Below the pieces are notes generated by a model. That model made no database searches. It saw nothing but the letters and a program-made list of their open reading frames with translations, and had not been told where the DNA came from. Of a stretch of 64,000 nt of DNA, positions 1 through 64,000 are shown piece after piece. Source of the stretch: a virus. How positions within the stretch are numbered: position 1 is the first letter of the stretch; each line of letters starts with the position of its first letter. A program made the translations under genes and the position numbers. Location of the stretch: UHGV virus genome UHGV-1351068; one strand, given 5' to 3'.

Positions 1-34
1 GGATAATAATTAGACCAAGTTAAAAGTGCATACA

Positions 35-214
35 TTACTTACGTTTCCAGCTATAATGAGCCAACATTAGAAGCACTGCAATTGCTAATAAAGATGATTG
101 CAATGCTGCCAGTAGTGCACCTAGTCCTACACCCAAAGTAACATAATCATACTTAGTTACTTCTTCACGGTTTAAATCATAGTTTTTGATGAACCATTGC
201 TTAATCTTTTTCAT
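35..214 (-). CDS. small hypothetical protein (59 aa) with a hydrophobic C-terminal helix. Below the 60-aa threshold of the ORF track.
   Basis: Hand-translated: MKKIKQWFIKNYDLNREEVTKYDYVTLGVGLGALLAALQSSLLAIAVLLMLAHYSWKRK, ATG at 214, TAA at 35-37. Follows the ORF at 201..380 in the same early transcription unit. Confidence 0.35.
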   Translation of the reverse strand: MKKIKQWFIKNYDLNREEVTKYDYVTLGVGLGALLAALQSSLLAIAVLLMLAHYSWKRK

Positions 215-380
215 GCGCTATTTTATCCATTATGAAAGAAATGATACCCATTAGAAATGCAACACTTAACACTGATACTGTTTCAGGAAGAGACATAAAG
301 GCTGCACCGATAATGCCAAAACCCAATGCTCCCATGCAGATAGTTGATGCAACATTTCTAATTAATTCACAACGTTTCAT
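201..380 (-). CDS. small hypothetical membrane protein (59 aa)
   Basis: Hand-translated: MKRCELIRNVASTICMGALGFGIIGAAFMSLPETVSVLSVAFLMGIISFIMDKIAHEKD. SD GAGGAG lies 6 nt upstream of the ATG at 380. Immediately downstream of early promoter copy 1. Confidence 0.4.
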   Translation of the reverse strand: MKRCELIRNVASTICMGALGFGIIGAAFMSLPETVSVLSVAFLMGIISFIMDKIAHEKD

Positions 381-392
381 TTTATTCTCCTC

Positions 393-441
393 AAGTTGAT
401 AGGGTTATAGTATCACTACTACAACCCGTTGTAAACAACTT
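393..441 (-). promoter_or_regulatory. T4-type early promoter within a stem-loop cassette (PeSL-like copy 1)
   Basis: Minus strand: aaagTTGTTTACA-N17-TACTATAAC. Flanked by the inverted repeat AAGTTG/CAACTT, then SD GAGGAG and the ATG at 380. Confidence 0.55.
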
Positions 442-455
442 TGTGAAATAAATTT

Positions 456-1143
<688 letters not shown>

Positions 1144-1147
<4 letters not shown>

Positions 1148-1881
1148 TTTTGAATTCCTAATATAGTGTTGATTTTTGAATAAAGCTCTTCTAGAGAACC
1201 GTCGTTAGTTATTACGATATCGCCTTCGCGAATCGGAAGTCCACGCTCTGTGACGTGAGTATCTTTTTTAGAACCTTCTTGCTCAGGACGAACTACATGA
1301 ATAACTGTAGCACCCATCGCCCTGGCTACATCAAGTTCATGGTCTTGACGAGTATCTGGTACAATGAAATAATCATAATCACCAAAAGTATCAGCCATAA
1401 CCAAAGTAAATCGTTTTACCCAATACATGCGATCGAGCTTATCACAGACAATGTCAGTCCCAAGGGTCTGCATGAGACGACGAATTGACCATGGCTCAAC
1501 AGGTTTATTTATTACAACTTTACGGATGACTTCCATCGTATCACCGTCAAGTATTTTACGTTTGTTATCATAAACCACGCCAGGTAAAGGCAAATCATGA
1601 TGGACGTATTCAATGGCATTCGCCATAATACGAATCACGTCTTTAGTAGACAGATTTAAATCCTGCTCACGATCGTAATCAATACCTTCAATCATTGACC
1701 GAGTAATGCGAGGAAACTGACGTGATGTATCGCGATACCACTCAGTAAGCATTGCATCAGCCAACGCATCTTTAATTGGACCTGCTAACTGATGCTTTGT
1801 TGCGTTATAGTTATCCATAATGTAGTCAGCAGTTGTATCTTTGCCACTACGTTTTTTACCAATCAAAAATAAAAGCTTCAA
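1144..1881 (-). CDS. 1: dNMP kinase gp1
   Basis: 245 aa. N-terminus LKLLFLIGKKRSGKDTTADYIMDNY matches the T4 gp1 P-loop start. The start codon appears to be TTG, with SD GAGGT 8 nt upstream. Confidence 0.88.
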
Positions 1882-1885
1882 ATTA

Positions 1886-2488
1886 TTACCTCATAGAAGG
1901 ATGCATTCCCATAACTTTCTGTTGATACTGGGATTCGCGAGTATCATTGACAGAAGGTCTACCAGTAATTATTATACCATCTTTTTCAACTTCAATGTAT
2001 TTGTACTGCAAAGTTGCTACACATACCATTGCTGGGTCGGATTCTTCGGTTAAAGAATACTCAATTTCAGATAAATCACTCACCCAACCCCCGATGTAGC
2101 GGACAGTTAATACTATATCATGTTTATCGTTATCAAGAACATGCATTAAAACTGCACCAGGAAATCCTTCACCGCCGTTATTCCATCCAGACTTGTCTCG
2201 GTCAATGTAGTTTTGACAGCTTAACATCCATTTGTACATTTGTACCCATGAATCAAGGTTTTCGTCTACTAAAAATCTAACAGGAACAGCGTCAAATTCA
2301 AAGGTAGACCCAGGCAATTTAGCACGGTGCATGCCTTGCGGCGAACCCACAGTATCAGTAGCAGGAATATGAATTCCAGGAACTACAGCTGTTTGAAGAT
2401 TAGCTTTAAATGCTTGGGTGAGGCCCCCGTCAGGGACCTCTAATATAAAGTTAGTTGTGTTAGTTTGATTAAACAGTCCAGTAGACAT
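1886..2488 (-). CDS. 3: tail completion and sheath stabiliser gp3 (start trimmed to the MSTGLF Met)
   Basis: Position between genes 1 and 2. The trimmed start overlaps the gene 2 stop as TAATG. The 5' extension in the track would run into gene 2. Confidence 0.75.
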   Translation of the reverse strand: MSTGLFNQTNTTNFILEVPDGGLTQAFKANLQTAVVPGIHIPATDTVGSPQGMHRAKLPGSTFEFDAVPVRFLVDENLDSWVQMYKWMLSCQNYIDRDKSGWNNGGEGFPGAVLMHVLDNDKHDIVLTVRYIGGWVSDLSEIEYSLTEESDPAMVCVATLQYKYIEVEKDGIIITGRPSVNDTRESQYQQKVMGMHPSMR

Positions 2489-3327
2489 TATGATTTCCAT
2501 ACAGAAGTAGCAGAGTAGCGTTTGCCTTTCGACATGAACTGCTGCAGTGGTAACATGACTACATTCGCCCAATCAGCCGGTTTTATCTCAATTAAAGCAC
2601 CCTTTATATTACCAGGAATATATGCTTTAATCATTTTGTCAGCGCCAGCAAATCCTTTAACCTGGCTCCAGTTTATCTTTAATCTGGTCTTATTAGATAT
2701 CACTGGCGTATTAGCATACTGTTTCAGAAGTTCTTCTAAAAACTGCTGACGAGCCTTTGGCGGAATGTAGTGAAGGTTTAACCCATACATCAATGTGGTT
2801 GTACCTTGCTTTCCAAGACCAAGATAAACTATCAAAGGAAATTTATCCCAGAATGGAAGAGTGTCTTTGTGCTTAGCGTCATACATGTAAGCATATAGCT
2901 TTCCAGGTTGAGGCTTGGTTACAGAATGACCACGTATATTTTTCTTTATAGTTTCTGCAAACCATTTAGCAGATTTATTGTTTACTGCTGCGCCTTCATT
3001 ACGAATTTTATCTTTGATAGAGCTTCGAAATGAATTTACCATCACAAGAGCACGCTCTTGCTTGGTCATTTTATTAGCAGGTTTTTTCTGAATTTCTGCC
3101 ACTTTAACTGCAGCTTTAATTCTTGACGCATGACGAGCCATTGCTTTACTGAACGTAGCAGGATTTATTCCCTTGCTTTCAGCGAACGCTTTAGACGTCA
3201 TTCCTTTTTTACGAGCAGCAGAGTATTCAACTCCTAACGCTACCCATTGATTTTCATTACGGGATTTAGCTTTAGGTGATTCTGCGGCTTCAGTGATAAA
3301 TTCGAATATAGCCATCAGCCTTTCCAT
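2488..3327 (-). CDS. 2: DNA end protector gp2
   Basis: 279 aa (T4 gp2 is 274 aa). Conserved [23 protein letters not shown] region. Synteny 3-2-4. Confidence 0.85.
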
Positions 3328-3764
3328 CCTAATTTTTTAAGTGAATCTTCAGTAATTAACCTAAATTCTATACCCATTTTGTTGGCAGTTGCTTGAGCTG
3401 CTTTCCACTTATCCACATTTACAGACCATGTATAAATTTCATCAATGTACCGTTTCTTCGCTGATGTCGTCAACTTTGTGGGTTTGACCGGAGGTCTAGT
3501 TTCTTTCTTCGGCTTAACTTCAAAAAAGAACTGTTGACCATTAGAAAACTTAGCCCAGAAATCCATGAAATACCGGCGTTTCTTTCCATCTGCATTACTA
3601 AAGTATGGAATGACTACCTCTTCGCTGTTCCATTGAACTACATCTGGATGATTGTCAAGCCATCTCATCATGTACTGTTCCCACGTAGAACGATAAGTAA
3701 TCTTTCTGAAGTCGCCTTTATATTTGTGGAGATTCTGCGGCATGAATTTGCCGGAATATGCCAT
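3315..3764 (-). CDS. 4: head completion protein gp4
   Basis: 149 aa (T4 gp4 is 150 aa). Synteny. SD AAGGAGG upstream. Confidence 0.8.
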
Positions 3765-3775
3765 AGTGGCCTCCT

Positions 3776-3801
3776 TATAAATACTGTTATTAATATTTAT
3801 A
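3776..3801. promoter_or_regulatory. pair of interdigitated divergent late promoters for gene 53 (+) and gene 4 (-)
   Basis: TATAAATA at 3776-3783 on the plus strand. Its reverse complement at 3794-3801 is the minus-strand copy. Each lies about 30 nt upstream of its start codon (gene 53 at 3814, gene 4 at 3764). Confidence 0.65.
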
Positions 3802-3813
3802 AGAGGATAAACT

Positions 3814-4452
3814 ATGCTCTTCTCATTTTTTAGTCCGATAGATTATTCTGCAAAGACCGTAAAAGGTGCTAAGGCAAAAGCTATCCCAACCGCTGACATA
3901 TTTCGTAATTATCGCAAATATTTTGACACTGTGGCAGAAAACTATCTTTTACAAACATATTACATAAGTGGAGCTCCTAGACCAGAAGAATTAGCATATA
4001 TTCTTTATGGAAATAGTCAGCTGTACTGGATTCTTTTAATGTGTAATAATGTATATGACCCGTTTAGAGATTGGATTAAAACCCAGGATGCATGCTATCA
4101 ATTTGCGCAGCAAAAATATGCAGATGTAGGTGGAGACCAAATACTCTATCACGTGGATGCGTATGGCAATCGCTATTACAATCTCGAGCAATATCCTGAA
4201 AATTCAGGTGTTTGGTATGATAAAGGGGACTTTAATCATCAGTATCCTCAATATACTGGTGCTTTGGCTGGTGTTGACATTTACGAAGATTCTATTATAG
4301 AAAATGAAAAACTGCGCCAAATAAACATTATCAATCCTAGTGATATTGAGGCATTTCTTTCTGATATTATACGAGAAATGGAAAAAGCACCTGACAGCGA
4401 ATACGAATCAGGCCGATACAAATCCCAGACTACCATCGGAGAAGTTTTATGA
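3814..4452 (+). CDS. 53: baseplate wedge protein gp53
   Basis: 212 aa. Position between genes 4 and 5. ATGA overlap with gene 5. Confidence 0.78.
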   Translation: MLFSFFSPIDYSAKTVKGAKAKAIPTADIFRNYRKYFDTVAENYLLQTYYISGAPRPEELAYILYGNSQLYWILLMCNNVYDPFRDWIKTQDACYQFAQQKYADVGGDQILYHVDAYGNRYYNLEQYPENSGVWYDKGDFNHQYPQYTGALAGVDIYEDSIIENEKLRQINIINPSDIEAFLSDIIREMEKAPDSEYESGRYKSQTTIGEVL

Positions 4453-6179
4453 TTGAAATGAACGATTCATTAAAATGGTTTACTGGTGTTGTTGAAGACA
4501 GACAAGACCCGTTAAAGCAAGGAAGAGTGCGAGTACGTGTTTACGGGCTTCATCCGTTTGAAAAGGTACAAGGAGCTATAACTGGTCTTCCTACCGAAGA
4601 CCTTCCTTGGATGTCAGTGATTCAGCCTACAAACTCAGCTGGAATTTCTGGAGTTGGCTCATCCATAACCGGAATGGTTGAAGGAACATCTGTATTTGGC
4701 TTATGGCTTGATGAATTCAAAACAGCAGGATTAGTAATAGGAACATATTCTGCGCATAGAAAAACGAAGCCAAACTATACAGAAGGATTTTCTGACCCTA
4801 CAGGTCAATATCCTAGACAGGTCGGGTCAGATACCAACCCACTAGTTCAAGGCGATGAAACCGGGTATAGTGCTGTACCAAATATCATCCAAGATAGAAA
4901 CTTGGATATTGGCATTAATCCTGACGATGCTGACCTAAGCGATATTCCTGAAGACCCAAATCCTGCAATTACAATAACAGATATGCTTAATAGGGATGAA
5001 GGTCTTAGATTGAAAGTCTATTGGGATACAGAAGGATATCCTACTGTAGGTATTGGACACCTTATCATGGCACAAAAAGTACGTGATATGTCTGTCATTA
5101 ATAAAACTTTATCTAATCAGGTTGGTCGTACTGTTACAGGAAATCCCGGTATCATTACAATGGATGAAGCAGTTGCACTATTTAAGAAAGATCGTGATAA
5201 AATGCTTTCTGACATTAAAACAAATTCACGGGTAGGACCGGTATATGCTAAAGTCAACAAATCAAGGCAAATGGCTTTAGAAAATATGAGTTTTCAAATG
5301 GGTGTAGGTGGATTAGCAAAATTTGGTAAAATGCTTGATGCCATGCTCATTGGTGATTGGAAAACAGCCTATACTGAAGCAAGAAACTCCGTGTGGTTTA
5401 ACCAGACAAAAGGCCGTGCTTCTCGTGTTTCCATGATTATTCTAACAGGTAATATGGAATCATATGGAGTTCCTGCGCCAAAGCCAGAAGGAAAAAACCT
5501 GTCTGCGGCTTACGCAGAACCGAAGTCTGGTGGTAATCCTGAAGACCCGTGGACCCCAGAGGATTCAAGAATTCTTTTCAAAGAGCCCGAATCTTCATAT
5601 AATGGTCAATATCCATATGTGCATACGATGGAAACAGAATCAGGCCATATCCAAGAATTTGATGATACACCTGGCTATGAACGCTATCGTATTGTTCATC
5701 CAACCGGTTCATATGAAGAAGTTGCTCCTGATGGACGCCGTACCAGAAAAACTGTAGCCGATTTATATGACATGACTCAGGGTGATGGAAATATTTTAAT
5801 CTCTGGGGATAAGAAGGTTAACGTTGGAGGGAACGAGACCTATTATAACATGTATAATCGTCGACAGCAAATTGATGGCGATAACATGCTTTATGTACGT
5901 GGAAATGAAACTAAAACGATTGAAGGAAATGGTACTATTTTTGTCAAGGGTAACATTAAGATAGTCGTTGAAGGAAATGCTGATATACGAGTCAATGGTG
6001 ATGCCACTACTAAAGTAGATGGCAACCACGACGTGACCGTCGGTGGTAATTTAACTTGGCAAGTAGCAGGTACTGTGAATTGGAATGTTGGCGGGGCTTG
6101 GACTGAGACAATGGCTTCTATGAGCTCAATCGCCCAAGGTCAATACACTGTTGATGGTTCACGAATTGATGTAGGTTAA
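4449..6179 (+). CDS. 5: baseplate hub and tail lysozyme gp5
   Basis: 576 aa (T4 gp5 is 575 aa). T4-lysozyme-like motif DMLNRDEGLRLKVYWDTEGYPTVGIGHL. C-terminal VxGxxxxx beta-helix repeats. Confidence 0.95.
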   Translation: MIEMNDSLKWFTGVVEDRQDPLKQGRVRVRVYGLHPFEKVQGAITGLPTEDLPWMSVIQPTNSAGISGVGSSITGMVEGTSVFGLWLDEFKTAGLVIGTYSAHRKTKPNYTEGFSDPTGQYPRQVGSDTNPLVQGDETGYSAVPNIIQDRNLDIGINPDDADLSDIPEDPNPAITITDMLNRDEGLRLKVYWDTEGYPTVGIGHLIMAQKVRDMSVINKTLSNQVGRTVTGNPGIITMDEAVALFKKDRDKMLSDIKTNSRVGPVYAKVNKSRQMALENMSFQMGVGGLAKFGKMLDAMLIGDWKTAYTEARNSVWFNQTKGRASRVSMIILTGNMESYGVPAPKPEGKNLSAAYAEPKSGGNPEDPWTPEDSRILFKEPESSYNGQYPYVHTMETESGHIQEFDDTPGYERYRIVHPTGSYEEVAPDGRRTRKTVADLYDMTQGDGNILISGDKKVNVGGNETYYNMYNRRQQIDGDNMLYVRGNETKTIEGNGTIFVKGNIKIVVEGNADIRVNGDATTKVDGNHDVTVGGNLTWQVAGTVNWNVGGAWTETMASMSSIAQGQYTVDGSRIDVG

Positions 6180-6181
6180 TC

Positions 6182-6685
6182 ATGGCTGATATACTTCCTA
6201 TTAATACAACGTTACGCGAAGTAATAGAAGGTGAATATGTTGAGCAGTACTTTACTGCTCAATTATCTACCAACGAAACATTAAAATCAATAAATATTAT
6301 CGACTATCAACCAGTATCTGATATCTCTGTGTCTGAAACCTATTATAAAGGTAATTATAACTCAGTTTTTACTTTTGGAAACGATGTGCTTAAATACCGT
6401 GAAGGCGATGAGCTAAAGTCCGCTTCAGCGTGGGAGGATTTACCTAATCCCAAAACTGCTGATTTATATTTGTGGAAAGCCCCCAGAACACTAGAGAAGA
6501 CATTTACCTATACAGTTGAGATAATATATACAGTGACAGAAGAATCGTCTGGAGGTTCATCCGGAGGTTCTAGCGCTCCAATCATAACAGAACATAAAAA
6601 GCAAAAGATTTACTCTCAAACCGTTAAAGGTAACTGGAGCAGATGGGGCGACCAACTTCGTGCTTACGTATATGCGGGGAATTAA
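6182..6685 (+). CDS. 5.1: gp5.1-like protein
   Basis: 167 aa. Position after gene 5. Contains an SSGGSSGGSS linker. Confidence 0.55.
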   Translation: MADILPINTTLREVIEGEYVEQYFTAQLSTNETLKSINIIDYQPVSDISVSETYYKGNYNSVFTFGNDVLKYREGDELKSASAWEDLPNPKTADLYLWKAPRTLEKTFTYTVEIIYTVTEESSGGSSGGSSAPIITEHKKQKIYSQTVKGNWSRWGDQLRAYVYAGN

Positions 6686-6979
6686 ATGGCTGGTCTTTCA
6701 TATGATAAATGCGTAACTGCCGGGCATAGTGCGTATCCTCCGACAGAAGTAAATGCTACACAAAGCAAAGTATTCACTGGTGGAATAGCGGTATTAGTTG
6801 ATGGCGACTCAATTACCCCACACACCAAGACGGTTGACCCTCATGATACGCATGGAGGAGTTGTTCAACCTCGCACATCCAAGGTATTTGTAACAGGCAA
6901 AAAAGCTGTTCAAATGGCCGATCCAATTTCTTGTGGCGACACTGTCGCGCAATCAAGCTCAAAGGTATTCATACACTAA
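6686..6979 (+). CDS. 5.4: PAAR-repeat spike tip protein gp5.4
   Basis: 97 aa, the same length as T4 gp5.4. Position between 5.1 and 6. Confidence 0.7.
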
Positions 6980-8946
6980 TGGCTATTAAAGAACCTTTAA
7001 ATTATCAGTTAACGCGTACTGCAAACGCTATCCCAGACGCATTTACTGGAGCAACATTTGATGAAATCAAAAACCAACTTATTAACTGGCTTAGCGGTCA
7101 AAAAGAGTTTCAGGACTTTGATTTTGCTGGTTCGCGTTTAAACGTGCTATTAGACTTATTAGCATATAACACGCTTTACATACAGCAATTTAGTAATACT
7201 GCTTTATACGAAAGCTTTATTGGAACAGCTAACTTGAGAAGTTCCGTTGTTCAAGCAGCTCAGCAAAACGGGTATTTGCCAAGTTCCAAATCAGCGGCTA
7301 CTGCGTCTATTATGCTTGAGGTAACTCATCCAAATCCAGAGCCAGCAATAAAAATACCTCGTGGAACCAAGTTTTTAGCATATGCGCGGGATTCATCAGT
7401 AGACCCATACAACTTTGTTGTTACTGAAAATGTTATTGCGCTAAGAGATACTTCAGCACCAGAAGGAGTTAATAGGTATCTTCCTATTGTCAATTTGGCG
7501 CAGGGACGTATTATTCGTACTCAGTTGTCATATGACCCGAAGAAACCTATTGTTATTCGCGACCAATCAATTGACCGCAAGCAGGTTAAGCTGTGGGTGG
7601 ATGGCGCTGAATGGACTAACTGGACAGACCGATCAATGGTTCATGCTTCGTCTATTTCAACAATTTATTATATGCGTGAAACTGTCGATGGAAATACAGA
7701 ATTCTTCTTTGGTGAGGGTGTGGCAGAAGCATCTGTGGCAGGAGGAGTTCTTGAAAGCAACTTCATTGGTGGATTAAAACCCACTAAAGGCGCGCAAGTC
7801 GTTATTGAATATATTCGTACTGATGGTGAAGCTGCTAATGGTGCGACTGATTTCAGCTATGCTGATACCCTGCAATATATCGTAGTAAACAAAATCATCG
7901 AAAACTGGTCGGATTCTCCTGACTACGTTGGAGCTGATGGCGGTGGGGAACCTGAAGACATTGAACGTATTCGCGAATTAGCACAAATTAAGCGTGAATC
8001 TCAAATGCGTTGCGTGTCTAAAACTGACTATGAGTCATTCGTTAGCTCGCGATTTGGTTCTATTGTGCAAGCAGTACAATGCTTTACCGACCAAGATAAG
8101 CCAGGGTATGCGTTTATTGCAATTAAGCCAAAATCTGGACTGCAGTTAACCGCTGTTCAAAGAGAAGACATCCAAGATTATCTTCGTCCATTCTGTCTTG
8201 CTCCGATTACTCCTTCGGTAATGAGCCCAGATTACTTATTCATTCGTCATAATATTAAAGCTTCTTATGCATTGAATAAGTTGCAAGAATCAGAGCAGTG
8301 GTTACAGTCAAAAATTATAGACTCGATTAATAGATATTATGTTGATGAAGTTGAAATGTTTAACAAAAATTTCAGTAAATCTAAGTTGTTGACTTACATT
8401 GATGACACTGACCACTCAATCATCGGTTCTTCTGTGGATATTCAGATGGTTCGTGAAATTGTCAACTATTTCACTCTTCCTAGCGCAGGTATTAAATACT
8501 ATAATACTATTACTCCGCGGACGTTACGTTCTGGTGATTTGGTCTTTACTGTTACCCCAACTGCTGAACCGTATTCAGTTAATATCGTTGGAACTGACCC
8601 AGATAAAAATGGCAAAGGAAATATGGTTATTGGACCATTTAAACCAGGCGATATTAAAGAGAATACTCATATCCAGCCATATACTGAAAACGATTTTGAT
8701 AGAACTACCGTCGGCGAAAGAACTCGCTGGTATAAAATCGGTGAAGTAGATTATTATGGTGATAACATTTACTGGAGTCTTGGAGCCATTGGAGCCGATC
8801 CTCTTCAGTTTGAAGACCAAAGTATTGAGCTTTATTCTACTCCTACCCAGGATATCGTCTTCGCCCGCGATGGAACACTTATCGTATTTGAGAATGACCT
8901 TCGTCCTCAATACACAACTATTAAATTGGAGCCTATTACTCAATGA
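6979..8946 (+). CDS. 6: baseplate wedge protein gp6 (start trimmed to [10 protein letters not shown])
   Basis: About 655 aa from the trimmed start (T4 gp6 is 660 aa). Start overlaps the 5.4 stop. Synteny. Confidence 0.88.
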   Translation: MAIKEPLNYQLTRTANAIPDAFTGATFDEIKNQLINWLSGQKEFQDFDFAGSRLNVLLDLLAYNTLYIQQFSNTALYESFIGTANLRSSVVQAAQQNGYLPSSKSAATASIMLEVTHPNPEPAIKIPRGTKFLAYARDSSVDPYNFVVTENVIALRDTSAPEGVNRYLPIVNLAQGRIIRTQLSYDPKKPIVIRDQSIDRKQVKLWVDGAEWTNWTDRSMVHASSISTIYYMRETVDGNTEFFFGEGVAEASVAGGVLESNFIGGLKPTKGAQVVIEYIRTDGEAANGATDFSYADTLQYIVVNKIIENWSDSPDYVGADGGGEPEDIERIRELAQIKRESQMRCVSKTDYESFVSSRFGSIVQAVQCFTDQDKPGYAFIAIKPKSGLQLTAVQREDIQDYLRPFCLAPITPSVMSPDYLFIRHNIKASYALNKLQESEQWLQSKIIDSINRYYVDEVEMFNKNFSKSKLLTYIDDTDHSIIGSSVDIQMVREIVNYFTLPSAGIKYYNTITPRTLRSGDLVFTVTPTAEPYSVNIVGTDPDKNGKGNMVIGPFKPGDIKENTHIQPYTENDFDRTTVGERTRWYKIGEVDYYGDNIYWSLGAIGADPLQFEDQSIELYSTPTQDIVFARDGTLIVFENDLRPQYTTIKLEPITQ

Positions 8947-11900
8947 CAATTGCACCGTTCGTCACCAGCTTACGAATTCATAAGCTATCTGCGAATCAGG
9001 TCAATATTCGTTGGGATGACGTTGGTGCAAACTTCTACTATTTTGTAGAACTGGCCGAAACTCGAAACAGAGCGGGGGAAGTTATCCCCGCTGATAACTT
9101 GAGTTGGTCTTCACTGGGTTATACCGCGGATAATGATTGGTTCGAACAAAATCGTATTGAACCGCTTACTTATTATAAAATGCGTGTTCAAACTACGTCA
9201 GCAGGATTTGAACCGTCTGAATGGGTTGAAACAGAAGAGTTCCAAACTTTTGAAGAAAACGCATACACATTTGAGCACATGCAAGAATTCAGTTTAGTGA
9301 AAGAATTCATTAAGCAGAAGTTTTCTTTAAATAACATGTCGTATGTTAACTTCAACACATCTGCCATGATGGCATCTTTGATGACTGAGTCTTTTCAATT
9401 TAGTCCTGAATATTCTCATTTGTCAGCTATTGAAAATTTCGTAGTAGGCGAATCTGGATATCATGAAATTCAGGGACCTATTGAAGCAGTCTGTGTTGAT
9501 AAAAATAGAACCATGCTAGGAGAAATAGACGGAATTTTGTATCTGTTTGAAAGATTCCAACATATGGTTAAAGTATCAAACGATAAAGGACAGAACTGGC
9601 AATACGTTCAGTTATTTAATGACCGTGTAGGAAATCCTGTTTCACGAGTAGTCATTTATCAATCAAGTACCACATCATATGTTTTAGGCTATGATAAAAT
9701 CTTTTACGGAAGAAAATCATCTGACGTACGCTGGTCATCAAATGAGGTTAAATTTAGCGATAACGAAGTCACGTTCGCTAAATTGGGAGACCAGTTAAAA
9801 CTGGGATTTGAAGTAGAGTTATTTGGTACATATGCATCACTACCTGCTGATGTTACCAAATATGCAGAAGCCTTTACATGCAATGATGACCACTTATATG
9901 TAGTTGCAAAGGATACAGTACGCAGAGTTAAATTAAAAGATGCTCCAATAGACACTGACCCTTTAAGCCCTACATTTGGTGAAAAAGTGTTCGAAAAAGA
10001 AGCATCTCATATAACAGGCAATCCTAAATCTGTATGCTTTAAAATGGATTCTGTCGGAGGCAAAATCTTCGCTCTTATTACCGGAGAAGTTAAAACCTTA
10101 GGATTAGACCCAACAGACCCACGGAATGTTGTGGATTCTGCAACTAAAGGCGTCTATGTTTACCAGGAAGGCACAAATACTTGGAAGCGTGTATTTGGTA
10201 ATACCGATGAAGAAAAACGTCGTATAGAGCATTTATGGACGTCTATGTCAACTGACGGAAAGGAAATATTCTTTTCATCAGCTAATTTTAAGACAACAGA
10301 GTACGCTCAGGATATTGAGCTTGAGACGAAATATCCAGAACTAATTTCTACTGCAGTTAAAAATGTTAATCCAATTCAGTATCACTCTGATAAGCATTAT
10401 CACATGATGAGTTTCAGAGCAGATGAATTTTCAAGATGGGAAACATTTGTTCCTGGACCTATGAGGTTTTATGCTGAACCTTGGTTTGTCTGGATGGCTC
10501 GTGAAGGTAACAGATGCTGGATAAGTACAGCTGACCATGCAGTTGTCATTTATAATGATATTCTTTATCAAAAAAGAGTAGATGCAGCGGCACAGGGAAC
10601 TACCGAGCGTGTTCTTTCGGAAGTGTGGGATAAAGGTGACGCAACGTTTTATTGCCCTCCAGTTTCATTTAATGGATTTTTGCAGTATGCTTCTGGTATC
10701 ATGTTTCACGAGACAGACGGAAAACTGATAGGCTATTACGCATTTGATTACCGTGTTCGTGACCAGGTAACGCTTAACTGGAAACCAACTGATGTAATGT
10801 TTAAGGCGTTTCTGCAGAACCAAACCCGTGAAGAAGATTGGACACCTGAACATACTCCAGGCTTACGTGACCCAGATTTGCGTCCGTATCTTACTAAAAT
10901 GATGCCGGATAGTTACTTGCTACAAGATAGTAATTTTGAGCACTTTTGTAAGTACTATCTCCAATTCCTTTCAGACGGAAATGGAACGCATTACAACAGT
11001 CTCGTTAATCTTGTTAAGAACAAATATCCTCGTGAAGAAAATGCATGGGAATACCTGTGGTCAGAAGTTTATAAGCGCAATATTTATCTGAGTAAAGACG
11101 CTCGCGATGCTGTCGTCCGTTTCTTTGAAGCGCGCAAGAATGATTTCTATGCTACCAAAGGAATTGAAGACTCATACAAATTCTTGTTTAAACTTCTTTA
11201 TAATGAAGATGTTGAAATCGATATTGAGTCAAAGAACACTACCGAATATGACATTATTGTTGAAAGTACAAATATTTCTGACGATTTAGTTGGTCGTACG
11301 ATTTATACTGCTTCCGGTCGTAGTAATGTGACTTATATCGAGAGAGAATACCGGGATGGTCGTCTGTTATGGCGTATTACTATTCATAACTTATCAGGAC
11401 GGTTCATTGAAGGCCAGGAAATTAAATCAGAGCGTACGGACTTTGAGGGTATTATAGTTCAAGGTGTTCGTGGAAAGGATATGCTGAGTAATAACATTGA
11501 TTATATAAACCGCAGCCGTTCTTACTATGTTATGAAAATTAAGTCTCAGCTTCCTACTTCTCGTTTCCGCGACGATGTATTAAGGTTTGTTCATCCGGTA
11601 GGTTTCGGTTTCATTGGTATAACATTGCTGACAATGTTTATCAATAGTGGCTTAAATATGAAGCATGTTGAGACTATCATAAATAAACTCAAGAACTATA
11701 AATGGGATGCAGGACTGCCATCAGTTTATCCTGATAGAGTTGCTATTATCGCTTCAGATGATACAATAGAAAGAGACCCAATAACCAATGAGCCTAGGTA
11801 TTCTTCACGTGCTCAAGCTGGTGAACCTTTCCCGTTACCTGCTAACTATAATCAAGAAAATAACAATAGTGTTATCGCTGGACAAAACCCTGGACAACGA

Positions 11901-12041
11901 CGTAAACCGTTAAGTCCTACGTTTGACCAATCAGCAGTAACGTTTGCTAATTATCGCGATTTAGTTAACCAACGTCTTAAAGACGATGCAGGTAATCCTC
12001 GCGATCCTGAAAATCCGACACAGGTAAAAATTGATGAGTAA
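8943..12041 (+). CDS. 7: baseplate wedge protein gp7
   Basis: 1032 aa, the same length as T4 gp7. ATGA overlap with gene 6. Confidence 0.9.
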   Translation: MTIAPFVTSLRIHKLSANQVNIRWDDVGANFYYFVELAETRNRAGEVIPADNLSWSSLGYTADNDWFEQNRIEPLTYYKMRVQTTSAGFEPSEWVETEEFQTFEENAYTFEHMQEFSLVKEFIKQKFSLNNMSYVNFNTSAMMASLMTESFQFSPEYSHLSAIENFVVGESGYHEIQGPIEAVCVDKNRTMLGEIDGILYLFERFQHMVKVSNDKGQNWQYVQLFNDRVGNPVSRVVIYQSSTTSYVLGYDKIFYGRKSSDVRWSSNEVKFSDNEVTFAKLGDQLKLGFEVELFGTYASLPADVTKYAEAFTCNDDHLYVVAKDTVRRVKLKDAPIDTDPLSPTFGEKVFEKEASHITGNPKSVCFKMDSVGGKIFALITGEVKTLGLDPTDPRNVVDSATKGVYVYQEGTNTWKRVFGNTDEEKRRIEHLWTSMSTDGKEIFFSSANFKTTEYAQDIELETKYPELISTAVKNVNPIQYHSDKHYHMMSFRADEFSRWETFVPGPMRFYAEPWFVWMAREGNRCWISTADHAVVIYNDILYQKRVDAAAQGTTERVLSEVWDKGDATFYCPPVSFNGFLQYASGIMFHETDGKLIGYYAFDYRVRDQVTLNWKPTDVMFKAFLQNQTREEDWTPEHTPGLRDPDLRPYLTKMMPDSYLLQDSNFEHFCKYYLQFLSDGNGTHYNSLVNLVKNKYPREENAWEYLWSEVYKRNIYLSKDARDAVVRFFEARKNDFYATKGIEDSYKFLFKLLYNEDVEIDIESKNTTEYDIIVESTNISDDLVGRTIYTASGRSNVTYIEREYRDGRLLWRITIHNLSGRFIEGQEIKSERTDFEGIIVQGVRGKDMLSNNIDYINRSRSYYVMKIKSQLPTSRFRDDVLRFVHPVGFGFIGITLLTMFINSGLNMKHVETIINKLKNYKWDAGLPSVYPDRVAIIASDDTIERDPITNEPRYSSRAQAGEPFPLPANYNQENNNSVIAGQNPGQRRKPLSPTFDQSAVTFANYRDLVNQRLKDDAGNPRDPENPTQVKIDE

Positions 12042-13059
12042 TTCAACAAGAGCAAGTTCAACGCGTAGCACGATTTATCGTGCTATCATTACATCTAAGT
12101 TTAGAACTGAAAAGATGTACACATTTTATAAATCGATTGGTCCGGGAACGGACCAAAACACACTGTATGTTTCATTTGGCAAAAGCACTCCGTGGTCAGA
12201 TAACGAATCTGAACCCGGATTTGCACCTCCATATCCCGCTGATAATGGAGATGGGGTAGTTGATGTTTGGACAAATATGATGGGCGCGGTCAAAATTGAA
12301 TCATCAATGCTTGACTGTGTTGTTCCAAGAAGAGACTGGGGAGATACAAGATATCCTAACCCACGCACATTTCTAATTGGCGATATCGTTGTTGCTAACT
12401 CTGCGCCATATAACAGAACTGATGCTGGATTTGGATGGATGGTATATAGATGTATTGATGTTCCAAAGGATGGAATGTGTTCAATTGGCAATCTTACAAG
12501 CAAAGAAGAATGTATTAAGCTTGGGGGTAAATGGACACCATCCACTATTTCTGGTTCAGCTCCTCGAGGTCGTGGTGATGCAAATGGTACCGTCGATTTG
12601 GGCGATGGATATCTTTGGGAATATCTATATGAAATTCCAGCCGACGTATCAATTAACAGATGTACAAATGAATATATCGTAGTTCCTTGGCCAGAAGAGA
12701 TTGAAGAATCTCCAGCCCGTTGGGGATTTCAAAACAACTTAACTTGGCAACAAAACGACTTTAATTTGATTTATCGCATGAAATGCAATACTATCAGGTT
12801 TAAAGCGTATCTTGATGCGGTTTATTTTCCGGAGTTCAGTCTTCCGGGAAATACTGGATTTAGACAGCTGTCAATTATAACTAATCCGCTTGAAGTTAAG
12901 CCAATGCCAAATTCACCTAATGTTAAGGCTGAAAAAGGCTGGTATAGTGCTTCTGGTCTTGAAAGACAGTCAGGTGAAATGATTTACATGGAAAATCGGC
13001 AACCTATTATTCGTTCAATGGACCAAACGGAAGAATTAAACTTAATTTTCGAGTTTTAA
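12034..13059 (+). CDS. 8: baseplate wedge protein gp8
   Basis: About 341 aa. Very close to T4 gp8 as remembered: YRAI.TSKFRTEKM, PRRDWGDTRYP, NRCTNEYIVVPWPEE, IYMENR.PII.MDQTEE. Confidence 0.92.
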   Translation: MSNSTRASSTRSTIYRAIITSKFRTEKMYTFYKSIGPGTDQNTLYVSFGKSTPWSDNESEPGFAPPYPADNGDGVVDVWTNMMGAVKIESSMLDCVVPRRDWGDTRYPNPRTFLIGDIVVANSAPYNRTDAGFGWMVYRCIDVPKDGMCSIGNLTSKEECIKLGGKWTPSTISGSAPRGRGDANGTVDLGDGYLWEYLYEIPADVSINRCTNEYIVVPWPEEIEESPARWGFQNNLTWQQNDFNLIYRMKCNTIRFKAYLDAVYFPEFSLPGNTGFRQLSIITNPLEVKPMPNSPNVKAEKGWYSASGLERQSGEMIYMENRQPIIRSMDQTEELNLIFEF

Positions 13060-13063
13060 TTAT

Positions 13064-13089
13064 GGGGAGCCTTCGGCTCCCCATTTTTA
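13064..13089 (+). terminator. rho-independent terminator with a UUCG tetraloop
   Basis: GGGGAGC-CTTCGG-CTCCCC followed by ATTTTTAT. Confidence 0.7.
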
Positions 13090-13097
13090 TATAAATA
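13090..13097 (+). promoter_or_regulatory. late promoter for gene 9
   Basis: TATAAATA core. SD GAGGTT follows, then the ATG at 13126. Confidence 0.65.
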
Positions 13098-13125
13098 AGA
13101 CTATACTTTGATATGAGGTTAACCT

Positions 13126-14037
13126 ATGTATACAGATAAGGGTAAAAAAATAATTGACGTCGGTGAGATTGGTAATGCTTCTACCGGCGACATTCTGTAT
13201 GATGGCGGTGTGAAAATTAATGATAACTTCGACGCCATTTACAACGCCTTCGCTGATCAACGATTATTTGCAGCTGGTGGCGGAGCATTGAACCAAAAAA
13301 TTCATGCAACAAGCTATTACCAAAAGATAAAATTTGGAGATGCTAACTCTGCAGGGACAGTTCCAATGGGGTCATGCATAGATGCTGATTGTTCAGAAGG
13401 TGCAGTTCAAATACGTCTTTCAAAAGGTAAAGCGGGAGAAGCTGTATTCGTTGTAAATAGTAATGGCTCAGCATCAAAAGCTAGATCCATAAAAATAACA
13501 ACAAACGGCGAAGGTGTAGCAGATGCATTTAAAGATGGATCGCGAGAGTTGATTATCAACACGCCAAGATGTAGAATTGAATTGTGGTGTGTTGAAGTCA
13601 AAGCTAACGGTGCTGCAGTTTGGGATTATTCAATTTCAAGTATGTTTGGCAGCACATATTCGCCGTTAGAAGCTACATATAATTTAACGAGTTCTCCTAT
13701 TAATATTCGGCTTGGATATAACGATGATTACTCTACTGTTAAATTGTTATTAAGCTTCAGCGCAAATCCAGGTGGTCAAACCATCAAAAGGCAATCATCT
13801 GAAGTCATGCTTATGATTGACCCGACTATTACTTCATCAGCGCCAAACGGAAGAGTATTTGACACTGAATATGCAGTGTTAAGAAGCGGTGAATCATCTG
13901 AAAATGAAAAGATGTATTCTATTTCATACTCTATTAACGCGCAGAAAGATTTAATATGCACAGCTTCAACATCTTATGGAAACGCCCGTTTGGCAGTTAA
14001 AGTTATTGCTACACAGACCGTAGGGGTATCTCAATAA
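13126..14037 (+). CDS. 9: baseplate wedge and tail-fibre socket protein gp9
   Basis: 303 aa (T4 gp9 is 288 aa). Synteny. Confidence 0.82.
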   Translation: MYTDKGKKIIDVGEIGNASTGDILYDGGVKINDNFDAIYNAFADQRLFAAGGGALNQKIHATSYYQKIKFGDANSAGTVPMGSCIDADCSEGAVQIRLSKGKAGEAVFVVNSNGSASKARSIKITTNGEGVADAFKDGSRELIINTPRCRIELWCVEVKANGAAVWDYSISSMFGSTYSPLEATYNLTSSPINIRLGYNDDYSTVKLLLSFSANPGGQTIKRQSSEVMLMIDPTITSSAPNGRVFDTEYAVLRSGESSENEKMYSISYSINAQKDLICTASTSYGNARLAVKVIATQTVGVSQ

Positions 14038-15860
14038 TGAAACAAAATTTGATAGTAGGCCAATCAGTAGATGATGGGTCTGGTGATTACCTCCGTAAAG
14101 GTGGTCTTAAAATTAATAACAACTTTGATGATTTATATTCAGAGTTAGGTGATGGTTCAGTTCCATTCGCAGCAGGTGCATGGAAAACTTTTAAAGCTAG
14201 CCCTACTGGAACTACTTTAAATGCTAAGTTTGGTCAGGCCTTTGCTATTAATACCCAGGCAGCAAGAGTTAACGTTCAGCTTCCAAAGGGTACAGCCAAC
14301 GACTATAACAAAGTTATTAAACTTCGTGATGTTTGGTCAACCTGGCGATTAAGCCCAATCACAGTTATTCCTGCTCAAGGCGATACATTAAAGGGTTCAG
14401 CTTCTCCTAAAATTTTCAATACTAACTTCCAAGATTTGGAATTGGTTTATTGCGCCCCTGGCCGCTGGGAATATATTGAAAATAAAACTGTAGATAAGCT
14501 AACTAATGGTAACTTAAGTACTGTAGCGAAAAAATCAATTATTGCTACTGCGGGTCAGACTGACTTTCTTAACATTTTTGATGGCGTAGAATATAACGAA
14601 GACTCGCTTAATGTATATCGTCGTGGTAATATTTTATATTACGGTGAAACCAGCGTTATGGATAAAGCCAATGCTGATTACGGTTCTCCTGGAACAGTAG
14701 CAGGTCAATTGGTAGAATTAAACGGTAAAGACATTCGTTTAAAAGTTCCATGTGTTGAAGGGGAAGTAATAACATTTGAAACCTTCCTAGATGGAATTGG
14801 TGTTTATCGGTCTTCATACAACAAGTTGGCTATCCAGATACGAGATTCAGCCCAGACTACATCCCAGACGATTCCTGGGTCAATGATAGTAGATAACCTT
14901 GCTACTCTCCGCAGAATCACTCTGGATGACATGGGTGTACTTCCGGGCGTAGGGGTAAATCCTAACTCGCTTGAAATTTCGTTGAACGGAAAGGAATTAC
15001 TCGAAGCTGGAACTGCAGGTCTTCCTTTATTTTATTGTGAAGGTGCGGAAGGTGGATACGCAGAAGACTGTATAAACAATGGTGGTCAATGGGTAAATTC
15101 TAACCAAGACTATAGACTGGAATTTGACTCAACTGGTACTAACGTCGAAGCTATTATTTTTGGTGAGGCGTTTGAAGATAAAGACCTTCTTACCGTCCGT
15201 TGGTTCAATAATAACATCGGTACTACTATGGATATTGACGATATCATGGCAGAAACCGACCAAGTGTATATGAATGCTGAGCAATTAGTAACTCTAAAAA
15301 ATCGCATTGAATACACAAATTATGATGAACCTAATCAGAAAAATATGCGTCCGGTTGCTGACGATATTATGATTAAAGTCAATAATATTGCAGCATTTTT
15401 TGACGTAATTTATCCGATTGGCACGATTTATGAAAACGCTCACAACCACGCAAACCCTGCTGACTATATGGGATTTGGGGTGTGGAAGCTTTATTCACAA
15501 GGCCGTGTTACTGCTGGTTGGAATAATGATTCATCTGATCCTTATTTTTCGCGTAACAACAATAACTTAAACGAAAATGGTCAGCCATCATTAACAGCAG
15601 GTGGAACGGTTGGAGATTTGACATTTACGTTAGGAAAAGAACACATTCCTGAACTAATGTCAAGAGATAAAGTTCTAATTTCAGACCCTGAACATGGAAG
15701 CGTAGTTATCGGTGGATGTCAATTAGACCCAGACGCGCAGGGACCAGGTTATTCTAAATACCGTGAAGACACTGTTGCGGTAAACAACGGTGTAGTTCCA
15801 AATGACATCACTAAAATTCAGCCAACAATCACCGTTTATCGTTGGATTAGGGTAGGTTAA
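14037..15860 (+). CDS. 10: baseplate wedge and pin protein gp10
   Basis: 607 aa (T4 gp10 is 602 aa). C-terminus ...TVYRWIRVG is like T4. TAATG coupling to gene 9. Confidence 0.9.
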   Translation: MKQNLIVGQSVDDGSGDYLRKGGLKINNNFDDLYSELGDGSVPFAAGAWKTFKASPTGTTLNAKFGQAFAINTQAARVNVQLPKGTANDYNKVIKLRDVWSTWRLSPITVIPAQGDTLKGSASPKIFNTNFQDLELVYCAPGRWEYIENKTVDKLTNGNLSTVAKKSIIATAGQTDFLNIFDGVEYNEDSLNVYRRGNILYYGETSVMDKANADYGSPGTVAGQLVELNGKDIRLKVPCVEGEVITFETFLDGIGVYRSSYNKLAIQIRDSAQTTSQTIPGSMIVDNLATLRRITLDDMGVLPGVGVNPNSLEISLNGKELLEAGTAGLPLFYCEGAEGGYAEDCINNGGQWVNSNQDYRLEFDSTGTNVEAIIFGEAFEDKDLLTVRWFNNNIGTTMDIDDIMAETDQVYMNAEQLVTLKNRIEYTNYDEPNQKNMRPVADDIMIKVNNIAAFFDVIYPIGTIYENAHNHANPADYMGFGVWKLYSQGRVTAGWNNDSSDPYFSRNNNNLNENGQPSLTAGGTVGDLTFTLGKEHIPELMSRDKVLISDPEHGSVVIGGCQLDPDAQGPGYSKYREDTVAVNNGVVPNDITKIQPTITVYRWIRVG

Positions 15861-15861
15861 A

Positions 15862-16533
15862 ATGACGATTGAAACTAAAACTCGTGAAGGAGCTAAAGTT
15901 AATTCAAGATTAGCTGCTTTTTCAGAATATCGCGTTGACCCGCAAAATATTGCGGTAGGAAATACGGCTCCTATAGGGAGCCTAACCTTTGAACAAATGG
16001 ATTTAGGGGTTTGGTATCCAAATACTGAAGCTGCTATTAATGATTTGATGTCATTGCAGTCAGCAGAAATTGGAACTATTATTTGCAATGACACTGGAAT
16101 ATCTCCACAGCCCGCACAGCAAATTACGCGTGCTACTTTTTCAGGTGTCGTTGCGTTAGAGCCAAAAGAAGACGGCTCTGTCGGTGACCCAGTAATAATT
16201 CATATTCTTGGCTTACCAATTAGAATTGCAAACGGTGATGACTTTGCAGCAGTAGCAACACGTTGGTATGATAAAGTAAAAGAATTAGAAGCTGTTGGAA
16301 AGGTTGTTCAACAGGTTACTCAATCGCCGGCAACACCACAGTATGTTGATATTATTCATTTAGATTATCAGAACCATAATTTTGAAACATATAAAAAGTA
16401 TGGTTTAACTGTTGAATTTACTATTACTTCACCAGCTAAAGCAGGTTATGGGCAATGGGATGCTATCGGCAACGAATCTAAAACCTTCGGCGCGAACACA
16501 TTTACTTTCCACTATTTTAGAAGGATGGGATAA
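15862..16533 (+). CDS. 11: baseplate pin and short-tail-fibre connector gp11
   Basis: 223 aa (T4 gp11 is 219 aa). Synteny. Confidence 0.88.
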   Translation: MTIETKTREGAKVNSRLAAFSEYRVDPQNIAVGNTAPIGSLTFEQMDLGVWYPNTEAAINDLMSLQSAEIGTIICNDTGISPQPAQQITRATFSGVVALEPKEDGSVGDPVIIHILGLPIRIANGDDFAAVATRWYDKVKELEAVGKVVQQVTQSPATPQYVDIIHLDYQNHNFETYKKYGLTVEFTITSPAKAGYGQWDAIGNESKTFGANTFTFHYFRRMG

Positions 16534-17879
16534 TGGCCCAGAATAACTATAATCACTACAGTGATTTGGCCAAATATACGATATTTGACCCAACAAATAC
16601 ACAATGGCCTGTTGCTATAAAAGACGTCCAATCAGCGTTAGAGCTGATTGGTAGCTGGGCAAGAACTGATACCGGATTACCTGTAGCATCTCCTACAGTA
16701 GCCGGTGTAATTCGCACAGCAACACAGGCTGAAGTTGATGCTGGAACTATTGGTAATGCTGCGGTAACTCCTGCTACATTAAAATCCACAGTTACCCGTC
16801 CTGAAGCAACTACAACAGTTCTTGGCTTAACACGGTATGCTACTAATACTGAAGCCGCAGCATTAACCGCAGGAAATAGAACTATTACCGCGGCGGCTCT
16901 CGGTCATGTGTTTAAAACTGTGAAAGCCCAAGAAAACGTAGATGGAACTGTTAGGTTAACTACTGCGGCTCAAGCGCAAGCAGGAACTGACGAAACTACC
17001 GCAGTAACTCCTAAGCGTGTTGTAGAAATGATTGGAAAGTTCAGTGTCAGTCCTCCTAGTTATACCTCTGCGACAGAAAGCAACTTGGGATTAGTTCGTG
17101 TCGCAACCCAAGCCCAGGTAGCAGCAGGTGCTGTTCACGATGGATACGCAGTAACTCCAAAAACCTTCATGGCATCAAAAGCGTCTGACAGCGTATTTGG
17201 TATAGTAAAATTTGCTAAAGACTCAGATGTGGCTTCAGCTACTTCTAACAATTTGGCTGTTACTCCAAAAAGTCTTCAAGCGCTAAAATCCACCAAGGAT
17301 AAATATGGATTAACCAGATTATCAGGTTCTCCAACTACTGATGCTTCATTGGCAGCGGCTGCAACAGATGCAGTCTTTAAAACCCGTAGAATAAACGGAA
17401 AAACTCTTGACAATGACATAACGATTACTAACAATGATATTAATTGTTATACAAGACAAGAATCTGACGGGCGTTACATGCCAGCTGGAACCAGAGTAGG
17501 TAATGTTACTTGGGTTGAAGGTCAATCTTGGATTAGTCGAGGTGCAACGTTTACATGTAATGCACCATGGGAAGCTTCTAGTAGATTAGCTCTAAATGTT
17601 AATGTAAAATTTGAGCGTAACAACGACGGATATGACAATCGTATTTTCAGATTTGTTGTAATAGTTAACGGTTCCCAATGGGGCGGTGAACTTACTCTTA
17701 ACATCGAAAATACTAAAGGCGGACGAAATGGTCATTCATGGAGATTTGAAGCTTACGCATCTAGCAACTTTTTCTTCAATAACATTCCTCCAAATGCCAC
17801 TGTTCAAATAAGACCAACAGAAGACAGTCGTATTATATTTTATGACTGCATGCTTACATTCTGTACAAATAGACCGTAA
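16533..17879 (+). CDS. 12: short tail fibre gp12
   Basis: 448 aa. Repeated (A/V)VTPK(T/S)L-type motifs typical of gp12. Synteny. Confidence 0.82.
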   Translation: MAQNNYNHYSDLAKYTIFDPTNTQWPVAIKDVQSALELIGSWARTDTGLPVASPTVAGVIRTATQAEVDAGTIGNAAVTPATLKSTVTRPEATTTVLGLTRYATNTEAAALTAGNRTITAAALGHVFKTVKAQENVDGTVRLTTAAQAQAGTDETTAVTPKRVVEMIGKFSVSPPSYTSATESNLGLVRVATQAQVAAGAVHDGYAVTPKTFMASKASDSVFGIVKFAKDSDVASATSNNLAVTPKSLQALKSTKDKYGLTRLSGSPTTDASLAAAATDAVFKTRRINGKTLDNDITITNNDINCYTRQESDGRYMPAGTRVGNVTWVEGQSWISRGATFTCNAPWEASSRLALNVNVKFERNNDGYDNRIFRFVVIVNGSQWGGELTLNIENTKGGRNGHSWRFEAYASSNFFFNNIPPNATVQIRPTEDSRIIFYDCMLTFCTNRP

Positions 17880-17887
17880 GGAACAAT

Positions 17888-19654
17888 ATGACCAAACTAG
17901 TAGATTCGCTTCCGTTCGTAGACGGAATTCCAGACGATTTTCAACAGAGAATTAACTGGATAAAAAATACAGAGCCTCTTAATGGGGCTTCAACCCGCTA
18001 TGGAAATGATGGAGAACTGAATAGAGCTTCTGTTCAAATCCAGAAAAACGTTGTTCAGGTACATAACGATTTGAACAACGTTGGAACTGCTGTAGAAAAT
18101 ATTCAAGTAGATGTAGACCAAATCAAAAAATCGTTAGAAATTACAGGTTCTTCTGACGCCATTGAGCAGGTTTATATCAATAAAAAGAATATTGAAAAGC
18201 ATGATGGACAAATTCTTAAATTAGAAGAAGACACCGAAAAACTTCGAACTGACCTTGATTTTCTCGAAGAGGATGTAGGTGTTTATGATTCTAGTAAAGA
18301 TGACTATTACAGAACAGTTCGTGATAATATAGTTTGGGTTAAACGTGAAATTGGTGCGTATCCTGGGCAAGATATTAACGGACAGCCGAAGCAAGACTCT
18401 CCGGGTTCTGGTATGAAATACCGAATCATCAATAATGCGTCAGCTATAGTAAAACATGACGAGCGTATTCAGGCGCTAGAGGATGCATACAATGATTCAG
18501 ACGTAGGTTCTCTGACTATTGAAGTAAACGACCTGCGTAAAGAAGTTGGTCCTAAATCCGGAGCTACGTCAGCTTCAATTTATGCAAGGCTTGTGAATAA
18601 CGCTGATGCTATTTCCGCAGCTAATAATGAAATCTTTGCTATTAACCAAGCCATTGATTTTACCAATCCAGTAAAAATTGGAGCTCGTACTACTAGATTA
18701 GAAAACGATTATCGTATAGTTGACGTAACACTTAACTCTGCACAAACCGGGTTAGTTCCTCGTGTCAATAATATTGATGCTCGTTTAGGGTCTTCTGATA
18801 AGCCTGATACTATTGAAGGAAAAATTAGTTCTCTTTCAACTGACCAAGGGTACATTTCTGATGTTGTAGGACGTGATACTTCATCAGGGCTTCAGGGTCA
18901 AGTAGCATGGATAAACCAACAGGTTGGTATTGTTCCTAGCGAGCAGCCGATTCCTCCTGGGTCAATTTTAGCGAGAATGACCAATGTTGAAGGTATGCAA
19001 AACTCTCAACAGTCTGCTATTCAGGACATTCAAGTAGAACTTGGCAATAACAATGAAGTGTTAAAGGGTTCTGTATTTACATTACAGACTCAAATGAATG
19101 GTGACTTTTCGTCAGAAAACCCAGTTCAACGTGATGGTGTATACGCTACTGTAGTAGAATTGCAAGATAAATTCGTGACTGCAGTTACTGACGTAGAACA
19201 AGCTGGAGCATACCTCCGTAAACAGGGCGAATGGTTTAAAAAACCTTCATCAATAGGTGAATTCAGTAAAGAAGATTTCACTGTTGATTTAAGTTCTGAT
19301 GCATTGGTAAATCCTAACTCATTGGTCGCTGCTCCATTCAATGCTGGCATTCGTATTGTCGATGACATTGTTGTTGATGACGATGGCGTATTTTGCGTAG
19401 AAACTGATACGGTTATCGAAGCTTCTGATTCAGATAAAGGCGTGAAAATTGTTATTCTCGTTAATAACATCGAGGTGTTTTCCTACGGGCTCGGTGTTAA
19501 GGCTGTAACGGGCGAACAGTTGATTAAAACCAAGAAACTCATTGAGTTTTCATCTGGTGATGCAATCAAAATCGTGTATAGAGCTGCTTCAGAAGAATCG
19601 CAGGTTCTTGTTAAAATTAAATCTTTGGATATTACTATTCATCCAGCTGTATAA
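17888..19654 (+). CDS. wac: fibritin (whisker) wac with an extended C-terminus
   Basis: 588 aa. N-terminus LPFVDGIPDDFQQRINWIKN and the central segmented coiled coil resemble T4 fibritin. A foldon-like AGAYLRKQGEWFKK is followed by about 125 extra residues. Confidence 0.85.
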   Translation: MTKLVDSLPFVDGIPDDFQQRINWIKNTEPLNGASTRYGNDGELNRASVQIQKNVVQVHNDLNNVGTAVENIQVDVDQIKKSLEITGSSDAIEQVYINKKNIEKHDGQILKLEEDTEKLRTDLDFLEEDVGVYDSSKDDYYRTVRDNIVWVKREIGAYPGQDINGQPKQDSPGSGMKYRIINNASAIVKHDERIQALEDAYNDSDVGSLTIEVNDLRKEVGPKSGATSASIYARLVNNADAISAANNEIFAINQAIDFTNPVKIGARTTRLENDYRIVDVTLNSAQTGLVPRVNNIDARLGSSDKPDTIEGKISSLSTDQGYISDVVGRDTSSGLQGQVAWINQQVGIVPSEQPIPPGSILARMTNVEGMQNSQQSAIQDIQVELGNNNEVLKGSVFTLQTQMNGDFSSENPVQRDGVYATVVELQDKFVTAVTDVEQAGAYLRKQGEWFKKPSSIGEFSKEDFTVDLSSDALVNPNSLVAAPFNAGIRIVDDIVVDDDGVFCVETDTVIEASDSDKGVKIVILVNNIEVFSYGLGVKAVTGEQLIKTKKLIEFSSGDAIKIVYRAASEESQVLVKIKSLDITIHPAV

Positions 19655-19659
19655 CAAAA

Positions 19660-19680
19660 GGGACCTTCGGGTCCCTTTTT
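19660..19680 (+). terminator. rho-independent terminator
   Basis: GGGACC-TTCG-GGTCCC followed by TTTTT. Confidence 0.7.
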
Positions 19681-19682
19681 CG

Positions 19683-19690
19683 TATAAATA
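19683..19690 (+). promoter_or_regulatory. late promoter for genes 13-14
   Basis: TATAAATA. SD AAGAGGAG follows, then the ATG at 19712. Confidence 0.65.
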
Positions 19691-19711
19691 GGAATATAAA
19701 GAGGAGTTCAT

Positions 19712-20653
19712 ATGTCATACAACACGTACAACCCAAAAACGCTTAAAGACGCTATACTTCGACGTCTAGGAGCGCCGGTAATTAATGTAGAAGTAACTGA
19801 AGACCAAATTTATGATTGTATTCAACGAGCATTAGAGTTGTATGGTGAATACCACTTTAACGGATTGAATAAAGGTTATCAAGTTTTTTATATTGGAAAA
19901 GACGAAGCTGACAACGCAAGATTTTTGAACGGCGTATTTGATTTGCGCGGCCGTAATGTATTTGCTGTCACCCAAATTGTTAGAACAAATGTAGGTTCAT
20001 TAACTTCAATGGATGGTAATGCGACATACCCATGGTTTACCGACTTTCTAATGGGAATGGCAGGAATTAATGGCGGAATGGGGTCAAGCTGTAATAAAAG
20101 CTATGGGCCAAATGCGTTTGGTGCTGACCTTGGCTATTTTACTCAATTGATGACTTACTGGTCAATGATGCAAGATTTACTTGCTCCTCTCCCGGATTAT
20201 TGGTATAACTCTGATAATGAAATGCTTAAAGTAATGGGCAACTTCATGAAGGGTGACATCATTGTCTGTGAATGCTGGACCAAATCATTTATGAATACAG
20301 ATGCGATGGTAGGCAATACAGCAGGATACGGATTTGCTGGGCCGCAAACTGCTGATCATTGGGGATTAGGAGATAGATATCAGAATCCTGACCTTCGTAA
20401 TAATGGTCAATATGCTGGTGAAGGTAATACAAATAGAGAAGGCGCATATAATAATCGTTGGGTAAAAGATTATGCTACAGCATTAACTAAAAAGCTGTGG
20501 GGTGAAATTCTTTTTAAACATCAGGGTCTGCAATTGGCAGGTGGAGTTACAGTTGATGGTCAAACACTTAAGGTAGAGGCCCAAGAAGAAATCGAGAGGC
20601 TCCGAGAGGAACTTGATTTACTTGACCCGGGTTGTCCTATTCTGTTGGGGTAA
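19712..20653 (+). CDS. 13: neck protein gp13
   Basis: 313 aa (T4 gp13 is 309 aa). Synteny. Confidence 0.85.
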
Positions 20654-20656
20654 AAG

Positions 20657-21433
20657 ATGTCTACATTTGATTCTAGGCTCTTCGCTAAACTCGAAGATTA
20701 TCAAGGATATAATAAAACTAATGAGACTGAAATTCTCAATCCTTATGTGAATTTTTATAATCACAGAAATAGCCAAACGTTAGCAGATGCTTTATCGGCT
20801 GAGGCTATTCAAATGAGAGGAATTGAGTTTTATTTCCTTCCTCGTGAATATAACAATCCTGATTTGCTTTTTGGAGAAGACCCATCAAGTAAATTCACCA
20901 AAGCTTGGAAATTTGCTGCTTATTTAGATTCATTTGAAGGATATTCTGGCGATAACACATTCTTTAGTAAATTTGGTATGATGGTTAATGATGAAGTCAA
21001 TTTGACTATTAATCCCAACCTATTCAAGCATCAAACTAATAATTCTGAACCAAAAGCCGGTGACCTAATTTATTTTCCTATGGATAACTCATTATTCGAA
21101 ATTAACTGGGTTCAGCCATACGATCCATTTTATCAGTTAGGTCAAAATGTTCAACGCAAGATTACTGCACAAAAATACATTTATTCTGGTGAGCAGCTTC
21201 AGCCAGAATTGCAACGTAATGAAGGCATTAATATTCCTGAATTTTCTGAGCTTGATTTAGAACCAATCAAAAATATAGATGCTCTTGCTGATATTTCTGA
21301 TATACAATACGCAGAAAGTGATGAAATCAATAAAGAAGCCTCTGAATATGTTCATCCGTATTATGTTAATAACGGAAGAGGACTTGAGTCCCCTCCTAAA
21401 GCAGATTCGTTTGATGACGGGTTCTTCGAATAA
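20657..21433 (+). CDS. 14: neck protein gp14
   Basis: 258 aa (T4 gp14 is 256 aa). Synteny. Confidence 0.85.
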
Positions 21434-21446
21434 ATAAAATAAAGAT

Positions 21447-21462
21447 GGGACCTTTGGGTCCC
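21447..21462 (+). promoter_or_regulatory. intercistronic hairpin immediately 5' of the gene 15 SD
   Basis: GGGACC-TTTG-GGTCCC with no T-run after it. AATAAATA (a late-promoter-like variant) lies just upstream. Confidence 0.4.
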
Positions 21463-21474
21463 TTAGGAGAAATC

Positions 21475-22295
21475 ATGTTTGGACATTGGTATAATTCGTC
21501 CTTACGCCGATACATTGTATTGCTTGGAGATTTATTTTCTCATGTACAAATTGCTCGTTGGCGTGAAGACACTGGACTAAAATATATTAAAGTACCTATC
21601 ACTTATGCTTCAAAGGAAAAGTTCCTTTCTCAACTCGGAAAATGGACTGCTATTCAGTCTACCGAGAATAAAGCAAAGATAGAAACTGTTTTGCCAAGAA
21701 TGAATTTGCACTTGGTTGATATGCAATACAATGCGATGTATAAAACATCACAGTTGAATAGAACCAAATCATATAAAACCCCTTCAAAAATTACATCTCA
21801 GTATAATCCTACTCCGATTAAGATGATTTTTGAATTGGGAATTTATACACGCAATCAAGATGATATGTATCAAATCATCGAGCAAATCGTTCCTTATTTT
21901 CAGCCGCATTTTAACACGACTATAACTGAGCTTTACGACAAAGACACAAGCTTTAATCGTGATGTTAGAATTGTATTACAGTCATTTTCTCAGGATGAAG
22001 CTGTTGATGGAGATAATATCACTCGCCGTAGATTAGAATGGTCGCTGATGTTTGAAGTCAATGGCTGGTTGTATCCGCCTGTAGCTGAAATTGATGGCGA
22101 AATTAGAACCATTTATTTAGATTTCTTCGCTAACAGCAAGGAGTTAACTCCAGAAGGAAACTTTGAATCAGTAGATAGCGAAGTCACTCCACGAGATGTT
22201 CAACACGAAAATTGGGATGGTTCTAGTAAACAAACTTATTCTCACGATATTCCTATTCCGGTAAATCCGGAGGCTCCTGGACCGAGAGGTGAAAA

Positions 22296-22299
<4 letters not shown>
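21475..22299 (+). CDS. 15: tail sheath stabiliser and completion protein gp15 (start trimmed to MFGHWYNSS)
   Basis: 274 aa (T4 gp15 is 272 aa). The N-terminus resembles T4 (MFGYFYNSS.RRY). The track's upstream extension is encoded by the hairpin. Confidence 0.85.
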
Positions 22300-24623
<2,324 letters not shown>

Positions 24624-24654
24624 AATAAAAAGCAAACAACATTGAGGATATATC

Positions 24655-26628
24655 ATGCCTTTAGTCTCTCCTGGAATTGAGCTCAAAGAAACGAGCGTAC
24701 AGAGCACGGTAGTACTTAACGCTACAGGTCGTGCCGCAATTGTCGGGAAGTTCCAATGGGGTCCTGCATATCAAGTTACTCAAATCACTAATGAAGTTGA
24801 ACTGGTTGATATGTTTGGCGGCCCTAATAACCAAACTGCTGATTACTTTATGTCAGCAATGAACTTTCTGCAATATGGTAATGATCTACGCACCGTCCGT
24901 GTAGTTAACCGTGAAGCTGCTAAAAACGCATCTCCATTGGTTGATAATATTGAATGGACTATCACTACTGCTGGTAGTAACTATGAAGTTGGTGATAAAA
25001 TTACGGTTAAATATGCAGACCAAACCGTAGATGACACCGGTTCAGTTACTGAAGTAGATAGTGACGGAAAAATTAAGTCGGTGTTCATTCCGACATCGAA
25101 GATTATTGCATATGCAAAAAGCATTAATCAATATCCTGATTTAGGGTCTTCGTGGACAACTACCATTACTTCACAGAGTTCTGGTGTTTCTGCTGTCATT
25201 ACTTTAGGTAAAATTATTTCTGAGTCTACAGTTCTACTGACTGAACATGAAACTGCCCATGAAGAAATGACAAAAACTGAATTCCAGACTGCGCTTGCGC
25301 AATATAAAATGCCTGGAATTGTAGCTGCGTATCCGGGCGAGCTCGGAAACCAACTGGAAATTGAAATTGTATCAAAAGCCGCTTTTGATAAAGGCGAACA
25401 ACTGACGATTTATCCGAGTGGTGGACAGCGTGCATCAACCGCAAAAGCCGTATTTGGATATGGTCCTCAGACCGATACTCAGTACGCTATCATTGTTCGT
25501 AGAGATGGTGCTGTAGTTGAATCAGCGGTGTTATCAACAAGCCGCCAAGATAAAGATATCTACGGAAACAACATCTTTATGGACGATTATTTCTCCAAGG
25601 GTTCTTCACGCTATGTATTTGCTACTGCGCAAGGATGGCCTGAAGGATTTTCCGGCGTTATTCGTCTGGGTGGTGGGGTTTCAGCTAATGAATCAGTTAC
25701 GGCTGGCGATTTAATTCAAGGCTGGGATTTATTTGGTGACCGTGAAGCATTGCGTGTAAACCTTCTGATTGCTGGTGCTTGTGCCGGTGAAACCGATGAA
25801 ATCGCAAGTACAGTACAAAAACACGTTTCGTCTATTGCAGATGAGCGTCAAGACTGCTTAGCACTCATTTCGCCTCCAAGGTCAACGATTGTAAATATTC
25901 CTCTGACTCGTGCTGTTGATAATTTAATCGACTGGCGCCAAGGCGATGGAACTTATGATTCTGCTAACATGAACATCAATACTACGTACGCAGCAATTGA
26001 TGGTAACTATAAATATCAGTATGATAAATATAACGACGTAAACCGTTGGGTTCCGTTAGCTGCTGATATTGCAGGCCTGTGTGCTCGTACTGATGATATT
26101 GCTCAGCCTTGGATGTCACCAGCTGGATATCGTCGTGGTCAGATTTTAAATTGCATCAAATTGGCAATTGAACCGCGTCAGGCACATCGTGACCGCATGT
26201 ACCAAGCAGGTATTAACCCAGTGACTGGTCAAGGTACAGGTGAAGGTTTCATTCTGTTCGGTGATAAGACTGCAACCACTGTTCCAACACCGTTTGACCG
26301 AATTAACGTTCGTCGCTTGTTTAACATGCTGAAGAACAACATCGGTGATTCTTCTAAGTGGCAGCTGTTTGAATTAAACGATAACTTTACCCGTAGTTCT
26401 TTCCGTATGGAAACCAGCCAATACCTCGCAGGTATTAAAGCTCTGGGTGGTGTATATGACTTCCGAGTTGTATGTGATACCACGAATAACACTCCAGCAG
26501 TTATCGACCGCAACGAGTTTGTAGCGAGCTTCTACATCAAGCCGGCACGTTCAATTAACTATATCACTCTGAACTTCGTTGCTACGGCAACTGGTGCAGA
26601 TTTCGATGAGTTAATCGGACCACAGTAA
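24655..26628 (+). CDS. 18: tail sheath protein gp18
   Basis: 657 aa (T4 gp18 is 659 aa). Confidence 0.95.
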   Translation: MPLVSPGIELKETSVQSTVVLNATGRAAIVGKFQWGPAYQVTQITNEVELVDMFGGPNNQTADYFMSAMNFLQYGNDLRTVRVVNREAAKNASPLVDNIEWTITTAGSNYEVGDKITVKYADQTVDDTGSVTEVDSDGKIKSVFIPTSKIIAYAKSINQYPDLGSSWTTTITSQSSGVSAVITLGKIISESTVLLTEHETAHEEMTKTEFQTALAQYKMPGIVAAYPGELGNQLEIEIVSKAAFDKGEQLTIYPSGGQRASTAKAVFGYGPQTDTQYAIIVRRDGAVVESAVLSTSRQDKDIYGNNIFMDDYFSKGSSRYVFATAQGWPEGFSGVIRLGGGVSANESVTAGDLIQGWDLFGDREALRVNLLIAGACAGETDEIASTVQKHVSSIADERQDCLALISPPRSTIVNIPLTRAVDNLIDWRQGDGTYDSANMNINTTYAAIDGNYKYQYDKYNDVNRWVPLAADIAGLCARTDDIAQPWMSPAGYRRGQILNCIKLAIEPRQAHRDRMYQAGINPVTGQGTGEGFILFGDKTATTVPTPFDRINVRRLFNMLKNNIGDSSKWQLFELNDNFTRSSFRMETSQYLAGIKALGGVYDFRVVCDTTNNTPAVIDRNEFVASFYIKPARSINYITLNFVATATGADFDELIGPQ

Positions 26629-26634
26629 TATGAA

Positions 26635-26652
26635 CCCCAGGACATTCTGGGG
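26635..26652 (+). terminator. hairpin or attenuator after gene 18
   Basis: CCCCAG-gacatt-CTGGGG. The U-tract after it is weak. Confidence 0.4.
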
Positions 26653-26696
26653 TCATCTAATCTTTAGATGATAAATTATATTACCGCACACTTTAA

Positions 26697-26739
26697 TAGC
26701 CTCTACGATGATGTAGTCAATCGAGAGGCTATATAAATA
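26697..26739 (+). promoter_or_regulatory. late promoter for gene 19 preceded by an 8-bp inverted repeat
   Basis: TAGCCTCT...AGAGGCTA (19-nt loop) abuts TATAAATA at 26732-26739. ATG at 26756. Confidence 0.6.
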
Positions 26740-26755
26740 TCTATAGGAAACAACG

Positions 26756-27247
26756 ATGGAATTAACAGACATCACTCGTGCGTTTGAATCTGGTGACTTT
26801 GCGCGTCCTAACCTGTTTGAGGTAGAAATTCCTTATCTGGGTCGTAACTTCAGTTTCAAATGTAAAGCAGCACCGATGCCGGCAGGTATCGTAGAAAAAG
26901 TTCCAGTCGGGTACATGAACCGTAAGATTAACGTCGCTGGTGACCGTACTTATGACGACTGGACTGTTACCATCTATAACGATGATAAACACGAAGTACG
27001 TAAGGCAATTATTGCTTGGCAGGCTCAGGCCCACGCTCAAGGCAATGATATCTCTGGTATGACTCCAGCCGATTACAAAAAGGTTGCTACGGTACGCCAG
27101 TTTAGTCGTGATGGCAAAACTATCACAAATGAACACACCATTACTGGTCTGTGGCCAACTAACGTTGGTGAAGTACAGATGGACTGGGACAGTAATAATG
27201 AGGTAGAAACGTTCGAAACTACCTTTGCCATCGACTGGTGGGAATAA
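26756..27247 (+). CDS. 19: tail tube protein gp19
   Basis: 163 aa, the same length as T4 gp19. Confidence 0.95.
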   Translation: MELTDITRAFESGDFARPNLFEVEIPYLGRNFSFKCKAAPMPAGIVEKVPVGYMNRKINVAGDRTYDDWTVTIYNDDKHEVRKAIIAWQAQAHAQGNDISGMTPADYKKVATVRQFSRDGKTITNEHTITGLWPTNVGEVQMDWDSNNEVETFETTFAIDWWE

Positions 27248-27253
27248 TGCTAT

Positions 27254-27267
27254 GGGGCTTCGGCCCC
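27254..27267 (+). terminator. UUCG-tetraloop hairpin after gene 19
   Basis: GGGGC-TTCG-GCCCC. The downstream U-tract is poor, so termination is probably partial. Confidence 0.45.
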
Positions 27268-27269
27268 GT

Positions 27270-27324
27270 ATCGAAGTTCTGTGAGTTATTTGCTTAAATA
27301 TCTGACAAAACTTCGATATAAATA
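27270..27324 (+). promoter_or_regulatory. late promoter for gene 20 preceded by a 9-bp inverted repeat
   Basis: ATCGAAGTT...AACTTCGAT. The 3' arm runs directly into TATAAATA at 27317-27324. ATG at 27352. Confidence 0.6.
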
Positions 27325-27351
27325 TACTTATAGATAATTTCGGAGACTCCA

Positions 27352-28920
27352 ATGGCCTTTCATATTTTGGACTTATTCGCTCCGTGGGAAAAACGCGACG
27401 AAGCTGAATATAAGCAACAAATCAACAATGACCTAGAGTCAATCACTGCTCCAAAATTTGATGATGGAGCTCGTGAAGTTGAATCAAACGAAAACGAAAT
27501 CCAGTACAATTCATTCAACCAAATGATGTTTGGTTCCAATGAACCTGGAATGAAAACAACTGCTGATTTAATCAACACTTATCGTAGTTTAATGAATAAC
27601 TACGAAGTTGACAATGCTGTTGAAGAAATAGTTTCTGACGCAGTTGTATACGAAGACGGTCATCCAGTAGTTTCTCTTGATTTAGATTCTACCGACTTCA
27701 GCCAAGCAATTAAAGACCGCATTCTTGAAGAATTTAATACAGTTTTAACATGCCTTAATTTCGAGAGAAAGGGCGCTGACCATTTCCGCCGTTGGTATGT
27801 TGACTCAAGAATATTCTTCCATAAAATCGTCAACACCAAGAAAATGAAAGACGGAATTCAGGAACTGAGACGTCTTGACCCGCGCAACTTACAATTCATC
27901 CGTGAAATCGTTACCGCTGATGACGCTGGTACTAAAATCGTTAAGGGGTACAAAGAGTATTTCATTTACGATACCGGCAAAGAAAGTTATTATGCAGATG
28001 GCAGATTATATTCCGCCGGAACGAAAATTAAAATTCCACGCGATGCTATCGTATATGCACATTCTGGGCTAGTTGATTGTTCAGGTCAAAACATCATCGG
28101 TTATTTACACCGAGCCGTTAAACCCGCCAACCAGTTAAAGCTATTAGAAGATGCGTTGGTAATTTATCGTATTACTCGTGCTCCTGACCGTCGTGTGTTT
28201 TACATTGACACTGGTAATATGCCTTCTCGTAAAGCGGCAGCTCATATGCAACATATTATGAACACGATGAAAAATCGCGTTGTATATGATGCATCAACCG
28301 GTAAGATTAAAAATCAGCAACATAATATGTCAATGACAGAAGACTATTGGTTGCAGCGTAGAGATGGTAAAGCAGTTACTGAAGTAGATACTCTTCCTGG
28401 TATGTCAGGTATGAGTGATATGGATGACGTCCGTTACTTTAGAACAGCGTTATACATGGCATTGCGAGTTCCTCTTTCGCGCATGCCAGATGCAAATAAT
28501 CAAGGTGGTGTGCAGTTTGATGCTGGCACAGCAATTACTCGCGATGAGCTTGATTTTGCTAAATTTATTCGTAGATTACAGCATAAATTCGAAGAGATTA
28601 TGCTTGATCCACTTCGCACTAATCTAATTCTTAAAAAAGTTTTGTCTAAAGATGAGTGGGAAGACGAAATAAATAATATTAAGATTGTGTTCCATAAAGA
28701 TTCATATTTCACCGAGTTGAAAGATGCTGAAGTTATGGAGCGTAGAATCAATATGCTCACAATGGCTGAACCGTTTATCGGCAAGTATATTTCTCATAAG
28801 ACAGCAATGAAAGATTTCCTTCAGATGTCAGATGAAGAAATTGAACAAGAAGCCAAGCAAATTGAATTAGAGTCTAAAGAGGCTCGCTTCCAAGACCAAG
28901 AAAATGAAGAGGATTTCTAA
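27352..28920 (+). CDS. 20: portal protein gp20
   Basis: 522 aa (T4 gp20 is 524 aa). Confidence 0.95.
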
Positions 28921-29138
28921 TGGAAAATTATATTTCCGCAATTGAATCCAGAGACCTCGTAGCAGCCAAAAAAGCTTTTGGTGCAATTATGGCTGAACGG
29001 ACATCTGGTTTAATTGAAGAGCGCAAAAAATTTATCGCAGCGTCTGTCATGATTGAGGGTGAAGAGCCCGATGAAGACGAAGATGAAGACGACGAAGATA
29101 AGTCTGATAAAGACGAAGACGACGAAGAGGACGAGTAA
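28920..29138 (+). CDS. 67: prohead core protein gp67
   Basis: 72 aa with an acidic D/E-rich C-terminus. Position after gene 20. Confidence 0.7.
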
Positions 29139-29563
29139 TGCTTATACTGCCTGAAAATCATGAATTAGTTATCGACAATGTCGAAGCTCTTCTTCCTGAA
29201 GCCCAGGCACGTTTTGATAAGTTGTCCGCAGCGCTCTCTAAAGATGATATAAATAAAATTGTAGAGAATCTTGTTGTTTCTGAGCCTGATTTAGCAGTTG
29301 CTTTAGGTTCAATCAATGAAGCTCTCCAATTGAATGAATTCATCGTTAAACATGTTGATTCTAAAGGTACTATTACACGTACTAAGGATCGTAAAACACG
29401 TGAGCGTAACGCGTTCCAAACAACTGGACTTTCTAAAGCTAAACGCCGTCAAATCGCGCGTAAAGCAGTAAAATCAAAACGTGCTAATCCATCGGCTCAA
29501 ACTCGTGGATTACGTAAACGTAAGAAAGCACTTAAACGCCGTCAGGCTCTGGGGCTAAGTTAA
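29138..29563 (+). CDS. 68: prohead core protein gp68
   Basis: 141 aa, the same length as T4 gp68. Basic C-terminus. Confidence 0.75.
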
Positions 29564-30213
29564 TGGAAAACCTCAATGAACAACTTTTAATTGAGCATTG
29601 GGGTCAACCGGGCGATGTAATTGATGGTAAACCCATGCTAGAATCTATTATCGTTGAAGGCGAAAATGAATCTGGCTTAAAACCTGGTCTGTATATTGAA
29701 GGTGTTTTTATGCAGGCAGAAGTAGTAAACCGTAATAAACGTCTTTATCCAAAACGCATTCTTGAGACTGCGGTAAGCCGTTATATTAAAGAACAGGTTG
29801 CTACTCGTCAGGCTCTAGGAGAATTAAACCATCCACCTCGCGCAAATGTTGACCCGATGCAAGCCGCAATCATTATCGAAGATATGTGGTGGAAAGGCAA
29901 CGATGTTTATGGGCGTGCAAGAATCATCGAAGGAGACCACGGTCCAGGTGATAAATTAGCCGCTAACATCCGTGCTGGTTGGATTCCTGGTGTATCAAGC
30001 CGCGGGCTCGGTTCTTTAAAAGACTCAGGAAAAGGATATAACATCGTACAAGAAGGCTTTCGCCTGACTGTTGGTGTAGACGCAGTTTGGGGTCCTAGTG
30101 CTCCGGATGCATGGGTACAACCGAAACAAATTTCGGAAAATACCTCGGCACAAGTTGCCAATAGTGCTGATGATGCTTTTATGGCTCTCGCAGAGAAGTT
30201 AAAAGCGTTATAA
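29563..30213 (+). CDS. 21: prohead protease gp21
   Basis: 216 aa (T4 gp21 is 212 aa). Synteny. Confidence 0.9.
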   Translation: MENLNEQLLIEHWGQPGDVIDGKPMLESIIVEGENESGLKPGLYIEGVFMQAEVVNRNKRLYPKRILETAVSRYIKEQVATRQALGELNHPPRANVDPMQAAIIIEDMWWKGNDVYGRARIIEGDHGPGDKLAANIRAGWIPGVSSRGLGSLKDSGKGYNIVQEGFRLTVGVDAVWGPSAPDAWVQPKQISENTSAQVANSADDAFMALAEKLKAL

Positions 30214-30216
30214 ATA
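30209..30216 (+). promoter_or_regulatory. late promoter for genes 22-23
   Basis: TATAAATA overlaps the gene 21 stop. ATG at 30246. Confidence 0.6.
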
Positions 30217-30245
30217 ATTATGTAACTTAACACAGGACATCAAAA

Positions 30246-31058
30246 ATGCTTAAAGAACTTTTAATGACCGAAGCTAAAACTATCGATGCTTCCGTCGCTC
30301 TTGACAGTATTTTCGAATCAGTTCAGCTTTCTCCGGAAGCTAAAGCTAACTTCAGCACTGTATTCGAAGCAACAGTCAAAAAACACGCCGTAGCTCTGGC
30401 AGAATCTCACATTGAAAAGATTGCTGAGAAAGCAGAAGAAAAAGTTGAAGAAGAAAAAGAAAAAGCTAAAGAAGAAGCTCGCGAAGAGCTGAAAGAAGCT
30501 GCTTCTAAATACTTTGACCATATCGCTGCAGAATGGATGGCAGAAAACCAGCTGGCGGTTGACCGCGGTATTAAAGCTGACCTGTTTGAATCCATGTTTG
30601 TCGGTATGAAAGAGCTGTTTGTTGAGCACAACGTTGTAATTCCTGAAGAATCAGTAGACGTAGTAGCTGAGATGGAAGAAGAACTTGCTGAGCAAAAAGC
30701 AGAAACTGCTCGTTTATTTGAAGAAGTTTCTAAGCGCGATGAGTATATCAATTATGCCCAACGTGAGTATGCTATCCAAGAAGCAACCCGTGAACTGACT
30801 GATACTCAAAAAGAGAAAGTAGTTTCTCTGACAGAGGGTATGGATTATTCTGACTCGTTTTCAACTAAGCTTAAAGCTATTGTTGAAATGGTGCAGGGTT
30901 CTGTAGAGCAGTCTGTAACGGAATCTGCCGATATAAATACTATCGACAAAGAAGCAGACGGTTTAAACTTCACAACTGAAGCAGTCGAAGAAACTCCTGC
31001 GACTAAAACCCCATCCGTTATGGATGCTTATGTAGCCCAAGCGGCTCGTCTTTCTTAA
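30246..31058 (+). CDS. 22: prohead scaffold protein gp22
   Basis: 270 aa (T4 gp22 is 269 aa). E/K-rich coiled coil. Confidence 0.85.
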   Translation: MLKELLMTEAKTIDASVALDSIFESVQLSPEAKANFSTVFEATVKKHAVALAESHIEKIAEKAEEKVEEEKEKAKEEAREELKEAASKYFDHIAAEWMAENQLAVDRGIKADLFESMFVGMKELFVEHNVVIPEESVDVVAEMEEELAEQKAETARLFEEVSKRDEYINYAQREYAIQEATRELTDTQKEKVVSLTEGMDYSDSFSTKLKAIVEMVQGSVEQSVTESADINTIDKEADGLNFTTEAVEETPATKTPSVMDAYVAQAARLS

Positions 31059-31078
31059 TTTAAAAGGTTATACAACAC

Positions 31079-32638
31079 ATGAAAAAGAATAAACTTATCG
31101 AAAAATGGCAGCCGCTGCTTGAGAACGAAGCTCTGCCGGAAATTGTTGGCGCTAGCAAAAAAGCTCTGATCGCTAAGATTTTTGAAAACCAGGAAGCTGA
31201 TATTAATCAGGCTCCGGAATATCGCGATGAAAAAATCGCTGAAGCATTTGGTTCTTTCCTGTCTGAAGCAGAAATTGGCGGTGACCACGGTTATGATGCA
31301 CAGAACATCGCAGCTGGTCAAACCTCTGGTGCTGTAACCCAGATTGGCCCGGCAGTTATGGGTATGGTTCGTCGTGCTATCCCTAACCTGATTGCTTTCG
31401 ATATCTGTGGTGTACAGCCGATGTCTAACCCAACCGGTCAGGTATTCGCTCTCCGCGCTGTTTACGGCAAAGACCCTCTGGCTGCTGGTGCTAAAGAAGC
31501 TTTCCATCCGATGTACGCTCCGGATGCAATGTTCTCTGGTCAGGGTGCAACCGAGAAGTTTGAAGCAGTTAAAGCTGGTGCTTCTCTGGATGTTGGTGAT
31601 ATCGTAGTTCATGATTTCGCACAGACTGGTCGTGCTCACCTGCAGGTTGTAACAGCCTTTACAGTTGATGCTGCTGCTACTGATGCTGCTAAACTGGATG
31701 CTGAAGTCACTAAGCGTCTGGAAGCTGGCGAAGTAGTTGAAATCGCCGAAGGTATGGCTACTTCCGTTGCTGAACTGCAAGAAGCATTTAACGGTTCTAA
31801 AGATAACCCGTGGAATGAAATGGGCTTCCGTATCGATAAACAAACTATCGAAGCGAAATCTCGTCAGCTGAAAGCACAGTATTCCATCGAGCTGGCTCAG
31901 GACCTCCGTGCTGTTCACGGTATGGACGCTGATGCTGAACTGAGTTCAATCCTGGCTACCGAAATTATGCTGGAAATCAACCGTGAAGTTGTTGATTGGA
32001 TTAACTACTCCGCTCAGGTTGGTAAATCTGGTATGACCCAGACTGTTGGTTCTAAAGCCGGTGTATTCGACTTCCAAGACCCGATTGATATCCGCGGTGC
32101 TCGTTGGGCAGGTGAAAGCTTTAAAGCTCTGCTGTTCCAGATTGACAAAGAATCCGCTGAAATCGCTCGTCAGACCGGTCGCGGTGAAGGTAACTTCATT
32201 ATCGCTTCCCGTAACGTAGTTAACGTACTGGCAGCTGTTGATACCAACGTATCTCCGGCAGCTCAGGGTCTGGGTCGTGGTTATAATACCGACACCACTA
32301 AAGCAGTATTTGCTGGTGTTCTGGGTGGTCGCTACCGTGTATACATCGACCAGTATGCTCGTCAGGATTACTTCACTATCGGTTATAAAGGTGCTAACGA
32401 AATGGATGCTGGTATCTACTATGCTCCGTATGTTGCACTGACCCCGCTGCGTGGTTCCGATCCGAAGAACTTCCAACCGGTCATGGGGTTCAAAACCCGT
32501 TACGGTATCGGTATTAACCCGTTCGCCGATTCTGCTGCTCAACAGCCGAAAGGTCGTATTACCTCTGGTATGCCTTCTATCGTCAACTCTGTTGGTAAGA
32601 ATGCTTACTTCCGTCGTGTATGGGTTAAAGGTATCTAA
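31079..32638 (+). CDS. 23: major capsid protein gp23
   Basis: 519 aa. Near-identical long stretches to T4 gp23: EIGGDHGY, AAGQTSGAVTQIGPAVMGMVRRAIPNLIAFDICGVQPM. Codon usage biased toward GC3. Confidence 0.97.
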   Translation: MKKNKLIEKWQPLLENEALPEIVGASKKALIAKIFENQEADINQAPEYRDEKIAEAFGSFLSEAEIGGDHGYDAQNIAAGQTSGAVTQIGPAVMGMVRRAIPNLIAFDICGVQPMSNPTGQVFALRAVYGKDPLAAGAKEAFHPMYAPDAMFSGQGATEKFEAVKAGASLDVGDIVVHDFAQTGRAHLQVVTAFTVDAAATDAAKLDAEVTKRLEAGEVVEIAEGMATSVAELQEAFNGSKDNPWNEMGFRIDKQTIEAKSRQLKAQYSIELAQDLRAVHGMDADAELSSILATEIMLEINREVVDWINYSAQVGKSGMTQTVGSKAGVFDFQDPIDIRGARWAGESFKALLFQIDKESAEIARQTGRGEGNFIIASRNVVNVLAAVDTNVSPAAQGLGRGYNTDTTKAVFAGVLGGRYRVYIDQYARQDYFTIGYKGANEMDAGIYYAPYVALTPLRGSDPKNFQPVMGFKTRYGIGINPFADSAAQQPKGRITSGMPSIVNSVGKNAYFRRVWVKGI

Positions 32639-32647
32639 TACCAATAA

Positions 32648-32668
32648 GGGAGCCTTCGGGCTCCCTTT
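32648..32668 (+). terminator. rho-independent terminator after gene 23
   Basis: GGGAGC-CTTCGG-GCTCCC followed by TTTAGTTGTTTT. Confidence 0.7.
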
Positions 32669-32683
32669 AGTTGTTTTAATGGA

Positions 32684-32691
32684 TATAAATA
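32684..32691 (+). promoter_or_regulatory. late promoter for gene 24
   Basis: TATAAATA. SD GAGGAAAG follows, then the ATG at 32720. Confidence 0.65.
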
Positions 32692-32719
32692 AACTTATAA
32701 ATCCACAGAGGAAAGCGCA

Positions 32720-34000
32720 ATGGCTAAAATCAACGAACTTCTGCGCGAGTCAACTACAACGAGTAGCAACTTAATTGGTCGCCCTAATCTCGTTGCATTA
32801 ACGCGCGCAACTACTAAATTAATCTATACCGATCTTGTTGCTACACAGCGTACTAAACAGCCTGTAGCAGCGCTATATGGTATCAAATATCTTAACCCTA
32901 ATGGTGACCTGACGTTTAATACGGGTGCAACTTATGCAGGTCAAATCGGGGCGCCAGAACGTGAGTCAATTGAAGAACTCACTATGGCAAATAAAGACTC
33001 ATTCAATAAAGACGATATGTTCAAATATCAGAATGTGGTCTTTAAAGTACTTAAAGATAGCCCGTTTACCGATACAGCAGAAACCGATGAATTTGGAATT
33101 GTGTCTGAAGCAGTAGCAGCTAATAATATTCGTATGTTGTCAGATGCTGCAGTCACTGAAAAATTTGAAGGACCCGATTCAGACCCAATCACCGAAGCCA
33201 GTTTTAAAATTGATAAATGGCAGACCCAGGTTAAATCACGTAAGCTTAAAACAGATTTAACGGTAGAATTAGCTCAAGATTTAGAAGCTAATGGGTTCGA
33301 TGCTCCAGAACTTATTGATGATTTACTTGCTACTGAAATGGCAGAAGACATTAATAAAGACATCTTGCAATCATTGATTACGGTTTCTTCTCGGTTTAAA
33401 GTAGCTGGTGTATCCGATAAGGGTGTATTAGATTTAACTAAACAAGATTCTGCTCCGGAACAAGGTCGTACTCTGTATCGTTTCATTTGTGAAATGAATT
33501 CAGCAGTTCAACGTAATACTTCTTATTCTGGTACTTATGCAGTAGCATCTACTCGTTGTGCTGCGGTGCTTGCAGCTTCCGGTTGGTTAACACAGAAGAA
33601 TGATGGAAGTATTCCGGAAAACGCATACGGTATGCTGAATAACGGTTTACCTCTTTATTGTGATACTAACAGTCCGGTTGATTACGTTATTGTTGGTGTT
33701 AAGGCAGAATTTGGTGGGAAGGAAACTGTAGGTTCTTTATTTTATGCGCCATATACCGAAGGCTTGGATTTAGACGACCCTGAGCATGTTGGTGCATTTA
33801 AAGTTATTGTTGACCCAGCTAGCTTGCAGCCTTCTGTTGCTTTACTGGTACGATATGCATTGTCAGTTAACCCATATACTGTAGGATTGGACGAGGACGA
33901 AGCTCGTGTGATTAATGCTGCGGATATGGATAAGATGGCAGGAAGAAGTAAGATGTCTGTACTGCTCGGTGTTAAGTTACCTAAGCTTATTGCGGACTAA
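32720..34000 (+). CDS. 24: capsid vertex protein gp24
   Basis: 426 aa (T4 gp24 is 427 aa). A gp23 paralogue, sharing ...ELAQDL... and ...YAPY... motifs with gp23. Confidence 0.9.
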   Translation: MAKINELLRESTTTSSNLIGRPNLVALTRATTKLIYTDLVATQRTKQPVAALYGIKYLNPNGDLTFNTGATYAGQIGAPERESIEELTMANKDSFNKDDMFKYQNVVFKVLKDSPFTDTAETDEFGIVSEAVAANNIRMLSDAAVTEKFEGPDSDPITEASFKIDKWQTQVKSRKLKTDLTVELAQDLEANGFDAPELIDDLLATEMAEDINKDILQSLITVSSRFKVAGVSDKGVLDLTKQDSAPEQGRTLYRFICEMNSAVQRNTSYSGTYAVASTRCAAVLAASGWLTQKNDGSIPENAYGMLNNGLPLYCDTNSPVDYVIVGVKAEFGGKETVGSLFYAPYTEGLDLDDPEHVGAFKVIVDPASLQPSVALLVRYALSVNPYTVGLDEDEARVINAADMDKMAGRSKMSVLLGVKLPKLIAD

Positions 34001-34006
34001 TTTATG

Positions 34007-34029
34007 GGGAGCTTCGGCTCCCCTTTTTG
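34007..34029. terminator. bidirectional UUCG hairpin terminator between gene 24 and the convergent minus-strand operon
   Basis: GGGGAGC-TTCG-GCTCCCC followed by TTTTTG on the plus strand. Confidence 0.7.
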
Positions 34030-34578
34030 TTATAAACTAAATATGTCAAACCTCGGGGAGTATTCCTCCTCGAGGGATTTAAACACATTCTTATCATAGA
34101 GGTTGACGCATTCTATTCCATGTCTACGGGCTATATCAACAGCTACTCTCGTCCCTCCAGATACACTCCCACATCTTTTTTCAGGCGCCCAATATAATAC
34201 CTTATCTACAGGCTCAGTGCATTCTAGGCCCAATACCTGCATAGAATTCCGTGCAAATAGTGTCTGTACTATCTTCGAGCATTCATCCCAGTACGACGTA
34301 ACTTCTCTCGCCTTAATGATGCTTTTGATTTTGGCTTCGTTTGATAATTCAGACCATACAACAACACCTGTATCAGGAACATGGCCACAAAAGCCAGAAT
34401 AAGGAATAATCCTACAAGAATTTGACCTATCGTATTTCGCCAACCACGCTTCATCTGAACCCGGAGCTCCACCTGAATATGAAAAATGCCCCTCTTCCGA
34501 GAGGCGTTGACCGATTATAGTCATTAGACTCAGAACTCTGCGTGGCGCTTCTCTTGAACCAATCAGCGCCAGCCTCAT
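34030..34578 (-). CDS. DprA/Smf-like Rossmann-fold (SLOG-type) domain protein
   Basis: 182 aa. Motifs LALIGSR, SGGAPGSDEAW, LFARNSMQV and SGGTRVAVDIARRHG match the DprA nucleotide-binding core. TAATG coupling to the rnlB stop. Confidence 0.55.
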   Translation of the reverse strand: MRLALIGSREAPRRVLSLMTIIGQRLSEEGHFSYSGGAPGSDEAWLAKYDRSNSCRIIPYSGFCGHVPDTGVVVWSELSNEAKIKSIIKAREVTSYWDECSKIVQTLFARNSMQVLGLECTEPVDKVLYWAPEKRCGSVSGGTRVAVDIARRHGIECVNLYDKNVFKSLEEEYSPRFDIFSL

Positions 34579-35585
34579 TATTCTAAAACCTCATGCCATT
34601 TGCTACGAATAGTGTTTTGAATTAAAGTAGTCAGTTCTTTCTTAACAGCAGAAGGATTATCAGCGAATAGCATGTCATGACCTTCACGAGCTGCTTCGTT
34701 AATGATATCTTTCATAGTCAGTCCCATAACTCGACCAAAATCTTTGGCAGTTACAGTACCAATATGAGACAGAACGTTACTTACACGGTTCCAGGTTACA
34801 TACTCGGAAAAGATTTCCAGAACACGCTTATCAGTATCAGTGAGTTCAACCTTAGCTTTAATAGGCTTATCAGATTTAGCTTTCTCGCTGAACTTAGAAT
34901 TCTTACACTTAATAGCTACACGGGTACCGTTATTAAAGAATTTAGGATTAACCGGTTTAAGAACATAGCCTTCAGCTACACCGGTTTCAGAAGAAGCCTG
35001 TGGACCGAACACATGTTTATTTGCATGTTCAAGGTCAGTCGTGTCAACAAGTTCATTATAGTAATTGACAATAGATTTAAAGTCATTTACATACTGAGAT
35101 AGCTCAGCGAATGAACCACGACCAAGCAGTGGAGCTAATTTAAGACCAAGACCAGTAGCAAACGATTCTACTACATAATCGTCCCAATAAACTTTTTCGT
35201 TACCGGAATCCGACAGGATATCAAACACGTAGAAATCTTTATCACCATAATCTACGCCCTTCTGAATACCACCGCCAGCAAATTCACCGAAGATTTGAAC
35301 AGATACTAAATCCATGGTGTTCAGCATGTTCTGCATCTTAACGAAAGAATCCTTGTACTTCTTCATGATAATCTCATGACCAAAGAAGCTTTCACCTTCT
35401 AAAATAGGACCAGTACGCTTAGCCGGAACGATTTCGGTAGGGGTAATAATCACACTGAAGTTAGTGCCATGAATTTTCTCACGAGCTACCCACTCAACAG
35501 TATGCATATCAAAACCAGCACCACGAATCTTCTCGATGAACTTATTGTTGTAATGGTTCTCGAGACTAGAATATTTTGCAAACAT
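34578..35585 (-). CDS. rnlB: RNA ligase 2
   Basis: 335 aa (T4 Rnl2 is 334 aa). N-terminus [19 protein letters not shown]. Adenylation motif EKIHGTNFS. Confidence 0.9.
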
Positions 35586-35595
35586 TATAATTTCC

Positions 35596-35853
35596 TTAGA
35601 ATGTGATTTTCATAAAGTCAGTATCACCATTACGCTGGGCACTGGTATAATTTGTAACAAATCCTTCATCATGCAAATAATTAAGAACGTTTGTGATATG
35701 TTTCTTAACTAAACTGCTAGGATACATAATTAACTCACGTTGACCCGCTAAAGCGGTTTTCTCAATCTGGGTTAATACTTCTTCTTTTGCTGCTGATAAT
35801 TCTTCTGTAGCAACATTAATAGCTGTATTAGCCATTCTATCTGCAAGGTTCAT
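35596..35853 (-). CDS. hypothetical protein (start trimmed to [10 protein letters not shown])
   Basis: 86 aa from the internal Met, which has a GAGAGAA-type SD. Positional equivalent of T4 24.x. Confidence 0.4.
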
Positions 35854-35967
35854 AATTTTTCTCTCAATAAATAATATAAAACCAGGAGTACATCTATCTT
35901 GGGATAAGGATAATGGTATCAGAGGATTTCCCCTGAGCCCATTATACCACATCGATTTTTAAAGCAA

Positions 35968-36294
35968 TTAATAACCGCTCGGCACGAAGCGATACATGAT
36001 ATATCCGCTTTTAGTTAGCATGATTTCAAATTGACTTTTGCTTCCAACCTCAAGTACTAATGGAATATCTTTATCCATCAGCATCCAATCAATTTTTCCA
36101 TACCGTTCATTAATCAAATCCGTTATTTTACGTGCACCACTTTTATAGTAGTAAGAACTCTGAACAGCCATCATTTTACTAACAAATTTAGATGCAAACA
36201 ACCAGACATTTACCCCATTAGCAGCTGGCGTAAATTTCTTAGAAAGCATTTCTTCAAATCGTTCTACTACAATTGGGTCTACTTTAGACATCAT
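35968..36294 (-). CDS. hypothetical protein
   Basis: 108 aa ORF. ATGA overlap with the upstream HTH gene. Confidence 0.5.
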   Translation of the reverse strand: MMSKVDPIVVERFEEMLSKKFTPAANGVNVWLFASKFVSKMMAVQSSYYYKSGARKITDLINERYGKIDWMLMDKDIPLVLEVGSKSQFEIMLTKSGYIMYRFVPSGY

Positions 36295-36518
36295 AAAGTC
36301 CTCATGTGTTTAACAAGTTTCTTATGACGAGATTTTATACCAACGTTTGTTAAGCGTTTCCGATATACGACTTTTTCTTTTTGCTTAAACCGTTCGTGTG
36401 CTTTCTCAACTGAGACCCACAATTTAGCAGCTTCCGCTGGAGTGATATCTAATGCTCTCGCAATTTCTTGAAAATCTTTACCGCTTTCATGCATTAAGTG
36501 AGCTTGTAATGCTTTCAT
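36291..36518 (-). CDS. small helix-turn-helix protein, putative transcriptional regulator
   Basis: 75 aa. FQEIARALDITPAEAAKLW looks like an HTH (sigma region 4 / LuxR-like). Basic C-terminus. Confidence 0.5.
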   Translation of the reverse strand: MKALQAHLMHESGKDFQEIARALDITPAEAAKLWVSVEKAHERFKQKEKVVYRKRLTNVGIKSRHKKLVKHMRTL

Positions 36519-36544
36519 AATAACCTCATCTATGTGACGAGGAC

Positions 36545-36571
36545 ATAATAAACCAATCCGTGAATAGCAAA
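36545..36571 (-). promoter_or_regulatory. candidate MotA-dependent middle promoter
   Basis: Minus strand: TTTGCTATT (MotA-box-like) then 12 nt then TATTAT. The spacing is the same as at the gene 31 promoter. Confidence 0.4.
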
Positions 36572-36591
36572 AAGGGAGCCCGAAGGCTCCC
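36566..36591 (-). terminator. rho-independent terminator after hoc
   Basis: Minus strand: GGGAGC-CTTCGG-GCTCCC followed by TTTTTG. Confidence 0.7.
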
Positions 36592-36596
36592 GAATA

Positions 36597-37721
36597 TTAC
36601 GGATAGATAATACCTGCTTCCAGCGCAGTACGATGAACAATGTATCCATTTCTAGATTCTTGTACATCGACTTCTGGATAATCGTCTAGCATTTTAGCCA
36701 GAGTATATCGGTGTAGGTAATAATCGCTGTCAGGGTCGTCGAGTTTCCAATCTTTGCCCTCAACAGTCATTCGCTGGATTTCATCCATTACCCACCAACC
36801 GCACCAGATATAAGCTGTTTCACGGAACGGCAGAGGATGAATATACGGAAGCTCTCCGTTAGGAGTAGGAGCTACCCTTTTGGTAATAGTTACATTACCA
36901 GTTGTAGTTACTGTGACTGAGTTATAATCTTCTGCGGAAACCTCAACAGAAACCCCAATCACTTGAGACCCTATATCAGACGTGTCAATCACTAAAGTAC
37001 TAGTTGAACCTTCAACAGGGGAACCGTCTTTGGTCCATGAATAAGTTCCGGATGCACCTTCTGGAGAACCGATAACGTCGGCTTTAAAAGATGCATCAGA
37101 CCCCTGCTCGACTGTAATAGATTCAGGAGTCAAAGTAACTGAAACACCACTCATTGTCTTTTTAGTGATGGTTACGCTAGCACCTTTGCTTACAGTCACT
37201 GGATTGTAATCTGGTGCAGAAACTGTTGCTTCACAATTCAGAGTATAATTAGCCTCTGCTGACTCAGTTATGGTAATCGTTTTAGCAGTCTGACCTTCAA
37301 TAACGACAGTACCACGCTTCCAGACATAAGCAATACTTGCCCCTTCTGGAGCACCAACAACGTTAGCCGTAACTACCTGAGACTGGCCAATTTCTTTAGA
37401 AACAGAAGCTGGGCTCAAAGCTAAAGTAATCGCAGGCATAGTTTTGTTCTTAACTGTCAAAGTAGTTTCTGCTTCAGCGGTTTCTGCCTCACCCTCTGCT
37501 GGGGTAACAGTAGCAACTACTTTAACAGTCTTACTGCCGGCAGGTCCTGCAGCAACATAATTCATAGCTGCGGTAACAGAAGATTGTTTTACACCATTTA
37601 CTGTCCATACAAATGTTTCTGTGCCTTCAGCTGTGGCTCCAGAAGTTGTTGCAGTAAAATTGGTTGTTGCTCCAATGACTGCCGAAGCAGCCAAAGGAGC
37701 AATAGATACGCTATAAGCCAT
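36597..37721 (-). CDS. hoc: Hoc-like outer capsid decoration protein with Ig-like domains
   Basis: 374 aa (T4 Hoc is 376 aa). Three T/V/S-rich Ig-like repeat modules plus a distinct C-terminal domain (PYIHPLPFRETAYIWCGWWVMDE). Synteny inh-hoc. Confidence 0.78.
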   Translation of the reverse strand: MAYSVSIAPLAASAVIGATTNFTATTSGATAEGTETFVWTVNGVKQSSVTAAMNYVAAGPAGSKTVKVVATVTPAEGEAETAEAETTLTVKNKTMPAITLALSPASVSKEIGQSQVVTANVVGAPEGASIAYVWKRGTVVIEGQTAKTITITESAEANYTLNCEATVSAPDYNPVTVSKGASVTITKKTMSGVSVTLTPESITVEQGSDASFKADVIGSPEGASGTYSWTKDGSPVEGSTSTLVIDTSDIGSQVIGVSVEVSAEDYNSVTVTTTGNVTITKRVAPTPNGELPYIHPLPFRETAYIWCGWWVMDEIQRMTVEGKDWKLDDPDSDYYLHRYTLAKMLDDYPEVDVQESRNGYIVHRTALEAGIIYP

Positions 37722-37730
37722 AGGTGTTCC

Positions 37731-38525
37731 TTATTTTAAAGTTACAAATGAAGAATTACGTGTTTCACGAATCATAACAGACCCGTTTCTTTTGATGTAA
37801 TAGATTAAACTAAACAGTGTCTGGTGTGCTGATGGGTGTTCAAACGACGTTGGCCGAGATTTCCAGTCCGGGTTATCTTTAATCCATTGGTAAATCCACC
37901 ATGGAAGAGTAATATATCCTGGGTTCTTACCTAGCAATTGCATGTTTGGACTAAAGTTTTCAGGAAGCTCAATGATTTCGTCTGTTTTAATAATTTTAAC
38001 TACTTTGTCCATTGCTTTGAAAAATTCTTCGGGGTCCGTGATATTAACCGGAATATTGGTAACTTGTCCTTCATTATCAACATGAATAACATTTTCACCA
38101 ATAGGAGCTTCAGCATAAAATCCTTTATCATTGATAGAAGGAGTTTTTACTTCAAATCCAGGGTCATTTACCTTAGGGGTTTCTTTATAGAAACCTGGGT
38201 CAATATCATGAATTTTAATACCAACATTAACTGGAGCGTCAAACAGTAGTTTTGCCTCATCAGACGCTTCATCTTTAAATACTGCTTTACCCTCAATTTC
38301 ATCATCTGCTTGAATTAAATCAGCAATTGACAGCCCATCATTATCTTCTGGCATAGGCTCATCGGCCAATTTAGCCAGTTCTTTTTCTAAGTCAGCAACC
38401 ATATTGTCAAATGAACGGGTCTTTTTCAGTTTAATACCGAAAGTTTGGGCATACTCGTCGAGCTTATCTTTAGCTTCTTTTTTATCGAGTGCCTGAATTT
38501 CTTTAATATAGTCTTTATCTAGCAT
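37731..38525 (-). CDS. inh: Inh-like protein (positional equivalent of the prohead protease inhibitor), start trimmed to MLDKDYIKEI
   Basis: 264 aa from the Met that has a late promoter and SD. Acidic coiled-coil N-terminus. Tandem repeats DPGFYKETPKVN / DPGFEVKTPSIN / DKGFYAEAPIGEN. The call rests on position only. Confidence 0.45.
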   Translation of the reverse strand: MLDKDYIKEIQALDKKEAKDKLDEYAQTFGIKLKKTRSFDNMVADLEKELAKLADEPMPEDNDGLSIADLIQADDEIEGKAVFKDEASDEAKLLFDAPVNVGIKIHDIDPGFYKETPKVNDPGFEVKTPSINDKGFYAEAPIGENVIHVDNEGQVTNIPVNITDPEEFFKAMDKVVKIIKTDEIIELPENFSPNMQLLGKNPGYITLPWWIYQWIKDNPDWKSRPTSFEHPSAHQTLFSLIYYIKRNGSVMIRETRNSSFVTLK

Positions 38526-38545
38526 TGGGTGTGCCTCATGTAATG

Positions 38546-38570
38546 TATAAATATGATTGTATTTATAACT
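38546..38570. promoter_or_regulatory. interdigitated divergent late promoters for uvsW (+) and the inh-hoc operon (-)
   Basis: TATAAATA at 38546-38553 (plus). The reverse complement of TATTTATA at 38563-38570 is the minus-strand copy. Confidence 0.6.
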
Positions 38571-38582
38571 GAGGATAGTACA

Positions 38583-40085
38583 GTGCACGACATCCAAGTC
38601 AAATTTAAAGATTTTAGTCATGTTCATATTGAGTGTGATGACTCGATTTTCTATGAACTCAGAGACTATTTTAGCTTCGAAGCCGATGGATACAGATTCA
38701 ACCCGAAATATCGTTATGGACATTGGGATGGAAGAATTCGTCTGCTAGATTATAATCGTCTCTTACCGTTTGGTCTTGTTGGCCAAATTAGAAAATTCGC
38801 TGACCAATTCGGATATAAGGTTTATTTCGATCCAGTTATATTTGAGCAAGAAACTCTTTCACGGGAGGATTTTGACACGTGGTTAGCATCTAAAGAAATT
38901 TATTCAGGATTAACTAAGATTGAACCACATTGGTATCAGAAAGATGCTGTATATGAAGGACTAGTTAATAGGCGTAGAATTCTTAATCTTCCAACGTCTG
39001 CCGGTAAGTCTCTTATTCAGGCATTACTTGCTCGTTATTATGTAGAAAATTACGAAGGCAAAATTCTTATCATCGTTCCTACCACAGCGTTAGTTGACCA
39101 GATGATTGATGATTTTTGTGATTATCGTTTATTTCCTCGCAATGCTATGCTGGGTATTCGAGGTGGTACTGCTCGTGATTCGAATGCATTAGTTTATGTA
39201 TCTACATGGCAGACAGCAGTTAAGCAGCCTAAAGAATGGTTTTCTCAATTCGGCATGATGATGAACGATGAATGCCATCTTGCAACGGGTAAGTCAATTT
39301 CAACAATCATTGCGGGTCTCACCAATTGCATGTTTAAGTACGGACTGTCTGGTTCTCTTAAAGACGGCAAAGCTAATATCATGCAATATGTTGGCATGTT
39401 TGGTGAAATCTTCCGTCCGGTATCAACTTCTAAGTTAATGGAAGACGGACAAGTAACTGAGCTTAAAATTAATACAATCTTCTTAAGATATCCAGATGCA
39501 GCCGCAAACGCTTTAAAAGGCAAAACGTATCAAGAAGAAATTAAATTCATCACCAATGTTAAGAAAAGAAATCGTTGGATTGCTAATCTTGCTACTAAAC
39601 TTGCAGCGCGTGACGAAAATGCCTTTGTGATGTTTAAACATGTAGCTCATGGTAAAGAGCTATTCGAGATGATTAAAGCTGCTGGTCATGAGCATGTCTA
39701 TTATGTATCAGGTGAAGTTAATACCGAAACACGTAATGCTTTAAAGGCTATGGCAGAAAACGGAAAAGGAATTATTATCGTCGCAAGTTACGGCGTATTT
39801 TCTACCGGTATTTCTGTTAAAAACCTGCATCATGTAATTTTAGCCCATCCAGTTAAATCGAAGATTATCGTACTCCAAACTATTGGTCGTGTTCTTCGTA
39901 AGCATAAAGATAAATCTTTGGCTACAGTGTGGGATATCATTGATGACCTGGGTGTAAAGCCGAAGTCAGCCAATGCTAAAAAGAAATACACACATTTAAA
40001 CTATTGCTTAAAACATGCATTAGAGCGTATTCAACGATATGCTGATGAAAAATTTAACTACGTAATGAAAACGGTAAATCTATGA
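38583..40085 (+). CDS. uvsW: UvsW helicase (start set to GTG)
   Basis: About 500 aa. N-terminus HDIQVKFKDFSHVHIECDDS aligns with T4 UvsW MDIKVHFHDFSHV. Helicase motifs LNLPTSAGKS, DECH. SD GAGGA lies 7 nt upstream of the GTG. The ATG at 38553 lacks an SD. Confidence 0.88.
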   Translation: MHDIQVKFKDFSHVHIECDDSIFYELRDYFSFEADGYRFNPKYRYGHWDGRIRLLDYNRLLPFGLVGQIRKFADQFGYKVYFDPVIFEQETLSREDFDTWLASKEIYSGLTKIEPHWYQKDAVYEGLVNRRRILNLPTSAGKSLIQALLARYYVENYEGKILIIVPTTALVDQMIDDFCDYRLFPRNAMLGIRGGTARDSNALVYVSTWQTAVKQPKEWFSQFGMMMNDECHLATGKSISTIIAGLTNCMFKYGLSGSLKDGKANIMQYVGMFGEIFRPVSTSKLMEDGQVTELKINTIFLRYPDAAANALKGKTYQEEIKFITNVKKRNRWIANLATKLAARDENAFVMFKHVAHGKELFEMIKAAGHEHVYYVSGEVNTETRNALKAMAENGKGIIIVASYGVFSTGISVKNLHHVILAHPVKSKIIVLQTIGRVLRKHKDKSLATVWDIIDDLGVKPKSANAKKKYTHLNYCLKHALERIQRYADEKFNYVMKTVNL

Positions 40086-40324
40086 TTAAATTTGAAGATA
40101 TTTACGAAGCCACAATTCGTGAGGCTACTATCGATAACTTCATGAGTAAAATTAATGCTTGCCAAACCTTAGATGGTCTGAAAGAACTCGAGAAGTATTA
40201 CGATAAGCGCTCTAAAGAAACTACTCTTGCTGATTCTGACGACATCATTGTGCGTGATGCTTTGGCGGGGCGTAGACAGGCTCTTGAAGCCGATTCTGAA
40301 GATGAAGATGACGAAGACTTCTAA
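40082..40324 (+). CDS. uvsW.1: UvsW.1-like acidic small protein
   Basis: 80 aa (T4 UvsW.1 is 76 aa). ATGA coupling to uvsW. Acidic C-terminus. Confidence 0.6.
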   Translation: MIKFEDIYEATIREATIDNFMSKINACQTLDGLKELEKYYDKRSKETTLADSDDIIVRDALAGRRQALEADSEDEDDEDF

Positions 40325-40326
40325 TA

Positions 40327-40355
40327 CAAAAAAGCCCCAACCGAAAGGAAGGGGC
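40327..40355 (-). terminator. rho-independent terminator for the uvsY operon
   Basis: Minus strand: GCCCC-TTCC-TTTC-GG-TT-GGGGC (imperfect stem) followed by TTTTTTT. Confidence 0.5.
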
Positions 40356-40383
40356 AAAGCCAATTGGCTACATCAACACTAGA

Positions 40384-40551
40384 CTAAATTAAAAGCTGCG
40401 TTTCTTGTAATTGCTCTTCTGTGTCTTCAGTGACAGGCAATTCAATCGCATAATTATAGCAAGCTCCGGGATGAACCGGGCCTTTGTCTGTTTGGACAAC
40501 CAATGCTTCATCGATTGGTCCTTTACAGACGACACATACCGTATTCGACAT
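40384..40551 (-). CDS. small Cys-containing protein (positional equivalent of T4 uvsY.-2), 55 aa
   Basis: Hand-translated: MSNTVCVVCKGPIDEALVVQTDKGPVHPGACYNYAIELPVTEDTEEQLQETQLLI. SD AAGGAGA lies 6 nt upstream. Below the track threshold. Confidence 0.45.
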   Translation of the reverse strand: MSNTVCVVCKGPIDEALVVQTDKGPVHPGACYNYAIELPVTEDTEEQLQETQLLI

Positions 40552-40581
40552 GATTGTCTCCTTAGTTTACAGGTTTATTTA

Positions 40582-40998
40582 TTACGCGCCAGCTTCAAAC
40601 TGACGAAGGTCAATAATGTGCTTAATGCTAAAACCTCGTGACTTGATAGCATCCATTGCATCACTACAGAACTCCAAAAGAATTCCCCAATATTGCAATT
40701 TAGTATCTACACCCAAGATTTCTTTATCAGCGCTTAAAACAGTTTTCATTTCTGATTTTTCGTATACATCCATGCATACTTCACCACCAACCTCGCCACG
40801 GCCAGTGTAATAATCCAATCGTGCTTTAAGATTTTGCTTTTTGAGGGCATCTAATCTTAACATTTCTTTTCGACAAGTCGAGTGCTTACGCACCCATTTA
40901 CCATACAGAACAGGGTTATTAGCCGCTTCATACTGTAGTTTAGTCTGGTCGATAATCAAATCATTATCCAATTCATCCTGTAATTCTTCTAATCTCAT
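40582..40998 (-). CDS. uvsY: recombination mediator UvsY
   Basis: 138 aa (T4 UvsY is 137 aa). Synteny uvsW-uvsY-25. Confidence 0.88.
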   Translation of the reverse strand: MRLEELQDELDNDLIIDQTKLQYEAANNPVLYGKWVRKHSTCRKEMLRLDALKKQNLKARLDYYTGRGEVGGEVCMDVYEKSEMKTVLSADKEILGVDTKLQYWGILLEFCSDAMDAIKSRGFSIKHIIDLRQFEAGA

Positions 40999-41039
40999 TC
41001 TATCTCCACTCTACTGTTTCTTTGGAAGGACTAGTCCCA

Positions 41040-41450
41040 TTATACTCTACTGCTAGAGTTAGCATTACTACGCATCTGTATGCGTATACGCTCTAGCGTA
41101 TCAGGGTCGTCTACTATAGAAAACTGCACCGTAACAATTATAGCATTATCGTCATATAACGGAAGCACATCAACCGATAGACGATTAATCCTAGGCTCAT
41201 AATTACGCACGGCAGAGACTATATTACGCTTTATCGTATCACCAGTTAATGGAGTCATGTTTTCAAATAATTCGTTTGTGATATCACAACCAAACGCTGG
41301 GTCAAATGGCCGAGACCCCTTTCTGGTGGTTATTATTCCAAGAAGGCTATTTTTAACCGATCGTGCTCCTACCGTTTTTGACACATCAGTATCCCAAGCA
41401 AGTCGCATTTCTGGGTCAAGGTCAGAATATAGTTTATCAATATTGCTCAT
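41040..41450 (-). CDS. 25: baseplate wedge protein gp25
   Basis: 136 aa (T4 gp25 is 132 aa). LysM-like / gpW-like. ATGA coupling to gene 26. Confidence 0.88.
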   Translation of the reverse strand: MSNIDKLYSDLDPEMRLAWDTDVSKTVGARSVKNSLLGIITTRKGSRPFDPAFGCDITNELFENMTPLTGDTIKRNIVSAVRNYEPRINRLSVDVLPLYDDNAIIVTVQFSIVDDPDTLERIRIQMRSNANSSSRV

Positions 41451-42076
41451 GACATAATCTTAAAGAATTCTTTAAGCCCCTTAATTACATGAATGTGAGA
41501 AATTCCGCATTCACAAGTAATGGGAACTGCTAATTGAACCTGTGGCTTCAATAGCATATTTTTGATGTTAACTACATCTTCGGTTGTAATAGCAGAATAT
41601 AAATCATCGATTTCTGCATCGTTTAAATCATTAAAGTAAATCTGCTCATTTCCAACCACGATATAATCTATGCATTTTGATATCATCATTGGAATGTCTG
41701 AATCGTCAAAAAGACTCGGATACTTAAACTTTATCTTGAATCCCTTTAAGTCATACCAGAGGTCTTCTGGAGGATCGATTTGCGCATGTGTATAATTTAA
41801 TGGCACAGGAATTTTACGCCCACAGGTGCAATTCCAGGTCACCTCATGATTAACCTCGCCTATACTATGCGCCCAAAGTATAACTATAAGTAATTCCGAT
41901 TCCTGTTTGTTTAATTCAGTGGCATTAGTGCATTCTCTGAGCAATGCTTTAATGCATTCATCGATTGTGCCGTTTTTCTTCGCTGCAATTAAATTAGCGT
42001 ATTCTTCTAGTGTAAAAGCTCGGCACTGGATATTCTTGCCATTTATTCTTGTTTCAAATTTGTATGTGATGTTCAT
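41447..42076 (-). CDS. 26: baseplate hub protein gp26 (start trimmed to MNITYKF)
   Basis: About 209 aa (T4 gp26 is 208 aa). SD AAGAGGAG lies 5 nt upstream of the ATG at 42076. The track start at 42082 would be GTG with no spacer. Confidence 0.78.
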   Translation of the reverse strand: MNITYKFETRINGKNIQCRAFTLEEYANLIAAKKNGTIDECIKALLRECTNATELNKQESELLIVILWAHSIGEVNHEVTWNCTCGRKIPVPLNYTHAQIDPPEDLWYDLKGFKIKFKYPSLFDDSDIPMMISKCIDYIVVGNEQIYFNDLNDAEIDDLYSAITTEDVVNIKNMLLKPQVQLAVPITCECGISHIHVIKGLKEFFKIMS

Positions 42077-42096
42077 ATCCACTCCTCTTATTCAAA

Positions 42097-42108
42097 TATT
42101 TATAAATA
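42097..42108. promoter_or_regulatory. overlapping back-to-back late promoters for gene 26 (-) and gene 51 (+)
   Basis: The palindromic core ATATTTATAAATAG holds TATAAATA on both strands (plus 42101-42108, minus 42097-42104). Confidence 0.65.
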
Positions 42109-42127
42109 GTATAAAGAGGATTACCTT

Positions 42128-42886
42128 ATGGCCAATATAGTTAGATGCGAATTACCAGATGGTGTCCAACGTTTTAAGCCATTTACAGTAGAAGATTATA
42201 GAGACCTTTTATTGGTTAGAAACGACATGAACACCAAGTCTGAAGAAGAACAAAAACAACTTATAGCAGAATTAATGGATGATTATTTTCATGACCATCC
42301 TGCCGAGTATCGTCCTTATATATTTCTTAAGGTATTTCTTTCAAGTATTGGTAAAACTAAAATACCAGTCAGAATGAAGTGCCCAAAATGCGGAAAATAT
42401 AAGCAGTATCTTTTTAATCTTAACCAACCTCCATTGGTAAATCCAAAAGTAGAGGTTGCTGGATTAACGCTCAAGTTCAAAAAACCCATAGAAATAATTG
42501 ACGATACAGGTAAAATGATTTTAGACAACATTATATCTGTGAAGGATTCATCTGGGGAATACGCATGGAATGAATTGAGCGATAGCAATAAATTGACCGT
42601 TATCGATGCTATAGATGTTGAAACCTTGGAAAAGATTTTATCACAGATGAAGCCCTTTAATTTTGAATTAAAAACATCATGCTGTGATACCACGACAATA
42701 TTAAAATATGATAACATTGTCGATATTTTTAAGCTATTGCTACATCCTGACGAGATTTTCACATTTTATCAGATTAACCATAGATTGGTTTCTCAGGGTA
42801 AATACGATTTGAATTCTATAATGAAAATGCTGCCTATAGAACGTGGCATAACCTTATCGCTTATTGAAAAGGACCTTAAATCATGA
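42128..42886 (+). CDS. 51: baseplate hub assembly catalyst gp51
   Basis: 252 aa (T4 gp51 is 249 aa). Synteny 26/51/27. Confidence 0.8.
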
Positions 42887-44025
42887 CAGCACAAAGATTA
42901 GGATATCCTAATATAAGCATAAAATTATATTCTGGATATGATGCGTGGCTAGCTAATAGATTCGTTGAATTAGCAGCTACATTTATTACATTAACAATGA
43001 GAGATTCATTACGCGGGACTAATGAGGGTCTACTTCAGTTTTATGATTCGAAAAATATGCACACGCGTATGAACGGTGATGAACTAGTTCAAATATCTGT
43101 TGCAAACAGTAACACATCAAGAACGCAAACTCGAATTTACGGAATTAAACACTTTACAGTCGGTGTTGATGATAAAGGTGATAGCATTATCACCCTTCAG
43201 CTTGGAACGCTGCATGACATAATGAATCTCAAGTTCAGTAGAGCGTTTTTTAGTTCTGCATATGAAACTATAAAAGAAATGATAGGCGCGATATATGTTG
43301 ACCAACCATTGATTGCTCCTCCTATCAACGGAATTAACGCCTACGTCCCACGAGTTCCATGGACTAGTACTCTCAAAGATTACTTGCGATACGTTAGAAA
43401 CGTAGGCATTTCTACTGATAACGACCAATTTATTTTTGCATGGGAAGATATCACTGGGATTAACATGATGGATTATGAATCAATGATATCCCAGAACCCA
43501 AATGTATTCATGTTTGGAGCTCCTCAAACAATAGGTCAGTTTGCAGCAGGATTAAAATATCCATTGGCATGGGATTTTGAATGGCTTGTTAAATCAAACA
43601 GATATAATAGAAATCCCATGAAAAACGCAACATTTTATGCACACTCGTTTGTGGACAAAGATGTTACCCGAATTATTAATGGAGAAGGCCAAAACAGCGT
43701 ATTCATTAATAGGTCAGGCGGATATTCTGACATGATTTTTAGAAATGGCTATGAAGAAGCACTACGCATTTCTACGATGGCTCAATATGACGGGTATGCT
43801 CAAACTAAATGTTACGGTAATTTTGAACTAACTCCTGGAATGAAAATCAATTTTGTTGATTTAAAGGACCAGTTCAGAACTGACTTTTATGTAGATGAAG
43901 TTATCCATGAAATATCAAATAACACATCTATAACTAACTTATATATGTTCACAAATGGCTCTGCCCTTGAACCTGTAGATTTGATTAAGGTGAAAAATGA
44001 ACTTAAACGTGATTCTTCCTATTAA
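42883..44025 (+). CDS. 27: baseplate hub protein gp27
   Basis: 380 aa (T4 gp27 is 391 aa). ATGA coupling. Confidence 0.88.
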
Positions 44026-44524
44026 GAAAATAGTAATAAACGAAAAGACGATATCAATTCCAAAACTTGGATTAAAGCACCATAATCTGATGAAAGATGT
44101 TAAGGGACCAGACGAAAACATGAATCTTCTTTTAGATTCAATTTGCCCAGGATTAACGGCAGCCGAATCCGATATCGTTGTACTACATTTATTAGCATTT
44201 AACAACCGAATAAAAGAAACGGTTGTTAAAGATGATTTTACCTACGATTTGAATAAAGTTTACATTTGCCAACGATTAACTCAGCGGTTAGATGGTAAAG
44301 AATTCAAATTCAGAGCTCCTCCTCGTTATTCCAAACTAGGTTCAGTAGATTCAATTTTAAGCGAATTTCTTGAATCAGTAGATGGAAAACCAATGGATAT
44401 AAACTTTATGAAGCTTCCAGCTTTTGTAACAAAGTGGGCTGATGACTTAGTAAACACTATAGCCATTGATGGACCTGAAGGACCAATCAAAGGCATGCTT
44501 AACGTAATGGAAATATTTGAATGA
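43997..44524 (+). CDS. 28: baseplate hub distal protein gp28
   Basis: 175 aa (T4 gp28 is 177 aa). Overlaps the end of gene 27. Confidence 0.8.
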
Positions 44525-46254
44525 CTAAGAAATCAGAAATGAATTCAATGCGTAGAAGAGTTATTGCTGACTCGGCTCCACAGAAAAAGGCTGAGTCTCA
44601 AGCTGATGCTCAGATTAATACGCTAGAAGATATTGGTCGTCGCTTAGACGACCAACAAGCGTCTACTGATTTGATTTCGGATGTAATAGAAACTAAATCA
44701 AATGAAATTATCAAATCAGTAGAAGATGTTTCAGCTGGTGTTGAATTAACTGCTGAAGCTTCAGAACGCACAACAGATGCTGTCTCTAAACTAAATGATA
44801 CAGCATCGTTAATTAATGATAAGCTCACGAAACTTGCCGACTTGTTATCTAAAAAGCATGATGTTCAGCAAGATGTCCAAAAGACTGGTACTGGAACATC
44901 GTTAGAAACAATAACGGAACAAGTACCTGATGCTCCGGTTCAGCAGCCGCTAGAGGAATTACTCGAAAGGCTTATTCCTCCACAGGATGATAGACGTCCT
45001 GACGCGGATTTCTTTCCTAACACAGAAGAGCAAGAGGAAAGAAAAGAACCTAACAAAGAAACTGAGGATAAGAATAAAAAGTTTCTTGGCCTAAAATTTG
45101 GAGAATTAATTAAAAGTGTTAAATCTGGTTTTGGAAAAACTATTTCATTAACAGATAAAATTAGCAGCATGCTATTTAGCTATACTGTTAGCGCTTTGGC
45201 TCAAATGGCGAAAACTGCCGCCATGGTTTTGGGCGTGATAATGCTTATAGATTTAATTAAAGTTCATTTTAATTATTGGACTAAACTGTTCGAAAAGAAC
45301 TTTGTTGAATTTAACAAGCAAGCCAAAGAATGGGGTCCGCTATTAACAGCAATAAGCGAGATGTCGAATGAAATAGTAAAATCATTCGTCAAAGGGGATT
45401 GGGGCGGATTAGCTAAAGCCATAGGTTCTGGATTGGTTGATGTAATTGACAAGCTCGGAGAAACTATTATGCTCGGAATGAGTAAGCTTCTTGCTGGAAT
45501 GTTACGCGCATTAGGATTTAACGATTCGGCAGATAACATTGAAGGTGCTGCTTTAGACAGATTTCAAACTGTTACTGGGGCAGAACTAGATGAAGAAGAT
45601 GCTAAAATGAGAGCAAAATATGTTGACCGTCAGGAAAGAGAATATGACGAACAGCCTGAATGGAAAAGAAAGCTTTCTGCTAAATTCCAAAAATTCACCG
45701 GTCAGATTGATGACGATGAATATAATAAATTGCTGAGCGGAGAGAAAAAGCAGTCAGCGTATGCAGACTTGCCAGAAGACGAACGCCTCAAAATCATCAC
45801 AGCTCGTAATAATGCTGAGGCAGAACTCAAGCGTACAAAAGCATATGTTGAAAAAACTGATGCATCTGATTCCACTCGATTAGACTCTGCTAAGGATGCA
45901 GTACAAAGCACAACAACCAGATATAAAGAATTGGAGAAATTATCTCCAGAAGTTGCAAAAGATTTAAAGGTTGAATTAGACCAATTGCAAAAGCTTCTTG
46001 ATTCTAAAATATCAGAACCTGCTCCAACTGCCGAAGCTATACCTGCAACAGAACAGCCTGAGGTTAAGCAGTCTGCTTCTATTAAAGCCGCCGCAGATAG
46101 TCGTGAAGCAGCTCGTACACGTGAATCTAATACACAGTCGCAACCTATTCAGGTTAATACCGCTGTAAATAAGAATAGCACATACGTTTATAGAACGCCT
46201 CCACAGACTTCAACAGCTGCTCCTGGAATGCAAGGCGCTATGAAAACCTCTTAA
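44521..46254 (+). CDS. 29: tail length tape measure / baseplate hub protein gp29
   Basis: 577 aa (T4 gp29 is 590 aa). Extended helical, low-complexity protein. Confidence 0.85.
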   Translation: MTKKSEMNSMRRRVIADSAPQKKAESQADAQINTLEDIGRRLDDQQASTDLISDVIETKSNEIIKSVEDVSAGVELTAEASERTTDAVSKLNDTASLINDKLTKLADLLSKKHDVQQDVQKTGTGTSLETITEQVPDAPVQQPLEELLERLIPPQDDRRPDADFFPNTEEQEERKEPNKETEDKNKKFLGLKFGELIKSVKSGFGKTISLTDKISSMLFSYTVSALAQMAKTAAMVLGVIMLIDLIKVHFNYWTKLFEKNFVEFNKQAKEWGPLLTAISEMSNEIVKSFVKGDWGGLAKAIGSGLVDVIDKLGETIMLGMSKLLAGMLRALGFNDSADNIEGAALDRFQTVTGAELDEEDAKMRAKYVDRQEREYDEQPEWKRKLSAKFQKFTGQIDDDEYNKLLSGEKKQSAYADLPEDERLKIITARNNAEAELKRTKAYVEKTDASDSTRLDSAKDAVQSTTTRYKELEKLSPEVAKDLKVELDQLQKLLDSKISEPAPTAEAIPATEQPEVKQSASIKAAADSREAARTRESNTQSQPIQVNTAVNKNSTYVYRTPPQTSTAAPGMQGAMKTS

Positions 46255-46263
46255 GGAAAAACA

Positions 46264-47316
46264 ATGATTTTTGAAGAACTGGCCGATGGCCTTGAAAACA
46301 TCAAAAAATCAGGAACTCGAATTTCCCAAGGTAAATCTAAACTGACGAATGCGCCTACCACTAAGGTGGCGCAGTTTCCGGCCGAACGCTCAGCCGGAAA
46401 CGATTCCGCACAAGATATGAGAGTACATGACTTGTATCGTAACGGATTATTATTCACAGCATATGATTTTAAAGGAAGAACTACTCCTGATTTGCGTTCA
46501 TTTAGACGAGATGTAATGTTATCGTCTGTATTCGATTCACCAATGTCAGCACTGGCTAATTCATCAAGTTCTACTACAAGTACTGCGCCGGTAGCTAATA
46601 TTCTATTACCACGGTCTAAGTCAGACGTTGATTCGGTTAGCCATAAATTTAATGATGTTGGCGATTCTCTTGTTACTCGCGGCAGCGGTACTGCTACTGG
46701 TGTATTAAGCAACGTGGCTTCTACTGCGGTGTTTGGGTCGATAGAGTCTTTAACACAAGGATTAATGGCTGATAATGGTGAACAGATTTATAACACTGCT
46801 CGTAGTATGTATGCCGGGCCTGACAACAGAACGAAAGTGTTTACTTGGGATTTAACTCCTAGGTCTGCAGATGACCTCATACAAATTATTCGCATCTATG
46901 AAATTTTTAACTACTATTCTTACGGTGTGACGGGGAATTCATCATATGCAAAAGAAGTTAAAGCTGCTATTGATGAATGGTATAAAGGAACACTTAAATC
47001 GGCAGCACCGGATGGAGCTAAAGTAGAAAACACTGTGTTTGAGCAAATAACATCGTTTTTAAGCAATGTTATTGTAGTTTCTAACCCAACTATTTGGACT
47101 GTTCGTAATTTTGGATATTCTACATCAATGGATGGTAGAGAGGATATATTTGGTCCATGCCAAATTCAGAGCATCCGCTTTGATAAAACACCGAACGGTC
47201 ATTTTAATGGGTTAGCAATCGCTCCTAATCTTCCAAGCACATTTACGCTTGAAATTACTATGCGTGAAATACTTACTCTTAATAGAGGGAACGTTTATAT
47301 CGGAGGTATTGAATAA
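46264..47316 (+). CDS. 48: baseplate tail tube cap gp48
   Basis: 350 aa (T4 gp48 is 364 aa). Synteny. Confidence 0.85.
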   Translation: MIFEELADGLENIKKSGTRISQGKSKLTNAPTTKVAQFPAERSAGNDSAQDMRVHDLYRNGLLFTAYDFKGRTTPDLRSFRRDVMLSSVFDSPMSALANSSSSTTSTAPVANILLPRSKSDVDSVSHKFNDVGDSLVTRGSGTATGVLSNVASTAVFGSIESLTQGLMADNGEQIYNTARSMYAGPDNRTKVFTWDLTPRSADDLIQIIRIYEIFNYYSYGVTGNSSYAKEVKAAIDEWYKGTLKSAAPDGAKVENTVFEQITSFLSNVIVVSNPTIWTVRNFGYSTSMDGREDIFGPCQIQSIRFDKTPNGHFNGLAIAPNLPSTFTLEITMREILTLNRGNVYIGGIE

Positions 47317-48242
47317 TGTTTACTCTCGAAGAATTTAAGAGTCAAGCGGCTGACATCGATTTCCAGAGAACTAATATGTTCTCTGTTGTATTCGCTACTG
47401 TACCCTCTAGTAAAACCCAGGCTCTTCTAAACGACTTTGGCGGAGAGCTGTATAATAATATGGGTTTAGATGGAAATTGGCTTGGATTGACACCAGGTGA
47501 ATTCAATCAGGGTATAACAACCATAGTAACACAAGGAACTCGACAGGTTGTTCGCAAATCAGGTGTGAATACATTTATGATTGGCGCAATGACACAGCGT
47601 GTTGTACAGTCGTTGTTAGGTGAATTCACAGTAGGTACTTATCTGCTTGATTTCTTTAACATGGCATTTCCGACAGCAGGCTTGATGGTGTATTCTGCTA
47701 AAATACCAGAGAATAGACTGTCATATGAAATGGATAAGTTCCATAACGCTCCTAACATAAAAATCACTGGAAGAGATATGGAGCCGTTGGTTCTTTCATT
47801 TAGGATGGACCCAGAAGCAAGCAACTATAGAGCAATGCAAGATTGGGTAAATGCAGTTGAAGACCCGGTGACTGGTCTGCGAGGATTGCCACAAGACGTA
47901 GAATGTGATATCCAAGTTAACCTTCATGCTAGAAATGGATTACCACATACTGTATGCCTGTTCTCAGGGGCTATGCCTGTAGCATGTGGAGCTCCCGAAT
48001 TTACTTACGATGGAGAAAACACAATAGCTGTGTTTGATGTCACGTTTGCTTACCGTAGCATGCAAACAGGTTCAGTTGGAAAACAAGCCGCAATGGATTG
48101 GTTAGAAGATAAAACTATTCAGAAAATTGAGACGATTAATCCAAATCAGGGCTTGAGTGCGTCTGCTTCAAGATTGTCTCGTTTAGGCGGGGCAGGTGGT
48201 GGAATTTCTAATATCACTACTTCAACAAGCAGAATAATTTAG
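47316..48242 (+). CDS. 54: baseplate tail tube initiator gp54
   Basis: 308 aa (T4 gp54 is 320 aa). Tube-fold family. Confidence 0.85.
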   Translation: MFTLEEFKSQAADIDFQRTNMFSVVFATVPSSKTQALLNDFGGELYNNMGLDGNWLGLTPGEFNQGITTIVTQGTRQVVRKSGVNTFMIGAMTQRVVQSLLGEFTVGTYLLDFFNMAFPTAGLMVYSAKIPENRLSYEMDKFHNAPNIKITGRDMEPLVLSFRMDPEASNYRAMQDWVNAVEDPVTGLRGLPQDVECDIQVNLHARNGLPHTVCLFSGAMPVACGAPEFTYDGENTIAVFDVTFAYRSMQTGSVGKQAAMDWLEDKTIQKIETINPNQGLSASASRLSRLGGAGGGISNITTSTSRII

Positions 48243-48265
48243 GGGCCTTACGGCCCCTTTGTTTT
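48242..48265 (+). terminator. rho-independent terminator after gene 54
   Basis: GGGGCC-TTAC-GGCCCC followed by TTTGTTTT. Confidence 0.7.
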
Positions 48266-48542
48266 ATGCAATGCAGCCAATAAACCCTGGCTCAGTACGA
48301 AGAAGTTTCATTTCTTCAGTAGTCCAAACTACTTTAACAGGAATAATACCTTCTGCTTTACCGTTTAGAACCGCTTCAACAAACGATGGTTCAGTTGGCT
48401 TACGGAAGATATCTTGAATAAGAACCGTCGGAGTACCTTCGTTAAACCCTTCAAGCATGATAAGCACTTCTTCGTTAAACTTCTCTGCATCTTTAACATC
48501 AGCAGACCATTCAATACCGTTAAAGCGGAATACGTGTTTCAT
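48264..48542 (-). CDS. hypothetical early protein (positional equivalent of T4 alt.-x), start trimmed to MKHVFRFNG
   Basis: 92 aa from the Met that has SD GAGGAA. Lies downstream of early promoter copy 2. Confidence 0.5.
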   Translation of the reverse strand: MKHVFRFNGIEWSADVKDAEKFNEEVLIMLEGFNEGTPTVLIQDIFRKPTEPSFVEAVLNGKAEGIIPVKVVWTTEEMKLLRTEPGFIGCIA

Positions 48543-48572
48543 ATCAATTTCCTCATTGGTTTGTGTAAGTCT

Positions 48573-48605
48573 ATAGTACCACATCCTTGTGATAAGTAAA
48601 CAACT
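48573..48605 (-). promoter_or_regulatory. T4-type early promoter (PeSL-like copy 2)
   Basis: Minus strand: ataaaGTTGTTTACT-N17-TACTATAGAC. The -35 overlaps the alt stop. Confidence 0.55.
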
Positions 48606-50732
48606 TTATGCAAGTTTTTCTGGGATACCATCCAGGTTGATAGCACCAGCCAGTAGCTCCATGGTACGTGTGTAGCTAACCTTATCTGTAGAACGGTCCG
48701 GTGAAAAGTAAATCTCATTTAAAAAGCCTTTGAACTTGCTTTCTTCAAGAGGTTCCACTTTGCCCTGTTCCATCAAGATGTCACCATCATAGAGATGAAC
48801 GGATTCATCGATTTGCTCTGGAGGAACTACCGTCATTTCTACCATGAATGTCTTGTTATTCGCTACACCAACTCCATTTCTAAAAGGAGTTCCCCATACC
48901 TTGTTAACTTTCATTGCCAACCCGCGAGGAAGAATAACTTCAGCCTCATCGCTAAAGCTTGACAAGACACCCGGGATAACTACCTTAACTTTATCGGCCC
49001 CATGAATAACGAATCCAAACTTAAACTCATCACCATAGGCAACTTCCTCGACTCTATCAACTCTTTCCAAGTTGTCTGTTCCAATAACGGAAGATACTGC
49101 ATCAATAGCTGTTTCTTTGTTTTCTAAATCAGAACTAGGTGCGTCTGGCATTAATGAATCACCAGCATTTGAATAAGCACCAAAGATAATTGGACTTAAC
49201 GAAGTAGAAACATAGTTCTGGAAATAAAACATTTTAGACTCAATGTTATCTTTAAAGTCTTCATATTTTCCTCGCTGACCACGATACAAAAGAGTGCCTG
49301 GTTCAAGACGCAAACCTTTTTCAAAGGCAGAATCGAGCGGACGAATTTTCTTGTCAATAATCGGATCGCCTAAGCTTTCCATACCAATAAGATAGTTATT
49401 AACAAATGAATAACCAGAACCACAGTAATGATGTATTGCATCTCTTTCTTCTTCGCTTAAACGAGATTGCATTTCACGGTTATATTCAATTGCTTTGGAT
49501 ATAGAATCGCCAACAATTGACACATAAGCGGATATCATATAATTGACAAGATTTTGGTATTGACGCAAAGCTCCGAAATCGTCAGCTGGAGGCATATCAA
49601 ATCCACGAGTAGCTACTTCAACGATTTTACGCATTGTTTCCATAGATGCAGGATTTTTAGCTTGAGCAATAACGTCAGCAACGTCTGAAATTCGTTGTTC
49701 AGCGATTTTCATTTTGTCTGAACCTGAAGGAATGAAAACCTTCCAGTCGTCATGCATTCTCGACATTTGGCCTACAAATAATCGCTCAACTGCATCACCA
49801 AAATTACTTCCATATCCGCCACGAACACGATAGTGCTTGATATCATCAACATAAAAAGGAATTGATTTTTCTAATCCGGCTTTGATATCTTTTTGAAGGT
49901 CTACCGTATCGCCTTCTGCGTTTAGTACTGGAGTGTTAGTAGTTAATTCGTACCAACGTTCGCGTTTATTTTCTGGCCAATCTTCATCAACATATGAAAC
50001 AAATTTGCCGTACTGTGCTCGGATTAAATCTTTTCGAGACACTTTCATTTTACTCATTACAGCGAGTTCAGATTTCTTGTCTTCTTTTTCGCCAATGGAA
50101 TTAGCCAATGCTTCGGCTTTGGTAACGCTTTCGCCGGTTTCTTTAGACACATAAACTTCGCCTACTTTGGATTCAACCTTTGTGTATAACTCATCTGAAA
50201 TTTCAGGAATTCCTTCAATCTCTTCAAGTTTCTTGCCCTTGCGAACCATAATGGAATAAGCATACTTACCTTTATAGTAAGCCATGTCTTTCATTAGATT
50301 GAAACGACCACCGGTGCGAGTAGTAATCAACCGAGCAAGAATGCGTTGAATAGCTTTATCCTGTCCTTGCATTTTCTTTGGATTAAAGCGGAACATTACT
50401 GCATCGGCTTTAATTTGTTTAACTACTTTGTTGACAGTTTCAAAGATGGTATTGATAGCACCAATCGGGTCTTGGCCTAAACCGCCTTTAAGCGCACCGA
50501 TGTTACCTTTTTCGGATACAGAGAACACGTAGACCTGGATGAATTTATCACCCATCTTGATGTTCTTAACTGCATCGCCTTGACCTGACCCGTGTACTAA
50601 GCGAATCATTAAATTGTTATTACCCGGCACCTTAATCAAAAAGACCTGTGGCACCTTAAGTTTTGGTTTAACGTTCTCGACAGGATAGATTTTGCTATTC
50701 TCTTCATCGAAAACTTCATTTAAAAGTTCCAT
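48606..50732 (-). CDS. alt: Alt-like ADP-ribosyltransferase (packaged, modifies host RNA polymerase)
   Basis: 708 aa (T4 Alt is 682 aa). Position between 54 and 30, as in T4. Late promoter upstream. Confidence 0.8.
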   Translation of the reverse strand: MELLNEVFDEENSKIYPVENVKPKLKVPQVFLIKVPGNNNLMIRLVHGSGQGDAVKNIKMGDKFIQVYVFSVSEKGNIGALKGGLGQDPIGAINTIFETVNKVVKQIKADAVMFRFNPKKMQGQDKAIQRILARLITTRTGGRFNLMKDMAYYKGKYAYSIMVRKGKKLEEIEGIPEISDELYTKVESKVGEVYVSKETGESVTKAEALANSIGEKEDKKSELAVMSKMKVSRKDLIRAQYGKFVSYVDEDWPENKRERWYELTTNTPVLNAEGDTVDLQKDIKAGLEKSIPFYVDDIKHYRVRGGYGSNFGDAVERLFVGQMSRMHDDWKVFIPSGSDKMKIAEQRISDVADVIAQAKNPASMETMRKIVEVATRGFDMPPADDFGALRQYQNLVNYMISAYVSIVGDSISKAIEYNREMQSRLSEEERDAIHHYCGSGYSFVNNYLIGMESLGDPIIDKKIRPLDSAFEKGLRLEPGTLLYRGQRGKYEDFKDNIESKMFYFQNYVSTSLSPIIFGAYSNAGDSLMPDAPSSDLENKETAIDAVSSVIGTDNLERVDRVEEVAYGDEFKFGFVIHGADKVKVVIPGVLSSFSDEAEVILPRGLAMKVNKVWGTPFRNGVGVANNKTFMVEMTVVPPEQIDESVHLYDGDILMEQGKVEPLEESKFKGFLNEIYFSPDRSTDKVSYTRTMELLAGAINLDGIPEKLA

Positions 50733-50747
50733 GACATATCCTCGTTA

Positions 50748-50755
50748 GTTTATTC
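50748..50755 (-). promoter_or_regulatory. late promoter for alt
   Basis: Minus-strand TATAAATA, then SD GAGGA, then the ATG at 50732. Confidence 0.6.
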
Positions 50756-50762
50756 TATTTAT

Positions 50763-50785
50763 ACGAAAAAAGGCCCGAAGGCCTT
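50763..50785 (-). terminator. rho-independent terminator
   Basis: Minus strand: AAGGCC-TTCG-GGCCTT followed by TTTTTCG. Confidence 0.6.
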
Positions 50786-50963
50786 AATTAATTATTGTTA
50801 CTGTGCGCCAAACCTGTAATCCATTTACTGATTCATACGCTTCGATGTTTTCTTTGAAATTTCTTAATGTATTAATGTTATTAAACTCAAGAACTTCGGT
50901 GTGAACAGAAATACCTCCACGCCCATCATCAGTTTTAGCAATTACTTCGTATAATACTTTCAT
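50784..50963 (-). CDS. small hypothetical protein (59 aa) translationally coupled to DNA ligase
   Basis: Hand-translated: MKVLYEVIAKTDDGRGGISVHTEVLEFNNINTLRNFKENIEAYESVNGLQVWRTVTIIN. ATGA overlap with the ligase stop. Below the track threshold. Confidence 0.4.
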   Translation of the reverse strand: MKVLYEVIAKTDDGRGGISVHTEVLEFNNINTLRNFKENIEAYESVNGLQVWRTVTIIN

Positions 50964-52432
50964 TTTATTCCTGTTGCCTCAGTAAAGTTAACACCAAACG
51001 CGGCTTCGAATGTATTAGCCACTTCTTTATCATATCTACGCTGTTTAATGATAGGTAAGAATAATCCTACTGTACCATCATCACGGCCTTCAGCAGTTAC
51101 CCAACCATTGCATTCAAGTTCCCAGATAGTTCCTGGAAGAGAATCTCTAATTTTCCATAGATGAGTACGGTCAAGCTCATGCAGTTCTTCGGGCTTATCT
51201 TTAAGACCTGACCCAGCGTTAACACGAATACGACCACATTCTGATACGAACATTAAGCCGCCCATTTTACCAGGTTGTTTCCTATGCTCGTATGAACCGA
51301 CACATTTCAAATCTACGGTGATAACCTCTTTAAATTTAACGAGGTTCTTAGAACGCTTATCTTCCCAATAAGCACCGATATTCTTAAGGATAATACCTTC
51401 GAGACCTTGGTCTACGTATGTCTTATAGATAGCCCGAGCTTCATGGATGTTATGTACGACATGGTTTTCAATTAGAATAACCTTGTCATAGCCTTTGCTC
51501 ATCATTTCCAGTGCACGGAAGCGTACATCATAAGCAAATCCAGGAACTTTACCTTCGGAATATACTACATCAAGCGGAACATAATCCCAAACTTGGAATC
51601 TCATACCTTCTGCTTCTTCGGCAGAGATTGTTCCTTTAATGGCCTTATTAGCCAAGCCGTTTGATTCTGTACGAGCCGTCTGTTGGAATTCCTTAGCTTT
51701 ACTTAGCTCAGGAAGCTCAGGCTCTTTAAACATATCAAACAGGTCGTTTTCTTCTTCTTTCACTTCGACATGATATACCAGCTCGCCGTCAATCATCACA
51801 CCGTTAGGATGGCGTTCGCGGGCTTCTTTGGTCATCTCGATAAGTTGACGCTTAAGTTTATCTAGACCCAGGTATTCATTACCGGAACGAGTAAGAAGAG
51901 TTACATCATCTAAATCATCTCCGCGGATTTCAGCGAAGCATCGAGCTCCATCGGCTTTAAGCTGAGCAAACGCAGGGAACTTAATATACGATAGCGCTTT
52001 CTCAGAATAAGCTGATGCTAACATCTGTGGCATCTCAGGAATTAACTTCTTCCATACCTTATTAGCAATAGAACCTGAAGCGCCGCAACGCATATCTTTA
52101 AGAAGAACCCGTACCAGTACACTAGCATCACCCTCATTCATCTTAGAGAGCAAATCTACTAGCCCCTGGATTGCCATATTACCAGTAAGTACTCGTGCTG
52201 CCAGAATGTCTTGGAGGTAATCTAGACCATCAGAAAACGTCTTTGAAGGAACATTTGGATATTTAACGGGAGTATATTCTGGAACTTTCTTAATAAAGAA
52301 TTTAAATCGCCCGGAATACGCCAGCAGATAAGCTCGTTTTAAATCAACGTTATCTTTATTGTCAATAAGAATTTGGGTTTTAGCTTTAGAACCCTTAGCA
52401 TCTTCAATTGCTTTGATGATATCAAAAATCAT
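50960..52432 (-). CDS. 30: ATP-dependent DNA ligase gp30
   Basis: 490 aa (T4 gp30 is 487 aa). Adenylation motif KADGARC. Confidence 0.95.
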   Translation of the reverse strand: MIFDIIKAIEDAKGSKAKTQILIDNKDNVDLKRAYLLAYSGRFKFFIKKVPEYTPVKYPNVPSKTFSDGLDYLQDILAARVLTGNMAIQGLVDLLSKMNEGDASVLVRVLLKDMRCGASGSIANKVWKKLIPEMPQMLASAYSEKALSYIKFPAFAQLKADGARCFAEIRGDDLDDVTLLTRSGNEYLGLDKLKRQLIEMTKEARERHPNGVMIDGELVYHVEVKEEENDLFDMFKEPELPELSKAKEFQQTARTESNGLANKAIKGTISAEEAEGMRFQVWDYVPLDVVYSEGKVPGFAYDVRFRALEMMSKGYDKVILIENHVVHNIHEARAIYKTYVDQGLEGIILKNIGAYWEDKRSKNLVKFKEVITVDLKCVGSYEHRKQPGKMGGLMFVSECGRIRVNAGSGLKDKPEELHELDRTHLWKIRDSLPGTIWELECNGWVTAEGRDDGTVGLFLPIIKQRRYDKEVANTFEAAFGVNFTEATGIK

Positions 52433-52638
52433 TATTCACCTAATTCTTCTGAAAGTTCGCTTACGCTACGATGATAAGTTAATCCATCGATATAAACAAA
52501 CCCGTTATTGATGCATTCATTCCAAATCGGGCACGATTTTGCTTCACGCCAAATTGGATTCCAACGATAAAACTGATTAACATGGCCATAATCACATGAT
52601 AACCAACGTTTACCCACCTTAGTATGAACTACAAACAT
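52432..52638 (-). CDS. hypothetical protein (start trimmed to MFVVHTKVGKRW)
   Basis: 68 aa from the Met preceded by SD AGGAGG (5-nt spacing). C/H-rich; possibly Zn-binding. Confidence 0.45.
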   Translation of the reverse strand: MFVVHTKVGKRWLSCDYGHVNQFYRWNPIWREAKSCPIWNECINNGFVYIDGLTYHRSVSELSEELGE

Positions 52639-52679
52639 ATTTCCTCCTAGGGTATGGCTATTATACCATACCCAGATTG

Positions 52680-53522
52680 TTAGCAATTAATTTGGTGGTT
52701 ATCACATGTAATACGACCGTTATTCCACCAGTCGTTTCCAGGAGGAACATGCGGACCAGGACTAAACGGAATGATAGGTTGTTTCCACCAATCTCCTGGA
52801 ACTTGTCGTGGAGGCCAATTAAAAGGATGTTGCTCTTTACGAATTTGGTCTTTGATAGCTTCTTCCCACAATCCAGAAAGAGACTTCTGCGGTTTCTTAA
52901 CGGATTTCAGAGATTCCAGGCAAGTTACAATTTGATGCCAATCTTCAACCATAATTCCAGGAGCAGTCACTGAACCTTCTCGCTCACCACGAGGCATATA
53001 AAACACACGAGTTTCAGTGTCTTCAAATACTTTGCTGGCCGCAGCAATATGTTTAGGCAAATCATCTACATAGCAGACGATGCGATCGCCGTATTTTACT
53101 TTAGCCTTTTCCAGTAAAGCATCTTTAGATTCATCATAATCGCAGACCATGATTTCTGTAAATGCATCAGGGAACAAAGCATTTAGATTGAAACGACGAT
53201 TAAGGTTAGCATCTACTGAGTTACCAAGAGCCGTGATAGCGACAAAATCGTATTTTTCTTTGAGCTTATTAACTGTAGCTAAAGCATCAGCATACGGAGC
53301 AAGATAACGAATAAAATCGCTGTTGTTGTACTTCAGAAGCAGCTTAACAGCCAGTTCTTCTTCACAATCAAACAGCTCAGCGGGTTTAATGAATTTTTCA
53401 GTAGTCATCATATCAAGGATATGCTCTACCGGAAGATTATATTTTTGGGCAAAATAAGGCAGACCACTTTGCCACTTAACGATGATTCCATCAACATCGG
53501 TTGCGATTACTGGCTTTGACAT
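52680..53522 (-). CDS. HAD-superfamily hydrolase (5'-deoxynucleotidase-like) with a Trp/Pro-rich C-terminal tail
   Basis: 280 aa. HAD motif I ATDVDGIIV and motif IV VDDLP. C-terminal ~70 aa: PFNWPPRQVPGDWWKQPIIPFSPGPHVPPGNDWWNNG. Confidence 0.55.
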   Translation of the reverse strand: MSKPVIATDVDGIIVKWQSGLPYFAQKYNLPVEHILDMMTTEKFIKPAELFDCEEELAVKLLLKYNNSDFIRYLAPYADALATVNKLKEKYDFVAITALGNSVDANLNRRFNLNALFPDAFTEIMVCDYDESKDALLEKAKVKYGDRIVCYVDDLPKHIAAASKVFEDTETRVFYMPRGEREGSVTAPGIMVEDWHQIVTCLESLKSVKKPQKSLSGLWEEAIKDQIRKEQHPFNWPPRQVPGDWWKQPIIPFSPGPHVPPGNDWWNNGRITCDNHQINC

Positions 53523-53716
53523 TCGGGGAAATTCCTCAATGCTTGTTTAAATTTGGCAACGCTATTTGCGGCACCGGTGAAATTGAACCAGATTAACCCT
53601 GGAGTGTCCGAGGGTTCTATATCAATTAATTCTATATTATAATACTCAGCAGTCTTTAGCATTTCCCTGGTGATACGTCGGGCAACCATATGACCGAAAT
53701 GAGGATTAATAGACAT
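53507..53716 (-). CDS. hypothetical protein
   Basis: 69 aa ORF in a tightly packed early operon. Overlaps its neighbours. Confidence 0.4.
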   Translation of the reverse strand: MSINPHFGHMVARRITREMLKTAEYYNIELIDIEPSDTPGLIWFNFTGAANSVAKFKQALRNFPECQSQ

Positions 53717-53906
53717 CGTCGTTAGCAGCCCTTAACTGAGTAATTGGATAAAGCTCGGATTCTGCATGGATTGAACGATTGCCATCAACCCAATTAACTT
53801 CATACCACGGTTCAACTGAGTAGGCTTTAATGGCTGGAGCCGTATCACACACAACTCCAGGAATTCCATTTGCTAATCTTACTGTACTGAAGATATGATA
53901 TTTCAT
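53706..53906 (-). CDS. hypothetical protein
   Basis: 66 aa ORF. ATGA coupling with the upstream small ORF. Confidence 0.4.
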   Translation of the reverse strand: MKYHIFSTVRLANGIPGVVCDTAPAIKAYSVEPWYEVNWVDGNRSIHAESELYPITQLRAANDDVY

Positions 53907-54073
53907 GCATCAAGCCTCACTGCCCATTCAGGCAATTCAAAGAAATCCGGAGCATCAATTTCATACTCAACGGTGTGTTGTTTAACATCAGCTGACATGA
54001 TATCAACCATTGGGTGGTTTTTCAAGCCGCAAGAAAAAATACCAGCTTTAGATTTAGGCACGGATACAATCAT
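53903..54073 (-). CDS. small hypothetical protein (56 aa)
   Basis: Hand-translated: MIVSVPKSKAGIFSCGLKNHPMVDIMSADVKQHTVEYEIDAPDFFELPEWAVRLDA. SD GAGGAA upstream. Stop overlaps the next ATG. Below the track threshold. Confidence 0.35.
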   Translation of the reverse strand: MIVSVPKSKAGIFSCGLKNHPMVDIMSADVKQHTVEYEIDAPDFFELPEWAVRLDA

Positions 54074-54083
54074 GTTAATTTCC

Positions 54084-54362
54084 TCAAAATTTAGTTATGA
54101 ATTTTTCTTTCGGCATTTTGGCATTTGAGCCATCACCGTCAGAATACCCAATTGGCATAGTTGCATTAATGAATTCAATCTTAGCATTTATAACATTAAT
54201 GCTCAGAGAATCTACGCCATCAACCATACGAAATTCAGGAGGGCAATACTTATCAATGTATGCTTTCACGCCATTTTTATTAGCAGGTGTACCATCGCGG
54301 GTATCGCTGATAATGGTTTCAACTTTTTTCTTTCGTGAATCATAGAAAGCTGATACAATCAT
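54084..54362 (-). CDS. hypothetical protein
   Basis: 92 aa ORF. Confidence 0.45.
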   Translation of the reverse strand: MIVSAFYDSRKKKVETIISDTRDGTPANKNGVKAYIDKYCPPEFRMVDGVDSLSINVINAKIEFINATMPIGYSDGDGSNAKMPKEKFITKF

Positions 54363-54374
54363 TTCAATTTCCTC

Positions 54375-54863
54375 TTAAAACGGGCGAATATTAACGTGAA
54401 CCACAGGGACAGCAAAAGGTTGCATGATTACAACTTTTGTGTCTTTAGTTGCATTCAGGCGTTGTACTTTTGCAAGATTAACAGCTTCTTCCTTTGTCAA
54501 TCCACCTTTGTAGGTATCATTTCCTTTATTTGAGGTCCAAACACCCCAATCATTGCTTCCATCGTCGGTCTTCGGTTCAAGTTCTTTGTAGATGGTTTCT
54601 TCAAAATAATGCTGAAATTCTTGATTAGTAATAATACACCACATGTGAGAAAAGCGAACTTCATCTACACTAACGCGTTTGCATTCTCCATCTGGCTTAA
54701 TGATTTCAAATTCAACTAATCCGGTATTTTCCGCATATTTAAAGGTTCTGGTAATTTTAATCGGATTATTACCGATTTGCTCAAAAACACCCTTGATAAG
54801 AGCTCCTGGAGACAAGCTTGGAGTCTTTTTAAGCTTATAGAATTTACCTTTTTCCATTATCAT
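54375..54863 (-). CDS. hypothetical protein
   Basis: 162 aa ORF. SD GAGGAAATGATA lies just downstream of the UUCG hairpin. Confidence 0.5.
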   Translation of the reverse strand: MIMEKGKFYKLKKTPSLSPGALIKGVFEQIGNNPIKITRTFKYAENTGLVEFEIIKPDGECKRVSVDEVRFSHMWCIITNQEFQHYFEETIYKELEPKTDDGSNDWGVWTSNKGNDTYKGGLTKEEAVNLAKVQRLNATKDTKVVIMQPFAVPVVHVNIRPF

Positions 54864-54866
54864 TTC

Positions 54867-54880
54867 CTCAATAGTGGGGC
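54867..54880 (-). promoter_or_regulatory. intercistronic UUCG hairpin (stop, hairpin, SD, start)
   Basis: GGGGC-TTCG-GCCCC between the stop at 54897 and the ATG at 54863. Confidence 0.45.
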
Positions 54881-54896
54881 CGAAGCCCCGAGTTAG

Positions 54897-55256
54897 TTAA
54901 AACTTGATTTCGTTTGAAACGATATCCCAGATTGCTTCACGTTGTTCTTCGGTTGTTTTACGACCGAGGATGTGGCGCAGATAAATTTTAACAAGCAGCT
55001 GACGATTTGTGTTCCAAGACGGATGTGAAGATAAATCACGTTTACGAACTTCATCATGGAATCCAACTTTGATTTCAGAACCGTTGAACTGAATATCCAG
55101 AGTAGGACCATTTTCAAAGCTGAAGAATACGTAGTTATCTTCCCAGTACATATCGATTTGAGCTACTGTGCCGTTGTTGTGTTCCCACAGCAAAGTAGTA
55201 GAAACGTCCCAAGCATTGTTCTGTACATATTTGCGGTTGAAGTTAGTGAAGTTCAT
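54897..55256 (-). CDS. hypothetical early protein (start trimmed to MNFTNFNRKY)
   Basis: 120 aa from the Met, which has SD GGAGAA. Lies immediately downstream of early promoter copy 3. Confidence 0.5.
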   Translation of the reverse strand: MNFTNFNRKYVQNNAWDVSTTLLWEHNNGTVAQIDMYWEDNYVFFSFENGPTLDIQFNGSEIKVGFHDEVRKRDLSSHPSWNTNRQLLVKIYLRHILGRKTTEEQREAIWDIVSNEIKF

Positions 55257-55272
55257 TTTTATTCTCCGTAGT

Positions 55273-55335
55273 TTGTTTATCTGTTTGGGTGGTACAGGTC
55301 TATAGTAACCCAGACCACCCAAGAAGTAAACAACT
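55273..55335 (-). promoter_or_regulatory. early promoter / stem-loop cassette (PeSL-like copy 3)
   Basis: Minus strand: aaaaGTTGTTTACT-N17-TACTATAGAC. The long imperfect inverted repeat TTGTTTActtcTTGGGTGGT ... ACCACCCAAacagaTAAACAA encloses the -10 element. Confidence 0.6.
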
Positions 55336-55349
55336 TTTATTCAAAAACT

Positions 55350-55859
55350 TCAGACATTTTTCACCTCTACAGTTTTTACAGTTTTTACTTCTGCAAATCC
55401 GATGCTTTTAAACAGTTCATACTTGGTAGTTTCTGGAACGATATCGGTTAGCTCAAGGATGATTTCTTTTGCTTCTTCCAGAGTAAAGATGCTTCTTCCG
55501 TCCTTAACGACCGGTGCTGGTTTAATAGCAGCTGATACTTCAAAAACCACGTAGCGGTCAGTAGTACTTTGATTTTCAAACGCTCCTATTTGCACAACCC
55601 GTCCTTCTTCTAACTCGTGAGAAGAAAATAAGCATGACAGAGACCGGTCATATTCATCTCCTATGGTTTTTGCCGAAATGATTTTACCAGTTTCGGTTTT
55701 AATCTTAACAACCCGGCCCAGCGAATCAAGTTCTAATGGCGTCCAGCCTTGAACTCCAACAACGGTGGCAATGAGATAGTTAATTGTGTTCTTAGCGTCT
55801 TTCCATCTACGGTAAGTTTCTGGGGAAATGCAATATACTCGGTTTTTGCTGTAATTCAT
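55350..55859 (-). CDS. hypothetical protein
   Basis: 169 aa ORF. Confidence 0.5.
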   Translation of the reverse strand: MNYSKNRVYCISPETYRRWKDAKNTINYLIATVVGVQGWTPLELDSLGRVVKIKTETGKIISAKTIGDEYDRSLSCLFSSHELEEGRVVQIGAFENQSTTDRYVVFEVSAAIKPAPVVKDGRSIFTLEEAKEIILELTDIVPETTKYELFKSIGFAEVKTVKTVEVKNV

Positions 55860-55877
55860 TTTGATATCCTCAAAGAT

Positions 55878-55891
55878 GGGGCCGAAGCCCC
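55878..55891 (-). promoter_or_regulatory. intercistronic UUCG hairpin
   Basis: GGGGC-TTCG-GCCCC between the stop at 55900 and SD GAGGA / ATG at 55859. Confidence 0.45.
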
Positions 55892-55899
55892 AGTCAAGA

Positions 55900-56268
55900 T
55901 TACTGTTTAGTCCAATTATCCATGTTTAATTTACCAACCTTTTTCATTTGTTCAATTAAAGCATCGGCACGATTACGACCATTTTCATACCAGGTTACAT
56001 CTTCTGAGTAACCGTCTTCTTCATCTGTGTAGGTTTCAGAACGAATACGACCAACAACTGGAGTGTTCAGAACATATACAGAACCTGTGAACCAGTTTGT
56101 TAAAGTGATATGCCAGCAGAAATCATCTGATGGACCGTCCGGTGTCATGCATGGAACGATATCACCTTGAACTTTAGACAAAATCCACATTTTCTCATGG
56201 ACAGTTTGAGCTTTGTAACCGTCATGGTCTTTAGTCTTGATAGTTGCGTTCAGGTTGATGGTATTCAT
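55900..56268 (-). CDS. hypothetical early protein
   Basis: 122 aa. SD GGAGAA. Lies immediately downstream of early promoter copy 4. Its 5' leader is near-identical to that of the gene at 55256. Confidence 0.5.
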   Translation of the reverse strand: MNTINLNATIKTKDHDGYKAQTVHEKMWILSKVQGDIVPCMTPDGPSDDFCWHITLTNWFTGSVYVLNTPVVGRIRSETYTDEEDGYSEDVTWYENGRNRADALIEQMKKVGKLNMDNWTKQ

Positions 56269-56279
56269 TTTATTCTCCG

Positions 56280-56340
56280 TTGTCCGTTTGGGTGGTACAG
56301 GTCTATAGTAACCTTGTTGAACTTAGAAGTAAACAACTTT
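56280..56340 (-). promoter_or_regulatory. early promoter cassette (PeSL-like copy 4, upstream stem arm degenerate)
   Basis: Minus strand: aaaaaaGTTGTTTACT-N17-TACTATAGACCTGTACCACCCAAAC. About 70 nt is near-identical to copy 3. Confidence 0.6.
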
Positions 56341-56354
56341 TTTCATTCTGCGGA

Positions 56355-56384
56355 AAATAAAAAAGGGACTCCCGAAGGAGTCCC
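56355..56384 (-). terminator. rho-independent terminator
   Basis: Minus strand: GGGACTCC-TTCG-GGAGTCCC followed by TTTTTTATTTT. Confidence 0.7.
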
Positions 56385-56389
56385 TGAAC

Positions 56390-56566
56390 TTATGCTTTCG
56401 GCTTACCAAAACGAGAAGCATCATCGCGAAGAACCGCACGAGCCCGACGCATGATTTTCTCAACCGTCTGATTGATACGCTTGTTCGACCCACGCTTGTA
56501 GCCAGCGCGTTTAGAGGTACCAACAACTTCTTTTACTGCAGTTTTTGCTTTAGCTTGTTTAGCCAT
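56390..56566 (-). CDS. small highly basic protein (58 aa from MAKQAKAK)
   Basis: Sequence MAKQAKAKTAVKEVVGTSKRAGYKRGSNKRINQTVEKIMRRARAVLRDDASRFGKPKA. Lys/Arg-rich. Start uncertain: the track's 68-aa version begins 30 nt upstream. Confidence 0.4.
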   Translation of the reverse strand: MAKQAKAKTAVKEVVGTSKRAGYKRGSNKRINQTVEKIMRRARAVLRDDASRFGKPKA

Positions 56567-56596
56567 TTTATCATCTTCCATTTTGGAGAAATACAT

Positions 56597-56935
56597 GGGA
56601 GCACGTTCTTCCGAGGTTCAACTTCTTTCGACAGTTCTTTCGGTTGTAGCTCCCGCAAGCCCTCAAGGGGGTACGTTTAAACTCTTATCTGTTGCACACC
56701 GTTAGCTTAAAGGTTCCGGGTCCGATTTATCGGGGATAAGATATACACCGATGGATGTATAGGCCTTGAGGCGTACTCCCGATTGGCCATCGCCTCGGGG
56801 TAGCATGCACTTGCCGTTTATTTTCTAGCTGCACTTTGGTAGCAAATCACCGTTGGTTTCGGGTGTTTTACGTGGGGATAACCAACAACGTCCACATCAT
56901 ACGTTACCCATGCGTACACATGGTGGGCGTACAAA
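56597..56935 (-). ncRNA. ORF-free GC-rich hairpin-dense island; candidate structured non-coding RNA or long structured leader
   Basis: 340 bp with no ORF above 36 aa in any frame. About 48-50% GC against about 40% for the flanks. Multiple stems, for example GAGGCG...CGCCTC, GTTGGTT...AACCAAC, GGGAGC...GCTCCC and CCGA...TCGG. Confidence 0.3.
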
Positions 56936-57184
56936 TTACTTCAGCGTTACCACAAAGTGGCGAACAGCTTTGCGAGCAGCAGAACCAAGATGCTTAGCAT
57001 ACTTCAGTTCGTCCATCGCTTCTAAAGTATCACGAAATTCAGCTTGTGCTGGGTTCAGGTGTTTAAACCCTTTCAGAACTTCCAGTGTTTCTGCATAGAT
57101 ATCGATTGAAGCACCGTAGTTTTCGTGACCGGAATTCCATGCATTACGTTGGAGTTCCAGAGCTTTAGTAAGTTGTTTGTTCAT
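56936..57184 (-). CDS. rIII: rIII lysis-inhibition accessory protein (start trimmed to MNKQLTKALELQRNAW)
   Basis: 82 aa from the Met with SD GAGGAA, the same length as T4 rIII. Position immediately downstream of gene 31, as in T4. Confidence 0.65.
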   Translation of the reverse strand: MNKQLTKALELQRNAWNSGHENYGASIDIYAETLEVLKGFKHLNPAQAEFRDTLEAMDELKYAKHLGSAARKAVRHFVVTLK

Positions 57185-57299
57185 TGAATCGTTCCTCAAA
57201 TGAGGTTAAAATTTGGTGGACGGTAACCGAGGTTTAGCTCGGGCATCCACCGCGTAGAATTGCTCGGGTAACTAATTGTCCGACGCCCAATTCATATTA

Positions 57300-57623
57300 T
57301 TATTTATATACGCATGCAAGGGACTTATAATGACAAGTCACAAACTTCTGCCGAATTTCTTTGGGTTTCTTCACACCTGCTGCTACTAACGGATGAGGTA
57401 CGTTTCTGATATTACCAACAGGCAGTGGAGTCAAATCACCGACTTCAACAAATCCTTTCGGTACATCATCACCGATAGAATAGATTTCACACATATCCGG
57501 CAGTTGTCCTTGTTCTTCTTTTCCAAGAATAATACCGGAAGGAGAAACAATTTCATCACCTTGCTGTGCAGGTTCAGATACGAGAATTACATACTCGCCT
57601 AGAGCTTTAATTGGAAGTTCCAT
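57300..57623 (-). CDS. 31: co-chaperonin gp31 (GroES-like)
   Basis: 107 aa. Long near-identical runs to T4 gp31: [45 protein letters not shown]. Confidence 0.92.
57301..57308 (-). promoter_or_regulatory. late promoter for rIII
   Basis: Minus-strand TATAAATA overlapping the gene 31 stop. Followed by a GC-rich structured leader. Confidence 0.5.
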
Positions 57624-57653
57624 GTGTTACCTTTATTGTTTGACCATGTAGTT

Positions 57654-57680
57654 ATATTAACATGGTCAGTTTAAAGCAAA
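57654..57680 (-). promoter_or_regulatory. MotA-dependent middle promoter for gene 31
   Basis: Minus strand: TTTGCTTTA (MotA box), 12 nt, then TAATAT. SD AAAGG follows, then the ATG at 57623. Confidence 0.5.
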
Positions 57681-57989
57681 TTACTTACCGATCATCTGCT
57701 GCAGATGCTCAACTTTCATACCATTTACCGAGATCAGTTTATCAAAGGTAAATGAGCGCCAACCTTCTTTCTCAGTATCATATACAGGAAGTGAAGTAGT
57801 GCTTTCTGCTCGAGCAGATTTAGTAGTGCTTTCTACCAAATCAGATGGAATAATGTCTTTATCACGAGTACAGCGCAGAGTACGAATAGTGCCATCAGCT
57901 TTTTCAAACACAATCTGGGATTCGCCCATGCTCAGCACAGCCTTCAGAGTTTCACGAATATGGATGTTTTGTTCAGTAGTCAGTTTCAT
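57681..57989 (-). CDS. hypothetical protein (positional equivalent of T4 31.1)
   Basis: 102 aa ORF. Confidence 0.5.
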   Translation of the reverse strand: MKLTTEQNIHIRETLKAVLSMGESQIVFEKADGTIRTLRCTRDKDIIPSDLVESTTKSARAESTTSLPVYDTEKEGWRSFTFDKLISVNGMKVEHLQQMIGK

Positions 57990-58186
57990 TTTGATGTCTC
58001 TTTAATAGTTTTGATAATTACAGATTTGCGCTTGGATAATTCTTTTAATAATCGAACTGCTTGATCTTCAAATTTAAATGTTGCTAATGGTTTCCATTTA
58101 AACCAATACCGGCGTTCTACTGAGTATGATATAACAACATCACCACTTAGGTTAAGTTTATTAATTTCAACAATTCTAAGTTTCAT
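57986..58186 (-). CDS. hypothetical protein (positional equivalent of T4 31.2)
   Basis: 66 aa. ATGA coupling. Confidence 0.45.
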   Translation of the reverse strand: MKLRIVEINKLNLSGDVVISYSVERRYWFKWKPLATFKFEDQAVRLLKELSKRKSVIIKTIKETSK

Positions 58187-58755
58187 TATTCAATTCCACA
58201 GAATTCTTTAATGTTATACCAATTCAACTTATCCAAATTACGTTTTGGAACATTGAACACCTCGATTCCAGCAGAACGAAGAATATCGTCCCAACCGGGT
58301 TCGTTCTTGTCGTATGTTTCGCAGTATACTAATTTTTTAATACCAGACTGAGCGATGGCTTTTGCACAATCTGGACATGGAGACAGTGTGACATACATTG
58401 TTGCTCCATCAATACTACTGCCGTTCCGGGCAGCAAAAAGAATAGCATTAAGCTCAGCATGGATTTCATTGACTTTAGACCATGCAGAGTGGGCTGCTCG
58501 ATGTTCTTTGAGCAATCCGACTTTTTTGACTTGGAATCCGTCTTGACGCAATCCCGTAGATTTGTAAGGAATTTCACCAATCCAACCTTGTTCTGCTGCA
58601 TGGTCACAACAGTTCACACCACCAGAAGGTGAACCGTTATAGCCAGTAGAAATAATTCGTCCGTTCTTTTCAATTACTGCGCCGACTTTCCACGAGCAGC
58701 ATTTTGACTCTTGAGATACGAGATACGCAATTTGTAGTACCGTCGACGCTTTCAT
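58186..58755 (-). CDS. cd: dCMP deaminase
   Basis: 189 aa (T4 Cd is 193 aa). Zinc motifs HAELNAI and PCPDCA. Confidence 0.92.
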   Translation of the reverse strand: MKASTVLQIAYLVSQESKCCSWKVGAVIEKNGRIISTGYNGSPSGGVNCCDHAAEQGWIGEIPYKSTGLRQDGFQVKKVGLLKEHRAAHSAWSKVNEIHAELNAILFAARNGSSIDGATMYVTLSPCPDCAKAIAQSGIKKLVYCETYDKNEPGWDDILRSAGIEVFNVPKRNLDKLNWYNIKEFCGIE

Positions 58756-59100
58756 TTAAATCACCAGATAAGTTGTGTTATTTGTTTTAACCAATTTTAA
58801 CTCGTCAGTAGGAGAAGCAAAACTCTCTACTCGAGAAGTACGAACACCAGTACCATCAGGAAATGGATGATTTCCTCGTTCAAGAACATCGGAAAAGACA
58901 TAACCATAAAGAGGTTGGCCTTCCTTAACATCAACGTTACTGTACAAAATAGCATCATATTCTTCGCGTGGAATTGACCAAACACCTTGGTCAGAACCAA
59001 TAACAGCACTGATCAGCCGAATACCATTTGGGCTGATTTCTGCTTTAATGCCACGAGCATGTTCAATTAAAAGAGCTTCTACCGCTTCACGTAAAGTCAT
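58756..59100 (-). CDS. hypothetical protein
   Basis: 114 aa. TAAATG and TAATG coupling to its neighbours. Confidence 0.5.
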   Translation of the reverse strand: MTLREAVEALLIEHARGIKAEISPNGIRLISAVIGSDQGVWSIPREEYDAILYSNVDVKEGQPLYGYVFSDVLERGNHPFPDGTGVRTSRVESFASPTDELKLVKTNNTTYLVI

Positions 59101-59336
59101 TAGATATGTCCTAAAATGTTAGTCATTTCAACTTGGCCTGTTCCGGTTAAAGCCAATTGAGTGTGTTGATTGCTCTTTCCATTATTAACTGTAATGATAT
59201 AAGCATCAGCATAGTTAAAGGATGACTCTTCGACGAGAGTCACTTTACTTCCAGGAACCCGGTTTGCTACTTCCTGTGCGAAGATTTTAACCTTCGAAAT
59301 AAATTCATCATGCGAAAATTTAGCGTCAGACAACAT
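59100..59336 (-). CDS. hypothetical protein (start trimmed to MLSDAKFSHDEF)
   Basis: 78 aa. The longer track ORF would overlap the upstream gene by 160 nt. Confidence 0.4.
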   Translation of the reverse strand: MLSDAKFSHDEFISKVKIFAQEVANRVPGSKVTLVEESSFNYADAYIITVNNGKSNQHTQLALTGTGQVEMTNILGHI

Positions 59337-59610
59337 AAGTCTCAACCTGTTGGGTTTCAAAATTAGCAATAATTCCAACGATAAACCAGTCGTGTTCACC
59401 TTCGCCACAAGAAATTTTAATTTCAGACGAACCGCCTGACCGGTCAATAGAAAATTTAATAACTTCGCCGTTTGGAATAAGTGCATTCATGGCAGATAAA
59501 AACTCTGCATGCATTTTGGCTACTTCAGATGGAGTAAACTCATCTGTTAAATGATTAGCAACAACTTGCGTAAATGATACTTTTACTACTTCGGAATACT
59601 TTGGAAACAT
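59326..59610 (-). CDS. hypothetical protein
   Basis: 94 aa. SD GAGGAAAG upstream. Confidence 0.45.
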   Translation of the reverse strand: MFPKYSEVVKVSFTQVVANHLTDEFTPSEVAKMHAEFLSAMNALIPNGEVIKFSIDRSGGSSEIKISCGEGEHDWFIVGIIANFETQQVETYVV

Positions 59611-59621
59611 TATACTTTCCT

Positions 59622-60515
59622 CTAAAAATCACCGTGGGCTACTTGCCAGCATTCAACACCGATACGACGCCACATTTCAACTACCTGCGCCCTGTCATCT
59701 ACTGCAAGTTTTACATTATAACGATCAGCAATTCGATCCCAGAAGATTTCTTCTTTTACCACATCGTCTTTGCGTGAATCGCCTTGCTTACGTTGGAAGT
59801 GTTCGCCTGTTTCGCCAACATGGTCCAACAACCATTTCTTCGTAATGCGTTGATAAACCGTAGGGTCTTCTTTAGTACCAGACTCTCTACCAGAAACGGT
59901 AAGAATTTTATATCCTTTGTTACGAAGCATTTTAAGAAATTCAATTACCATTTCCTTTGGATGGTCTTTACCACATTTGGCCAAGTCATAAGGAGAACGA
60001 TGATTGTTATCTGCTAACGTGCCGTCAAGGTCAAAGATAACTGCTTTTGGCAATGATTCATCTGGAATGTACAAATCATATGGATGCATCTTGGAGTAGA
60101 AGCTACGAAGCACTTCAATAGGAACTGCATTCGCGCCACGATAGAGGTTACGCTTAATCAATTCAGTCCAAGGAACGTCAAAGCGTTTAATTTCCCACAT
60201 TACATCGTCGAATTCACATGACAACTCTTGCCACTTCTTGATAGTCGTTGGATTAAGGTTAGTATCGGCAATGATTACACCTTTAGTTGTTTCCATCTCG
60301 AGTAAAGTCTTTGCCATAGAAAACTGGCATACAGATACAGACTTCTCACGAAGCTTAGAATATTTGTAATCATTACGTTTGTCAAGACCAAAGATGCCTT
60401 CACGCAAATCATCGCGAGACAAAACATACCAGCCTGGATTAGCTGCTACATATTCATTGGCCCAGGTTGTTTTGCCAGAGCCTGGAGCTCCTTGTGTCAA
60501 AACCAATTTTTTCAT
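59622..60515 (-). CDS. pseT: polynucleotide 5'-kinase / 3'-phosphatase
   Basis: 297 aa (T4 Pnk is 301 aa). P-loop GAPGSGKTTWA. Phosphatase motif DLDGTLA. C-terminus IGVECWQVAHGDF is like T4. Confidence 0.93.
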   Translation of the reverse strand: MKKLVLTQGAPGSGKTTWANEYVAANPGWYVLSRDDLREGIFGLDKRNDYKYSKLREKSVSVCQFSMAKTLLEMETTKGVIIADTNLNPTTIKKWQELSCEFDDVMWEIKRFDVPWTELIKRNLYRGANAVPIEVLRSFYSKMHPYDLYIPDESLPKAVIFDLDGTLADNNHRSPYDLAKCGKDHPKEMVIEFLKMLRNKGYKILTVSGRESGTKEDPTVYQRITKKWLLDHVGETGEHFQRKQGDSRKDDVVKEEIFWDRIADRYNVKLAVDDRAQVVEMWRRIGVECWQVAHGDF

Positions 60516-60727
60516 TATACATCCTTAAGAGTGTCAATAAAATCATGAAGAGCCTTAGACTTTTCACCCCAATTTGCACGATATTTTTCTTTAATTGCTC
60601 GCAATGGCTTATTCATTGACAGTATATCATTTTTGTCATAATTTTCAGCTGCGCGTCCAAACACGATGCACGCCAATTCATTTTCAGCAATTAATCCTTT
60701 AAGTGTTTCATACTGTTCTTGATTCAC
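60515..60727 (-). CDS. hypothetical protein (apparent GTG start)
   Basis: 70 aa. The TAGTG junction with the upstream ORF suggests a GTG start. No in-frame ATG nearby. Confidence 0.35.
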   Translation of the reverse strand: MNQEQYETLKGLIAENELACIVFGRAAENYDKNDILSMNKPLRAIKEKYRANWGEKSKALHDFIDTLKDV

Positions 60728-61212
60728 TACATCACCATTTTAGAAAGATTGCGATGCGCCAATGAGCGACGCTTTCCATGTTTCTTCAAAAAATTGTTAA
60801 CTTCATCTTGCTCTACACCGCCACTTTCTACAAATTGGAGTGCCTTACCGAATTCAATTGAGGCATCTTCCAATTCAGAAATTGCTTCCTTCAATGCCTC
60901 TTTACGCTGAACAAACTTCAAGAAATCAGGATACATGAATTCTACCATGAATAGTTTAAACCACACATCAAACGAAATTCGTGTTTGGTCATTAAGCTCA
61001 AACACTCTTTCTTTTAAAGCGCCAGGTACACTAACACGGACTGTATAAACATATCCATTAGAAATATTTTCTGGTATAACAGTAGCTTTCTTATCAAGAG
61101 GAGTTAACTGGCACGATCCAACAGCTAGCATATTTCTGAGCTGTGTATTTTTAATCGATAAAAGATGCGATGCGTCTTTTACAAAGTAAGAATAAAAATG
61201 TGACGGTTCCAT
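60727..61212 (-). CDS. hypothetical protein
   Basis: 161 aa ORF. Confidence 0.5.
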   Translation of the reverse strand: MEPSHFYSYFVKDASHLLSIKNTQLRNMLAVGSCQLTPLDKKATVIPENISNGYVYTVRVSVPGALKERVFELNDQTRISFDVWFKLFMVEFMYPDFLKFVQRKEALKEAISELEDASIEFGKALQFVESGGVEQDEVNNFLKKHGKRRSLAHRNLSKMVM

Positions 61213-61233
61213 AATATTTTTCTCTTATTTAAT

Positions 61234-61521
61234 TTACTTAACGCAACGAGGTTCCTTAAGGTCAGAACGATAATAACATATCATTCCATTAGCATCTTTA
61301 GTATAACGTAAAATGTCATTCATCCAGATGCGATACTCTTGCGACTCTTCAAATGGCATACCTACCCAGGCTTTGCCATCAATTACTTTTACTTCCCAAT
61401 GTCCTTCCCATTTTTGTATTGGGTCTGGCCATTCAGGATGTAAAACCGGGACATCCGGTGCACTAGAAGAGCATCCAACAAGTAAGCTGATAATACCCAT
61501 GGCTAATAGACTTCGTTTCAT
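61234..61521 (-). CDS. outer-membrane lipoprotein, candidate o-spanin (T4 pseT.2 equivalent)
   Basis: 95 aa. Signal peptide with lipobox LLVGC. 4-nt overlap with the upstream i-spanin candidate. Confidence 0.6.
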   Translation of the reverse strand: MKRSLLAMGIISLLVGCSSSAPDVPVLHPEWPDPIQKWEGHWEVKVIDGKAWVGMPFEESQEYRIWMNDILRYTKDANGMICYYRSDLKEPRCVK

Positions 61522-61871
61522 CTGGTAGCCTCCTGGATATCTTCTGCAAACTTATTGAAGCTTGCATTAATCTGTTTTTCAACCAATCCAGGTTTAGCTG
61601 CAACTACATTTCCACGCTTAGAATCTTTATTCATCTTAGCATTAGAAGTATCACGCGCTGCTCGATTTTCCTGATAGCCTTTATATGTTGTCTGCAGATT
61701 TTTTATAGAAACACCAATATTTTCTATTTCTTTTGCTTGGCGATCAGATTCGTCTTGGACGACTTTGAGGTCAGCTTTAAGATTTTCTACCCGCCACGAA
61801 AGATATTTCAATCCGCCGGCGGATAATGCTAACACTCCAATCATCAACCAAGTTGTGTTTATTTTGAGCAT
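61518..61871 (-). CDS. candidate i-spanin (T4 pseT.3 equivalent)
   Basis: 117 aa. N-terminal TM helix WLMIGVLALSAGGL followed by a coiled coil. Confidence 0.55.
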   Translation of the reverse strand: MLKINTTWLMIGVLALSAGGLKYLSWRVENLKADLKVVQDESDRQAKEIENIGVSIKNLQTTYKGYQENRAARDTSNAKMNKDSKRGNVVAAKPGLVEKQINASFNKFAEDIQEATR

Positions 61872-62368
61872 AGTTTAAGGATAACCTCTACGATATCATC
61901 ACGGGATAATCCCGAAATGAGGATGTGACGATCAGAACTTTCCGAAGGAGAACACTTGAAGCAAGCTTCTACATATTCTGCCATCTCGGAATAATTCAGC
62001 TCGCGATGCATAATGCCAAGACGATGTTTGCCATAAATCGGGTCAACGATTACATAGCATTTGCATCCGTTGGCATGAACGTTTGGTTGAGTGATGTTCT
62101 TGAACACCTCTGCACCATACTTCGCGAGATGATTATCTAGGAAATCAATCATTTCATCTACGGCTTCAGGCAAGGCTTCAGCACGCTGCTCGTTCACACG
62201 ATTGGTGTACTCTTTTTGCTTCTTACGAGCAGCTTCCTTACGCGCCATATGCGTTCGTAGGTCAGTGACGAATCCCACTTTCTTGGTGCCATTCCACACA
62301 AAAATCCCGTCGGAATGAGTACCATATTTGTTAACAACCATATCTAAAGTAATTGCTTGCATATCCAT
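61859..62368 (-). CDS. alc: Alc-like protein (positional equivalent of T4 alc)
   Basis: 169 aa (T4 Alc is 167 aa). Lies between rnlA and pseT.3, as in T4. Has its own early promoter. Confidence 0.45.
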   Translation of the reverse strand: MDMQAITLDMVVNKYGTHSDGIFVWNGTKKVGFVTDLRTHMARKEAARKKQKEYTNRVNEQRAEALPEAVDEMIDFLDNHLAKYGAEVFKNITQPNVHANGCKCYVIVDPIYGKHRLGIMHRELNYSEMAEYVEACFKCSPSESSDRHILISGLSRDDIVEVILKLCSK

Positions 62369-62374
62369 TTCATT

Positions 62375-62432
62375 ATCCTCATCAGTTGGTGTAAGTCTAT
62401 AGTATCACACCTTGATGAGGATGTAAACAGCT
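62375..62432 (-). promoter_or_regulatory. early promoter / stem-loop cassette (PeSL-like copy 5) that sequesters the alc SD
   Basis: Minus strand: ctGTTTACA-N17-TACTATAGAC. The 10-bp perfect inverted repeat ATCCTCATCA/TGATGAGGAT, plus the inner GGTGTGA/TTACACC, encloses the -10. The 3' arm contains SD GAGGAT. Confidence 0.6.
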
Positions 62433-63582
62433 ATTCTTCAGAAATTTCAATTTCTTTTTCGTACTCTTTTGGAACATATCCAGCCCAGTACTTCAAGAAC
62501 ACTTTTTCAAGGTCTTTAAGCAGTTTATCTACATCTACTGTTCCTTCATACATGTTCATGATAACACCAAAAAGATGACGCTGATTAACCGTTGCTTTCT
62601 GTGCAGCAATGGCATAGTCTTTACGAGCACGACCTCTGTATTCATCATAGAATGACTGACACAGCTCAAGTGACTTTCCAAGGTAATCTAGATAAGCTTG
62701 CTCAAATGCAGAAATTTTCTTAATTGCATATTCGTCTCCAGCAAAAAGAGAACGCAAGTCATCAGAGTTTGCAGATACGACAGACGCAAACAGTCTTTCA
62801 TTTGACGTTATTGAGTCTTTGGTGTGATGAAGAGCTGAGTACCATTCTGTTTTAACCTTAAATCTCTGCCCAGTGTTTAGAACTGCAATGTATCCTTCTA
62901 CGCCTTCAAGTGCACGAACACCTTCAACCCAAGTACTAGGGTCAGAAATTCCATAAGCATTAATTAAATAAGGACGAATTTTAGCATTAGCGTACAAATC
63001 GTCATATTTAACATACTCGCCGGTTGCGTTATCACGGACGTTTAACACAAACAATTGTGGCTCCTGATATGCAAGAACAACACGATTATCAGGTGAAACA
63101 AATTCCATGTTTACCGTATAACCATCTAGCGTTAACTCAAGAACGACTTGATGAAGCGAAGAATACTCTTCACTATTAAGCAGGGCAGAAGACCTTCTCG
63201 CCTGGTCACTATAAAGAGAGGTTTTTGATTTAAGATATAGATACCCATCATCAACATAAGATGACACTAGAGAGCCATCAGCCTTATCCATAATGTATTC
63301 TACATCACTAATATCAATTCCCATTGTCATCGGGTTTTCATTCAAGTTAAAGAATTTTTCCATTGGACGAGAAGCAATACGAATTGGAGTATCACCATCC
63401 ATTTCAAACATGATGCCACGGCACTCAAGAGCATCTGGTTTTAACCACTCGCTATAACTTGCGTAGTGATATGAAAACACTCTGAACTTACCATCCATAG
63501 GACCAGTAAAATCTTTATAAAAGAATTTTGCAACTTCTGAGCTTTCACACAGATTCATTAAATTTTTATATAGCTCTAACAT
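62431..63582 (-). CDS. rnlA: RNA ligase 1
   Basis: 383 aa (T4 Rnl1 is 374 aa). N-terminus and ALECRGIMFEMDG, IASRPMEKFFNLNENP match T4. Adenylation lysine in KADGSL. Confidence 0.92.
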   Translation of the reverse strand: MLELYKNLMNLCESSEVAKFFYKDFTGPMDGKFRVFSYHYASYSEWLKPDALECRGIMFEMDGDTPIRIASRPMEKFFNLNENPMTMGIDISDVEYIMDKADGSLVSSYVDDGYLYLKSKTSLYSDQARRSSALLNSEEYSSLHQVVLELTLDGYTVNMEFVSPDNRVVLAYQEPQLFVLNVRDNATGEYVKYDDLYANAKIRPYLINAYGISDPSTWVEGVRALEGVEGYIAVLNTGQRFKVKTEWYSALHHTKDSITSNERLFASVVSANSDDLRSLFAGDEYAIKKISAFEQAYLDYLGKSLELCQSFYDEYRGRARKDYAIAAQKATVNQRHLFGVIMNMYEGTVDVDKLLKDLEKVFLKYWAGYVPKEYEKEIEISEE

Positions 63583-63992
63583 TTCTTTACCTTATGTTGT
63601 GTGTTCCATGGAGGATTGAACTTTTTAATAAACATCGGTTCTTCCAAGTCCATAGTGGATATTGACATCTCGCCAAGTTCATTATTAATCAAAAGATTAA
63701 AACACTGACGAGCATAGAACTCTACTTTTTTACCAGCCATTAGTGCTTCAAAAATCTTGGCAGATTTAGCCGAATCAGAGGTTTGGTCTTTCCGATTAAT
63801 AGCAGTTCTATAATAATTTATACGTTTACGAAGATTTTTAGTCTTACCAATGTAAACTAGTTCATCATCAACTGCGATGGCATAAACTACGTTCAACTTG
63901 TTTGCTACCAAAACAGGTTTAATACTGAAATCTGGTTCTAACTCAAGTTGAACATATTTTATAAAAGAAAACTCGTTAGCAATATCATTCAT
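63576..63992 (-). CDS. denA: endonuclease II (GIY-YIG)
   Basis: 138 aa (T4 EndoII is 136 aa). GIY-YIG core VYAIAVDDELVYIGKTKNLRKRINYY. Position upstream of rnlA. Confidence 0.75.
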   Translation of the reverse strand: MNDIANEFSFIKYVQLELEPDFSIKPVLVANKLNVVYAIAVDDELVYIGKTKNLRKRINYYRTAINRKDQTSDSAKSAKIFEALMAGKKVEFYARQCFNLLINNELGEMSISTMDLEEPMFIKKFNPPWNTQHKVKKC

Positions 63993-64000
63993 AATAAAGA

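Follow-up and report, generated by a model that had tools for sequence, protein, structure and literature searches.

Two promoter regions at the 30.8/30.7 locus

In the DNA analysed here (64,000 nucleotides of virus genome UHGV-1351068, hereafter the window), two stretches of about 80 nt that lie 1 kb apart read almost alike, yet each stands in front of a different gene. What do these repeats do, and how did two dissimilar genes come to share them? The source phage is a Jiaodavirus, a T4-like phage of Klebsiella, matching Klebsiella phage ValerieMcCarty04 at 99.9%. Pfam identifies the genes downstream of the repeats as gp30.8 (PF06019) and gp30.7 (PF06919), both conserved T4-type early genes of unknown function, and the gene order 30.9-30.8-30.7-30.6 matches T4 synteny. 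We refer to the repeat copy before 30.7 as cassette A and to that before 30.8 as cassette B. The features of the interval, in the direction of transcription, are:

56364–56385, minus strand: intrinsic terminator after gene 30.9, GGGACUCC-UUCG-GGAGUCCC and then a U-run (terminator scan and folding)
56269–56345, minus strand: cassette B, early promoter P30.8, fitting TTTACW-N17-TAYWAT
55900–56268, minus strand: gp30.8, 122 aa (PF06019, E 1e-55; phrog_1507; syntenic with T4 30.8)
55857–55891, minus strand: UUCG-loop hairpin GGGGCUUCGGCCCC, SD GAGGAT and ATG of ORF169, folding at -14.9 kcal/mol
55350–55859, minus strand: ORF169, accessory, 169 aa (phrog_5804; T4 has no ORF at this position)
55257–55345, minus strand: cassette A, early promoter P30.7 embedded in a hairpin (T4-type early consensus and folding)
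54897–55256, minus strand: gp30.7, 119 aa (PF06919, E 5e-60; phrog_1582; syntenic with T4 30.7)
54855–54889, minus strand: UUCG-loop hairpin GGGGCUUCGGCCCC, SD GAGGAA and ATG of ORF162, the other copy of a second repeat pair
54375–54863, minus strand: ORF162, accessory, between 30.7 and 30.6 (phrog_8920; absent from T4)

The variable genes of the locus are the ORFs inserted after 30.8 and after 30.7; a tandem paralogue of ORF169, 29% identical to it, is present in 34 genomes. Within Jiaodavirus the 30.9-30.6 interval takes five structural haplotypes and is thus a hyperplastic region, the setting of the promoter-early stem-loops (PeSLs) described in RB49/phi1 (Arbiol et al., 2010, PMC2839356) and in T4/PST and KVP40/nt-1 (Comeau et al., 2014, PMC4122927).

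Similarity of the two copies

Aligned without gaps, 55277–55338 and 56280–56341 are 84% identical over 62 nt; a gapped alignment running from the AT-rich region to the ATG has 70 matches in 89 positions. The similarity comes in blocks. A -35 block of 17 exact nt, AAAAGTTGTTTACTTCT, is followed by 12–13 nt of divergent promoter spacer, then by 28 exact nt, GGTTACTATAGACCTGTACCACCCAAAC, comprising the -10 and the first ~16 transcribed bases; after a divergent leader, a Shine-Dalgarno block of 13 exact nt, ACGGAGAATAAAA, closes the repeat before the ATG. Allowing up to three mismatches, the 28-mer occurs at these two sites only in the 64 kb (0 of 100 shuffles), and a scan of IMG/VR, including a complete genome, returned no exact copy beyond the 30.7/30.8 locus. 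Another three early promoters of the window show 60–77% identity to A and B. Because they share exact blocks of at most 10–16 nt, the 28-nt block is the excess that is specific to the pair, the remainder being in part the general early-promoter consensus of the phage.

The original prediction, of two near-identical promoter and leader regions each with an SD GGAGAA, is borne out by a similarity far above chance and by the SD in both copies, although the leader identity of 79–84% falls below the expected 85%. It had also placed a clean indel at the upstream stem arm of the second copy. That site is an equal-length substitution (TGGGTGGTCTGG in A vs. AAGTTCAACAAG in B), and the true indel (8+1 nt) lies in the leader.

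Promoter class and leader signals

A generic TTGACA/TATAAT sigma-70 scan called neither promoter (8/12 matches each), and the T4-type consensus was therefore applied. Both copies read TTTACT-N17-TACTAT, a match in sequence to the T4/PST consensus TTTACW-N17-TAYWAT (Comeau et al., 2014), and neither has a TGn extended -10. Five minus-strand sites in the window carry AAAGTTGTTTAC-N17/18-TACTAT(AGAC) directly 5′ of an SD and ATG. The parts of the two cassettes, all on the minus strand, are:

55326–55331: -35 of A, GTTTAC
55302–55307: -10 of A, TACTAT, in the hairpin loop
55283–55310: shared core of A, carrying the 3′ arm ACCACCCAA; the spacer carries the 5′ arm TTGGGTGGT
55270–55335: paired region of A, including the leader AGATAAACAAACT, complementary to the -35 region
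55262–55267: SD of A, GGAGAA
56329–56334: -35 of B, GTTTAC, preceded by an AT-rich region and followed by a 17-nt spacer
56305–56310: -10 of B, TACTAT
56286–56313: 28-nt shared core of B, followed by a short leader
56273–56278: SD of B, GGAGAA

The AT-rich region of a PeSL is present in both, reading tgaagtttttgaataaaag in A immediately after the ORF169 stop and ttttttattttccgcagaatgaaaaaag in B after the terminator, as is the SD and start context, GGAGAATAAA(A)ATG. An Rfam search of 54000–58000 at E≤1 gave no matches, so the leaders contain no known RNA family. Both SDs contain GGAG, and RegB homologues (57% identity) are found in Jiaodavirus genomes, in 162 Klebsiella phage records. The mRNA of T4 30.7 is a known RegB substrate, cut at its SD GGAG (PMC9409239); the Uzan & Miller review makes no mention of 30.7 or 30.8. 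By analogy, the phage RegB RNase probably targets the GGAG SDs of 30.7 and 30.8.

A hairpin at P30.7 and a terminator at P30.8

Cassette A folds with an MFE of -28.4 kcal/mol (z -4.3), and none of 200 shuffles folded equally well. All of the sequence that is specific to A is hairpin-forming. Cassette B by itself folds into no hairpin (-9.6 kcal/mol, z +0.2); it retains the 3′ arm of A's stem, which there has no pairing partner. The stem-loop component of cassette B is instead the terminator at 56364–56385, ~30 nt upstream of the -35 hexamer. This terminator (-18.2 kcal/mol, z -3.7) is the sole terminator-like site called in 53900–57700, and it is kept upstream of P30.8 in T4 and in other genera. 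Its placement is the one described for PST, so that both A and B have the stem-loop of a PeSL.

Hairpin A does not fit the definition of an intrinsic terminator: ACAGAUAAACAAAC follows the stem in place of a U-run, and the terminator scan did not call it. Terminator function is doubtful because the U-run is absent. Between the end of the hairpin and the SD lie 2 nt.

The same asymmetry is seen across T4-like phages. In T4, in PG7-like and Merlin-like phages and in two other lineages, a strong hairpin spans the -10 of P30.7 (z -4.6 to -6.8) with arms that differ in sequence in every lineage, whereas P30.8 lacks a hairpin in the same five (z -0.06 to -1.9). The difference between A and B, which the original prediction missed, is thus a conserved, position-specific feature. 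PG7- and Merlin-like phages have the SD GGAG within the 3′ arm of their P30.7 hairpin.

Hairpins that embed a promoter are known from T4 gene e (lysozyme), soc and I-TevI, where the ribosome-binding site is sequestered in long transcripts, while RNAs initiated inside the hairpin can be translated. Hairpin A likewise encloses a promoter in a stem-loop that can form on read-through RNA only. The promoters in those cases are late ones, in contrast to P30.7, and occlusion is uncertain here since hairpin A ends 2 nt before the SD.

Recombination between the copies

About 30 Jiaodavirus genomes lack 30.8 and ORF169 and have one chimeric promoter. In 33 phage records 30.9, one promoter and 30.7 form one piece, the recombined arrangement expected of PeSLs, and 111 records have a single copy of the 30.8-ORF169 module. 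Among the single-promoter genomes, with at least three different crossover points inside the repeat, three junction classes can be told apart. KPV15, KpV477 and KP179 pair the spacer of B with its own leader, PKO111, Roth19 and Nispero join the B spacer to the leader of A, and 5N has the spacer of A before a mosaic leader. These classes could partly reflect later exchange between deleted and undeleted phages, not independent deletions. Comparative genomics of these records shows that the A and B copies recombine in nature and delete the genes between them.

The second repeat pair, the UUCG hairpins at 55857–55891 and 54855–54889, is 83% identical at a spacing of 1002 nt. It recombines as well: phage KP182 has lost ORF169, P30.7 and 30.7 through a crossover inside the UUCG hairpin and SD repeat. 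T4 has an orthologous hairpin after 30.7 (GGGGCTTCAGCCCC). The record of phage AM.K1, which is unverified, gave no interpretable junction. We rejected the 2-kb deletion of Mexia as a cassette event, because its breakpoints, in codon 12 of 30.8 and at the 3′ end of ORF162, meet at a short microhomology.

The prediction of a regulatory cassette subject to recombination therefore held in part. The promoter, leader and SD do form cassettes whose copies recombine. Transposition and a swap of cargo genes did not stand, as 30.8 and 30.7 hold their T4 order between 30.9 and 30.6.

Exchange of the shared block

We next asked how the 28-nt block arose. Within one genome, P30.7 and P30.8 share lineage-specific exact blocks of 28, 26, 22, 21 and 15 nt, and orthologous promoters from different lineages have only 7–16 nt exactly in common. 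Homogenisation of the -10/leader segment between the two resident promoters accounts for the block better than a cargo swap does; the other T4-like lineages also share a lineage-specific block within the genome. Pairwise conversion may not account for all of this similarity, part of which could be a promoter signature of the whole lineage; in the PG7- and Merlin-like lineages a third promoter carries the lineage block too. T4 P30.7 and P30.8 share only 11 nt exactly, and T4 P30.7 reads CCTGTACC after its -10, which T4 P30.8 does not. Together with the orphan arm in B, this one distant outgroup suggests that conversion ran from A to B.

Taken together, we think it very probable that A and B are PeSL-type early-promoter cassettes of 30.7 and 30.8, that their shared block arose by exchange, and that the repeats recombine and so delete 30.8-ORF169. 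Each cassette combines five elements. Its T4-type sigma-70 early promoter (GTTTAC-N17-TACTAT) is preceded by an AT-rich region and accompanied by a stem-loop; a CA-rich leader and a GGAG SD follow. Judging by the consensus, host RNA polymerase would fire both promoters immediately after infection, and, if T4 is a guide, RegB cuts at the GGAG SDs would shut off the early mRNAs. B lies behind an intrinsic terminator and would need no hairpin. A would be an internal promoter reached by read-through from B and set in a long hairpin with the -10 hexamer as its loop; such a hairpin could arise only in read-through RNA or in the form of a DNA cruciform. This hairpin, which is not a canonical terminator, most likely attenuates, stabilises or translationally modulates the read-through RNA. 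Exchange between the two neighbouring promoters, by gene conversion or crossover, would be the origin of the exact 28-nt -10 and leader block, rather than a duplication of genes. The ~80-nt direct repeats, 1 kb apart, serve as substrates for homologous recombination, which removes the 30.8-ORF169 module (and could in principle put it back) so that a single chimeric promoter remains.

Alternative explanations

The hairpin of P30.7 might instead be a conserved riboregulatory switch that distinguishes read-through from promoter-proximal RNA, with the block on P30.8 a functional co-regulation signal and not a by-product of conversion, a reading that we consider unlikely. Such a switch, its position kept while its sequence turned over wholly across at least six T4-like lineages, could act through attenuation, masking of the SD or RegB site, or protection of 3′ ends.

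It is improbable that the likeness reflects convergence only, with both strong early promoters under common selection for recognition by RNA polymerase, S1 and RegB and no copying between them. All five early promoters of the window are indeed 60–77% identical, with a common -35 block, TACTATAGAC and a CA-rich leader, and three promoters carry one block in the PG7/Merlin-like lineages. The exact block nevertheless extends ~16 nt past the -10, where the other three promoters differ (longest shared stretch 10–16 nt). In A this stretch forms the 3′ arm of the stem; in B it is partnerless, so B has no structural reason to keep it, and the natural chimeras prove exchange between the copies.

Slightly less probable still is that selection keeps the block as a dedicated cis-regulatory element, for instance an operator or a site in the RNA leader bound by a phage or host factor, through which 30.7 and 30.8 specifically are co-regulated. 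Several Jiaodavirus genomes have the block exact in A and B alike while their adjoining B spacer varies (ctaagttc, ctagactc, ctaggctc, ctaggttc), and the block is unique to the locus in a complete genome, as such an element would be. Against this, we found no candidate factor, Rfam was empty, the same two promoters bear quite different blocks in other lineages, and conversion alone explains the pattern.

A 1-kb module of two genes (promoter, ~120-aa gene, hairpin, ~165-aa gene) duplicated in tandem long ago, whose proteins diverged while the regulatory DNA was kept, would fit the nearly equal spacings of the two repeat pairs (1003 and 1002 nt), the gene lengths (122 vs. 119 aa and 169 vs. 162 aa) and the low-confidence single-sequence AlphaFold models of gp30.7 and gp30.8 (pLDDT 52.5 and 42.8, too low for a comparison of folds), both beta-rich with C-terminal helices. 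The proteins are nonetheless dissimilar, as originally predicted: BLASTP gave E=28 for gp30.7/gp30.8 and E=11 for ORF162/ORF169, and hhalign probabilities were 0.1% and 0.2%, using family alignments built from 20 loci with 17–18 and 4–7 sequences per family. gp30.7 and gp30.8 belong to separate Pfam and PHROG families, and a PDB sequence search for their relatives was empty. The spacings are equal because the 9-nt difference between the ~120-aa genes is offset by the 9-nt leader indel. With 30.8 and 30.7 adjacent in T4, ORF169 and ORF162 absent there and only 11 nt shared by its promoters, ancient paralogy could not explain the 28-nt identity, and identical non-coding DNA alongside total protein divergence is implausible without conversion, which makes duplication extremely improbable.

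Relation to known systems

The locus is a clear but ordinary instance of the PeSL mechanism and reveals no new one. As in described PeSLs, an AT-rich region, a sigma-70-type early promoter, a stem-loop, an SD and a start codon lie between genes in a hyperplastic region, and the stem-loop overlaps the -10 (copy A) or lies just 5′ of the promoter (copy B), both known placements. Relatives differ by loss of the genes between two cassettes with one chimeric cassette kept, as proposed for RB49 ORF192. The locus departs from them in its host genus (Jiaodavirus of Klebsiella) and arm sequences and in lacking a polyG/polyC stem, and its flanked genes include the conserved T4 gene 30.8 and not ORFans alone. 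Unlike in those PeSLs, the crossovers map in the promoter core and SD and not in the AT-rich region.

The T4 region of the 30.8/30.7 early promoters was reportedly studied by Truncaite and co-workers (2006, Virology 344:378; cited in PMC9409239). At orthologous positions T4 has early-type promoters with the -35 GTTTAC and GGAGAATAAA(A)ATG, a terminator 5′ of P30.8 and a hairpin spanning the P30.7 -10, but only 11 nt of exact identity between the two and no ORF between 30.8 and P30.7. Integron gene cassettes (attC) resemble the locus in that short, repeated, structured sites flank small genes gained or lost as units, possibly via circles. Here, in contrast, there is no integrase and no attC structure, the exchange is general homologous recombination from promoter to promoter, and every cassette carries a promoter itself.

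In Jiaodavirus, which is well sampled (>140 genomes), two cassettes 1 kb apart thus yield a presence/absence polymorphism of two early genes, with chimeric junctions that pin crossovers to blocks of only 13–28 nt. This supports the view that T4-like phages use homologous recombination between their own regulatory signals to shuffle accessory early genes, and the locus offers an easy system in which to measure such events. For annotation, 30.8 and ORF169 are dispensable in nature, and repeated promoter blocks should not be taken for transposon ends. Elsewhere in the window, a highly conserved structured-RNA candidate lies at 56597–56935.

Two copies of an early-promoter cassette

Two near-identical regulatory copies had been noted upstream of different ORFs, and the repeat is real: copy A (55257-55345, minus strand) and copy B (56269-56345, minus strand) are 84% identical over 62 nt ungapped and agree at 70 of 89 positions with gaps. 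The similarity is blocky, with 17 nt exact at -35, a divergent spacer of 12-13 nt, and then an exact 28-nt block (GGTTACTATAGACCTGTACCACCCAAAC). Downstream of this block lies a leader with an 8+1-nt indel, followed by 13 nt exact around the SD. The stem arm, which had been read as replaced by a clean indel, actually differs by an equal-length substitution; the indel sits further downstream, in the leader. With up to three mismatches allowed, the 28-mer is found in the 64 kb only in copies A and B (0 of 100 shuffles). In IMG/VR it is confined to this locus, and it occurs once in one complete 167-kb genome.

Klebsiella phage ValerieMcCarty04 matches the region at 99.9% identity, and many other Jiaodavirus phages (Straboviridae, T4-like) match it at 97-99.8%. 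All genes of the locus lie on the minus strand.

Features of the locus, in order of transcription
57300-57623, minus strand: gp31, first in transcription order
56936-57199, minus strand: rIII, next after gp31
56597-56935, minus strand: ORF-free 339-nt stretch between rIII and 30.9
56390-56596, minus strand: 30.9, 3' of the ORF-free stretch
56364-56385, minus strand: intrinsic terminator between 30.9 and copy B
56269-56345, minus strand: copy B (promoter P30.8), upstream of the 122-aa ORF
55900-56268, minus strand: 122-aa ORF, gp30.8 (PF06019, E 1e-55)
55857-55891, minus strand: UUCG hairpin with SD, between the gp30.8 ORF and ORF169
55350-55859, minus strand: ORF169, upstream of copy A
55257-55345, minus strand: copy A (promoter P30.7), upstream of the 119-aa ORF
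54897-55256, minus strand: 119-aa ORF, gp30.7 (PF06919, E 5e-60)
54855-54889, minus strand: second UUCG hairpin with SD, between the gp30.7 ORF and ORF162
54375-54863, minus strand: ORF162, between the second UUCG hairpin and 30.6
54084-54362, minus strand: 30.6, last in transcription order

The products gp30.8, ORF169, gp30.7 and ORF162 belong to four separate function-unknown families (PHROGs). The hairpin GGGGCTTCGGCCCC recurs exactly at 27254-27267 (plus strand), a third copy that is distant from the locus and on the opposite strand.

Scanning the window for the T4-type early-promoter pattern returned five good sites (62439, 56345, 55342, 48612 and 447), all on the minus strand and each directly 5' of an SD and start codon. 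Common to them are AAAGTTGTTTAC, a 17-18-nt spacer and TACTAT(AGAC). They match the published T4/PST consensus for promoter-early stem-loop (PeSL) cassettes, TTTACW-N17-TAYWAT (Comeau et al. 2014, PMC4122927), as well as the general PeSL layout of an AT-rich region, a sigma-70-type promoter, a stem-loop, and an SD with start codon; such cassettes are located in hyperplastic regions (Arbiol et al. 2010, PMC2839356). In T4, promoters of the same type stand at the orthologous positions 5' of 30.8 and 30.7. The background among the five window promoters is 60-77% identity, with longest common exact blocks of 10-16 nt, and A and B are exceptional among them through the 28-nt block only. The pair is a new, well-documented example of a known PeSL / T4 early-promoter kind.

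Early promoters of T4 belong to the sigma-70 class, are very strong and act immediately after infection. RegB, which cleaves GGAG within early SDs, is documented to act on the T4 30.7 transcript (PMC9409239). Both A and B have a GGAG SD in the context known from T4, and a RegB homologue (57% identity) is encoded by Jiaodaviruses. By analogy, translation start and RegB shut-off are therefore the probable reasons for conservation of the 13-nt SD block.

Hairpin asymmetry of P30.7 and P30.8

A long hairpin is predicted for copy A, at -28.4 kcal/mol (z -4.3). Its stem joins the promoter spacer TTGGGTGGT to transcribed ACCACCCAA, and the -35 region to the A-specific leader segment AGATAAACAAACT; the -10 hexamer is left in the loop. 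For copy B the fold is not significant (z +0.2); a canonical terminator (-18.2 kcal/mol) lies just 5' of it. All A-specific sequence is thus hairpin-forming. The same asymmetry is seen in T4 and in four other lineages, found in IMG/VR, PG7-like and Merlin-like among them: in every case a strong hairpin (z -4.6 to -6.8) spans the -10 of P30.7, with arm sequences that are all different, and P30.8 never has one (z -0.06 to -1.9). Because its position is kept while its sequence turns over, the P30.7 hairpin is probably under selection. In the PG7-like and Merlin-like lineages, the SD GGAG falls within its 3' arm.

With its 5' arm located before the start site, the hairpin can exist only on read-through RNA from P30.8 or as a DNA cruciform. 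Hairpin A has no U-run, and we therefore infer that attenuation, 3'-end protection or modulation of 30.7 translation are its likely roles on read-through RNA. Two further early promoters in the window, at 62365-62442 and 375-450 (both minus strand), also lie in hairpins across the -10 (z -4.1 and -3.8, respectively). The SD lies in the 3' arm of the former, UGAUGAGGAU, and the ribosome-binding site would thus be masked on read-through RNA.

Recombination between cassettes in related phages

The locus is one of recombining regulatory cassettes, as the original prediction held, of an element class that was already known. The swap of cargo genes that it also proposed does not stand, as 30.9, 30.8, 30.7 and 30.6 follow one another in T4 just as in the window; T4 lacks ORF169 and ORF162, which are both present in the window. 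One complete IMG/VR genome is without 30.8 and ORF169 and has a single promoter between 30.9 and 30.7. Using this 30.9-promoter-30.7 junction as the query, we found it in one piece in 33 phage records (~29 distinct phages); the 30.8-ORF169 module is present in 111 records, one copy each. Single-promoter genomes fall into three junction classes. A B spacer with a B leader places the crossover in the SD/ATG block (KPV15, KpV477, KP179), and a B spacer with an A leader places it in the 28-nt core (PKO111, Roth19, Nispero). Phage 5N combines B sequence upstream with a mosaic leader and an A spacer that includes the stem arm, indicating a crossover in the -35 block and further switches. Single chimeric promoters are the outcome forecast by the PeSL model for excision between two flanking cassettes. 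In phage KP182, a crossover within the second repeat pair, in its 14-nt UUCG hairpin, has removed ORF169, P30.7 and 30.7.

An extra 162-aa ORF, a paralogue of ORF169 (29% identity, E 1e-9), is found between ORF169 and cassette A in 34 records, including Klebsiella phage KpnM6E1 (locus L002, 1537-2025). It is flanked by AGTTTTTGAA...AATAAAAG direct repeats in the AT-rich region, so the window arrangement could have been derived from this form via a microhomology deletion there. Klebsiella phage ValerieMcCarty01 (locus L003, 1500-1680) has a 93-bp tandem duplication from the ORF169 3' end to the cassette A -10, with an N in each copy and a possible origin as an assembly artefact. In Klebsiella phage Mexia (locus L030, 1700-1975), a ~2-kb deletion at a short microhomology unrelated to the cassettes takes 30.8 after codon 12, ORF169, 30.7 and most of ORF162, leaving promoter B to drive a fused remnant ORF. 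The whole 30.8-ORF162 block is thus dispensable.

In two IMG/VR T4-like contigs of 158-160 kb (L007, 2368-2932, and L008), 30.8 is missing and the promoter 3' of 30.9 instead heads 90-aa and 75-aa ORFs. FTLEKAKK, a motif of the ORF169 family, occurs in the second ORF, so this may be a split or frameshifted ORF169 relative.

Origin of the 28-nt block

P30.7 and P30.8 of the same genome have exact blocks in common that are specific to the lineage and span the -10 plus the start of the transcribed sequence; they are 28 nt long in the window and 26, 22, 21 and 15 nt in other lineages; T4 is an exception, with a common block of 11 nt. Orthologous promoters compared between lineages share exact blocks of 7-16 nt only. 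This pattern points to concerted evolution, in which promoters of the same genome exchange sequence. A lineage-wide promoter signature may contribute as well, because one lineage carries its block in a third promoter too. As for direction, copy B contains the 3' arm of A's stem without its pairing partner, and CCTGTACC follows the -10 in T4 P30.7 and is absent at T4 P30.8. On these grounds, the block appears, with moderate confidence, to have been copied from A to B.

A possible role of the shared block as a dedicated operator or leader element found no positive support. Pure convergence of A and B would leave unexplained both the orphan stem arm in B and the chimeric promoters. Tandem duplication of a two-gene module, followed by divergence, would suit the equal repeat spacings (1003 and 1002 nt) and the similar gene lengths, but it fails because the T4 arrangement contradicts it and the downstream proteins are, as predicted, unrelated at the sequence and profile levels (gp30.7 vs. 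gp30.8, BLASTP E=28; hhalign profile-profile 0.1%).

A candidate structured RNA upstream of 30.9

The most notable side item of the locus is a structured-RNA candidate in the rIII-30.9 gap (56597-56935, minus strand), 339 nt without an ORF and with a GC content of 0.50 vs. ~0.40 nearby. Its ~140-nt core hardly varies across T4-like genera in which identity of the flanking proteins is no more than 60-80%. With 46 pairs, the consensus fold is 98.7% paired, compared with 23-39% for slid controls; five of the pairs show compensatory changes, a number that 0 of 500 shuffles reach, and G-U pairs favour the gene-sense strand. The stretch had no match in Rfam and is present as a single copy per genome in 15 IMG/VR T4-like contigs; the T4 version is shorter and diverged. 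It is a candidate for a conserved structured RNA or a long 5' leader of 30.9.

Just 3' of it, 30.9 (56390-56596, minus strand) encodes a small, very basic protein (...MAKQAKAKTAVKEVVGTSKRAGYKRGSNKRINQ...) that is far more conserved than its neighbours: identity is 87-100% in several genera, and 93% with T4 over residues 25-68. The true start is likely the internal MAKQ, the one annotated in phage 311F and T4. The 30.9 protein is a possible RNA-binding partner of the upstream structured-RNA candidate.

Follow-up and report, generated by a model that had tools for sequence, protein, structure and literature searches.

Does a regulatory cassette that recurs ahead of phage early genes spread as a unit, or is it inherited where it stands, and what does the stem-loop that it carries do? 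These questions are raised by a 64,000-nt stretch of DNA (the window) from a Klebsiella T4-like phage of the genus Jiaodavirus, whose members are much used in Klebsiella phage therapy. The architecture concerned, the PeSL, has already been described in RB49/phi1, T4/PST and KVP40/nt-1; a literature search gave no account of them from Klebsiella phages. In a PeSL, an AT-rich tract is joined by an early promoter of the sigma-70 type and by a stem-loop, which is placed between the -35 and -10 elements, over the -10 or upstream; the cassette is bounded by an upstream stop codon at one end and by an SD and ATG at the other (PMC2839356, PMC4122927).

Five copies of an extended early-promoter motif

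The pattern GTTTACW-N17-TACTATA has four matches in the window, each of them on the minus strand (with the G of the -35 at 436, 55331, 56334 and 62428), and none in 100 dinucleotide shuffles; a fifth copy, c2 (-35 G at 48601), has a spacer one base shorter (N16). A two-block PWM built from the cassette family of a relative and scanned over the window returns exactly five sites with scores of 33-42, the next best score being 12.4, and reaches a maximum of about 12 on shuffled sequence. This gap between the five sites and both the rest of the window and the shuffles indicates that the list is complete and that the motif is not compositional. The initial annotation had listed the same five copies, as driving minus-strand early genes, and had proposed a genome-wide pattern search; both the list and its specificity are borne out. 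A generic sigma-70 scan gives 38 sites vs 43 expected in shuffles, and the family is picked out only by the extended motif.

All five cassettes (c1-c5, Table 1) lie in small gaps between minus-strand genes, each preceding an early gene, with 2-55 nt from the upstream stop to the -35 and with an SD and ATG 25-45 nt past the -10. PeSLs are typically repeated in a genome and concentrated in its hyperplastic regions; of the copies here, c1, c3 and c4 fall in variable segments, and conserved genes flank c2 and c5. Besides the five copies of the window, the same family has about 26 members, intergenic and on the minus strand, in the closest complete genome, that of the relative referred to below. 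Shared elements are the A-tract, the -35 GTTTAC, a TGn in c1, c2 and c5, and the -10 TACTAT; c3 and c4 lack the TG of an extended -10. Departures from the consensus first given for the family are GCTGTTTAC in c5, TACTATAACC in c1, this missing TG in c3 and c4, and the shorter spacer in c2. Immediately 5' of GTTTAC, four copies have AAAGTT or AAAAAGTT, and c5 has ATAGCT. In the relative's family logo, A reaches 80-92% at positions -8, -6, -5 and -4 from the G of GTTTAC, and conservation at unselected positions covers the A-tract (-8 to -4), the TG (88-100%) and the start region.

The early promoters of T4 likewise combine GTTTAC at -36 to -31, a UP-like A-tract, TGn, the -10 and extra consensus (PMC2988021, PMC1524935). 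Conservation beyond the needs of sigma-70, which had been read as a sign of mobility, is a known functional property of this promoter class and does not by itself speak for mobility. We assign the five sites, which stand 5' of early-gene orthologues, to the T4-class early promoters, with predicted activity and with predicted +1 sites near 400, 48566, 55295, 56298 and 62392, about 7 nt past each -10. A MotA-type middle promoter is ruled out at all five by the absence of the TGCTT box; neither a late TATAAATA nor a MotA box was found at the internal promoter of c5, which is of the early class with a -35 GTTTAC. An Rfam search of positions 54000-58500 returned nothing at E <= 1.

Several of these positions have counterparts elsewhere. 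At the rnlA-alc junction, T4 and a further 18 T4-like phages also have the c5 site. The position of c3 equals the T4 site between 30.8 and 30.7, with T4 carrying 30.7 in place of the gene downstream of c3, and T4 has, after 30.9, the same terminator-plus-promoter layout as c4. Cassette c1, which has an A/T tract between the upstream stop and the -35 and precedes a gene for a 59-aa membrane protein, resembles an early promoter predicted in the T4-like phage fPS-2, with an identity of about 90% along some 100 bp. VMC04_224 has its annotated TTG start within the c3 promoter.

Table 1. Cassettes, stem-loops and shared blocks in the window
Feature	Coordinates	Strand	Details
Cassette c1	378..458	minus	PWM 39.0; upstream ORF stop TAG 458-456 to ATG 380-378
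c1 elements	-35 GTTTAC 436-431; TGA; -10 TACTAT 412-407; +1 predicted near 400; SD GAGGAG 392	minus	
c1 stem-loop	402..427	minus	5' arm GGGTTGTAGTA 427-417 in spacer; 3' arm TACTATAACCC 412-402
Cassette c2	48540..48608	minus	PWM 42.1; alt stop TAA 48608-48606 to ATG 48542-48540
c2 elements	-35 GTTTAC 48601-48596; TGG; -10 TACTAT 48578-48573; SD GAGGAA 48554	minus	
c2 spacer hairpin	48594-48577	minus	7 bp; not significant (fraction 0.17 of spacer shuffles)
Cassette c3	55254..55352	minus	PWM 33.8; upstream stop TGA 55352-55350 to ATG 55256-55254
c3 elements	-35 GTTTAC 55331-55326; -10 TACTAT 55307-55302; SD GGAGAA 55267	minus	
c3 stem-loop	55285..55322	minus	Outer arms TTGGGTGGT 55322-55314 and ACCACCCAA 55293-55285
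Cassette c4	56266..56390	minus	PWM 38.4; 30.9-like gene stop 56390 to ATG 56268-56266 of 30.8-like gene
c4 elements	A-tract; -35 GTTTAC 56334-56329; -10 TACTAT 56310-56305; SD GGAGAA 56278	minus	
c4 intrinsic terminator	56385-56364 + T-run	minus	AGGGACTCC-ttcg-GGAGTCCCT, just upstream of promoter
Two-gene module	55332..56334	minus	1003 bp; 30.8-like ORF 55900-56268 and ORF 55350-55859, flanked by c4 and c3
28-nt block	56313-56286 in c4; 55310-55283 in c3	minus	GGTTACTATAGACCTGTACCACCCAAAC, identical in both copies
Second c4/c3 block	56341-56325 and 55338-55322	minus	AAAAGTTGTTTACTTCT, common to both copies
Cassette c5 (alc promoter)	62366..62433	minus	PWM 33.1; rnlA stop TAG 62433-62431 to alc ATG 62368-62366
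c5 elements	-35 GTTTAC 62428-62423; TGA; -10 TACTAT 62404-62399; +1 predicted near 62392; SD GAGGA 62380-62376	minus	
c5 stem-loop	62375..62422	minus	Outer arms ATCCTCATCA 62422-62413 and TGATGAGGAT 62384-62375; inner arms 62411-62405 and 62394-62388

Comparison with known PeSLs

The likeness to PeSLs put forward in the initial annotation fits the published definitions. The promoter is found in five of five copies (c2 with N16), together with the upstream AT tract and the intergenic bounds; a significant stem-loop is found within c1, c3 and c5, c4 has a hairpin in its upstream terminator, and that of c2 is weak. Indel or replacement boundaries fall in cassettes at the c4 x c3 deletion, at a swap in c1 and, in Roth16, at c3.

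With the PeSLs of RB49/phi1 (Arbiol et al. 2010, PMC2839356) our cassettes share the order of stop codon, AT-rich tract, early promoter, stem-loop and SD/ATG, stem-loops made of G-runs and C-runs (here GGG..CCC in c1 and GGGTGG..CCACCC in c3), and recombination between copies that removes the intervening genes, the crossover points falling after the -10 and before the SD. They differ in the promoter, a near-perfect TTGACA-N17-TATAAT there as opposed to GTTTAC and TACTAT here, and in that only three of the five copies here have a significant internal stem-loop; furthermore, in those phages mini-circles were measured, as were the strength of the promoters and the activity of the terminators, while promoter activity here is predicted. 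The consensus of the T4/PST PeSL promoters, TTTACW-N17-TAYWAT (Comeau, Arbiol and Krisch 2014, PMC4122927), is identical to our motif. The T4 sites before 30.7, 30.8 and alc match the positions of c3, c4 and c5; T4 also has the terminator that follows 30.9 and, at the 30.7 site, a hairpin spanning the -10. Differences from T4/PST are the host genus, the phage genus and the placement of the stem-loops, which lie just upstream of the promoter there and mostly overlap it here.

Stem-loops within the promoters

The MFE of each cassette was compared with that of 300 spacer shuffles. Hairpins are significant at the level of the family, whose cassettes usually carry one: z is -8.2 over the five copies of the window and -12.4 over 25 copies of the relative. 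Internal hairpins whose loop or 3' arm takes in the -10 are significant in three of the five window copies: c1 (-16.0 kcal/mol vs -6.3 +/- 2.3 in shuffles, 0/300 as good), c3 (-21.7 vs -12.8 +/- 2.7 kcal/mol, fraction 0.003) and c5 (-22.1 vs -4.7 +/- 2.1 kcal/mol, 0/300). Inside the c4 promoter, no hairpin rises above chance (fraction 0.58 of spacer shuffles). The claim of an inverted repeat around the -35 or -10 in every copy can thus be kept for c1, c3 and c5, is weak for c2 and fails for c4.

In c1 the 3' arm TACTATAACCC consists of the -10 hexamer plus 5 nt, and the two arms covary in orthologues (GGGTT/AACCC, GGGCT/AGCCC, GGGTA/TACCC and GGGAT/ATCCC); cognate arms pair at -12.6 kcal/mol vs -9.5 for non-cognate arms, and none of 20,000 permutations is as good. 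The c3 hairpin has a weak inner stem around the -10, and the equivalent promoter in T4 and fPS-2 has a different hairpin, GGTACAGG/CCTGTACC. Since no more than 2-19 nt are available in the intergenic gaps, the promoter spacer holds the 5' arm, while the 3' arm comes downstream of the -10. Owing to this placement, both arms occur together solely in read-through RNA or in single-stranded DNA.

A covarying helix over the alc Shine-Dalgarno

At c5 the outer 3' arm TGATGAGGAT covers the alc SD, and the -10 lies in the loop. A single-protein search gave 7 alc loci, and an alignment query was used for a wider set. Across diverse T4-like phages, including T4, eight of the nine pairs of this helix are compensatory, and 90.4% of its cells are paired vs 71% in shuffles (0/500). 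Cognate arms pair at -17.7 kcal/mol vs -9.2 for non-cognate arms, with 0/20,000 permutations as good. The computed probability that the alc SD is unpaired is 0.01 in read-through RNA vs 0.94 in the promoter's own RNA. In the window, c5 alone is computed to pair its SD in long and not in its own transcripts; c1-c4 lack this contrast, and the c1 and c3 hairpins leave the SD uncovered. Sequestration of the SD as a general function of the cassettes was rejected: it concerns about 4-5 of 26 cassettes, and the mean of 0.41 vs 0.45 is not significant (fraction 0.07).

The computed behavior of c5 resembles that of the RBS-sequestering hairpins of T4 e, soc, 49 and I-TevI, in which the SD is paired in RNA started upstream and free in RNA from an internal promoter; there, however, a late or middle internal promoter delays translation, whereas the promoter at c5 is an early one. 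The reviewed list of such T4 hairpins does not include alc (PMC3014915). No description of an alc hairpin was found in a literature in which T4 papers from before 2000 are poorly covered, so that an earlier account is possible. We tentatively suggest, as a possibility somewhat short of an even case, that promoter-embedded stem-loops are selected RNA helices tying translation to promoter choice, rather than mainly terminators or recombination signals; alc would then be silent in rnlA read-through, and Alc would be made solely from early-promoter RNA.

Exchange between copies and inheritance in place

The two-gene module between c4 and c3 is present in the window and absent from PKO111, KP185, Phi_KR1 and others; exactly its 1003 bp are missing in PKO111 and about 30 other records, and the contiguous junction is found in more than 30 records. 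A loss of this kind is the signature that shuffling predicts. The junction in PKO111 reads as c4 upstream sequence and spacer, shared block, then c3 downstream sequence, which places the crossover of the PKO111-type deletion inside the 28-nt block common to c4 and c3. A c3-type leader replaced the c4 leader, and this gave the direct repeat that supports the deletion. Roth16 has extra sequence inserted at c3, on its upstream edge. In c1, a breakpoint lies between the -35 and -10 elements, where identity falls from 98% to 84%, and Jiaodaviruses have three different cassette variants 5' of one and the same c1-downstream gene. Among paralogous copies, 6 pairs have common spacers vs 0.34 expected and 8 pairs have common 5'UTRs vs 0 expected; the c2 spacer is nearly identical to those of two distant cassettes in the relative, and its 5'UTR matches that of c5 at 22 of 26 positions. 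Since copies have identical blocks of 17-28 nt in common, they serve as substrates of homologous recombination.

Of nine indels of at least 30 bp relative to four relatives, three touch a cassette, none of them c2 or c5. The remaining six comprise insertions of homing endonucleases, a repeated domain in hoc and, at other junctions, indels of whole genes, one of which has a 9-nt microhomology. By hand arithmetic, three cassette indels compare with about 0.15 expected from the 1.6% share of the window, and the association has a probability of about 0.07 under a conservative null of early-gene junctions. The association of indels with cassettes is thus strong by window length and suggestive when set against early-gene junctions only. 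No indels were found at c2 or c5 in about 140 relatives, in which both are collinear. We rejected the idea that mosaic boundaries generally fall at cassettes: with the exception of c1, the identity change points against VMC04 lie inside genes, scattered, and not at c2-c5.

Positional orthology (of c3, c4 and c5, and of c1 with fPS-2), together with the indel-free state of c2 and c5, argues that the cassettes are mostly inherited in place; they would exchange sub-blocks between copies rather than act as autonomous spreading units. The initial annotation had proposed that the cassette spreads as a unit. What stands of this is the exchange between copies and the c4/c3 deletion, and the rest has to give way to inheritance in place and to stable c2 and c5. 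Likewise, it had proposed to see whether indel boundaries in related phages coincide with cassettes; they do at c4/c3, c1 and the edge of c3, and do not for the six indels elsewhere.

Proposed mechanism and alternative explanations

Based on the above data, we consider it probable that the five sites are immediate-early T4-class promoters in PeSL cassettes, with stem-loops that belong to the family and with recombination between copies. After infection, host sigma-70 RNA polymerase would bind the A-tract, the -35 GTTTAC(W), the TGn of c1, c2 and c5, and the -10 TACTAT, and would start about 7 nt past the -10, producing a short leader, rich in A and C, whose strong Shine-Dalgarno stands ahead of the early gene. 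The stem-loop would act on read-through transcripts, and its likeliest role, as we infer it, is to insulate the cassette from read-through. At c5, where the 3' arm is the alc Shine-Dalgarno, translation of alc would depend solely on the gene's own early promoter, and the insulating role at c4 would be taken by the classical upstream terminator. Since the c1 and c3 hairpins have no U-tract and leave the SD uncovered, they may act as attenuators, in 3'-end protection or at the DNA level. Homologous recombination between copies has deleted the c4-c3 module in relatives and swapped the promoter variants of c1.

A simpler account would have ordinary strong early promoters, each kept independently, whose shared sequence reflects nothing but selection for the binding of polymerase (UP, -35, TGn, -10, Alt-modified alpha subunit), with incidental hairpins and shared flanks and no special recombination role. 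The extended consensus known from T4, the positional orthologues in T4 and fPS-2, the indel-free c2 and c5, and the location of most indels and mosaic boundaries elsewhere all agree with it. We nevertheless regard it as quite improbable, as the hairpins beat spacer shuffles by 8-12 sd and covary, spacer and 5'UTR positions that polymerase does not read are near-identical in dispersed copies, the PKO111 crossover lies in a shared cassette block, and cassette indels exceed expectation by window share. We also think it improbable that the stem-loops act in DNA rather than as RNA structures on read-through transcripts; in single-stranded or supercoiled DNA they would form hairpins or cruciforms, which would aid template switching or recombination or influence how the promoter opens. 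In favor of this, pairing follows Watson-Crick rules in most arms, both strands fold about equally well (sense vs antisense 20 vs 10, p = 0.14) and crossovers occur within cassettes; Arbiol et al. speculate that the stem-loop is a possible recombination target (PMC2839356). Against this, action in DNA does not predict that the 3' arm should be the Shine-Dalgarno at c5 and at several other cassettes in many lineages; the sense strand folds better in most significant hairpins of the relative's family, and the PKO111 crossover lies in the -10/leader block and not at a hairpin, c4 having none.

The internal stem-loops might instead be terminators or attenuators of upstream transcription, as proposed for the RB49/phi1 PeSLs, one of whose stem-loops in RB49 cut lacZ expression as strongly as rrnB T1 (PMC2839356). 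The relative's cassettes fit this: an upstream canonical terminator accompanies 6 of the 11 copies without an internal hairpin vs none of the 14 with one (25 copies; a post hoc contrast, hypergeometric p about 0.003 calculated by hand), and c4 follows the same layout with a textbook intrinsic terminator that matches the one after 30.9 in T4. However, the internal hairpins of c1, c3 and c5 are followed by TATCAACT, ACAGATAA and AATGAAAT, none of which is a U-tract, which makes canonical intrinsic termination unlikely, and a consensus terminator scan lists none at these three sites; the separate element upstream of c4 does have a GC-rich hairpin with a U-tract right behind it. Termination or attenuation as the role of the internal stem-loops is, in our judgment, rather unlikely, and we favor the insulated early-promoter cassette.

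Implications

The PeSL architecture extends to the Jiaodaviruses, where it provides a base-resolved case of the loss of a two-gene module through a crossover within a 28-nt cassette block. The cassette sites also correct at least one gene start, that of VMC04_224. Among the by-products, the covarying alc helix is of most use: as it occurs in T4, the idea of PeSL stem-loops as translational insulators is directly testable in the model phage. If true, this idea would extend the principle of e, soc, 49 and I-TevI to early promoters, and it could explain why PeSL stem-loops frequently overlap the promoter.

Five predicted early-promoter cassettes in the window

The initial annotation listed five early-promoter cassettes (c1-c5) on the minus strand. 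The pattern GTTTACW-N17-TACTATA has four matches in the window, each on that strand, and does not occur in 100 shuffles; in the fifth copy (48601) the spacer is shorter by one base. A two-block weight matrix, built from the family members of Klebsiella phage ValerieMcCarty04 (VMC04, OR271596) and scanned over the window, returns exactly these five sites (scores 33-42), with the next best at 12.4 and shuffled sequence reaching up to ~12; no copy is therefore missing from the list, and composition does not account for it. Scanned for generic sigma-70 promoters, the window shows no enrichment (38 sites vs 43 expected); it is thus the extended motif that counts. All five sites lie in small gaps separating minus-strand genes, with a Shine-Dalgarno sequence (SD) and ATG 25-45 nt 3' of the -10. 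In the complete VMC04 genome, a loose pattern has 30 matches, of which ~26 are minus-strand, intergenic and followed by an SD and ATG, the remainder being weak.

In the family logo, positions that were not selected for are strongly conserved, namely the start region, an A-tract bordering the -35 on its 5' side, and TG (88-100%) at -15/-14. The predicted promoters match the known T4 early class, which is of the UP/-35/TGn/-10 type with further consensus regions (Hinton review, PMC2988021), including GTTTAC at -36 to -31 and an A-rich tract at -40 to -44 (Nolan et al., PMC1524935). Because T4 early promoters have such extra consensus, conservation beyond what sigma-70 needs, previously taken as a sign of mobility, is expected for function and by itself is no such sign.

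The segment 54800-57200 is 99.9% identical to VMC04 (Straboviridae, Tevenvirinae, Jiaodavirus) and also matches ~160 other Klebsiella T4-like phages. Gene order in the window runs from a tRNA/internal-protein region through late structural genes to the minus-strand early region (alt - ligase - 30.x - rIII - 31 - cd - pseT - alc - rnlA - denA). T4 has counterparts of c4 (a terminator and GTTTAC promoter after 30.9), c3 (a GTTTAC promoter in the 30.8/30.7 gap, its -10 covered by a hairpin) and c5 (a GTTTAC promoter at the rnlA/alc gap), while c1 shares ~90% identity over ~100 bp with a predicted early promoter of the T4-like phage fPS-2.

The TTG start annotated at 55322 for VMC04_224, the gene 3' of c3, falls inside the promoter spacer; the true start is likely the ATG at 55256, preceded by GGAGAA. 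Its product name, 'putative baseplate hub subunit', looks doubtful, since the flanking promoters occupy the T4 30.8/30.7 positions. Within the c4-c3 module, a GC hairpin, GGGGCTTCGGCCCC, lies between its two genes, immediately 5' of the second gene's SD, with no promoter motif present there. A perfect hairpin, AGGGGCC-ttac-GGCCCCT, lies at the convergent junction of the plus-strand tail tube gene and the c2-driven minus-strand small ORF; a terminator scan finds it terminator-like on both strands.

Recombination at cassettes and elsewhere

Cassettes c3 and c4 share the identical blocks AAAAGTTGTTTACTTCT and the 28-nt GGTTACTATAGACCTGTACCACCCAAAC. In the relatives PKO111, KP185 and Phi_KR1, the region is matched in two pieces and is ~1 kb shorter. 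The PKO111 junction passes from c4 upstream sequence and spacer through the shared block into c3 downstream sequence; the missing segment is exactly 1003 bp and contains the 30.8-like gene plus the adjoining one. The crossover falls in the -10 to SD interval, as do the mini-circle crossovers of Arbiol et al. (PMC2839356), and a contiguous PKO111-type junction occurs in >30 records. Since T4 has 30.8, absence of this module is probably derived. At c1, VMC04 and K65_evo9 carry an extra 384-bp gene with a breakpoint within the -35/-10 interval, where identity to VMC04 falls from 98% to 84%; fPS-2 has here an internal-protein gene flanked by two predicted early promoters, and Jiaodaviruses have three different cassette variants ahead of the same gene. 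Roth16 has an extra gene at the c3 upstream edge. Dispersed cassettes share spacers (at least 75%) in 6 pairs vs 0.34 expected and 5'UTRs in 8 pairs vs 0 expected, among them c3-c4, c2-c5 and c2 with two distant copies.

Indel boundaries coincide with cassettes in part. Three of nine indels of at least 30 bp relative to four relatives touch a cassette, including c4 x c3 with its crossover in the shared block. Of the other six, two are whole-gene indels at other junctions and two are homing-endonuclease insertions; the last two are a hoc repeat and an insertion near 3750. Both c2 and c5 are collinear in ~140 genomes, and identity change points are scattered. Cassettes are thus one shuffling route among several.

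One small gene is absent from PKO111. An identical 9-nt sequence (AATGAAACT) at both gene starts flanks this indel and suggests recombination by microhomology where stop and start codons overlap, not at cassettes. Another small gene is absent from Roth16. At three further points Roth16 has extra genes, none of these adjoining an early cassette: an endonuclease-like gene in the tail sheath/tail tube gap, a homing endonuclease inside the uvsW region, and ~740 extra bp, counted as a gene, near the head-completion/baseplate divergent junction. In the Hoc-like head decoration gene, the window is ~285-295 bp longer than VMC04, JD18 and PKO111, and the overlap of BLAST matches suggests that the gene has gained a single domain repeat internally relative to them.

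In the 340-bp gap from rIII (stop 56936) to the 30.9-like ORF (start 56596) lies a GC-rich, 135-nt non-coding core, 94-95% identical in distant genera (JS10/JS98-type, several Tequatroviruses, Enterobacter phages); many records containing it annotate nothing there. At the megablast level, T4 matched solely the adjacent 30.9 gene. The core region has no Rfam match at E <=1, no tRNA and no significant folding (z -1.7 and -1.1). Its near-identity across genera and patchy presence suggest either an element that moves horizontally or an RNA not yet described.

Stem-loops and their possible role

Positions and folding of cassettes and neighbouring features
Feature	Position	Upstream stop to -35 (nt)	MFE (kcal/mol)	Shuffles as good
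c1	393-441	19	-16.0	0/300
c2	48573-48605	4	-6.0	0.17 (fraction)
c3	55273-55335	18	-21.7	0.003 (fraction)
c4	56280-56340	55	-6.2	0.58 (fraction)
c5	62375-62432	2	-22.1	0/300
c3-c4 module	55332-56334
Terminator upstream of c4	56385-56364
Non-coding core (minus strand)	56682-56816
Gene 31 middle promoter (minus strand)	57681-57623
Convergent-junction hairpin	48241-48258
GC hairpin in module	55860-55900
Small gene absent from PKO111	57986-58186
Small gene absent from Roth16	60727-61212
Roth16 endonuclease-like gene, opposite	26629
Roth16 homing endonuclease, opposite	40080
Roth16 ~740 extra bp, opposite	~3750
Hoc-like gene surplus	~36886-37424

An inverted repeat had been attributed to every copy. 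Folding from the spacer to +30, with shuffles limited to variable spacer bases, bears this out for c5, c3 and c1 and not for c2 and c4; the family z is -8.2 for the five window copies and -12.4 for 25 VMC04 copies. In structured copies the spacer contains the 5' arm, and the 3' arm coincides with or follows the -10, the commonest PeSL (promoter-early stem-loop) layout in RB49/phi1 (PMC2839356). The internal hairpins are without a U-tract and are therefore not canonical terminators. Directly upstream of c4 stands a textbook terminator with a T-run. Such a terminator precedes 6/11 VMC04 cassettes lacking a significant internal hairpin vs 0/14 with one (a post hoc reading; hypergeometric p ~0.003, hand-computed), an alternation that fits a 'composite promoter-terminator' idea. 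A MotA-box-like middle promoter 5' of gene 31 (ATTTGCTTTA followed by TAATAT) has a 7-bp inverted repeat, GACCATG/CATGGTC, across its -10 and looks like a PmSL-like counterpart of the early cassettes.

Nearly all of 22 rnlA-alc junctions gathered from T4-like contigs contain a long inverted repeat that extends from just behind the -35 to the alc SD, with differing sequences (ATCCTCATCA/TGATGAGGAT in the window; elsewhere, for example, ATCTCCGTTT/AAACGGAGAT and AACCTCTCATTTT/AAAATGAGAGGTT). Cognate arms pair at -17.7 vs -9.2 kcal/mol for non-cognate ones (0/20,000 permutations as good). RNAalifold predicts nine pairs, eight with compensatory changes; 90.4% of cells are paired vs 71% in shuffles (0/500), the covariation score is 0.561 vs 0.234 (0/500), and slid registers reach 53% paired at most. 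The arms of c1 orthologues also covary (GGGTT/AACCC, GGGCT/AGCCC, GGGTA/TACCC, GGGAT/ATCCC). Because arms covary at both places, the predicted stem-loops are under selection.

Both arms are present solely in RNA started upstream of the cassette. The c5 SD is predicted to be unpaired with a probability of 0.01 in read-through RNA vs 0.94 in own-promoter RNA, which resembles the T4 e/soc/49/I-TevI mechanism (PMC3014915), except that the internal promoter of c5 is early. As a family-wide effect, SD sequestration is not significant (~4-5/26 cassettes), and in some alc orthologues the spacer pairs instead with sequence 5' of the SD. The antisense strand folds about as well as the sense strand; a role in RNA is therefore not established over one in DNA. 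Insulation from read-through transcripts would be the likeliest role, with c5 the best case and c1 and c3 possible ones.

In sequence, c1-c5 agree with published PeSLs in the class of promoter, the AT tract, the stem-loop and the intergenic bounds; like them, they are repeated and have breakpoints inside cassettes. They are of this already known kind, as the initial annotation proposed; a literature search for PeSLs in Klebsiella phages gave no report. The alc helix was not found described in the searchable literature, a coverage outside which older T4 papers fall, and alc is absent from the RBS-sequestering examples of a 2010 T4 review (PMC3014915). T4 has its own alc helix (MT984581, rnlA-alc junction segment 2781-2845), in which spacer AAGTCCCTCGTGTT pairs with AACATGAGGACTT, covering the alc SD. 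The covarying alc helix is the one new lead and, since T4 shares it, is testable there.

Follow-up and report, generated by a model that had tools for sequence, protein, structure and literature searches.

Introduction

In T-even phages, structured mRNA leaders are commonly bound by the phages' own small nucleic-acid-binding proteins. T4 also encodes rnaC and rnaD (species 1 and 2), RNAs of 119-139 nt with unknown function, which are matured from longer transcripts, as are the T4 tRNAs. Self-cleaving ribozymes are common and patchily distributed passengers of phage intergenic regions. The aptamers of the lysine, SAM-I and cobalamin riboswitches, of ~140-170 nt, consist of a four-way or multi-way junction with a short closing helix beside conserved junction nucleotides, a covarying 6-bp kissing loop of neighbouring arms and conserved unpaired positions, and precede a gene with which they are co-transcribed. 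The PeSL, an early promoter followed by a terminator stem-loop, is repeated at many loci of T4-type phages (PMC2839356, PMC4122927). In enterobacterial operons, REP/BIME elements form mosaics of small hairpins, situated between the cistrons of a common transcript and combined differently from strain to strain.

The window analysed here, a 64,000-nt stretch of the virus genome UHGV-1351068, belongs to a T4-like Klebsiella Jiaodavirus (~99-100% identity to Klebsiella Jiaodavirus records). It carries an island between rIII and the homologue of gene 30.9, which had been predicted from its sequence as a single structured unit. The island is indeed structured, but it is a mosaic of several small RNA modules, each folding independently. 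One of them, the core, shares with the riboswitch aptamers their size and all the features listed above. It differs from riboswitches in lacking an Rfam 15 riboswitch match, in a closing helix without an overlapping expression platform, in a variable gap to the 30.9 start with other modules between, and in being dispensable in close relatives. The core is phage-encoded as are rnaC and rnaD, but these belong to the tRNA-cluster locus and rnaC has a tRNA-like T-arm. In module A, next to the core, a T-even mRNA leader contains an H-type pseudoknot, by which it resembles the T4 gene 32 leader pseudoknot and other T4 translational operators (gp43 and RegA sites), although there is no sequence relation to these. 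The 30.9 product is small and very basic, but there is no evidence for RNA binding by gp30.9. Like the PeSL, the island is short, conserved and intergenic, a cassette at one of the places where T4-type genomes are joined by modular shuffling; its modules, however, are single-copy, with neither promoter nor terminator. REP/BIME mosaics resemble the island in the arrangement described above; BIMEs are, however, simple palindromes in hundreds of dispersed copies, whereas the island modules are found at a single locus, and the tertiary architecture of the core is complex.

Few viruses have been studied as well as the T-even phages, yet about half of the sequenced relatives sharing this locus carry the core. 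It is apparently an undescribed RNA, as no published description was found by sequence-string and keyword searches of the searchable literature.

The rIII-30.9 spacer

The island (56597-56935) proved to be as GC-rich and free of ORFs as the original prediction held. No ORF of at least 55 aa touches 56597-56852, the largest such gap in the 64 kb, and lowering the cut-off to 40 aa left the largest gap within the island (56706-56835). Its GC content of 0.499 (window, 0.396; 1-kb flanks, 0.413 and 0.415) corresponds to the 99.4th percentile among 339-nt windows. The sense (minus) strand of the island lies untranslated between the two cistrons of the rIII-30.9 transcript (Table 1). The small basic-protein gene predicted downstream is there and encodes the gp30.9 homologue, but the homologous start is ATG 56566 and not 56596. 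Because 30.9 most likely starts at ATG 56566, the spacer extends over 56567-56935 (369 nt). In Merlin and L054, the nucleotides of the upstream AUG are conserved, but this AUG is out of frame or its reading is terminated; the N-terminus of T4 gp30.9 is MAKQ. A small hairpin (UCCA/UGGA) in the 30.9 start region partially overlaps the Shine-Dalgarno-like GGAAGA. Homologue search indicated that gp30.9 homologues are confined to T-even phages, and Pfam domain, PDB match and named homologue were all absent. The AlphaFold model, of low confidence (mean pLDDT 67), predicts one helix and a disordered basic N-terminus.

A T4 late promoter, TATAAATA, is located upstream of rIII and is annotated likewise in SA21RB, while from the gp31 gene to gene 30.8 nothing resembles a terminator except the intrinsic terminator 3' of 30.9. 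Scans of 56597-56935 detected neither a sigma-70-like promoter nor a terminator-like site on the minus strand. Identification of the island as a PeSL cassette was rejected on this ground, together with the single-copy state of its modules in the window. A PeSL-like unit was noticed just 3' of 30.9. The AT-rich run 5' of the core (AAATAAAC, TATAAGC, TATAATC) was considered as a -10 element of its own, but this reading was abandoned: these flanks are the covarying 5' strand of helix P0, and the minus-strand promoter scan was empty.

Table 1. Features of the rIII-30.9 region in the window
Feature	Window position	Core position	Strand	Basis or remark
rIII, lysis-inhibition accessory protein, upstream cistron of same transcript	56936..57184		-	PHROG 1457, E = 5e-40; annotated as rIII in related records
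Module X, small hairpin CCAUGU-GUAC-GCAUGG	56908..56923		-	just 3' of rIII stop codon; predicted fold, weak evidence
Module A, H-type pseudoknot	56852..56897		-	both stems covary, 23 phages including T4
Module D, GGUGAUUUGCUACCAAAGUGCAGCUAGAAAAU, short hairpin UGC...GCA	56821..56850		-	alignment inspected by eye only
Complete core RNA domain, ~143 nt	56678..56820		-	covariation and minimum-free-energy fold
Closing helix P0, UAAAC with GUUUA	56816-56820 with 56678-56682		-	5/6 pairs double-changed
Conserved core, 134 nt	56682..56815		-	covariance model R1
P1		1-3/52-54		
P2		12-21/34-45		
P4		55-61/68-74		
P5		75-81/127-133		
P6		83-86/91-94		GNRA-like loop
P7		95-99/115-120		
Nearly invariant unpaired stretches AAGUGCAU, GCUAA, GCAACA		4-11, 110-114, 121-126		
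Loop L2 CGAUGG, 5' partner of kissing-loop (pseudoknot) helix	56787..56792		-	pairs with L4 CCAUCG
Loop L4 CCAUCG, 3' partner of kissing-loop helix	56749..56754		-	A2 columns 35-40 with 74-79
Module C1, GUACCCCCUUGAGGGCUUG, mini-hairpin then CUUG	56656..56674		-	kept in nearly all spacers including T4
Module C2, branched hairpin GGGAGC...GCUCCC	56597..56654		-	directly 5' of 30.9 translation start region
30.9 translation start region AUGUAUUUCUCCAAAAUGGAAGAUGAUAAAAUG	56564..56596		-	probable start codon 56564-56566
gp30.9 homologue, 58 aa, very basic	56390..56566		-	PHROG 1427, E = 2e-33
Intrinsic terminator 3' of 30.9	56364..56385		-	terminator scan

Fold of the core RNA

The covariance model R1 of the core matched the window with 168.3 bits (E = 1e-35), exactly at 56682-56815 of the minus strand; core positions are converted by the relation window coordinate = 56816 minus core position. 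Two core alignments were used, A1 with 20 variants and A2 with 35 distinct variants. RNAalifold indicated compensatory changes for 16 of the 39 core pairs. After addition of P0 and the kissing loop, double compensatory changes were observed for 24 of 48 pairs among 35 variants, and pairing was maintained in 98.0% of 1678 cells. None of 500 shuffles equalled the real alignment on any measure. When the partners were slid by 1-3 columns as a control, only 3-8 pairs remained double-compensatory, compared with 24. The shuffle statistics overstate independence, as the ~35 variants derive from a handful of clades. Covariation analysis, the check that the original prediction had itself proposed, was thus positive, strongly supporting that the minus strand, as transcribed, forms a structured RNA. 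As judged from these aligned sequences, it is strongly supported that the core is an RNA with a fold backed by many compensatory mutations.

P0, a short, weak and AU-rich helix, lies directly against an invariant C-G pair. Its flanks differ in sequence between phages with the complementarity kept, and within it is a four-way junction without linkers (P0/P1/P4/P5); the core also has an inner three-way junction. The minimum-free-energy fold of 56676-56822 recovered P0, P2, P4, P5, P6 and P7. The kissing loop joins two neighbouring arms by 6 bp, which pair in 100% of cells and of which three covary, the variants including UGAUGG/CCAUCA, CUAUGG/CCAUAG and CAAUGA/UCAUUG. Conservation of the core is concentrated in junctions and loops, where ~30 nucleotides are unpaired yet nearly invariant, and variable columns make up 39% of unpaired as against 54% of paired positions. 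Nearly invariant unpaired nucleotides and a covarying tertiary contact are marks of RNAs binding something specific.

The stems listed in the original prediction are all present in the sequence. GTTGGTT/AACCAAC is stem 2 of the conserved module A pseudoknot, CCGA/TCGG is the covarying core helix P6, and GGGAGC/GCTCCC closes the hairpin just 5' of the 30.9 start region. GAGGCG/CGCCTC can also be read, but covariation prefers the competing pairing of GCUACCCCGA with UCGGG-A-GUA-C-G-C, and changes in Cronus, EnC15 and Serratia 4S break GAGGCG/CGCCTC. The direct repeat GCTACC is real but looks trivial. A small P3 hairpin given by RNAalifold (GGC/GCC in loop L2) was dropped, since covariation favours P2 plus the kissing loop. 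J2/1 CCUCAAGG is complementary to CCUUGAGG of module C1 in the window, but this contact was rejected, as it does not covary in 4S, Cronus or EnC15. J1/2 UGCA and J7/5 UGCA are complementary to each other, and both are invariant, so that no covariation signal is possible. An exhaustive scan of column pairs for extra tertiary pairs was too noisy because of the few clades.

The sense strand was 98.0% paired and the antisense strand 94.5%, the structure being strand-specific because of G-U pairs (59 cells). For this reason the replication origin suggested in the original prediction is disfavoured. More generally, the high GC content, the many inverted repeats and the module boundaries acting as recombination joints could be attributed to a DNA-level element, such as an origin, a recombination hotspot or a protein-binding site, but the structure is strand-specific, a kissing loop lacks a rationale in DNA, and there are neither iterons nor tandem repeats. 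A decayed protein gene, revealed by a frameshift-corrected reading, had been put forward as what would refute a structured RNA. Each reading frame is closed in at least one variant, the 34-aa ORF carrying a TGA in Cronus, and six-frame peptides gave no match to Pfam or PHROG. A DNA element or decayed gene is thus hardly credible.

Folding energy was only mildly unusual, with z-scores for the sense strand of -1.35 (island) and -1.80 (core), compared with -0.75 and -1.04 for the antisense strand. A z-score near 0 was also to have refuted the prediction; with about -1.4 to -1.8 this outcome was nearly met, but not met. Support for a structured RNA comes from covariation, not from folding energy, and the thermodynamic test is the weaker one for this island.

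These data bear on the possibility that the hairpins are passive structural ballast without a specific partner, shielding the spacer from Rho loading and RNase E scanning or from 3' exonucleases in the manner of REP elements of bacterial operons. The location between two cistrons of one transcript, the composition of the entire spacer from closed hairpin modules in shuffled order, and a core slot which is either empty (T4) or filled by the motif B hairpin are all consistent with such a role. Generic stability, however, explains neither the ~30 nearly invariant unpaired nucleotides, nor the covarying kissing loop with the linker-free four-way junction, nor the fact that nine of the ten representatives are 84-99% identical although from different genera, and the energy is only mildly better than that of shuffles. 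We consider passive ballast improbable.

Comparison with known RNA families

No family was recognised by the Rfam scan that the original prediction called for: the 64-kb window gave no match to the 4227 models of Rfam 15 (riboswitches, ribozymes, group I/II introns, RNase P, tmRNA and 6S among them) at gathering threshold, 56200-57400 gave only chance snoRNA and sRNA matches at E <= 10, and in seven diverse relatives nothing overlapped the core at E <= 10. ARAGORN found no tRNA or tmRNA gene in the window, in agreement with the absence of a tRNA T-arm noted in the original prediction. A homologue of T4 rnaC/rnaD was rejected, as no relation in sequence or structure was found with R1. With filters off, this model left rnaC and rnaD unmatched in T4 68000-76000, where the best match lay elsewhere (8.8 bits, E = 0.26). 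Likenesses to SAM-I P1/P3 strings, to 16S h27 GGGAGUACG and to RNase P strings are taken as coincidence, given different pairing registers and a blank Rfam result.

That the rIII and 30.9 messages are separated by a new self-cleaving ribozyme, or by what is left of a mobile intron, is very unlikely, even though junctions and loop-loop contact with a closing helix would suit a ribozyme, as would the frequency of such patchy intergenic passengers in phages. Against both, no Rfam 15 ribozyme or intron overlapped the locus at E <= 10 in the window and seven diverse relatives, and the element is restricted to a single genomic locus. A group I intron or homing-endonuclease remnant was also discarded, since Intron_gpI gave no match, an endonuclease ORF or remnant is absent, and the insertion seen between T4 and SA21RB falls within non-coding spacer: empty and filled sites are both non-coding RNA, leaving no exon to restore. 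The decayed mobile element of the original prediction was not supported by these tests.

Distribution and exchange of the core

The core was found in ~400 sequenced T-even phages, at 414 places in 413 phage records, and therefore as one copy per genome. Its bearers span about ten Enterobacterales host genera, and it is always within the rIII-30.9 spacer in gene-sense orientation. Among 40 rIII loci, R1 detected the core at 15, the others giving no match at E <= 10, and its presence or absence differs between close relatives. Outside these phages, blastn of the core against 5,426 E. coli genomes and PLSDB gave nothing, nor did a core 19-mer against GTDB representative genomes. A metagenome scan yielded near-consensus copies only; in a second IMG/VR pattern scan, the matches were mostly by chance and R1 found no new member.

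In nine representatives of other genera the core was 84-99% identical to that of the window, whereas the outlier EcS1 reached 75.5%. The core is thus better conserved than the adjoining protein genes, as rIII, gp31 and 30.8 are 66-78% identical in those representatives. Part of this high identity is due, as inferred from sequence, to recent block transfer, because L061 and L062 have the entire spacer and 30.9 in common at 94-99% identity, far above the 71% of rIII.

The original prediction knew of no T4 counterpart. This holds for the 134-nt core, but the 244-nt rIII-30.9 spacer of T4 keeps the pseudoknot and the downstream hairpin modules. The empty slot of T4 reads ...GAATGT|GA|ATGATGACGGG (also written GAATGT|GAATGATG), and at this point Tequatrovirus SA21RB carries ~155 nt comprising P0 and the core. 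The slot may instead carry another small hairpin, motif B. The order of modules varies by genus, with the core on either side of the pseudoknot module, and its distance to the 30.9 start ranges over 108-190 nt with other modules between. Phages without the core retain 30.9, and any regulation is therefore dispensable. The T4 empty slot and phage Bas47 'AlbertHofmann', which has the core and infects E. coli K-12, provide natural controls.

The rIII-30.9 spacer, including the 244 nt of T4, is made of covarying RNA modules exchanged between genera, showing modular evolution at the level of RNA domains. We propose, only tentatively, that the core represents a new functional RNA class of T-even phages, be it riboswitch, decoy or ribozyme, and the spacer an exchangeable 'RNA toolbox' with modules swapped between genera. 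If so, the core could be a riboswitch for a phage- or infection-specific metabolite or an immune signalling nucleotide, or a decoy neutralising a defence or RNA-processing factor of Enterobacterales.

Proposed role of the core

Our best guess, with an even chance of being right, is an aptamer-like core that has a binding partner and influences the rIII-30.9 mRNA; this function is inferred, without data on ligand, protein partner, transcript ends or expression. The core would work as RNA within the mRNA, its compact fold binding a specific partner, which could be a small molecule or else a conserved protein of host or phage. Binding would then affect the 30.9 cistron downstream in its processing, stability or translation, in the mode of a riboswitch or of a protein-binding leader with an output independent of its immediate neighbours. 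One criterion of the generic riboswitch definition, a conserved aptamer with covariation-supported structure, is fulfilled by the core. The short AU-rich P0 next to the invariant C-G pair and the conserved junctions and loops speak for an aptamer-like reading. Action in cis is opposed by the variable gap to 30.9 and by the lack of an expression platform: none was found, P0 overlapping neither a terminator nor the 30.9 ribosome-binding site, and no alternative pairing involving P0 was found. Portability of the cassette suits a trans-acting product equally.

Nearly as likely, though in itself doubtful, is excision of the core, for instance by RNase E at the AU-rich P0 flanks, as a stable trans-acting decoy or sponge, titrating or mimicking a conserved host or defence factor. 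Such processing would be required in the absence of its own promoter and terminator. The core is well suited to it as a self-contained domain closed by P0, with adjacent 5' and 3' ends, which tolerates any order relative to its neighbours; its accessory, present-or-absent pattern is typical of counter-defence cargo, and its conservation is extreme across the host genera. Against excision, the core never occurs outside the rIII-30.9 spacer. Evidence for a discrete RNA species is lacking, nothing similar in E. coli or on plasmids hints at mimicry, and the core is unrelated to rnaC/rnaD.

As for the spread of the aptamer-like core, homologous recombination between co-infecting T-even phages via the conserved flanking modules may account for it, and the core itself would not be self-mobile.

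Neighbouring modules of the spacer

Module A, a single copy in the window, is composed of stem 1 (AUGUGG/CCACGU) and stem 2 (GUUGGUU/AACCAAC), the 5' strand of stem 2 being inside the stem-1 loop. Variants include ATGACG/TGTCGT and ATGGCG/TGCCGT for stem 1, and TTGTGAG/CTCACAA, TTGGTAGT/ACTACTAA and CAAGGTT/AATCTTG for stem 2. In Cronus and IT22, module X follows the core on its 3' side, with an A-to-G change that retains a wobble pair. Homologues of module D in other genera have, by eye, CGC...GCG or CAC...GUG. Module C1, also single-copy in the window, is 3' of the core here and 5' of it in EnC15 and EcS1; in Cronus, GCC..GGC replaces CCC..GGG. For module C2, RNAalifold with six variants indicated one compensatory pair (CCGA/UCGG to CUGA/UCAG), and unrelated hairpins occupy its position in other genera.

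The rIII-30.9 spacer

Nowhere in the 64 kb is there a longer ORF-free stretch than that within the island at 56597-56935 (minus-strand sense), whether the cut-off is set at 40 aa or at 55 aa. With a GC content of 0.499 (window, 0.396), the island ranks at the 99.4th percentile of 339-nt windows, and all the stems listed in the original prediction were found in its sequence. The observation is real, and its interpretation as structured RNA is correct, the support coming from covariation (Table).

The region shares about 99-100% identity with T4-like Klebsiella phages of the genus Jiaodavirus (Straboviridae), for example vB_Kte_K65PH164 and UTI-K1, and the minus strand carries all genes of this locus. 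Since a T4 late promoter, TATAAATA, is located upstream of rIII (the same promoter is annotated for Tequatrovirus SA21RB), and neither a minus-strand sigma-70-like promoter nor a terminator was detected within the island by promoter/terminator scan, the island represents an internal untranslated spacer of the rIII-30.9 transcript. The start of 30.9 was set at 56596 by the ORF lister; the homologous start (MAKQ... in T4) is the ATG at 56566, and the spacer thus covers 56567-56935 (369 nt). In Merlin and locus L054, the upstream sequence AUGUAUUUCUCC either lies out of frame or runs into a stop, with its nucleotides conserved. The start region of 30.9 forms a small hairpin partially overlapping the Shine-Dalgarno-like GGAAGA. 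Homologues of gp30.9 were found in T-even phages only, without any detectable domain, and its low-confidence structure model consists of one helix and a disordered basic N-terminus.

Features of the locus on the minus strand of the window
Feature	Position	Strand	Remark
gp31 co-chaperonin	57300-57623	-
T4 late promoter	57301-57308	-	upstream of rIII
gp31-rIII spacer	57185-57299	-	second-largest ORF-free gap, 100 nt at 40-aa cut-off
rIII	56936-57184	-
Module A	56852-56897	-	H-type pseudoknot; both stems covary, 23 phages including T4
Core	56682-56815	-	134 nt; about 143 nt (56678-56820) with closing helix P0
Module C1	56656-56674	-	conserved mini-hairpin; position differs between genera
Module C2	56597-56654	-	branched hairpin; one compensatory pair
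AUGUAUUUCUCCAAAAUGGAAGA	56564-56596	-	upstream of 30.9 start; conserved at nucleotide level
gp30.9 homologue	56390-56566	-	58 aa, very basic; PHROG 1427
Intrinsic terminator	56364-56385	-	after 30.9
Terminator plus early-type promoter	~56290-56385	-	PeSL-like, upstream of 30.8
gp30.8	past terminator	-	Pfam Phage_30_8

In some phages the segment AUGUAUUUCUCCAAAAUGGAAGA shares the reading frame of 30.9, and elsewhere (Merlin, L054) it makes a short uORF that is terminated, hence the variable annotated lengths of 30.9 (58, 68 and 69 aa). After the terminator of 30.9 follows a T4-early-type promoter, GTTTAC...TACTAT. PeSL cassettes are promoter-terminator units (PMC2839356, PMC4122927); the island does not fit this description, although one such cassette follows 30.9. 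For several close relatives (UTI-K1 = L003; blast matches H54-H57, H61, H66-70), a 1.5-kb query matched in two pieces over about 2.4 kb, indicating an insertion of about 0.9 kb near 30.9/30.8 relative to the window, where UTI-K1 carries an additional 510-nt ORF. The gp31-rIII spacer, downstream of the late promoter, includes the stems GGUGGA...UCCACC and CCGAG...CUCGG, and may be a structured rIII leader.

Distribution of the core

By blastn of the island alone against 50,697 phage records, 413 records were matched at 414 places, that is, one copy per genome, in every case between rIII and 30.9. Most of the island was covered in 163 records of Klebsiella, Raoultella and Enterobacter phages; for Escherichia, Shigella, Yersinia and Salmonella phages just a piece of about 135 nt matched, at about 94-95% identity. 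As the surrounding locus is present in about 795 records, roughly half carry this piece. Loci were then collected from Gaprivervirus, Moonvirus, Kanagawavirus, Roskildevirus, Karamvirus, Mosigvirus, Tequatrovirus, EcS1, Serratia phages and others, together with IMG/VR and metagenome contigs. For nine representatives of other genera, identity of the core to that of the window was 84-99%, and for the outlier EcS1 75.5%; nucleotide identity of rIII, gp31 and 30.8 in the same phages was 66-78%. No match to the core was detected in 5,426 E. coli genomes and PLSDB plasmids, nor to its invariant 19-mer among GTDB representative genomes, indicating that the core is phage-specific.

The core appears to be an undescribed RNA family of the kind known as complex-folded orphan RNA motifs. 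It matched no Rfam 15 family, whether the gathering threshold or E <= 10 was applied, and this held for the window as well as for seven diverse relatives; no description of the core was found in the literature by sequence string or keyword, and comparison with T4 rnaC and rnaD showed no relation. Originally no tRNA T-arm had been found, and a search of the window gave no tRNA or tmRNA. A ribozyme or intron remnant is improbable in our estimate. A decayed protein gene, originally named as an outcome that would refute the prediction, is not supported: no frame is open in all variants (the 34-aa ORF has a TGA in Cronus) and six-frame peptides gave no Pfam or PHROG match. Tandem or iteron-like repeats were not found either, and we give hardly any credence to a DNA element or decayed gene. 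Short hypothetical ORFs are annotated across the core in several records, and in that of SA21RB (L087, 633-671) a WebGeSTer 'rho-independent terminator' without U-tract is placed on the P2 hairpin, probably a mis-annotation caused by RNA structure.

Fold and covariation of the core

Distinct variants were aligned, 20 at first (A1) and later 35 (A2). RNAalifold gave 39 pairs, 16 with compensatory double changes. By inspection of the variants, the variable flanks were found always to form the closing helix P0 (UAAAC/GUUUA in the window, UUAUAGC/GCUAUAA in SP18, UAUAAGC/GCUUAUA in L020, AUAUUAC/GUAGUAU in EcS1), and loop L2, CGAUGG, to pair with loop L4, CCAUCG, with concerted changes to UGAUGG/CCAUCA, CUAUGG/CCAUAG and CAAUGA/UCAUUG. 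The full model on A2 has standard pairs in 98.0% of 1678 cells and both-sided changes in 24 of its 48 pairs. None of 500 column shuffles reached any of five measures; when the 3' partners were slid by 1-3 columns, just 3-8 both-sided pairs and 28-42% pairing remained. As the 35 variants represent a handful of clades, the shuffle statistics overstate independence, and more reliance can be placed on the slid-partner control and on how many distinct pair types occur.

No linker nucleotides separate helices P0, P1, P4 and P5 at their four-way junction. P1 leads through an 8 x 6 internal loop to the long bulged helix P2, of which the loop kisses that of P4, and P5 leads to a three-way junction that it forms with P6, capped by a GNRA-like loop, and P7, capped by a loop of 15 nt. 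MFE folding of 56676-56822 as a single sequence returned P0, P2, P4, P5, P6 and P7, and the match of covariance model R1 (168 bits) coincides exactly with 56682-56815. Folding z-scores, proposed with the original prediction as a check, were negative for the sense strand but unimpressive (-1.35 for the island, -1.80 for the core; antisense, -0.75 and -1.04). The model is strand-specific owing to G-U pairs, with 98.0% of cells paired in sense against 94.5% in antisense. Variable columns make up 39% of unpaired against 54% of paired positions, and the stretches AAGUGCAU, GCUAA and GCAACA, all unpaired, show little or no variation. A passive role of the spacer as stabiliser or anti-Rho structure would account for its hairpin-rich nature as a whole, but leaves these invariant unpaired nucleotides unexplained, and we regard it as unlikely.

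Exchange of the core as a cassette

Among 40 IMG/VR loci found via rIII, 15 contain the core, and the other 25 gave no match to it even at E <= 10. No T4 counterpart was known when the prediction was made; T4 indeed lacks the core, but its 244-nt rIII-30.9 spacer shares module A. The empty site of T4 reads ...CTCTTGAATGT|GA|ATGATGACGGG..., and at this site SA21RB has TATTCTTATAGC-[core]-CTATAAGGT, without target-site duplication. Relative to the pseudoknot module, the core is on the 3' side in the window and in CIP9, PEi26 and Serratia phages, and on the 5' side in SP18, Merlin, Cronus, EnC15 and EcS1. In other Mosigvirus- and Dhakavirus-like phages its slot is occupied by a different hairpin of about 45 nt, motif B (GCGUCAGNAAAAGGUUANCUGUNUAAG). 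In loci L061 and L062, the whole spacer plus 30.9 is 94-99% identical to the window and rIII only 71%, showing block transfer by recombination.

Motif B was observed in L039-L041, L043, L045, L048 and L056 (~1850-1900), and also in L032 and L047; it shows a change from CAGA/UCUG to CAGC/GCUG, and its position relative to the pseudoknot changes as that of the core does. In two IMG/VR contigs, L067 and L068 (1500-1950), a tRNA gene cluster directly follows the C-terminal part of rIII and the initial 13 nt of the T4-type spacer (TTTATTGGAGATT). The first tRNA begins with the shared GGAGATT, and recombination at this short identity is therefore suggested.

Other modules of the spacer

The spacer around the core is a mosaic, with covariation in several of its modules. 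Stem 1 of module A varies as ATGTGG/CCACGT, ATGACG/TGTCGT and ATGGCG/TGCCGT, and stem 2 as GTTGGTT/AACCAAC, TTGTGAG/CTCACAA, TTGGTAGT/ACTACTAA and CAAGGTT/AATCTTG. We know of no description of this pseudoknot. The position of module C2 is taken by unrelated hairpins in other genera. In the window, modules A and C1 occur once each and thus are not dispersed repeats.

Almost every T-even phage examined keeps module A in its rIII-30.9 spacer (T4 locus L091, ~3108-3160, minus strand). Spacers of T4, SP18 and Mosigvirus type include a further multi-stem module of about 115 nt, UCGAGGAGCCGUCGAACUGUC...AAUGAUU-UGCG-AAUCAUU...GACAGUUUUACGGUGUACCUCUUGA, located at ~3165-3255 (minus strand) in L091, present also in L001, L087 and L088, and missing from the window; in AlbertHofmann its inner hairpin, UAUCGAUU-UACG-AAUCGAUA, covaries.

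Possible function of the core

These analyses show that the core is a strongly constrained, sense-strand-specific RNA-level element that folds autonomously, is embedded in the rIII-30.9 transcript and is exchanged as a cassette. Aptamer domains likewise combine a weak AU-rich closing helix, adjoining a C-G pair that is invariant, with a tertiary kissing contact and with junctions and loops whose nucleotides do not vary, and from this combination we infer that the core may be an aptamer-like domain binding a specific ligand or protein. Its strict confinement to one spacer, upstream of 30.9, suggests that it would act on the rIII-30.9 mRNA via processing, stability or translation. We consider this cis-acting, partner-binding reading about evenly poised between right and wrong; all such gradings are rough. 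A classical riboswitch is opposed by the lack of an expression platform overlapping P0, the variable distance from the core to the 30.9 start (108 to 190 nt) and the dispensability of the core in relatives keeping 30.9. Cassette portability fits almost as well an RNA that is excised and acts in trans, for instance as a decoy for a conserved Enterobacterales factor, which we retain as a tentative possibility. The function of the core is readily testable, since natural phages with and without it grow on E. coli K-12, Bas47 carrying the core and T4 lacking it.

Follow-up and report, generated by a model that had tools for sequence, protein, structure and literature searches.

A hairpin joining the early-promoter spacer to the ribosome-binding site of alc in a T4-like Klebsiella phage, and its predicted role in transcript discrimination

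Alc shuts off host transcription on cytosine DNA, and in the T4-like Klebsiella phage analysed here the host-shutoff gene alc follows rnlA across a 62-nt spacer that is organized as a compact early-promoter cassette. The junction raises the question of whether RNA that enters alc from upstream can be translated as readily as RNA that starts at the gene's own promoter. Using the window, i.e. the whole 64,000-nucleotide stretch of phage DNA under study, together with related phages, we show that the alc leader encodes a stable hairpin that depends on the promoter spacer and is conserved and covarying among alc leaders. We consider it fairly probable, from folding models and comparison of leaders, that this hairpin makes alc translation depend on the gene's own early promoter and thus discriminates between transcripts. 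Such an arrangement would explain how a strictly early function can be kept by a gene that lies inside a long, continuously transcribed unit.

Architecture of the rnlA-alc junction

On the minus strand the junction reads TAG-CTG-TTTACATCCTCATCAAGGTGTGATACTATAGACTTACACCAACTGATGAGGATAATGAAATGG, and the coordinates of its features are collected in Table 1. A consensus scan identifies the promoter as TTTACA-17-TACTAT with an extended-10 TG, and the surroundings match those of a promoter-early stem-loop (PeSL) cassette, namely a strong sigma-70-like early promoter, A/T-rich upstream, followed by a short spacer, an SD and a start codon. ATCCTCATCA is the exact complement of TGATGAGGAT, and the two form a 10-bp outer stem with the SD inside it, while a 7-bp inner stem flanks the -10 hexamer. 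The transcription start that we infer at A62392 falls within the inner 3' arm, past the two 5' arms. Since this predicted start lies between the outer arms, promoter-started RNA would lack the 5' arm and read-through RNA would carry both arms; since the rnlA stop codon is only 3 nt from the -35 hexamer, RNA polymerase on rnlA would run straight into the cassette. At the other end of the gene, the last 13 nt of alc are shared with the start of the spanin gene, and because of this overlap the spanin gene may itself depend on alc translation.

An earlier note on this DNA had described a hairpin with the SD in its 3' arm and its 5' arm upstream of the predicted start, which the sequence confirms, and had proposed that transcripts of the alc promoter begin past the 5' arm, as the position of the predicted +1 also suggests. 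Of the stem string written there the 10-bp outer stem was exact; the inner stem, however, contains one G.U pair (G62406.U62393), and A62422, which had been written twice, is a single base that serves both as the last position of the -35 hexamer and as the first of the outer 5' arm.

Table 1. Features of the rnlA-alc junction and the neighbouring genes
Feature	Position	Strand	Basis or remark
rnlA (RNA ligase 1)	62431..63582	-	ORF; Pfam T4_Rnl1_C + RNA_lig_T4_1
rnlA stop codon TAG	62433-62431	-	3 nt ahead of the -35 hexamer
-35 hexamer TTTACA	62427-62422	-	T4-type early (sigma-70) promoter; consensus scan
Outer 5' arm ATCCTCATCA (anti-SD)	62422-62413	-	first part of the 17-nt -35/-10 spacer
Inner 5' arm GGTGTGA	62411-62405	-	sequence and folding
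-10 hexamer TACTAT	62404-62399	-	extended-10 TG at 62407-62406; most of the hairpin loop
Predicted transcription start A62392	62392	-	inferred from promoter geometry, 7 nt past the -10
Inner 3' arm TTACACC	62394-62388	-	sequence and folding
Outer 3' arm TGATGAGGAT	62384-62375	-	holds the SD GAGGA, 62380-62376
alc (inhibitor of host transcription)	61859..62368	-	ATG 62368-62366; Pfam PF17527 (ALC), E = 2.6e-48
PseT.3-like Rz/i-spanin gene	61518..61871	-	ORF; Mineola annotation Rz-like spanin (T4 PseT.3)

Leader folding and the predicted read-through RNA

RNAfold assigns the hairpin an energy of -24.9 kcal/mol, versus -12.8 ± 3.0 kcal/mol for 200 dinucleotide shuffles (z = -4.04), none of which is as stable as the native sequence; the predicted energy is thus better than that of shuffled controls, as the earlier note's proposal demands. 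In modelled read-through RNA with 60-150 nt of upstream context, the SD has an unpaired probability of 0.04, and the opening cost, defined as the energy to unfold positions -14..+3 around the alc start, amounts to 14.5-16.3 kcal/mol as opposed to 6.2 kcal/mol for RNA from the predicted +1, so that the SD is predicted to be occluded in the former and freer in the latter, as had been proposed. The promoter-initiated leaders of most orthologues cost less to open, at 1-4 kcal/mol. When the 17-nt spacer alone is shuffled, the opening cost falls to 5.0 ± 1.3 kcal/mol with a maximum of 8.0, and 0/30 shuffles reach the native 16.3; because spacer-only shuffling abolishes the occlusion, the occlusion depends on the spacer sequence. 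Inverted repeats of at least 10 nt within 60 nt number 32 across the window, and since a 10-bp repeat alone is thus not rare, the significance of this one rests on the position of its arms at the SD and in the spacer, on the spacer-shuffle control and on the covariation described below.

These results lead us to propose the following model. RNA from the gene's own promoter would start at about A62392 and contain the 3' arms only; its 24-nt leader would be nearly unstructured and its SD free, and Alc would be made right after infection. RNA started upstream, in denA/rnlA or beyond and of delayed-early, middle or late origin, would also carry ATCCTCATCA, which, being transcribed ahead of the SD, would pair with TGATGAGGAT once the SD emerges, with the inner 7-bp stem adding stability. 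In the long RNA the SD would then be buried, 30S binding blocked and alc left untranslated. Alc synthesis would in this manner be tied to its own early promoter, as a pulse that ends at early-promoter shut-off although alc would still be transcribed within longer RNAs. Possible corollaries are less coupled spanin translation and Rho-dependent polarity along the part of alc that is left untranslated.

The model presupposes read-through RNA into alc, whose existence is plausible from the genomic context. A terminator scan of this strand between rnlA and alc returned no terminator-like site, and the annotation of the 97%-identical phage Mineola, a Jiaodavirus, places no terminator from that of gene 32 to one ~5 kb downstream of alc, a stretch that covers frd-td-nrd-denA-rnlA-alc. 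The hairpin itself, as a stable stem-loop at a gene end, resembles an intrinsic (Rho-independent) terminator, but its stem is A/U-rich at the base and is followed by AAUGAAAUGG rather than by a U-run, and as the scan did not call it either, we rejected this assignment; the tails past the stem are likewise A-rich, with no U-run, in most alc orthologues. The predicted read-through transcripts must originate outside the window, upstream of its end: the late promoter sequence TATAAATA is absent from either strand between 57.3 kb and the window end, and the single MotA-box-like match on this strand in 62.4-64.0 kb, inside rnlA, is at chance level, so that we rejected a late or middle promoter within the window as the source of rnlA transcription. 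In T4, time-resolved omics class alc as an early RNA with an early protein and the upstream rnlA as an early RNA with a late protein (PMC9697503 supplement), and these classes are consistent with promoter-dependent translation of alc.

Conservation and covariation of the hairpin arms

We scored alc leaders of GenBank phages and of IMG/VR, 50 distinct ones in all. The read-through cost exceeds the promoter-initiated cost by 6.8-17.8 kcal/mol in 35 of the 50 and by at least 7.9 kcal/mol in 34, and the same arrangement stands ahead of alc not just in T4/T2 but in at least 10 further lineages; among the occluded leaders are those of T4, T2, Dhakavirus, Gelderlandvirus, Kagamiyamavirus, Karamvirus, Moonvirus, Winklervirus, Marfavirus, Kanagawavirus and the window's own group. 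In Acinetobacter phage 133, Aeromonas phage avDM5 and IMG/VR L034/L035 a shifted 5' arm directly follows the -10; even there its location remains at the start or upstream of it, and the SD continues to serve as the 3' arm. A promoter-straddling hairpin that leaves out the SD is found in Mosigvirus, IMG/VR L045 and L047/L056, and Acinetobacter phages PhT2 and AB-Navy1, and the stem is degraded in phage F48; because several lineages keep an SD-free hairpin, the hairpin at this place can have an SD-independent role. Certain lineages lacking SD occlusion carry a terminator-like hairpin with a U-run at the same place (e.g. L068), and such substitutes fit a common requirement that alc be protected from transcription arriving from upstream. 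All of 25 aligned alc leaders share the -35 motif GTTTACA, and the TA…T positions of the -10 are retained as well, against a variable spacer.

The strongest support for the proposed pairing is comparative, in that the leaders differ in primary sequence and their stems covary. In a centre-anchored, ungapped arm alignment of 23 distinct alc leaders, 78% of the cells are paired, versus 62% in shuffled alignments and 37-48% with the partners slid; both sides have changed in 14 of 17 pairs; and the covariation score is 0.441, versus 0.191 shuffled (0/500) and 0.09-0.125 slid, all of these statistics being somewhat inflated because of a register chosen per sequence for maximal pairing and of relatedness among the sequences. 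A change in the SD is matched by one in the anti-SD (GAGG/CCTC, GGAG/CTCC and GGGG/CCCC), and the binding energies are -16.0 kcal/mol for cognate and -10.3 kcal/mol for non-cognate arm pairs. A covariance model built from 8 orthologues, with the window excluded, finds the window element at E = 1.7e-11; since it misaligns distant leaders (T4, Dhakavirus, L036/L038) and also matches the reverse strand, the element being nearly palindromic, its alignment was left out of the counts. From a plain MAFFT alignment of 25 leaders RNAalifold predicted zero pairs, since the register of the arms differs from lineage to lineage. Core-stem G.U and A.C mismatches occur 9 and 8 times, respectively, a near-parity that gives no sign of selection on sense RNA over DNA.

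How far could the hairpin be accounted for by roles other than transcript discrimination at the level of translation? It might be a PeSL-type attenuator or terminator of transcription from rnlA, with the SD overlap a by-product of the very short leader. Indeed, one PeSL stem-loop cut lacZ expression as strongly as rrnB T1 (PMC2839356; PMC4122927), the cassettes at 55330 and 435 in the window and others in Mineola have hairpins that straddle the spacer and the -10 and leave out the SD, and SD-free or U-run hairpins occur in some alc orthologues (Acj133, L068, L034). The missing U-run, the A-rich tails of most orthologues and the scan result nevertheless speak against it, as do the published subclasses, which end at or before the start whereas the alc 3' arm occupies +9..+18. 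Furthermore, the SD stays the pairing partner where the 5' arm has moved (Acj133, avDM5, L034), which is not required of an attenuator, and the anti-SD follows changes in the SD, which a pure attenuator would not need. We therefore regard attenuation as an unlikely explanation.

Still less probable, in our view, is an element for the stability or processing of the rnlA message, such as a 3' exonuclease shield or an RNase III-type site. It would fit a 17-bp stem in two segments, worth -25 kcal/mol and placed directly after the rnlA stop, as well as the hairpins kept in lineages that do not include the SD; it leaves unexplained, however, why the SD is the 3' arm in at least 12 named lineages and why SD and anti-SD covary, and a search of 61800-63000 against Rfam 15 gave no family match at E up to 1. 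A DNA-level element, whether a cruciform or protein site that modulates the early promoter or a homology or structure used in cassette shuffling, draws on the near-identical copy of the T4 alc cassette ahead of alt.-3, on the common ends of the window cassettes at 56333 and 55330, on the reported recombination of PeSLs (PMC2839356), and on both the lack of G.U excess over A.C and the reverse-strand matches of the covariance model noted above. We consider it very improbable, since the sequence diverges freely while pairing is kept, the opposite of what recombination homology would need, since it gives no reason for the SD to form one arm in lineage after lineage, and since alc is a syntenic core gene and not a shuffled ORFan. 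Lastly, translational coupling, in which a ribosome finishing rnlA would melt the hairpin and Alc output would track RnlA translation, hardly merits credence: the rnlA stop does lie just upstream of the 5' arm and the SD does pair with the stop-proximal end of that arm, but 8 nt separate the end of the stop (62433-62431) from the first pair at 62422, a distance that is about as great or greater in T4 and PG7, a terminating ribosome would by its footprint reach at most the foot of the alc helix, and classical coupling hairpins have the upstream stop inside or beyond the 5' arm. The T4 protein classes, late for RnlA and early for Alc (PMC9697503 supplement), also disagree with coupling.

Other early cassettes and known regulatory hairpins

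Control of translation by the promoter had been suggested as a general function of the cassettes, a proposal that fails for the present phage. Occlusion is seen at 1 of the 6 scored early-promoter junctions of the window, that of alc, and at 2 of 17 in Mineola (100 kb scored), those of alc and a modB-like gene, with nothing at the other 15. The remaining five window junctions have opening costs of at most 7.4 kcal/mol, indistinguishable from those of their own spacer shuffles, and the hairpins of the remaining cassettes reach to roughly the transcription start, always short of the SD. In T4, on the other hand, 10 of 33 early junctions are occluded versus 1.7 expected.

The T4 count allows a broader and much more tentative proposal, on balance a doubtful one, namely that T4-like phages share, as a family-wide design, early promoters whose -35/-10 spacer carries an anti-SD, by which a defined set of immediate-early, host-takeover and regulatory genes would be translated from their own promoters only, and which could also create boundaries between immediate-early and delayed-early RNA; in T4, the set may comprise alc, regB, denV, motB.2, nrdC.8, 30.8 and alt.-3, together with modB, whose AUG is occluded through another arm. 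The distinction between immediate-early and delayed-early RNA is classical and still unexplained. Under the family-wide reading, untranslated cistrons could make Rho-sensitive, nuclease-sensitive boundaries behind it, no member would be conserved more deeply than alc, and many PeSL cassettes would have a stem-loop that works in part as a translational insulator, and not as a terminator alone. The signature at about ten T4 early junctions would offer a testable handle both on PeSL stem-loop function and on these boundaries. For alc itself, dependence of translation on the promoter would extend to early genes a principle known for T4 late genes, would give the promoter spacer a second, RNA-level coding role and, in practical terms, would provide a 60-nt part for shielding a gene, through its translation, from transcription that arrives from upstream.

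PeSL cassettes are described from the phage pairs RB49/phi1, PST/T4 and nt-1/KVP40 (Arbiol et al. 2010; Comeau et al. 2014). Their stem-loops lie between or over the -35/-10 boxes (PMC2839356; PMC4122927) and have been read as terminators or attenuators and as recombination sites, in five subclasses situated upstream of, within or just before the start, and one of these papers (PMC2839356) contains no occurrence of translation or ribosomes. From the stop codon of the preceding gene to the SD and start codon, with a strong early promoter and its stem-loop in between, the compact alc cassette is built like them, and like them it is a repeated type, with several in the window. Unlike in PeSLs, the outer 3' arm at alc lies at +9..+18 of the predicted transcript and coincides with the SD, a geometry that no PeSL subclass fits, and alc is a conserved syntenic core gene whereas the PeSL gene is an ORFan in a hyperplastic region.

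The closest precedents are T4 e, soc, 49 and I-TevI, where a hairpin buries the SD and/or AUG in RNA started upstream, and where a promoter that starts between the arms yields RNA free of the 5' arm, from which the protein is made (PMC3014915). The name alc does not occur in the 2010 review devoted to such structures, and the alc leader hairpin is described neither in the literature searched nor in two 2010 T4 reviews, a scope that leaves an earlier mention in the older T4 literature possible. By the same metric, opening costs are 15.7 kcal/mol for T4 e (4.1 from its late start), 15.6 for 49, 14.1 for I-TevI and 16.9 for T4 alc, and the likeness to gene e drawn in the earlier note thus holds quantitatively (15.7 versus 14.5-16.3 kcal/mol at alc here). 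As in these four genes, the alc hairpin is predicted to sequester the SD in upstream-started RNA, and the start predicted from the sequence alone falls between the arms. In contrast to them, the internal promoter of alc is of the early sigma-70 type and not the late TATAAATA, the 5' arm sits in the -35/-10 spacer, and the timing would be reversed, with the gene on first and later silent in long RNAs. Because its promoter is early and sigma-70-like and TATAAATA is absent, we place the alc hairpin with this class as a variant whose timing is predicted to be reversed.

The rnlA-alc intergenic hairpin

Over 1.2 kb, the region is 90-98% identical to 142 records of T4-like Klebsiella phages, the best match being phage Mineola (Jiaodavirus, Tevenvirinae), and the minus-strand gene order denA, rnlA, alc, two spanin-like genes and pseT is the same in T4. 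The 62-nt rnlA-alc spacer (minus strand, TAG-CTG-TTTACATCCTCATCAAGGTGTGATACTATAGACTTACACCAACTGATGAGGATAATGAA-ATG) carries, by consensus scan, an early promoter (TTTACA-17-TACTAT with an extended -10 TG) and no terminator-like site. The earlier note had placed the alc Shine-Dalgarno (SD) sequence in the 3' arm of a long hairpin; the fully complementary 10-bp outer stem is indeed present, as is the 7-bp inner stem, which includes one G.U pair, and the arms stand as written apart from one doubled A, A62422 being both the last -35 base and the first arm base. The loop consists of the -10 hexamer TACTAT plus 4 nt, and the RNAfold energy of -24.9 kcal/mol is better than that of shuffled controls (z = -4.04; 0 of 200 shuffles as stable). 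The window contains 32 inverted repeats of 10 nt or more within 60 nt, so size alone would not set this one apart; its significance comes from where it lies, from the controls and from the comparison with other phages.

Features of the alc region and of other sites in the window
Feature	Position	Strand	Remark
rnlA	63582-62431	minus	both RnlA domains matched
alc	62368-61859	minus	Pfam ALC PF17527, E = 2.6e-48
Outer 5' arm ATCCTCATCA	62422-62413	minus	perfect complement of TGATGAGGAT
Outer 3' arm TGATGAGGAT	62384-62375	minus	contains SD GAGGA, 8 nt before ATG
Inner stem GGTGTGA/TTACACC	62411-62405 / 62394-62388	minus	one G.U pair
Out-of-frame ATG	62373-62371	minus	3 nt past GAGG of the SD (4 nt past G62377)
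PseT.3-like i-spanin ATG	61871	minus	13-nt overlap with alc end (61859-61871)
Early cassette	56333-56268	minus	orphan 3' arm
Early cassette	55330-55256	minus	GGGTGGT spacer partner for ACCACCC
ATTTTCCG	56357-56350	minus	upstream of the -35 of the 56333 promoter
CGGAGAAT	56279-56272	minus	SD of the gene downstream of the 56333 promoter
Late-promoter motif TATAAATA	3774-3803, 38546-38567, 42097-42108	both	back to back at three divergent junctions

With the predicted +1 at A62392, seven nt past the -10, folding models bear out the earlier expectation that the SD is occluded in read-through RNA only: its unpaired probability there is 0.04 (60-150 nt of upstream context), and opening positions -14 to +3 would cost 14.5-16.3 kcal/mol, versus 6.2 kcal/mol from +1. 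Shuffling the 17-nt -35/-10 spacer alone lowers the cost to 5.0 ± 1.3 (maximum 8.0; 0 of 30 reach the window value), which places the determinant of occlusion in the sequence of the spacer. Applied to T4 hairpins established by experiment (PMC3014915), this calculation yields 15.7 for e (4.1 when its RNA begins at the late start), 15.6 for 49, 14.1 for I-TevI and 7.0 for soc, so that the proposed analogy with gene e is matched in modeled cost.

The out-of-frame ATG opens a 9-codon mini-ORF, ATGAAATGGATATGCAAGCAATTACTTTAG, overlapping the alc start, although it probably lies too close to the SD to initiate efficiently. At the other end of the gene, the i-spanin overlap means that spanin translation may be coupled to that of alc, and thus fall indirectly under the influence of the hairpin; T4 PseT.3 falls in the early class as RNA and in the middle class as protein.

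Conservation and covariation of the pairing

Homologues of alc occur in 1,114 phage records; leaders collected from 16 annotated phages of different genera and from 44 IMG/VR contigs gave 50 distinct sequences. In the shared layout, the 5' arm begins at the last -35 base or directly after it and the 3' arm includes the SD, as seen in T4, T2, Bp7 (Dhakavirus), ABTNLPp2 (Gelderlandvirus), EcS1 (Kagamiyamavirus), PG7 (Karamvirus), Merlin (Moonvirus), CBH8 (Winklervirus), pzk-kv8 (Marfavirus), Entb_45 (Kanagawavirus) and several further contigs. Alc identity among these phages is only 45-60%, and the layout is kept while the stems diverge between lineages: ATCCTCATCA/TGATGAGGAT in the window, ATCCTCATTTTGTTG/CAACAAAATGAGGAT in EcS1, TCCTCATTTCGTT/AACGAAATGAGGA in CBH8, TCTCCATTTGGTT/AACCAAATGGAGA in PG7, CCTCGTTTGTT/AACAAACGAGG in pzk-kv8, CCTCTCGTTTTTG/CAAAAACGAGAGG in the IMG/VR leader L038 and AGTCC(C)TCGTGTTGTGT/ACATAACATGAGGACT in T4. 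The 5' arm is shifted to directly past the -10, no further downstream than the start, in Acinetobacter phage 133, Aeromonas phage avDM5 and IMG/VR leaders L034/L035, where it again pairs with the SD. The cost difference between read-through and promoter-initiated RNA is 6.8-17.8 kcal/mol in 35 of the 50 leaders, and at least 7.9 in 34 of those. A promoter-straddling hairpin ends short of the SD in Mosigvirus, Acinetobacter phages PhT2 and AB-Navy1, and IMG/VR leaders L045, L047/L056 and L068, the last followed by a U-run; in F48 the stem is degraded.

Plain MAFFT alignment of the leaders failed, with arms out of register between lineages, and 17-nt arm segments of 23 distinct leaders were instead aligned without gaps, with the central C[A/G]T and A[T/C]G as anchors. 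In this set of related sequences, with the register fitted per sequence, 78% of cells are paired, versus 62% with 3' letters shuffled and 37-48% with partners slid by 1-3 columns; both sides changed in 14 of 17 pairs, doubly changed cells number 63 (24 ± 3.6 expected), and the covariation score is 0.441, versus 0.191 ± 0.018 shuffled (0 of 500) and 0.09-0.125 slid. Nine core pairs, with up to three pair types each, are 91-100% paired, all except one at least 96%. The SD and its complement vary in concert, and upstream and SD segments pair at a mean of -16.0 kcal/mol when cognate versus -10.3 when swapped. GTTTACA is invariant and the -10 retains its TA…T positions while the spacer varies. Mismatches are equally often G.U (9) and A.C (8), and wobble therefore does not reveal the selected strand.

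Other early cassettes

That such control might be a general function of the cassettes does not hold in this phage: alc alone is occluded among six early-promoter junctions scored in the window (62427, 56333, 55330, 48600, 38602 and 435), and among 17 cassettes scored in 100 kb of Mineola only alc (difference 11.4 kcal/mol) and a modB-like ADP-ribosylase gene (8.9) stand out. The latter (NC_055748, ~12329-12400, minus, outside the window) has a perfect 10-bp repeat, AGCCATGATA/TATCATGGCT; the 5' arm overlaps both the spacer and the -10 of the gene's own early promoter, and the 3' arm takes in the start codon. This mirrors the logic of alc, with the AUG rather than the SD buried, and T4 modB scores similarly. 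Both the 55330 hairpin (GGGTGGT...ACCACCC) and the one at 435 (GGGTT...AACCC) straddle the -10 and end near +1, and their opening energies are in line with those of spacer shuffles. In T4, 10 of 33 early junctions cost at least 10 kcal/mol to open, versus 1.67 expected from spacer shuffles (maximum 5); a spacer-encoded anti-SD is clear at regB, alc, nrdC.8, an ndd-region ORF, motB.2, alt.-3, denV (TCTCCTGTAG/CTACAGGAGA) and 30.8, and the alt.-3 cassette (AF158101, ATG 123032) is nearly identical to that of alc (ATG 136275).

The cassettes at 56333 and 55330 are separated by ~1 kb and have common ends (aaagttgTTTACTtct... and ...ggtTACTATagacctgtaccacccaaac); the former, with the spacer partner only in the 55330 copy, looks like a recombined "half" promoter-early stem-loop (PeSL) cassette such as Comeau et al. 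2014 described. At the 56333 cassette, ATTTTCCG can pair with CGGAGAAT across ~70 nt at a modest opening cost (4.7-7.3 kcal/mol read-through versus 1.7 from +1), a pairing that may be due to chance. The late-promoter motif is enriched in the window (18 matches versus 5.9 expected).

Proposed role and relation to known systems

We favor, with moderate confidence, a model in which the hairpin ties alc translation to the promoter of origin of the RNA: it would silence alc on RNAs entering from rnlA and leave the gene's own early transcript translatable. Read-through from rnlA is plausible from the sequence, as the tail past the stem is A-rich with no U-run and the frd-to-alc stretch of Mineola has no annotated terminator. 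A time-resolved T4 study (PMC9697503) assigns alc to the early class at both the RNA and the protein level, and rnlA to the early class for RNA and the late class for protein, a pattern consistent with, but not diagnostic of, read-through.

The main rival, which need not be exclusive, is the PeSL reading of a terminator, attenuator or recombination site (Arbiol et al. 2010, Comeau et al. 2014; PMC2839356, PMC4122927). The absence of a U-run, the position of the 3' arm within the transcript, and the retention of the SD as pairing partner despite changes in geometry and sequence all argue against a purely transcriptional or DNA-level role. Translational coupling of alc to rnlA is unlikely because 8 nt separate the end of the rnlA stop codon from the helix. 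Under promoter-tied translation, an untranslated alc segment could trigger Rho-dependent polarity, which would bear on the distinction between immediate-early and delayed-early RNA.

The PeSL papers describe promoter-overlapping stem-loops and make no mention of SD pairing, and the words translation and ribosome do not occur in them; alc goes unmentioned in a 2010 review of how T4 controls translation, and a full-text literature search returned no description of the alc leader hairpin, an earlier mention being possible in older T4 sources outside its coverage. The hairpin is well supported structurally and evolutionarily, and its function is a prediction from sequence and modeling. Promoter-dependent translation is already known for late promoters; the alc hairpin would bring that principle, in variant form, to an early promoter, following the same logic as T4 e, soc, 49 and I-TevI with the timing reversed.
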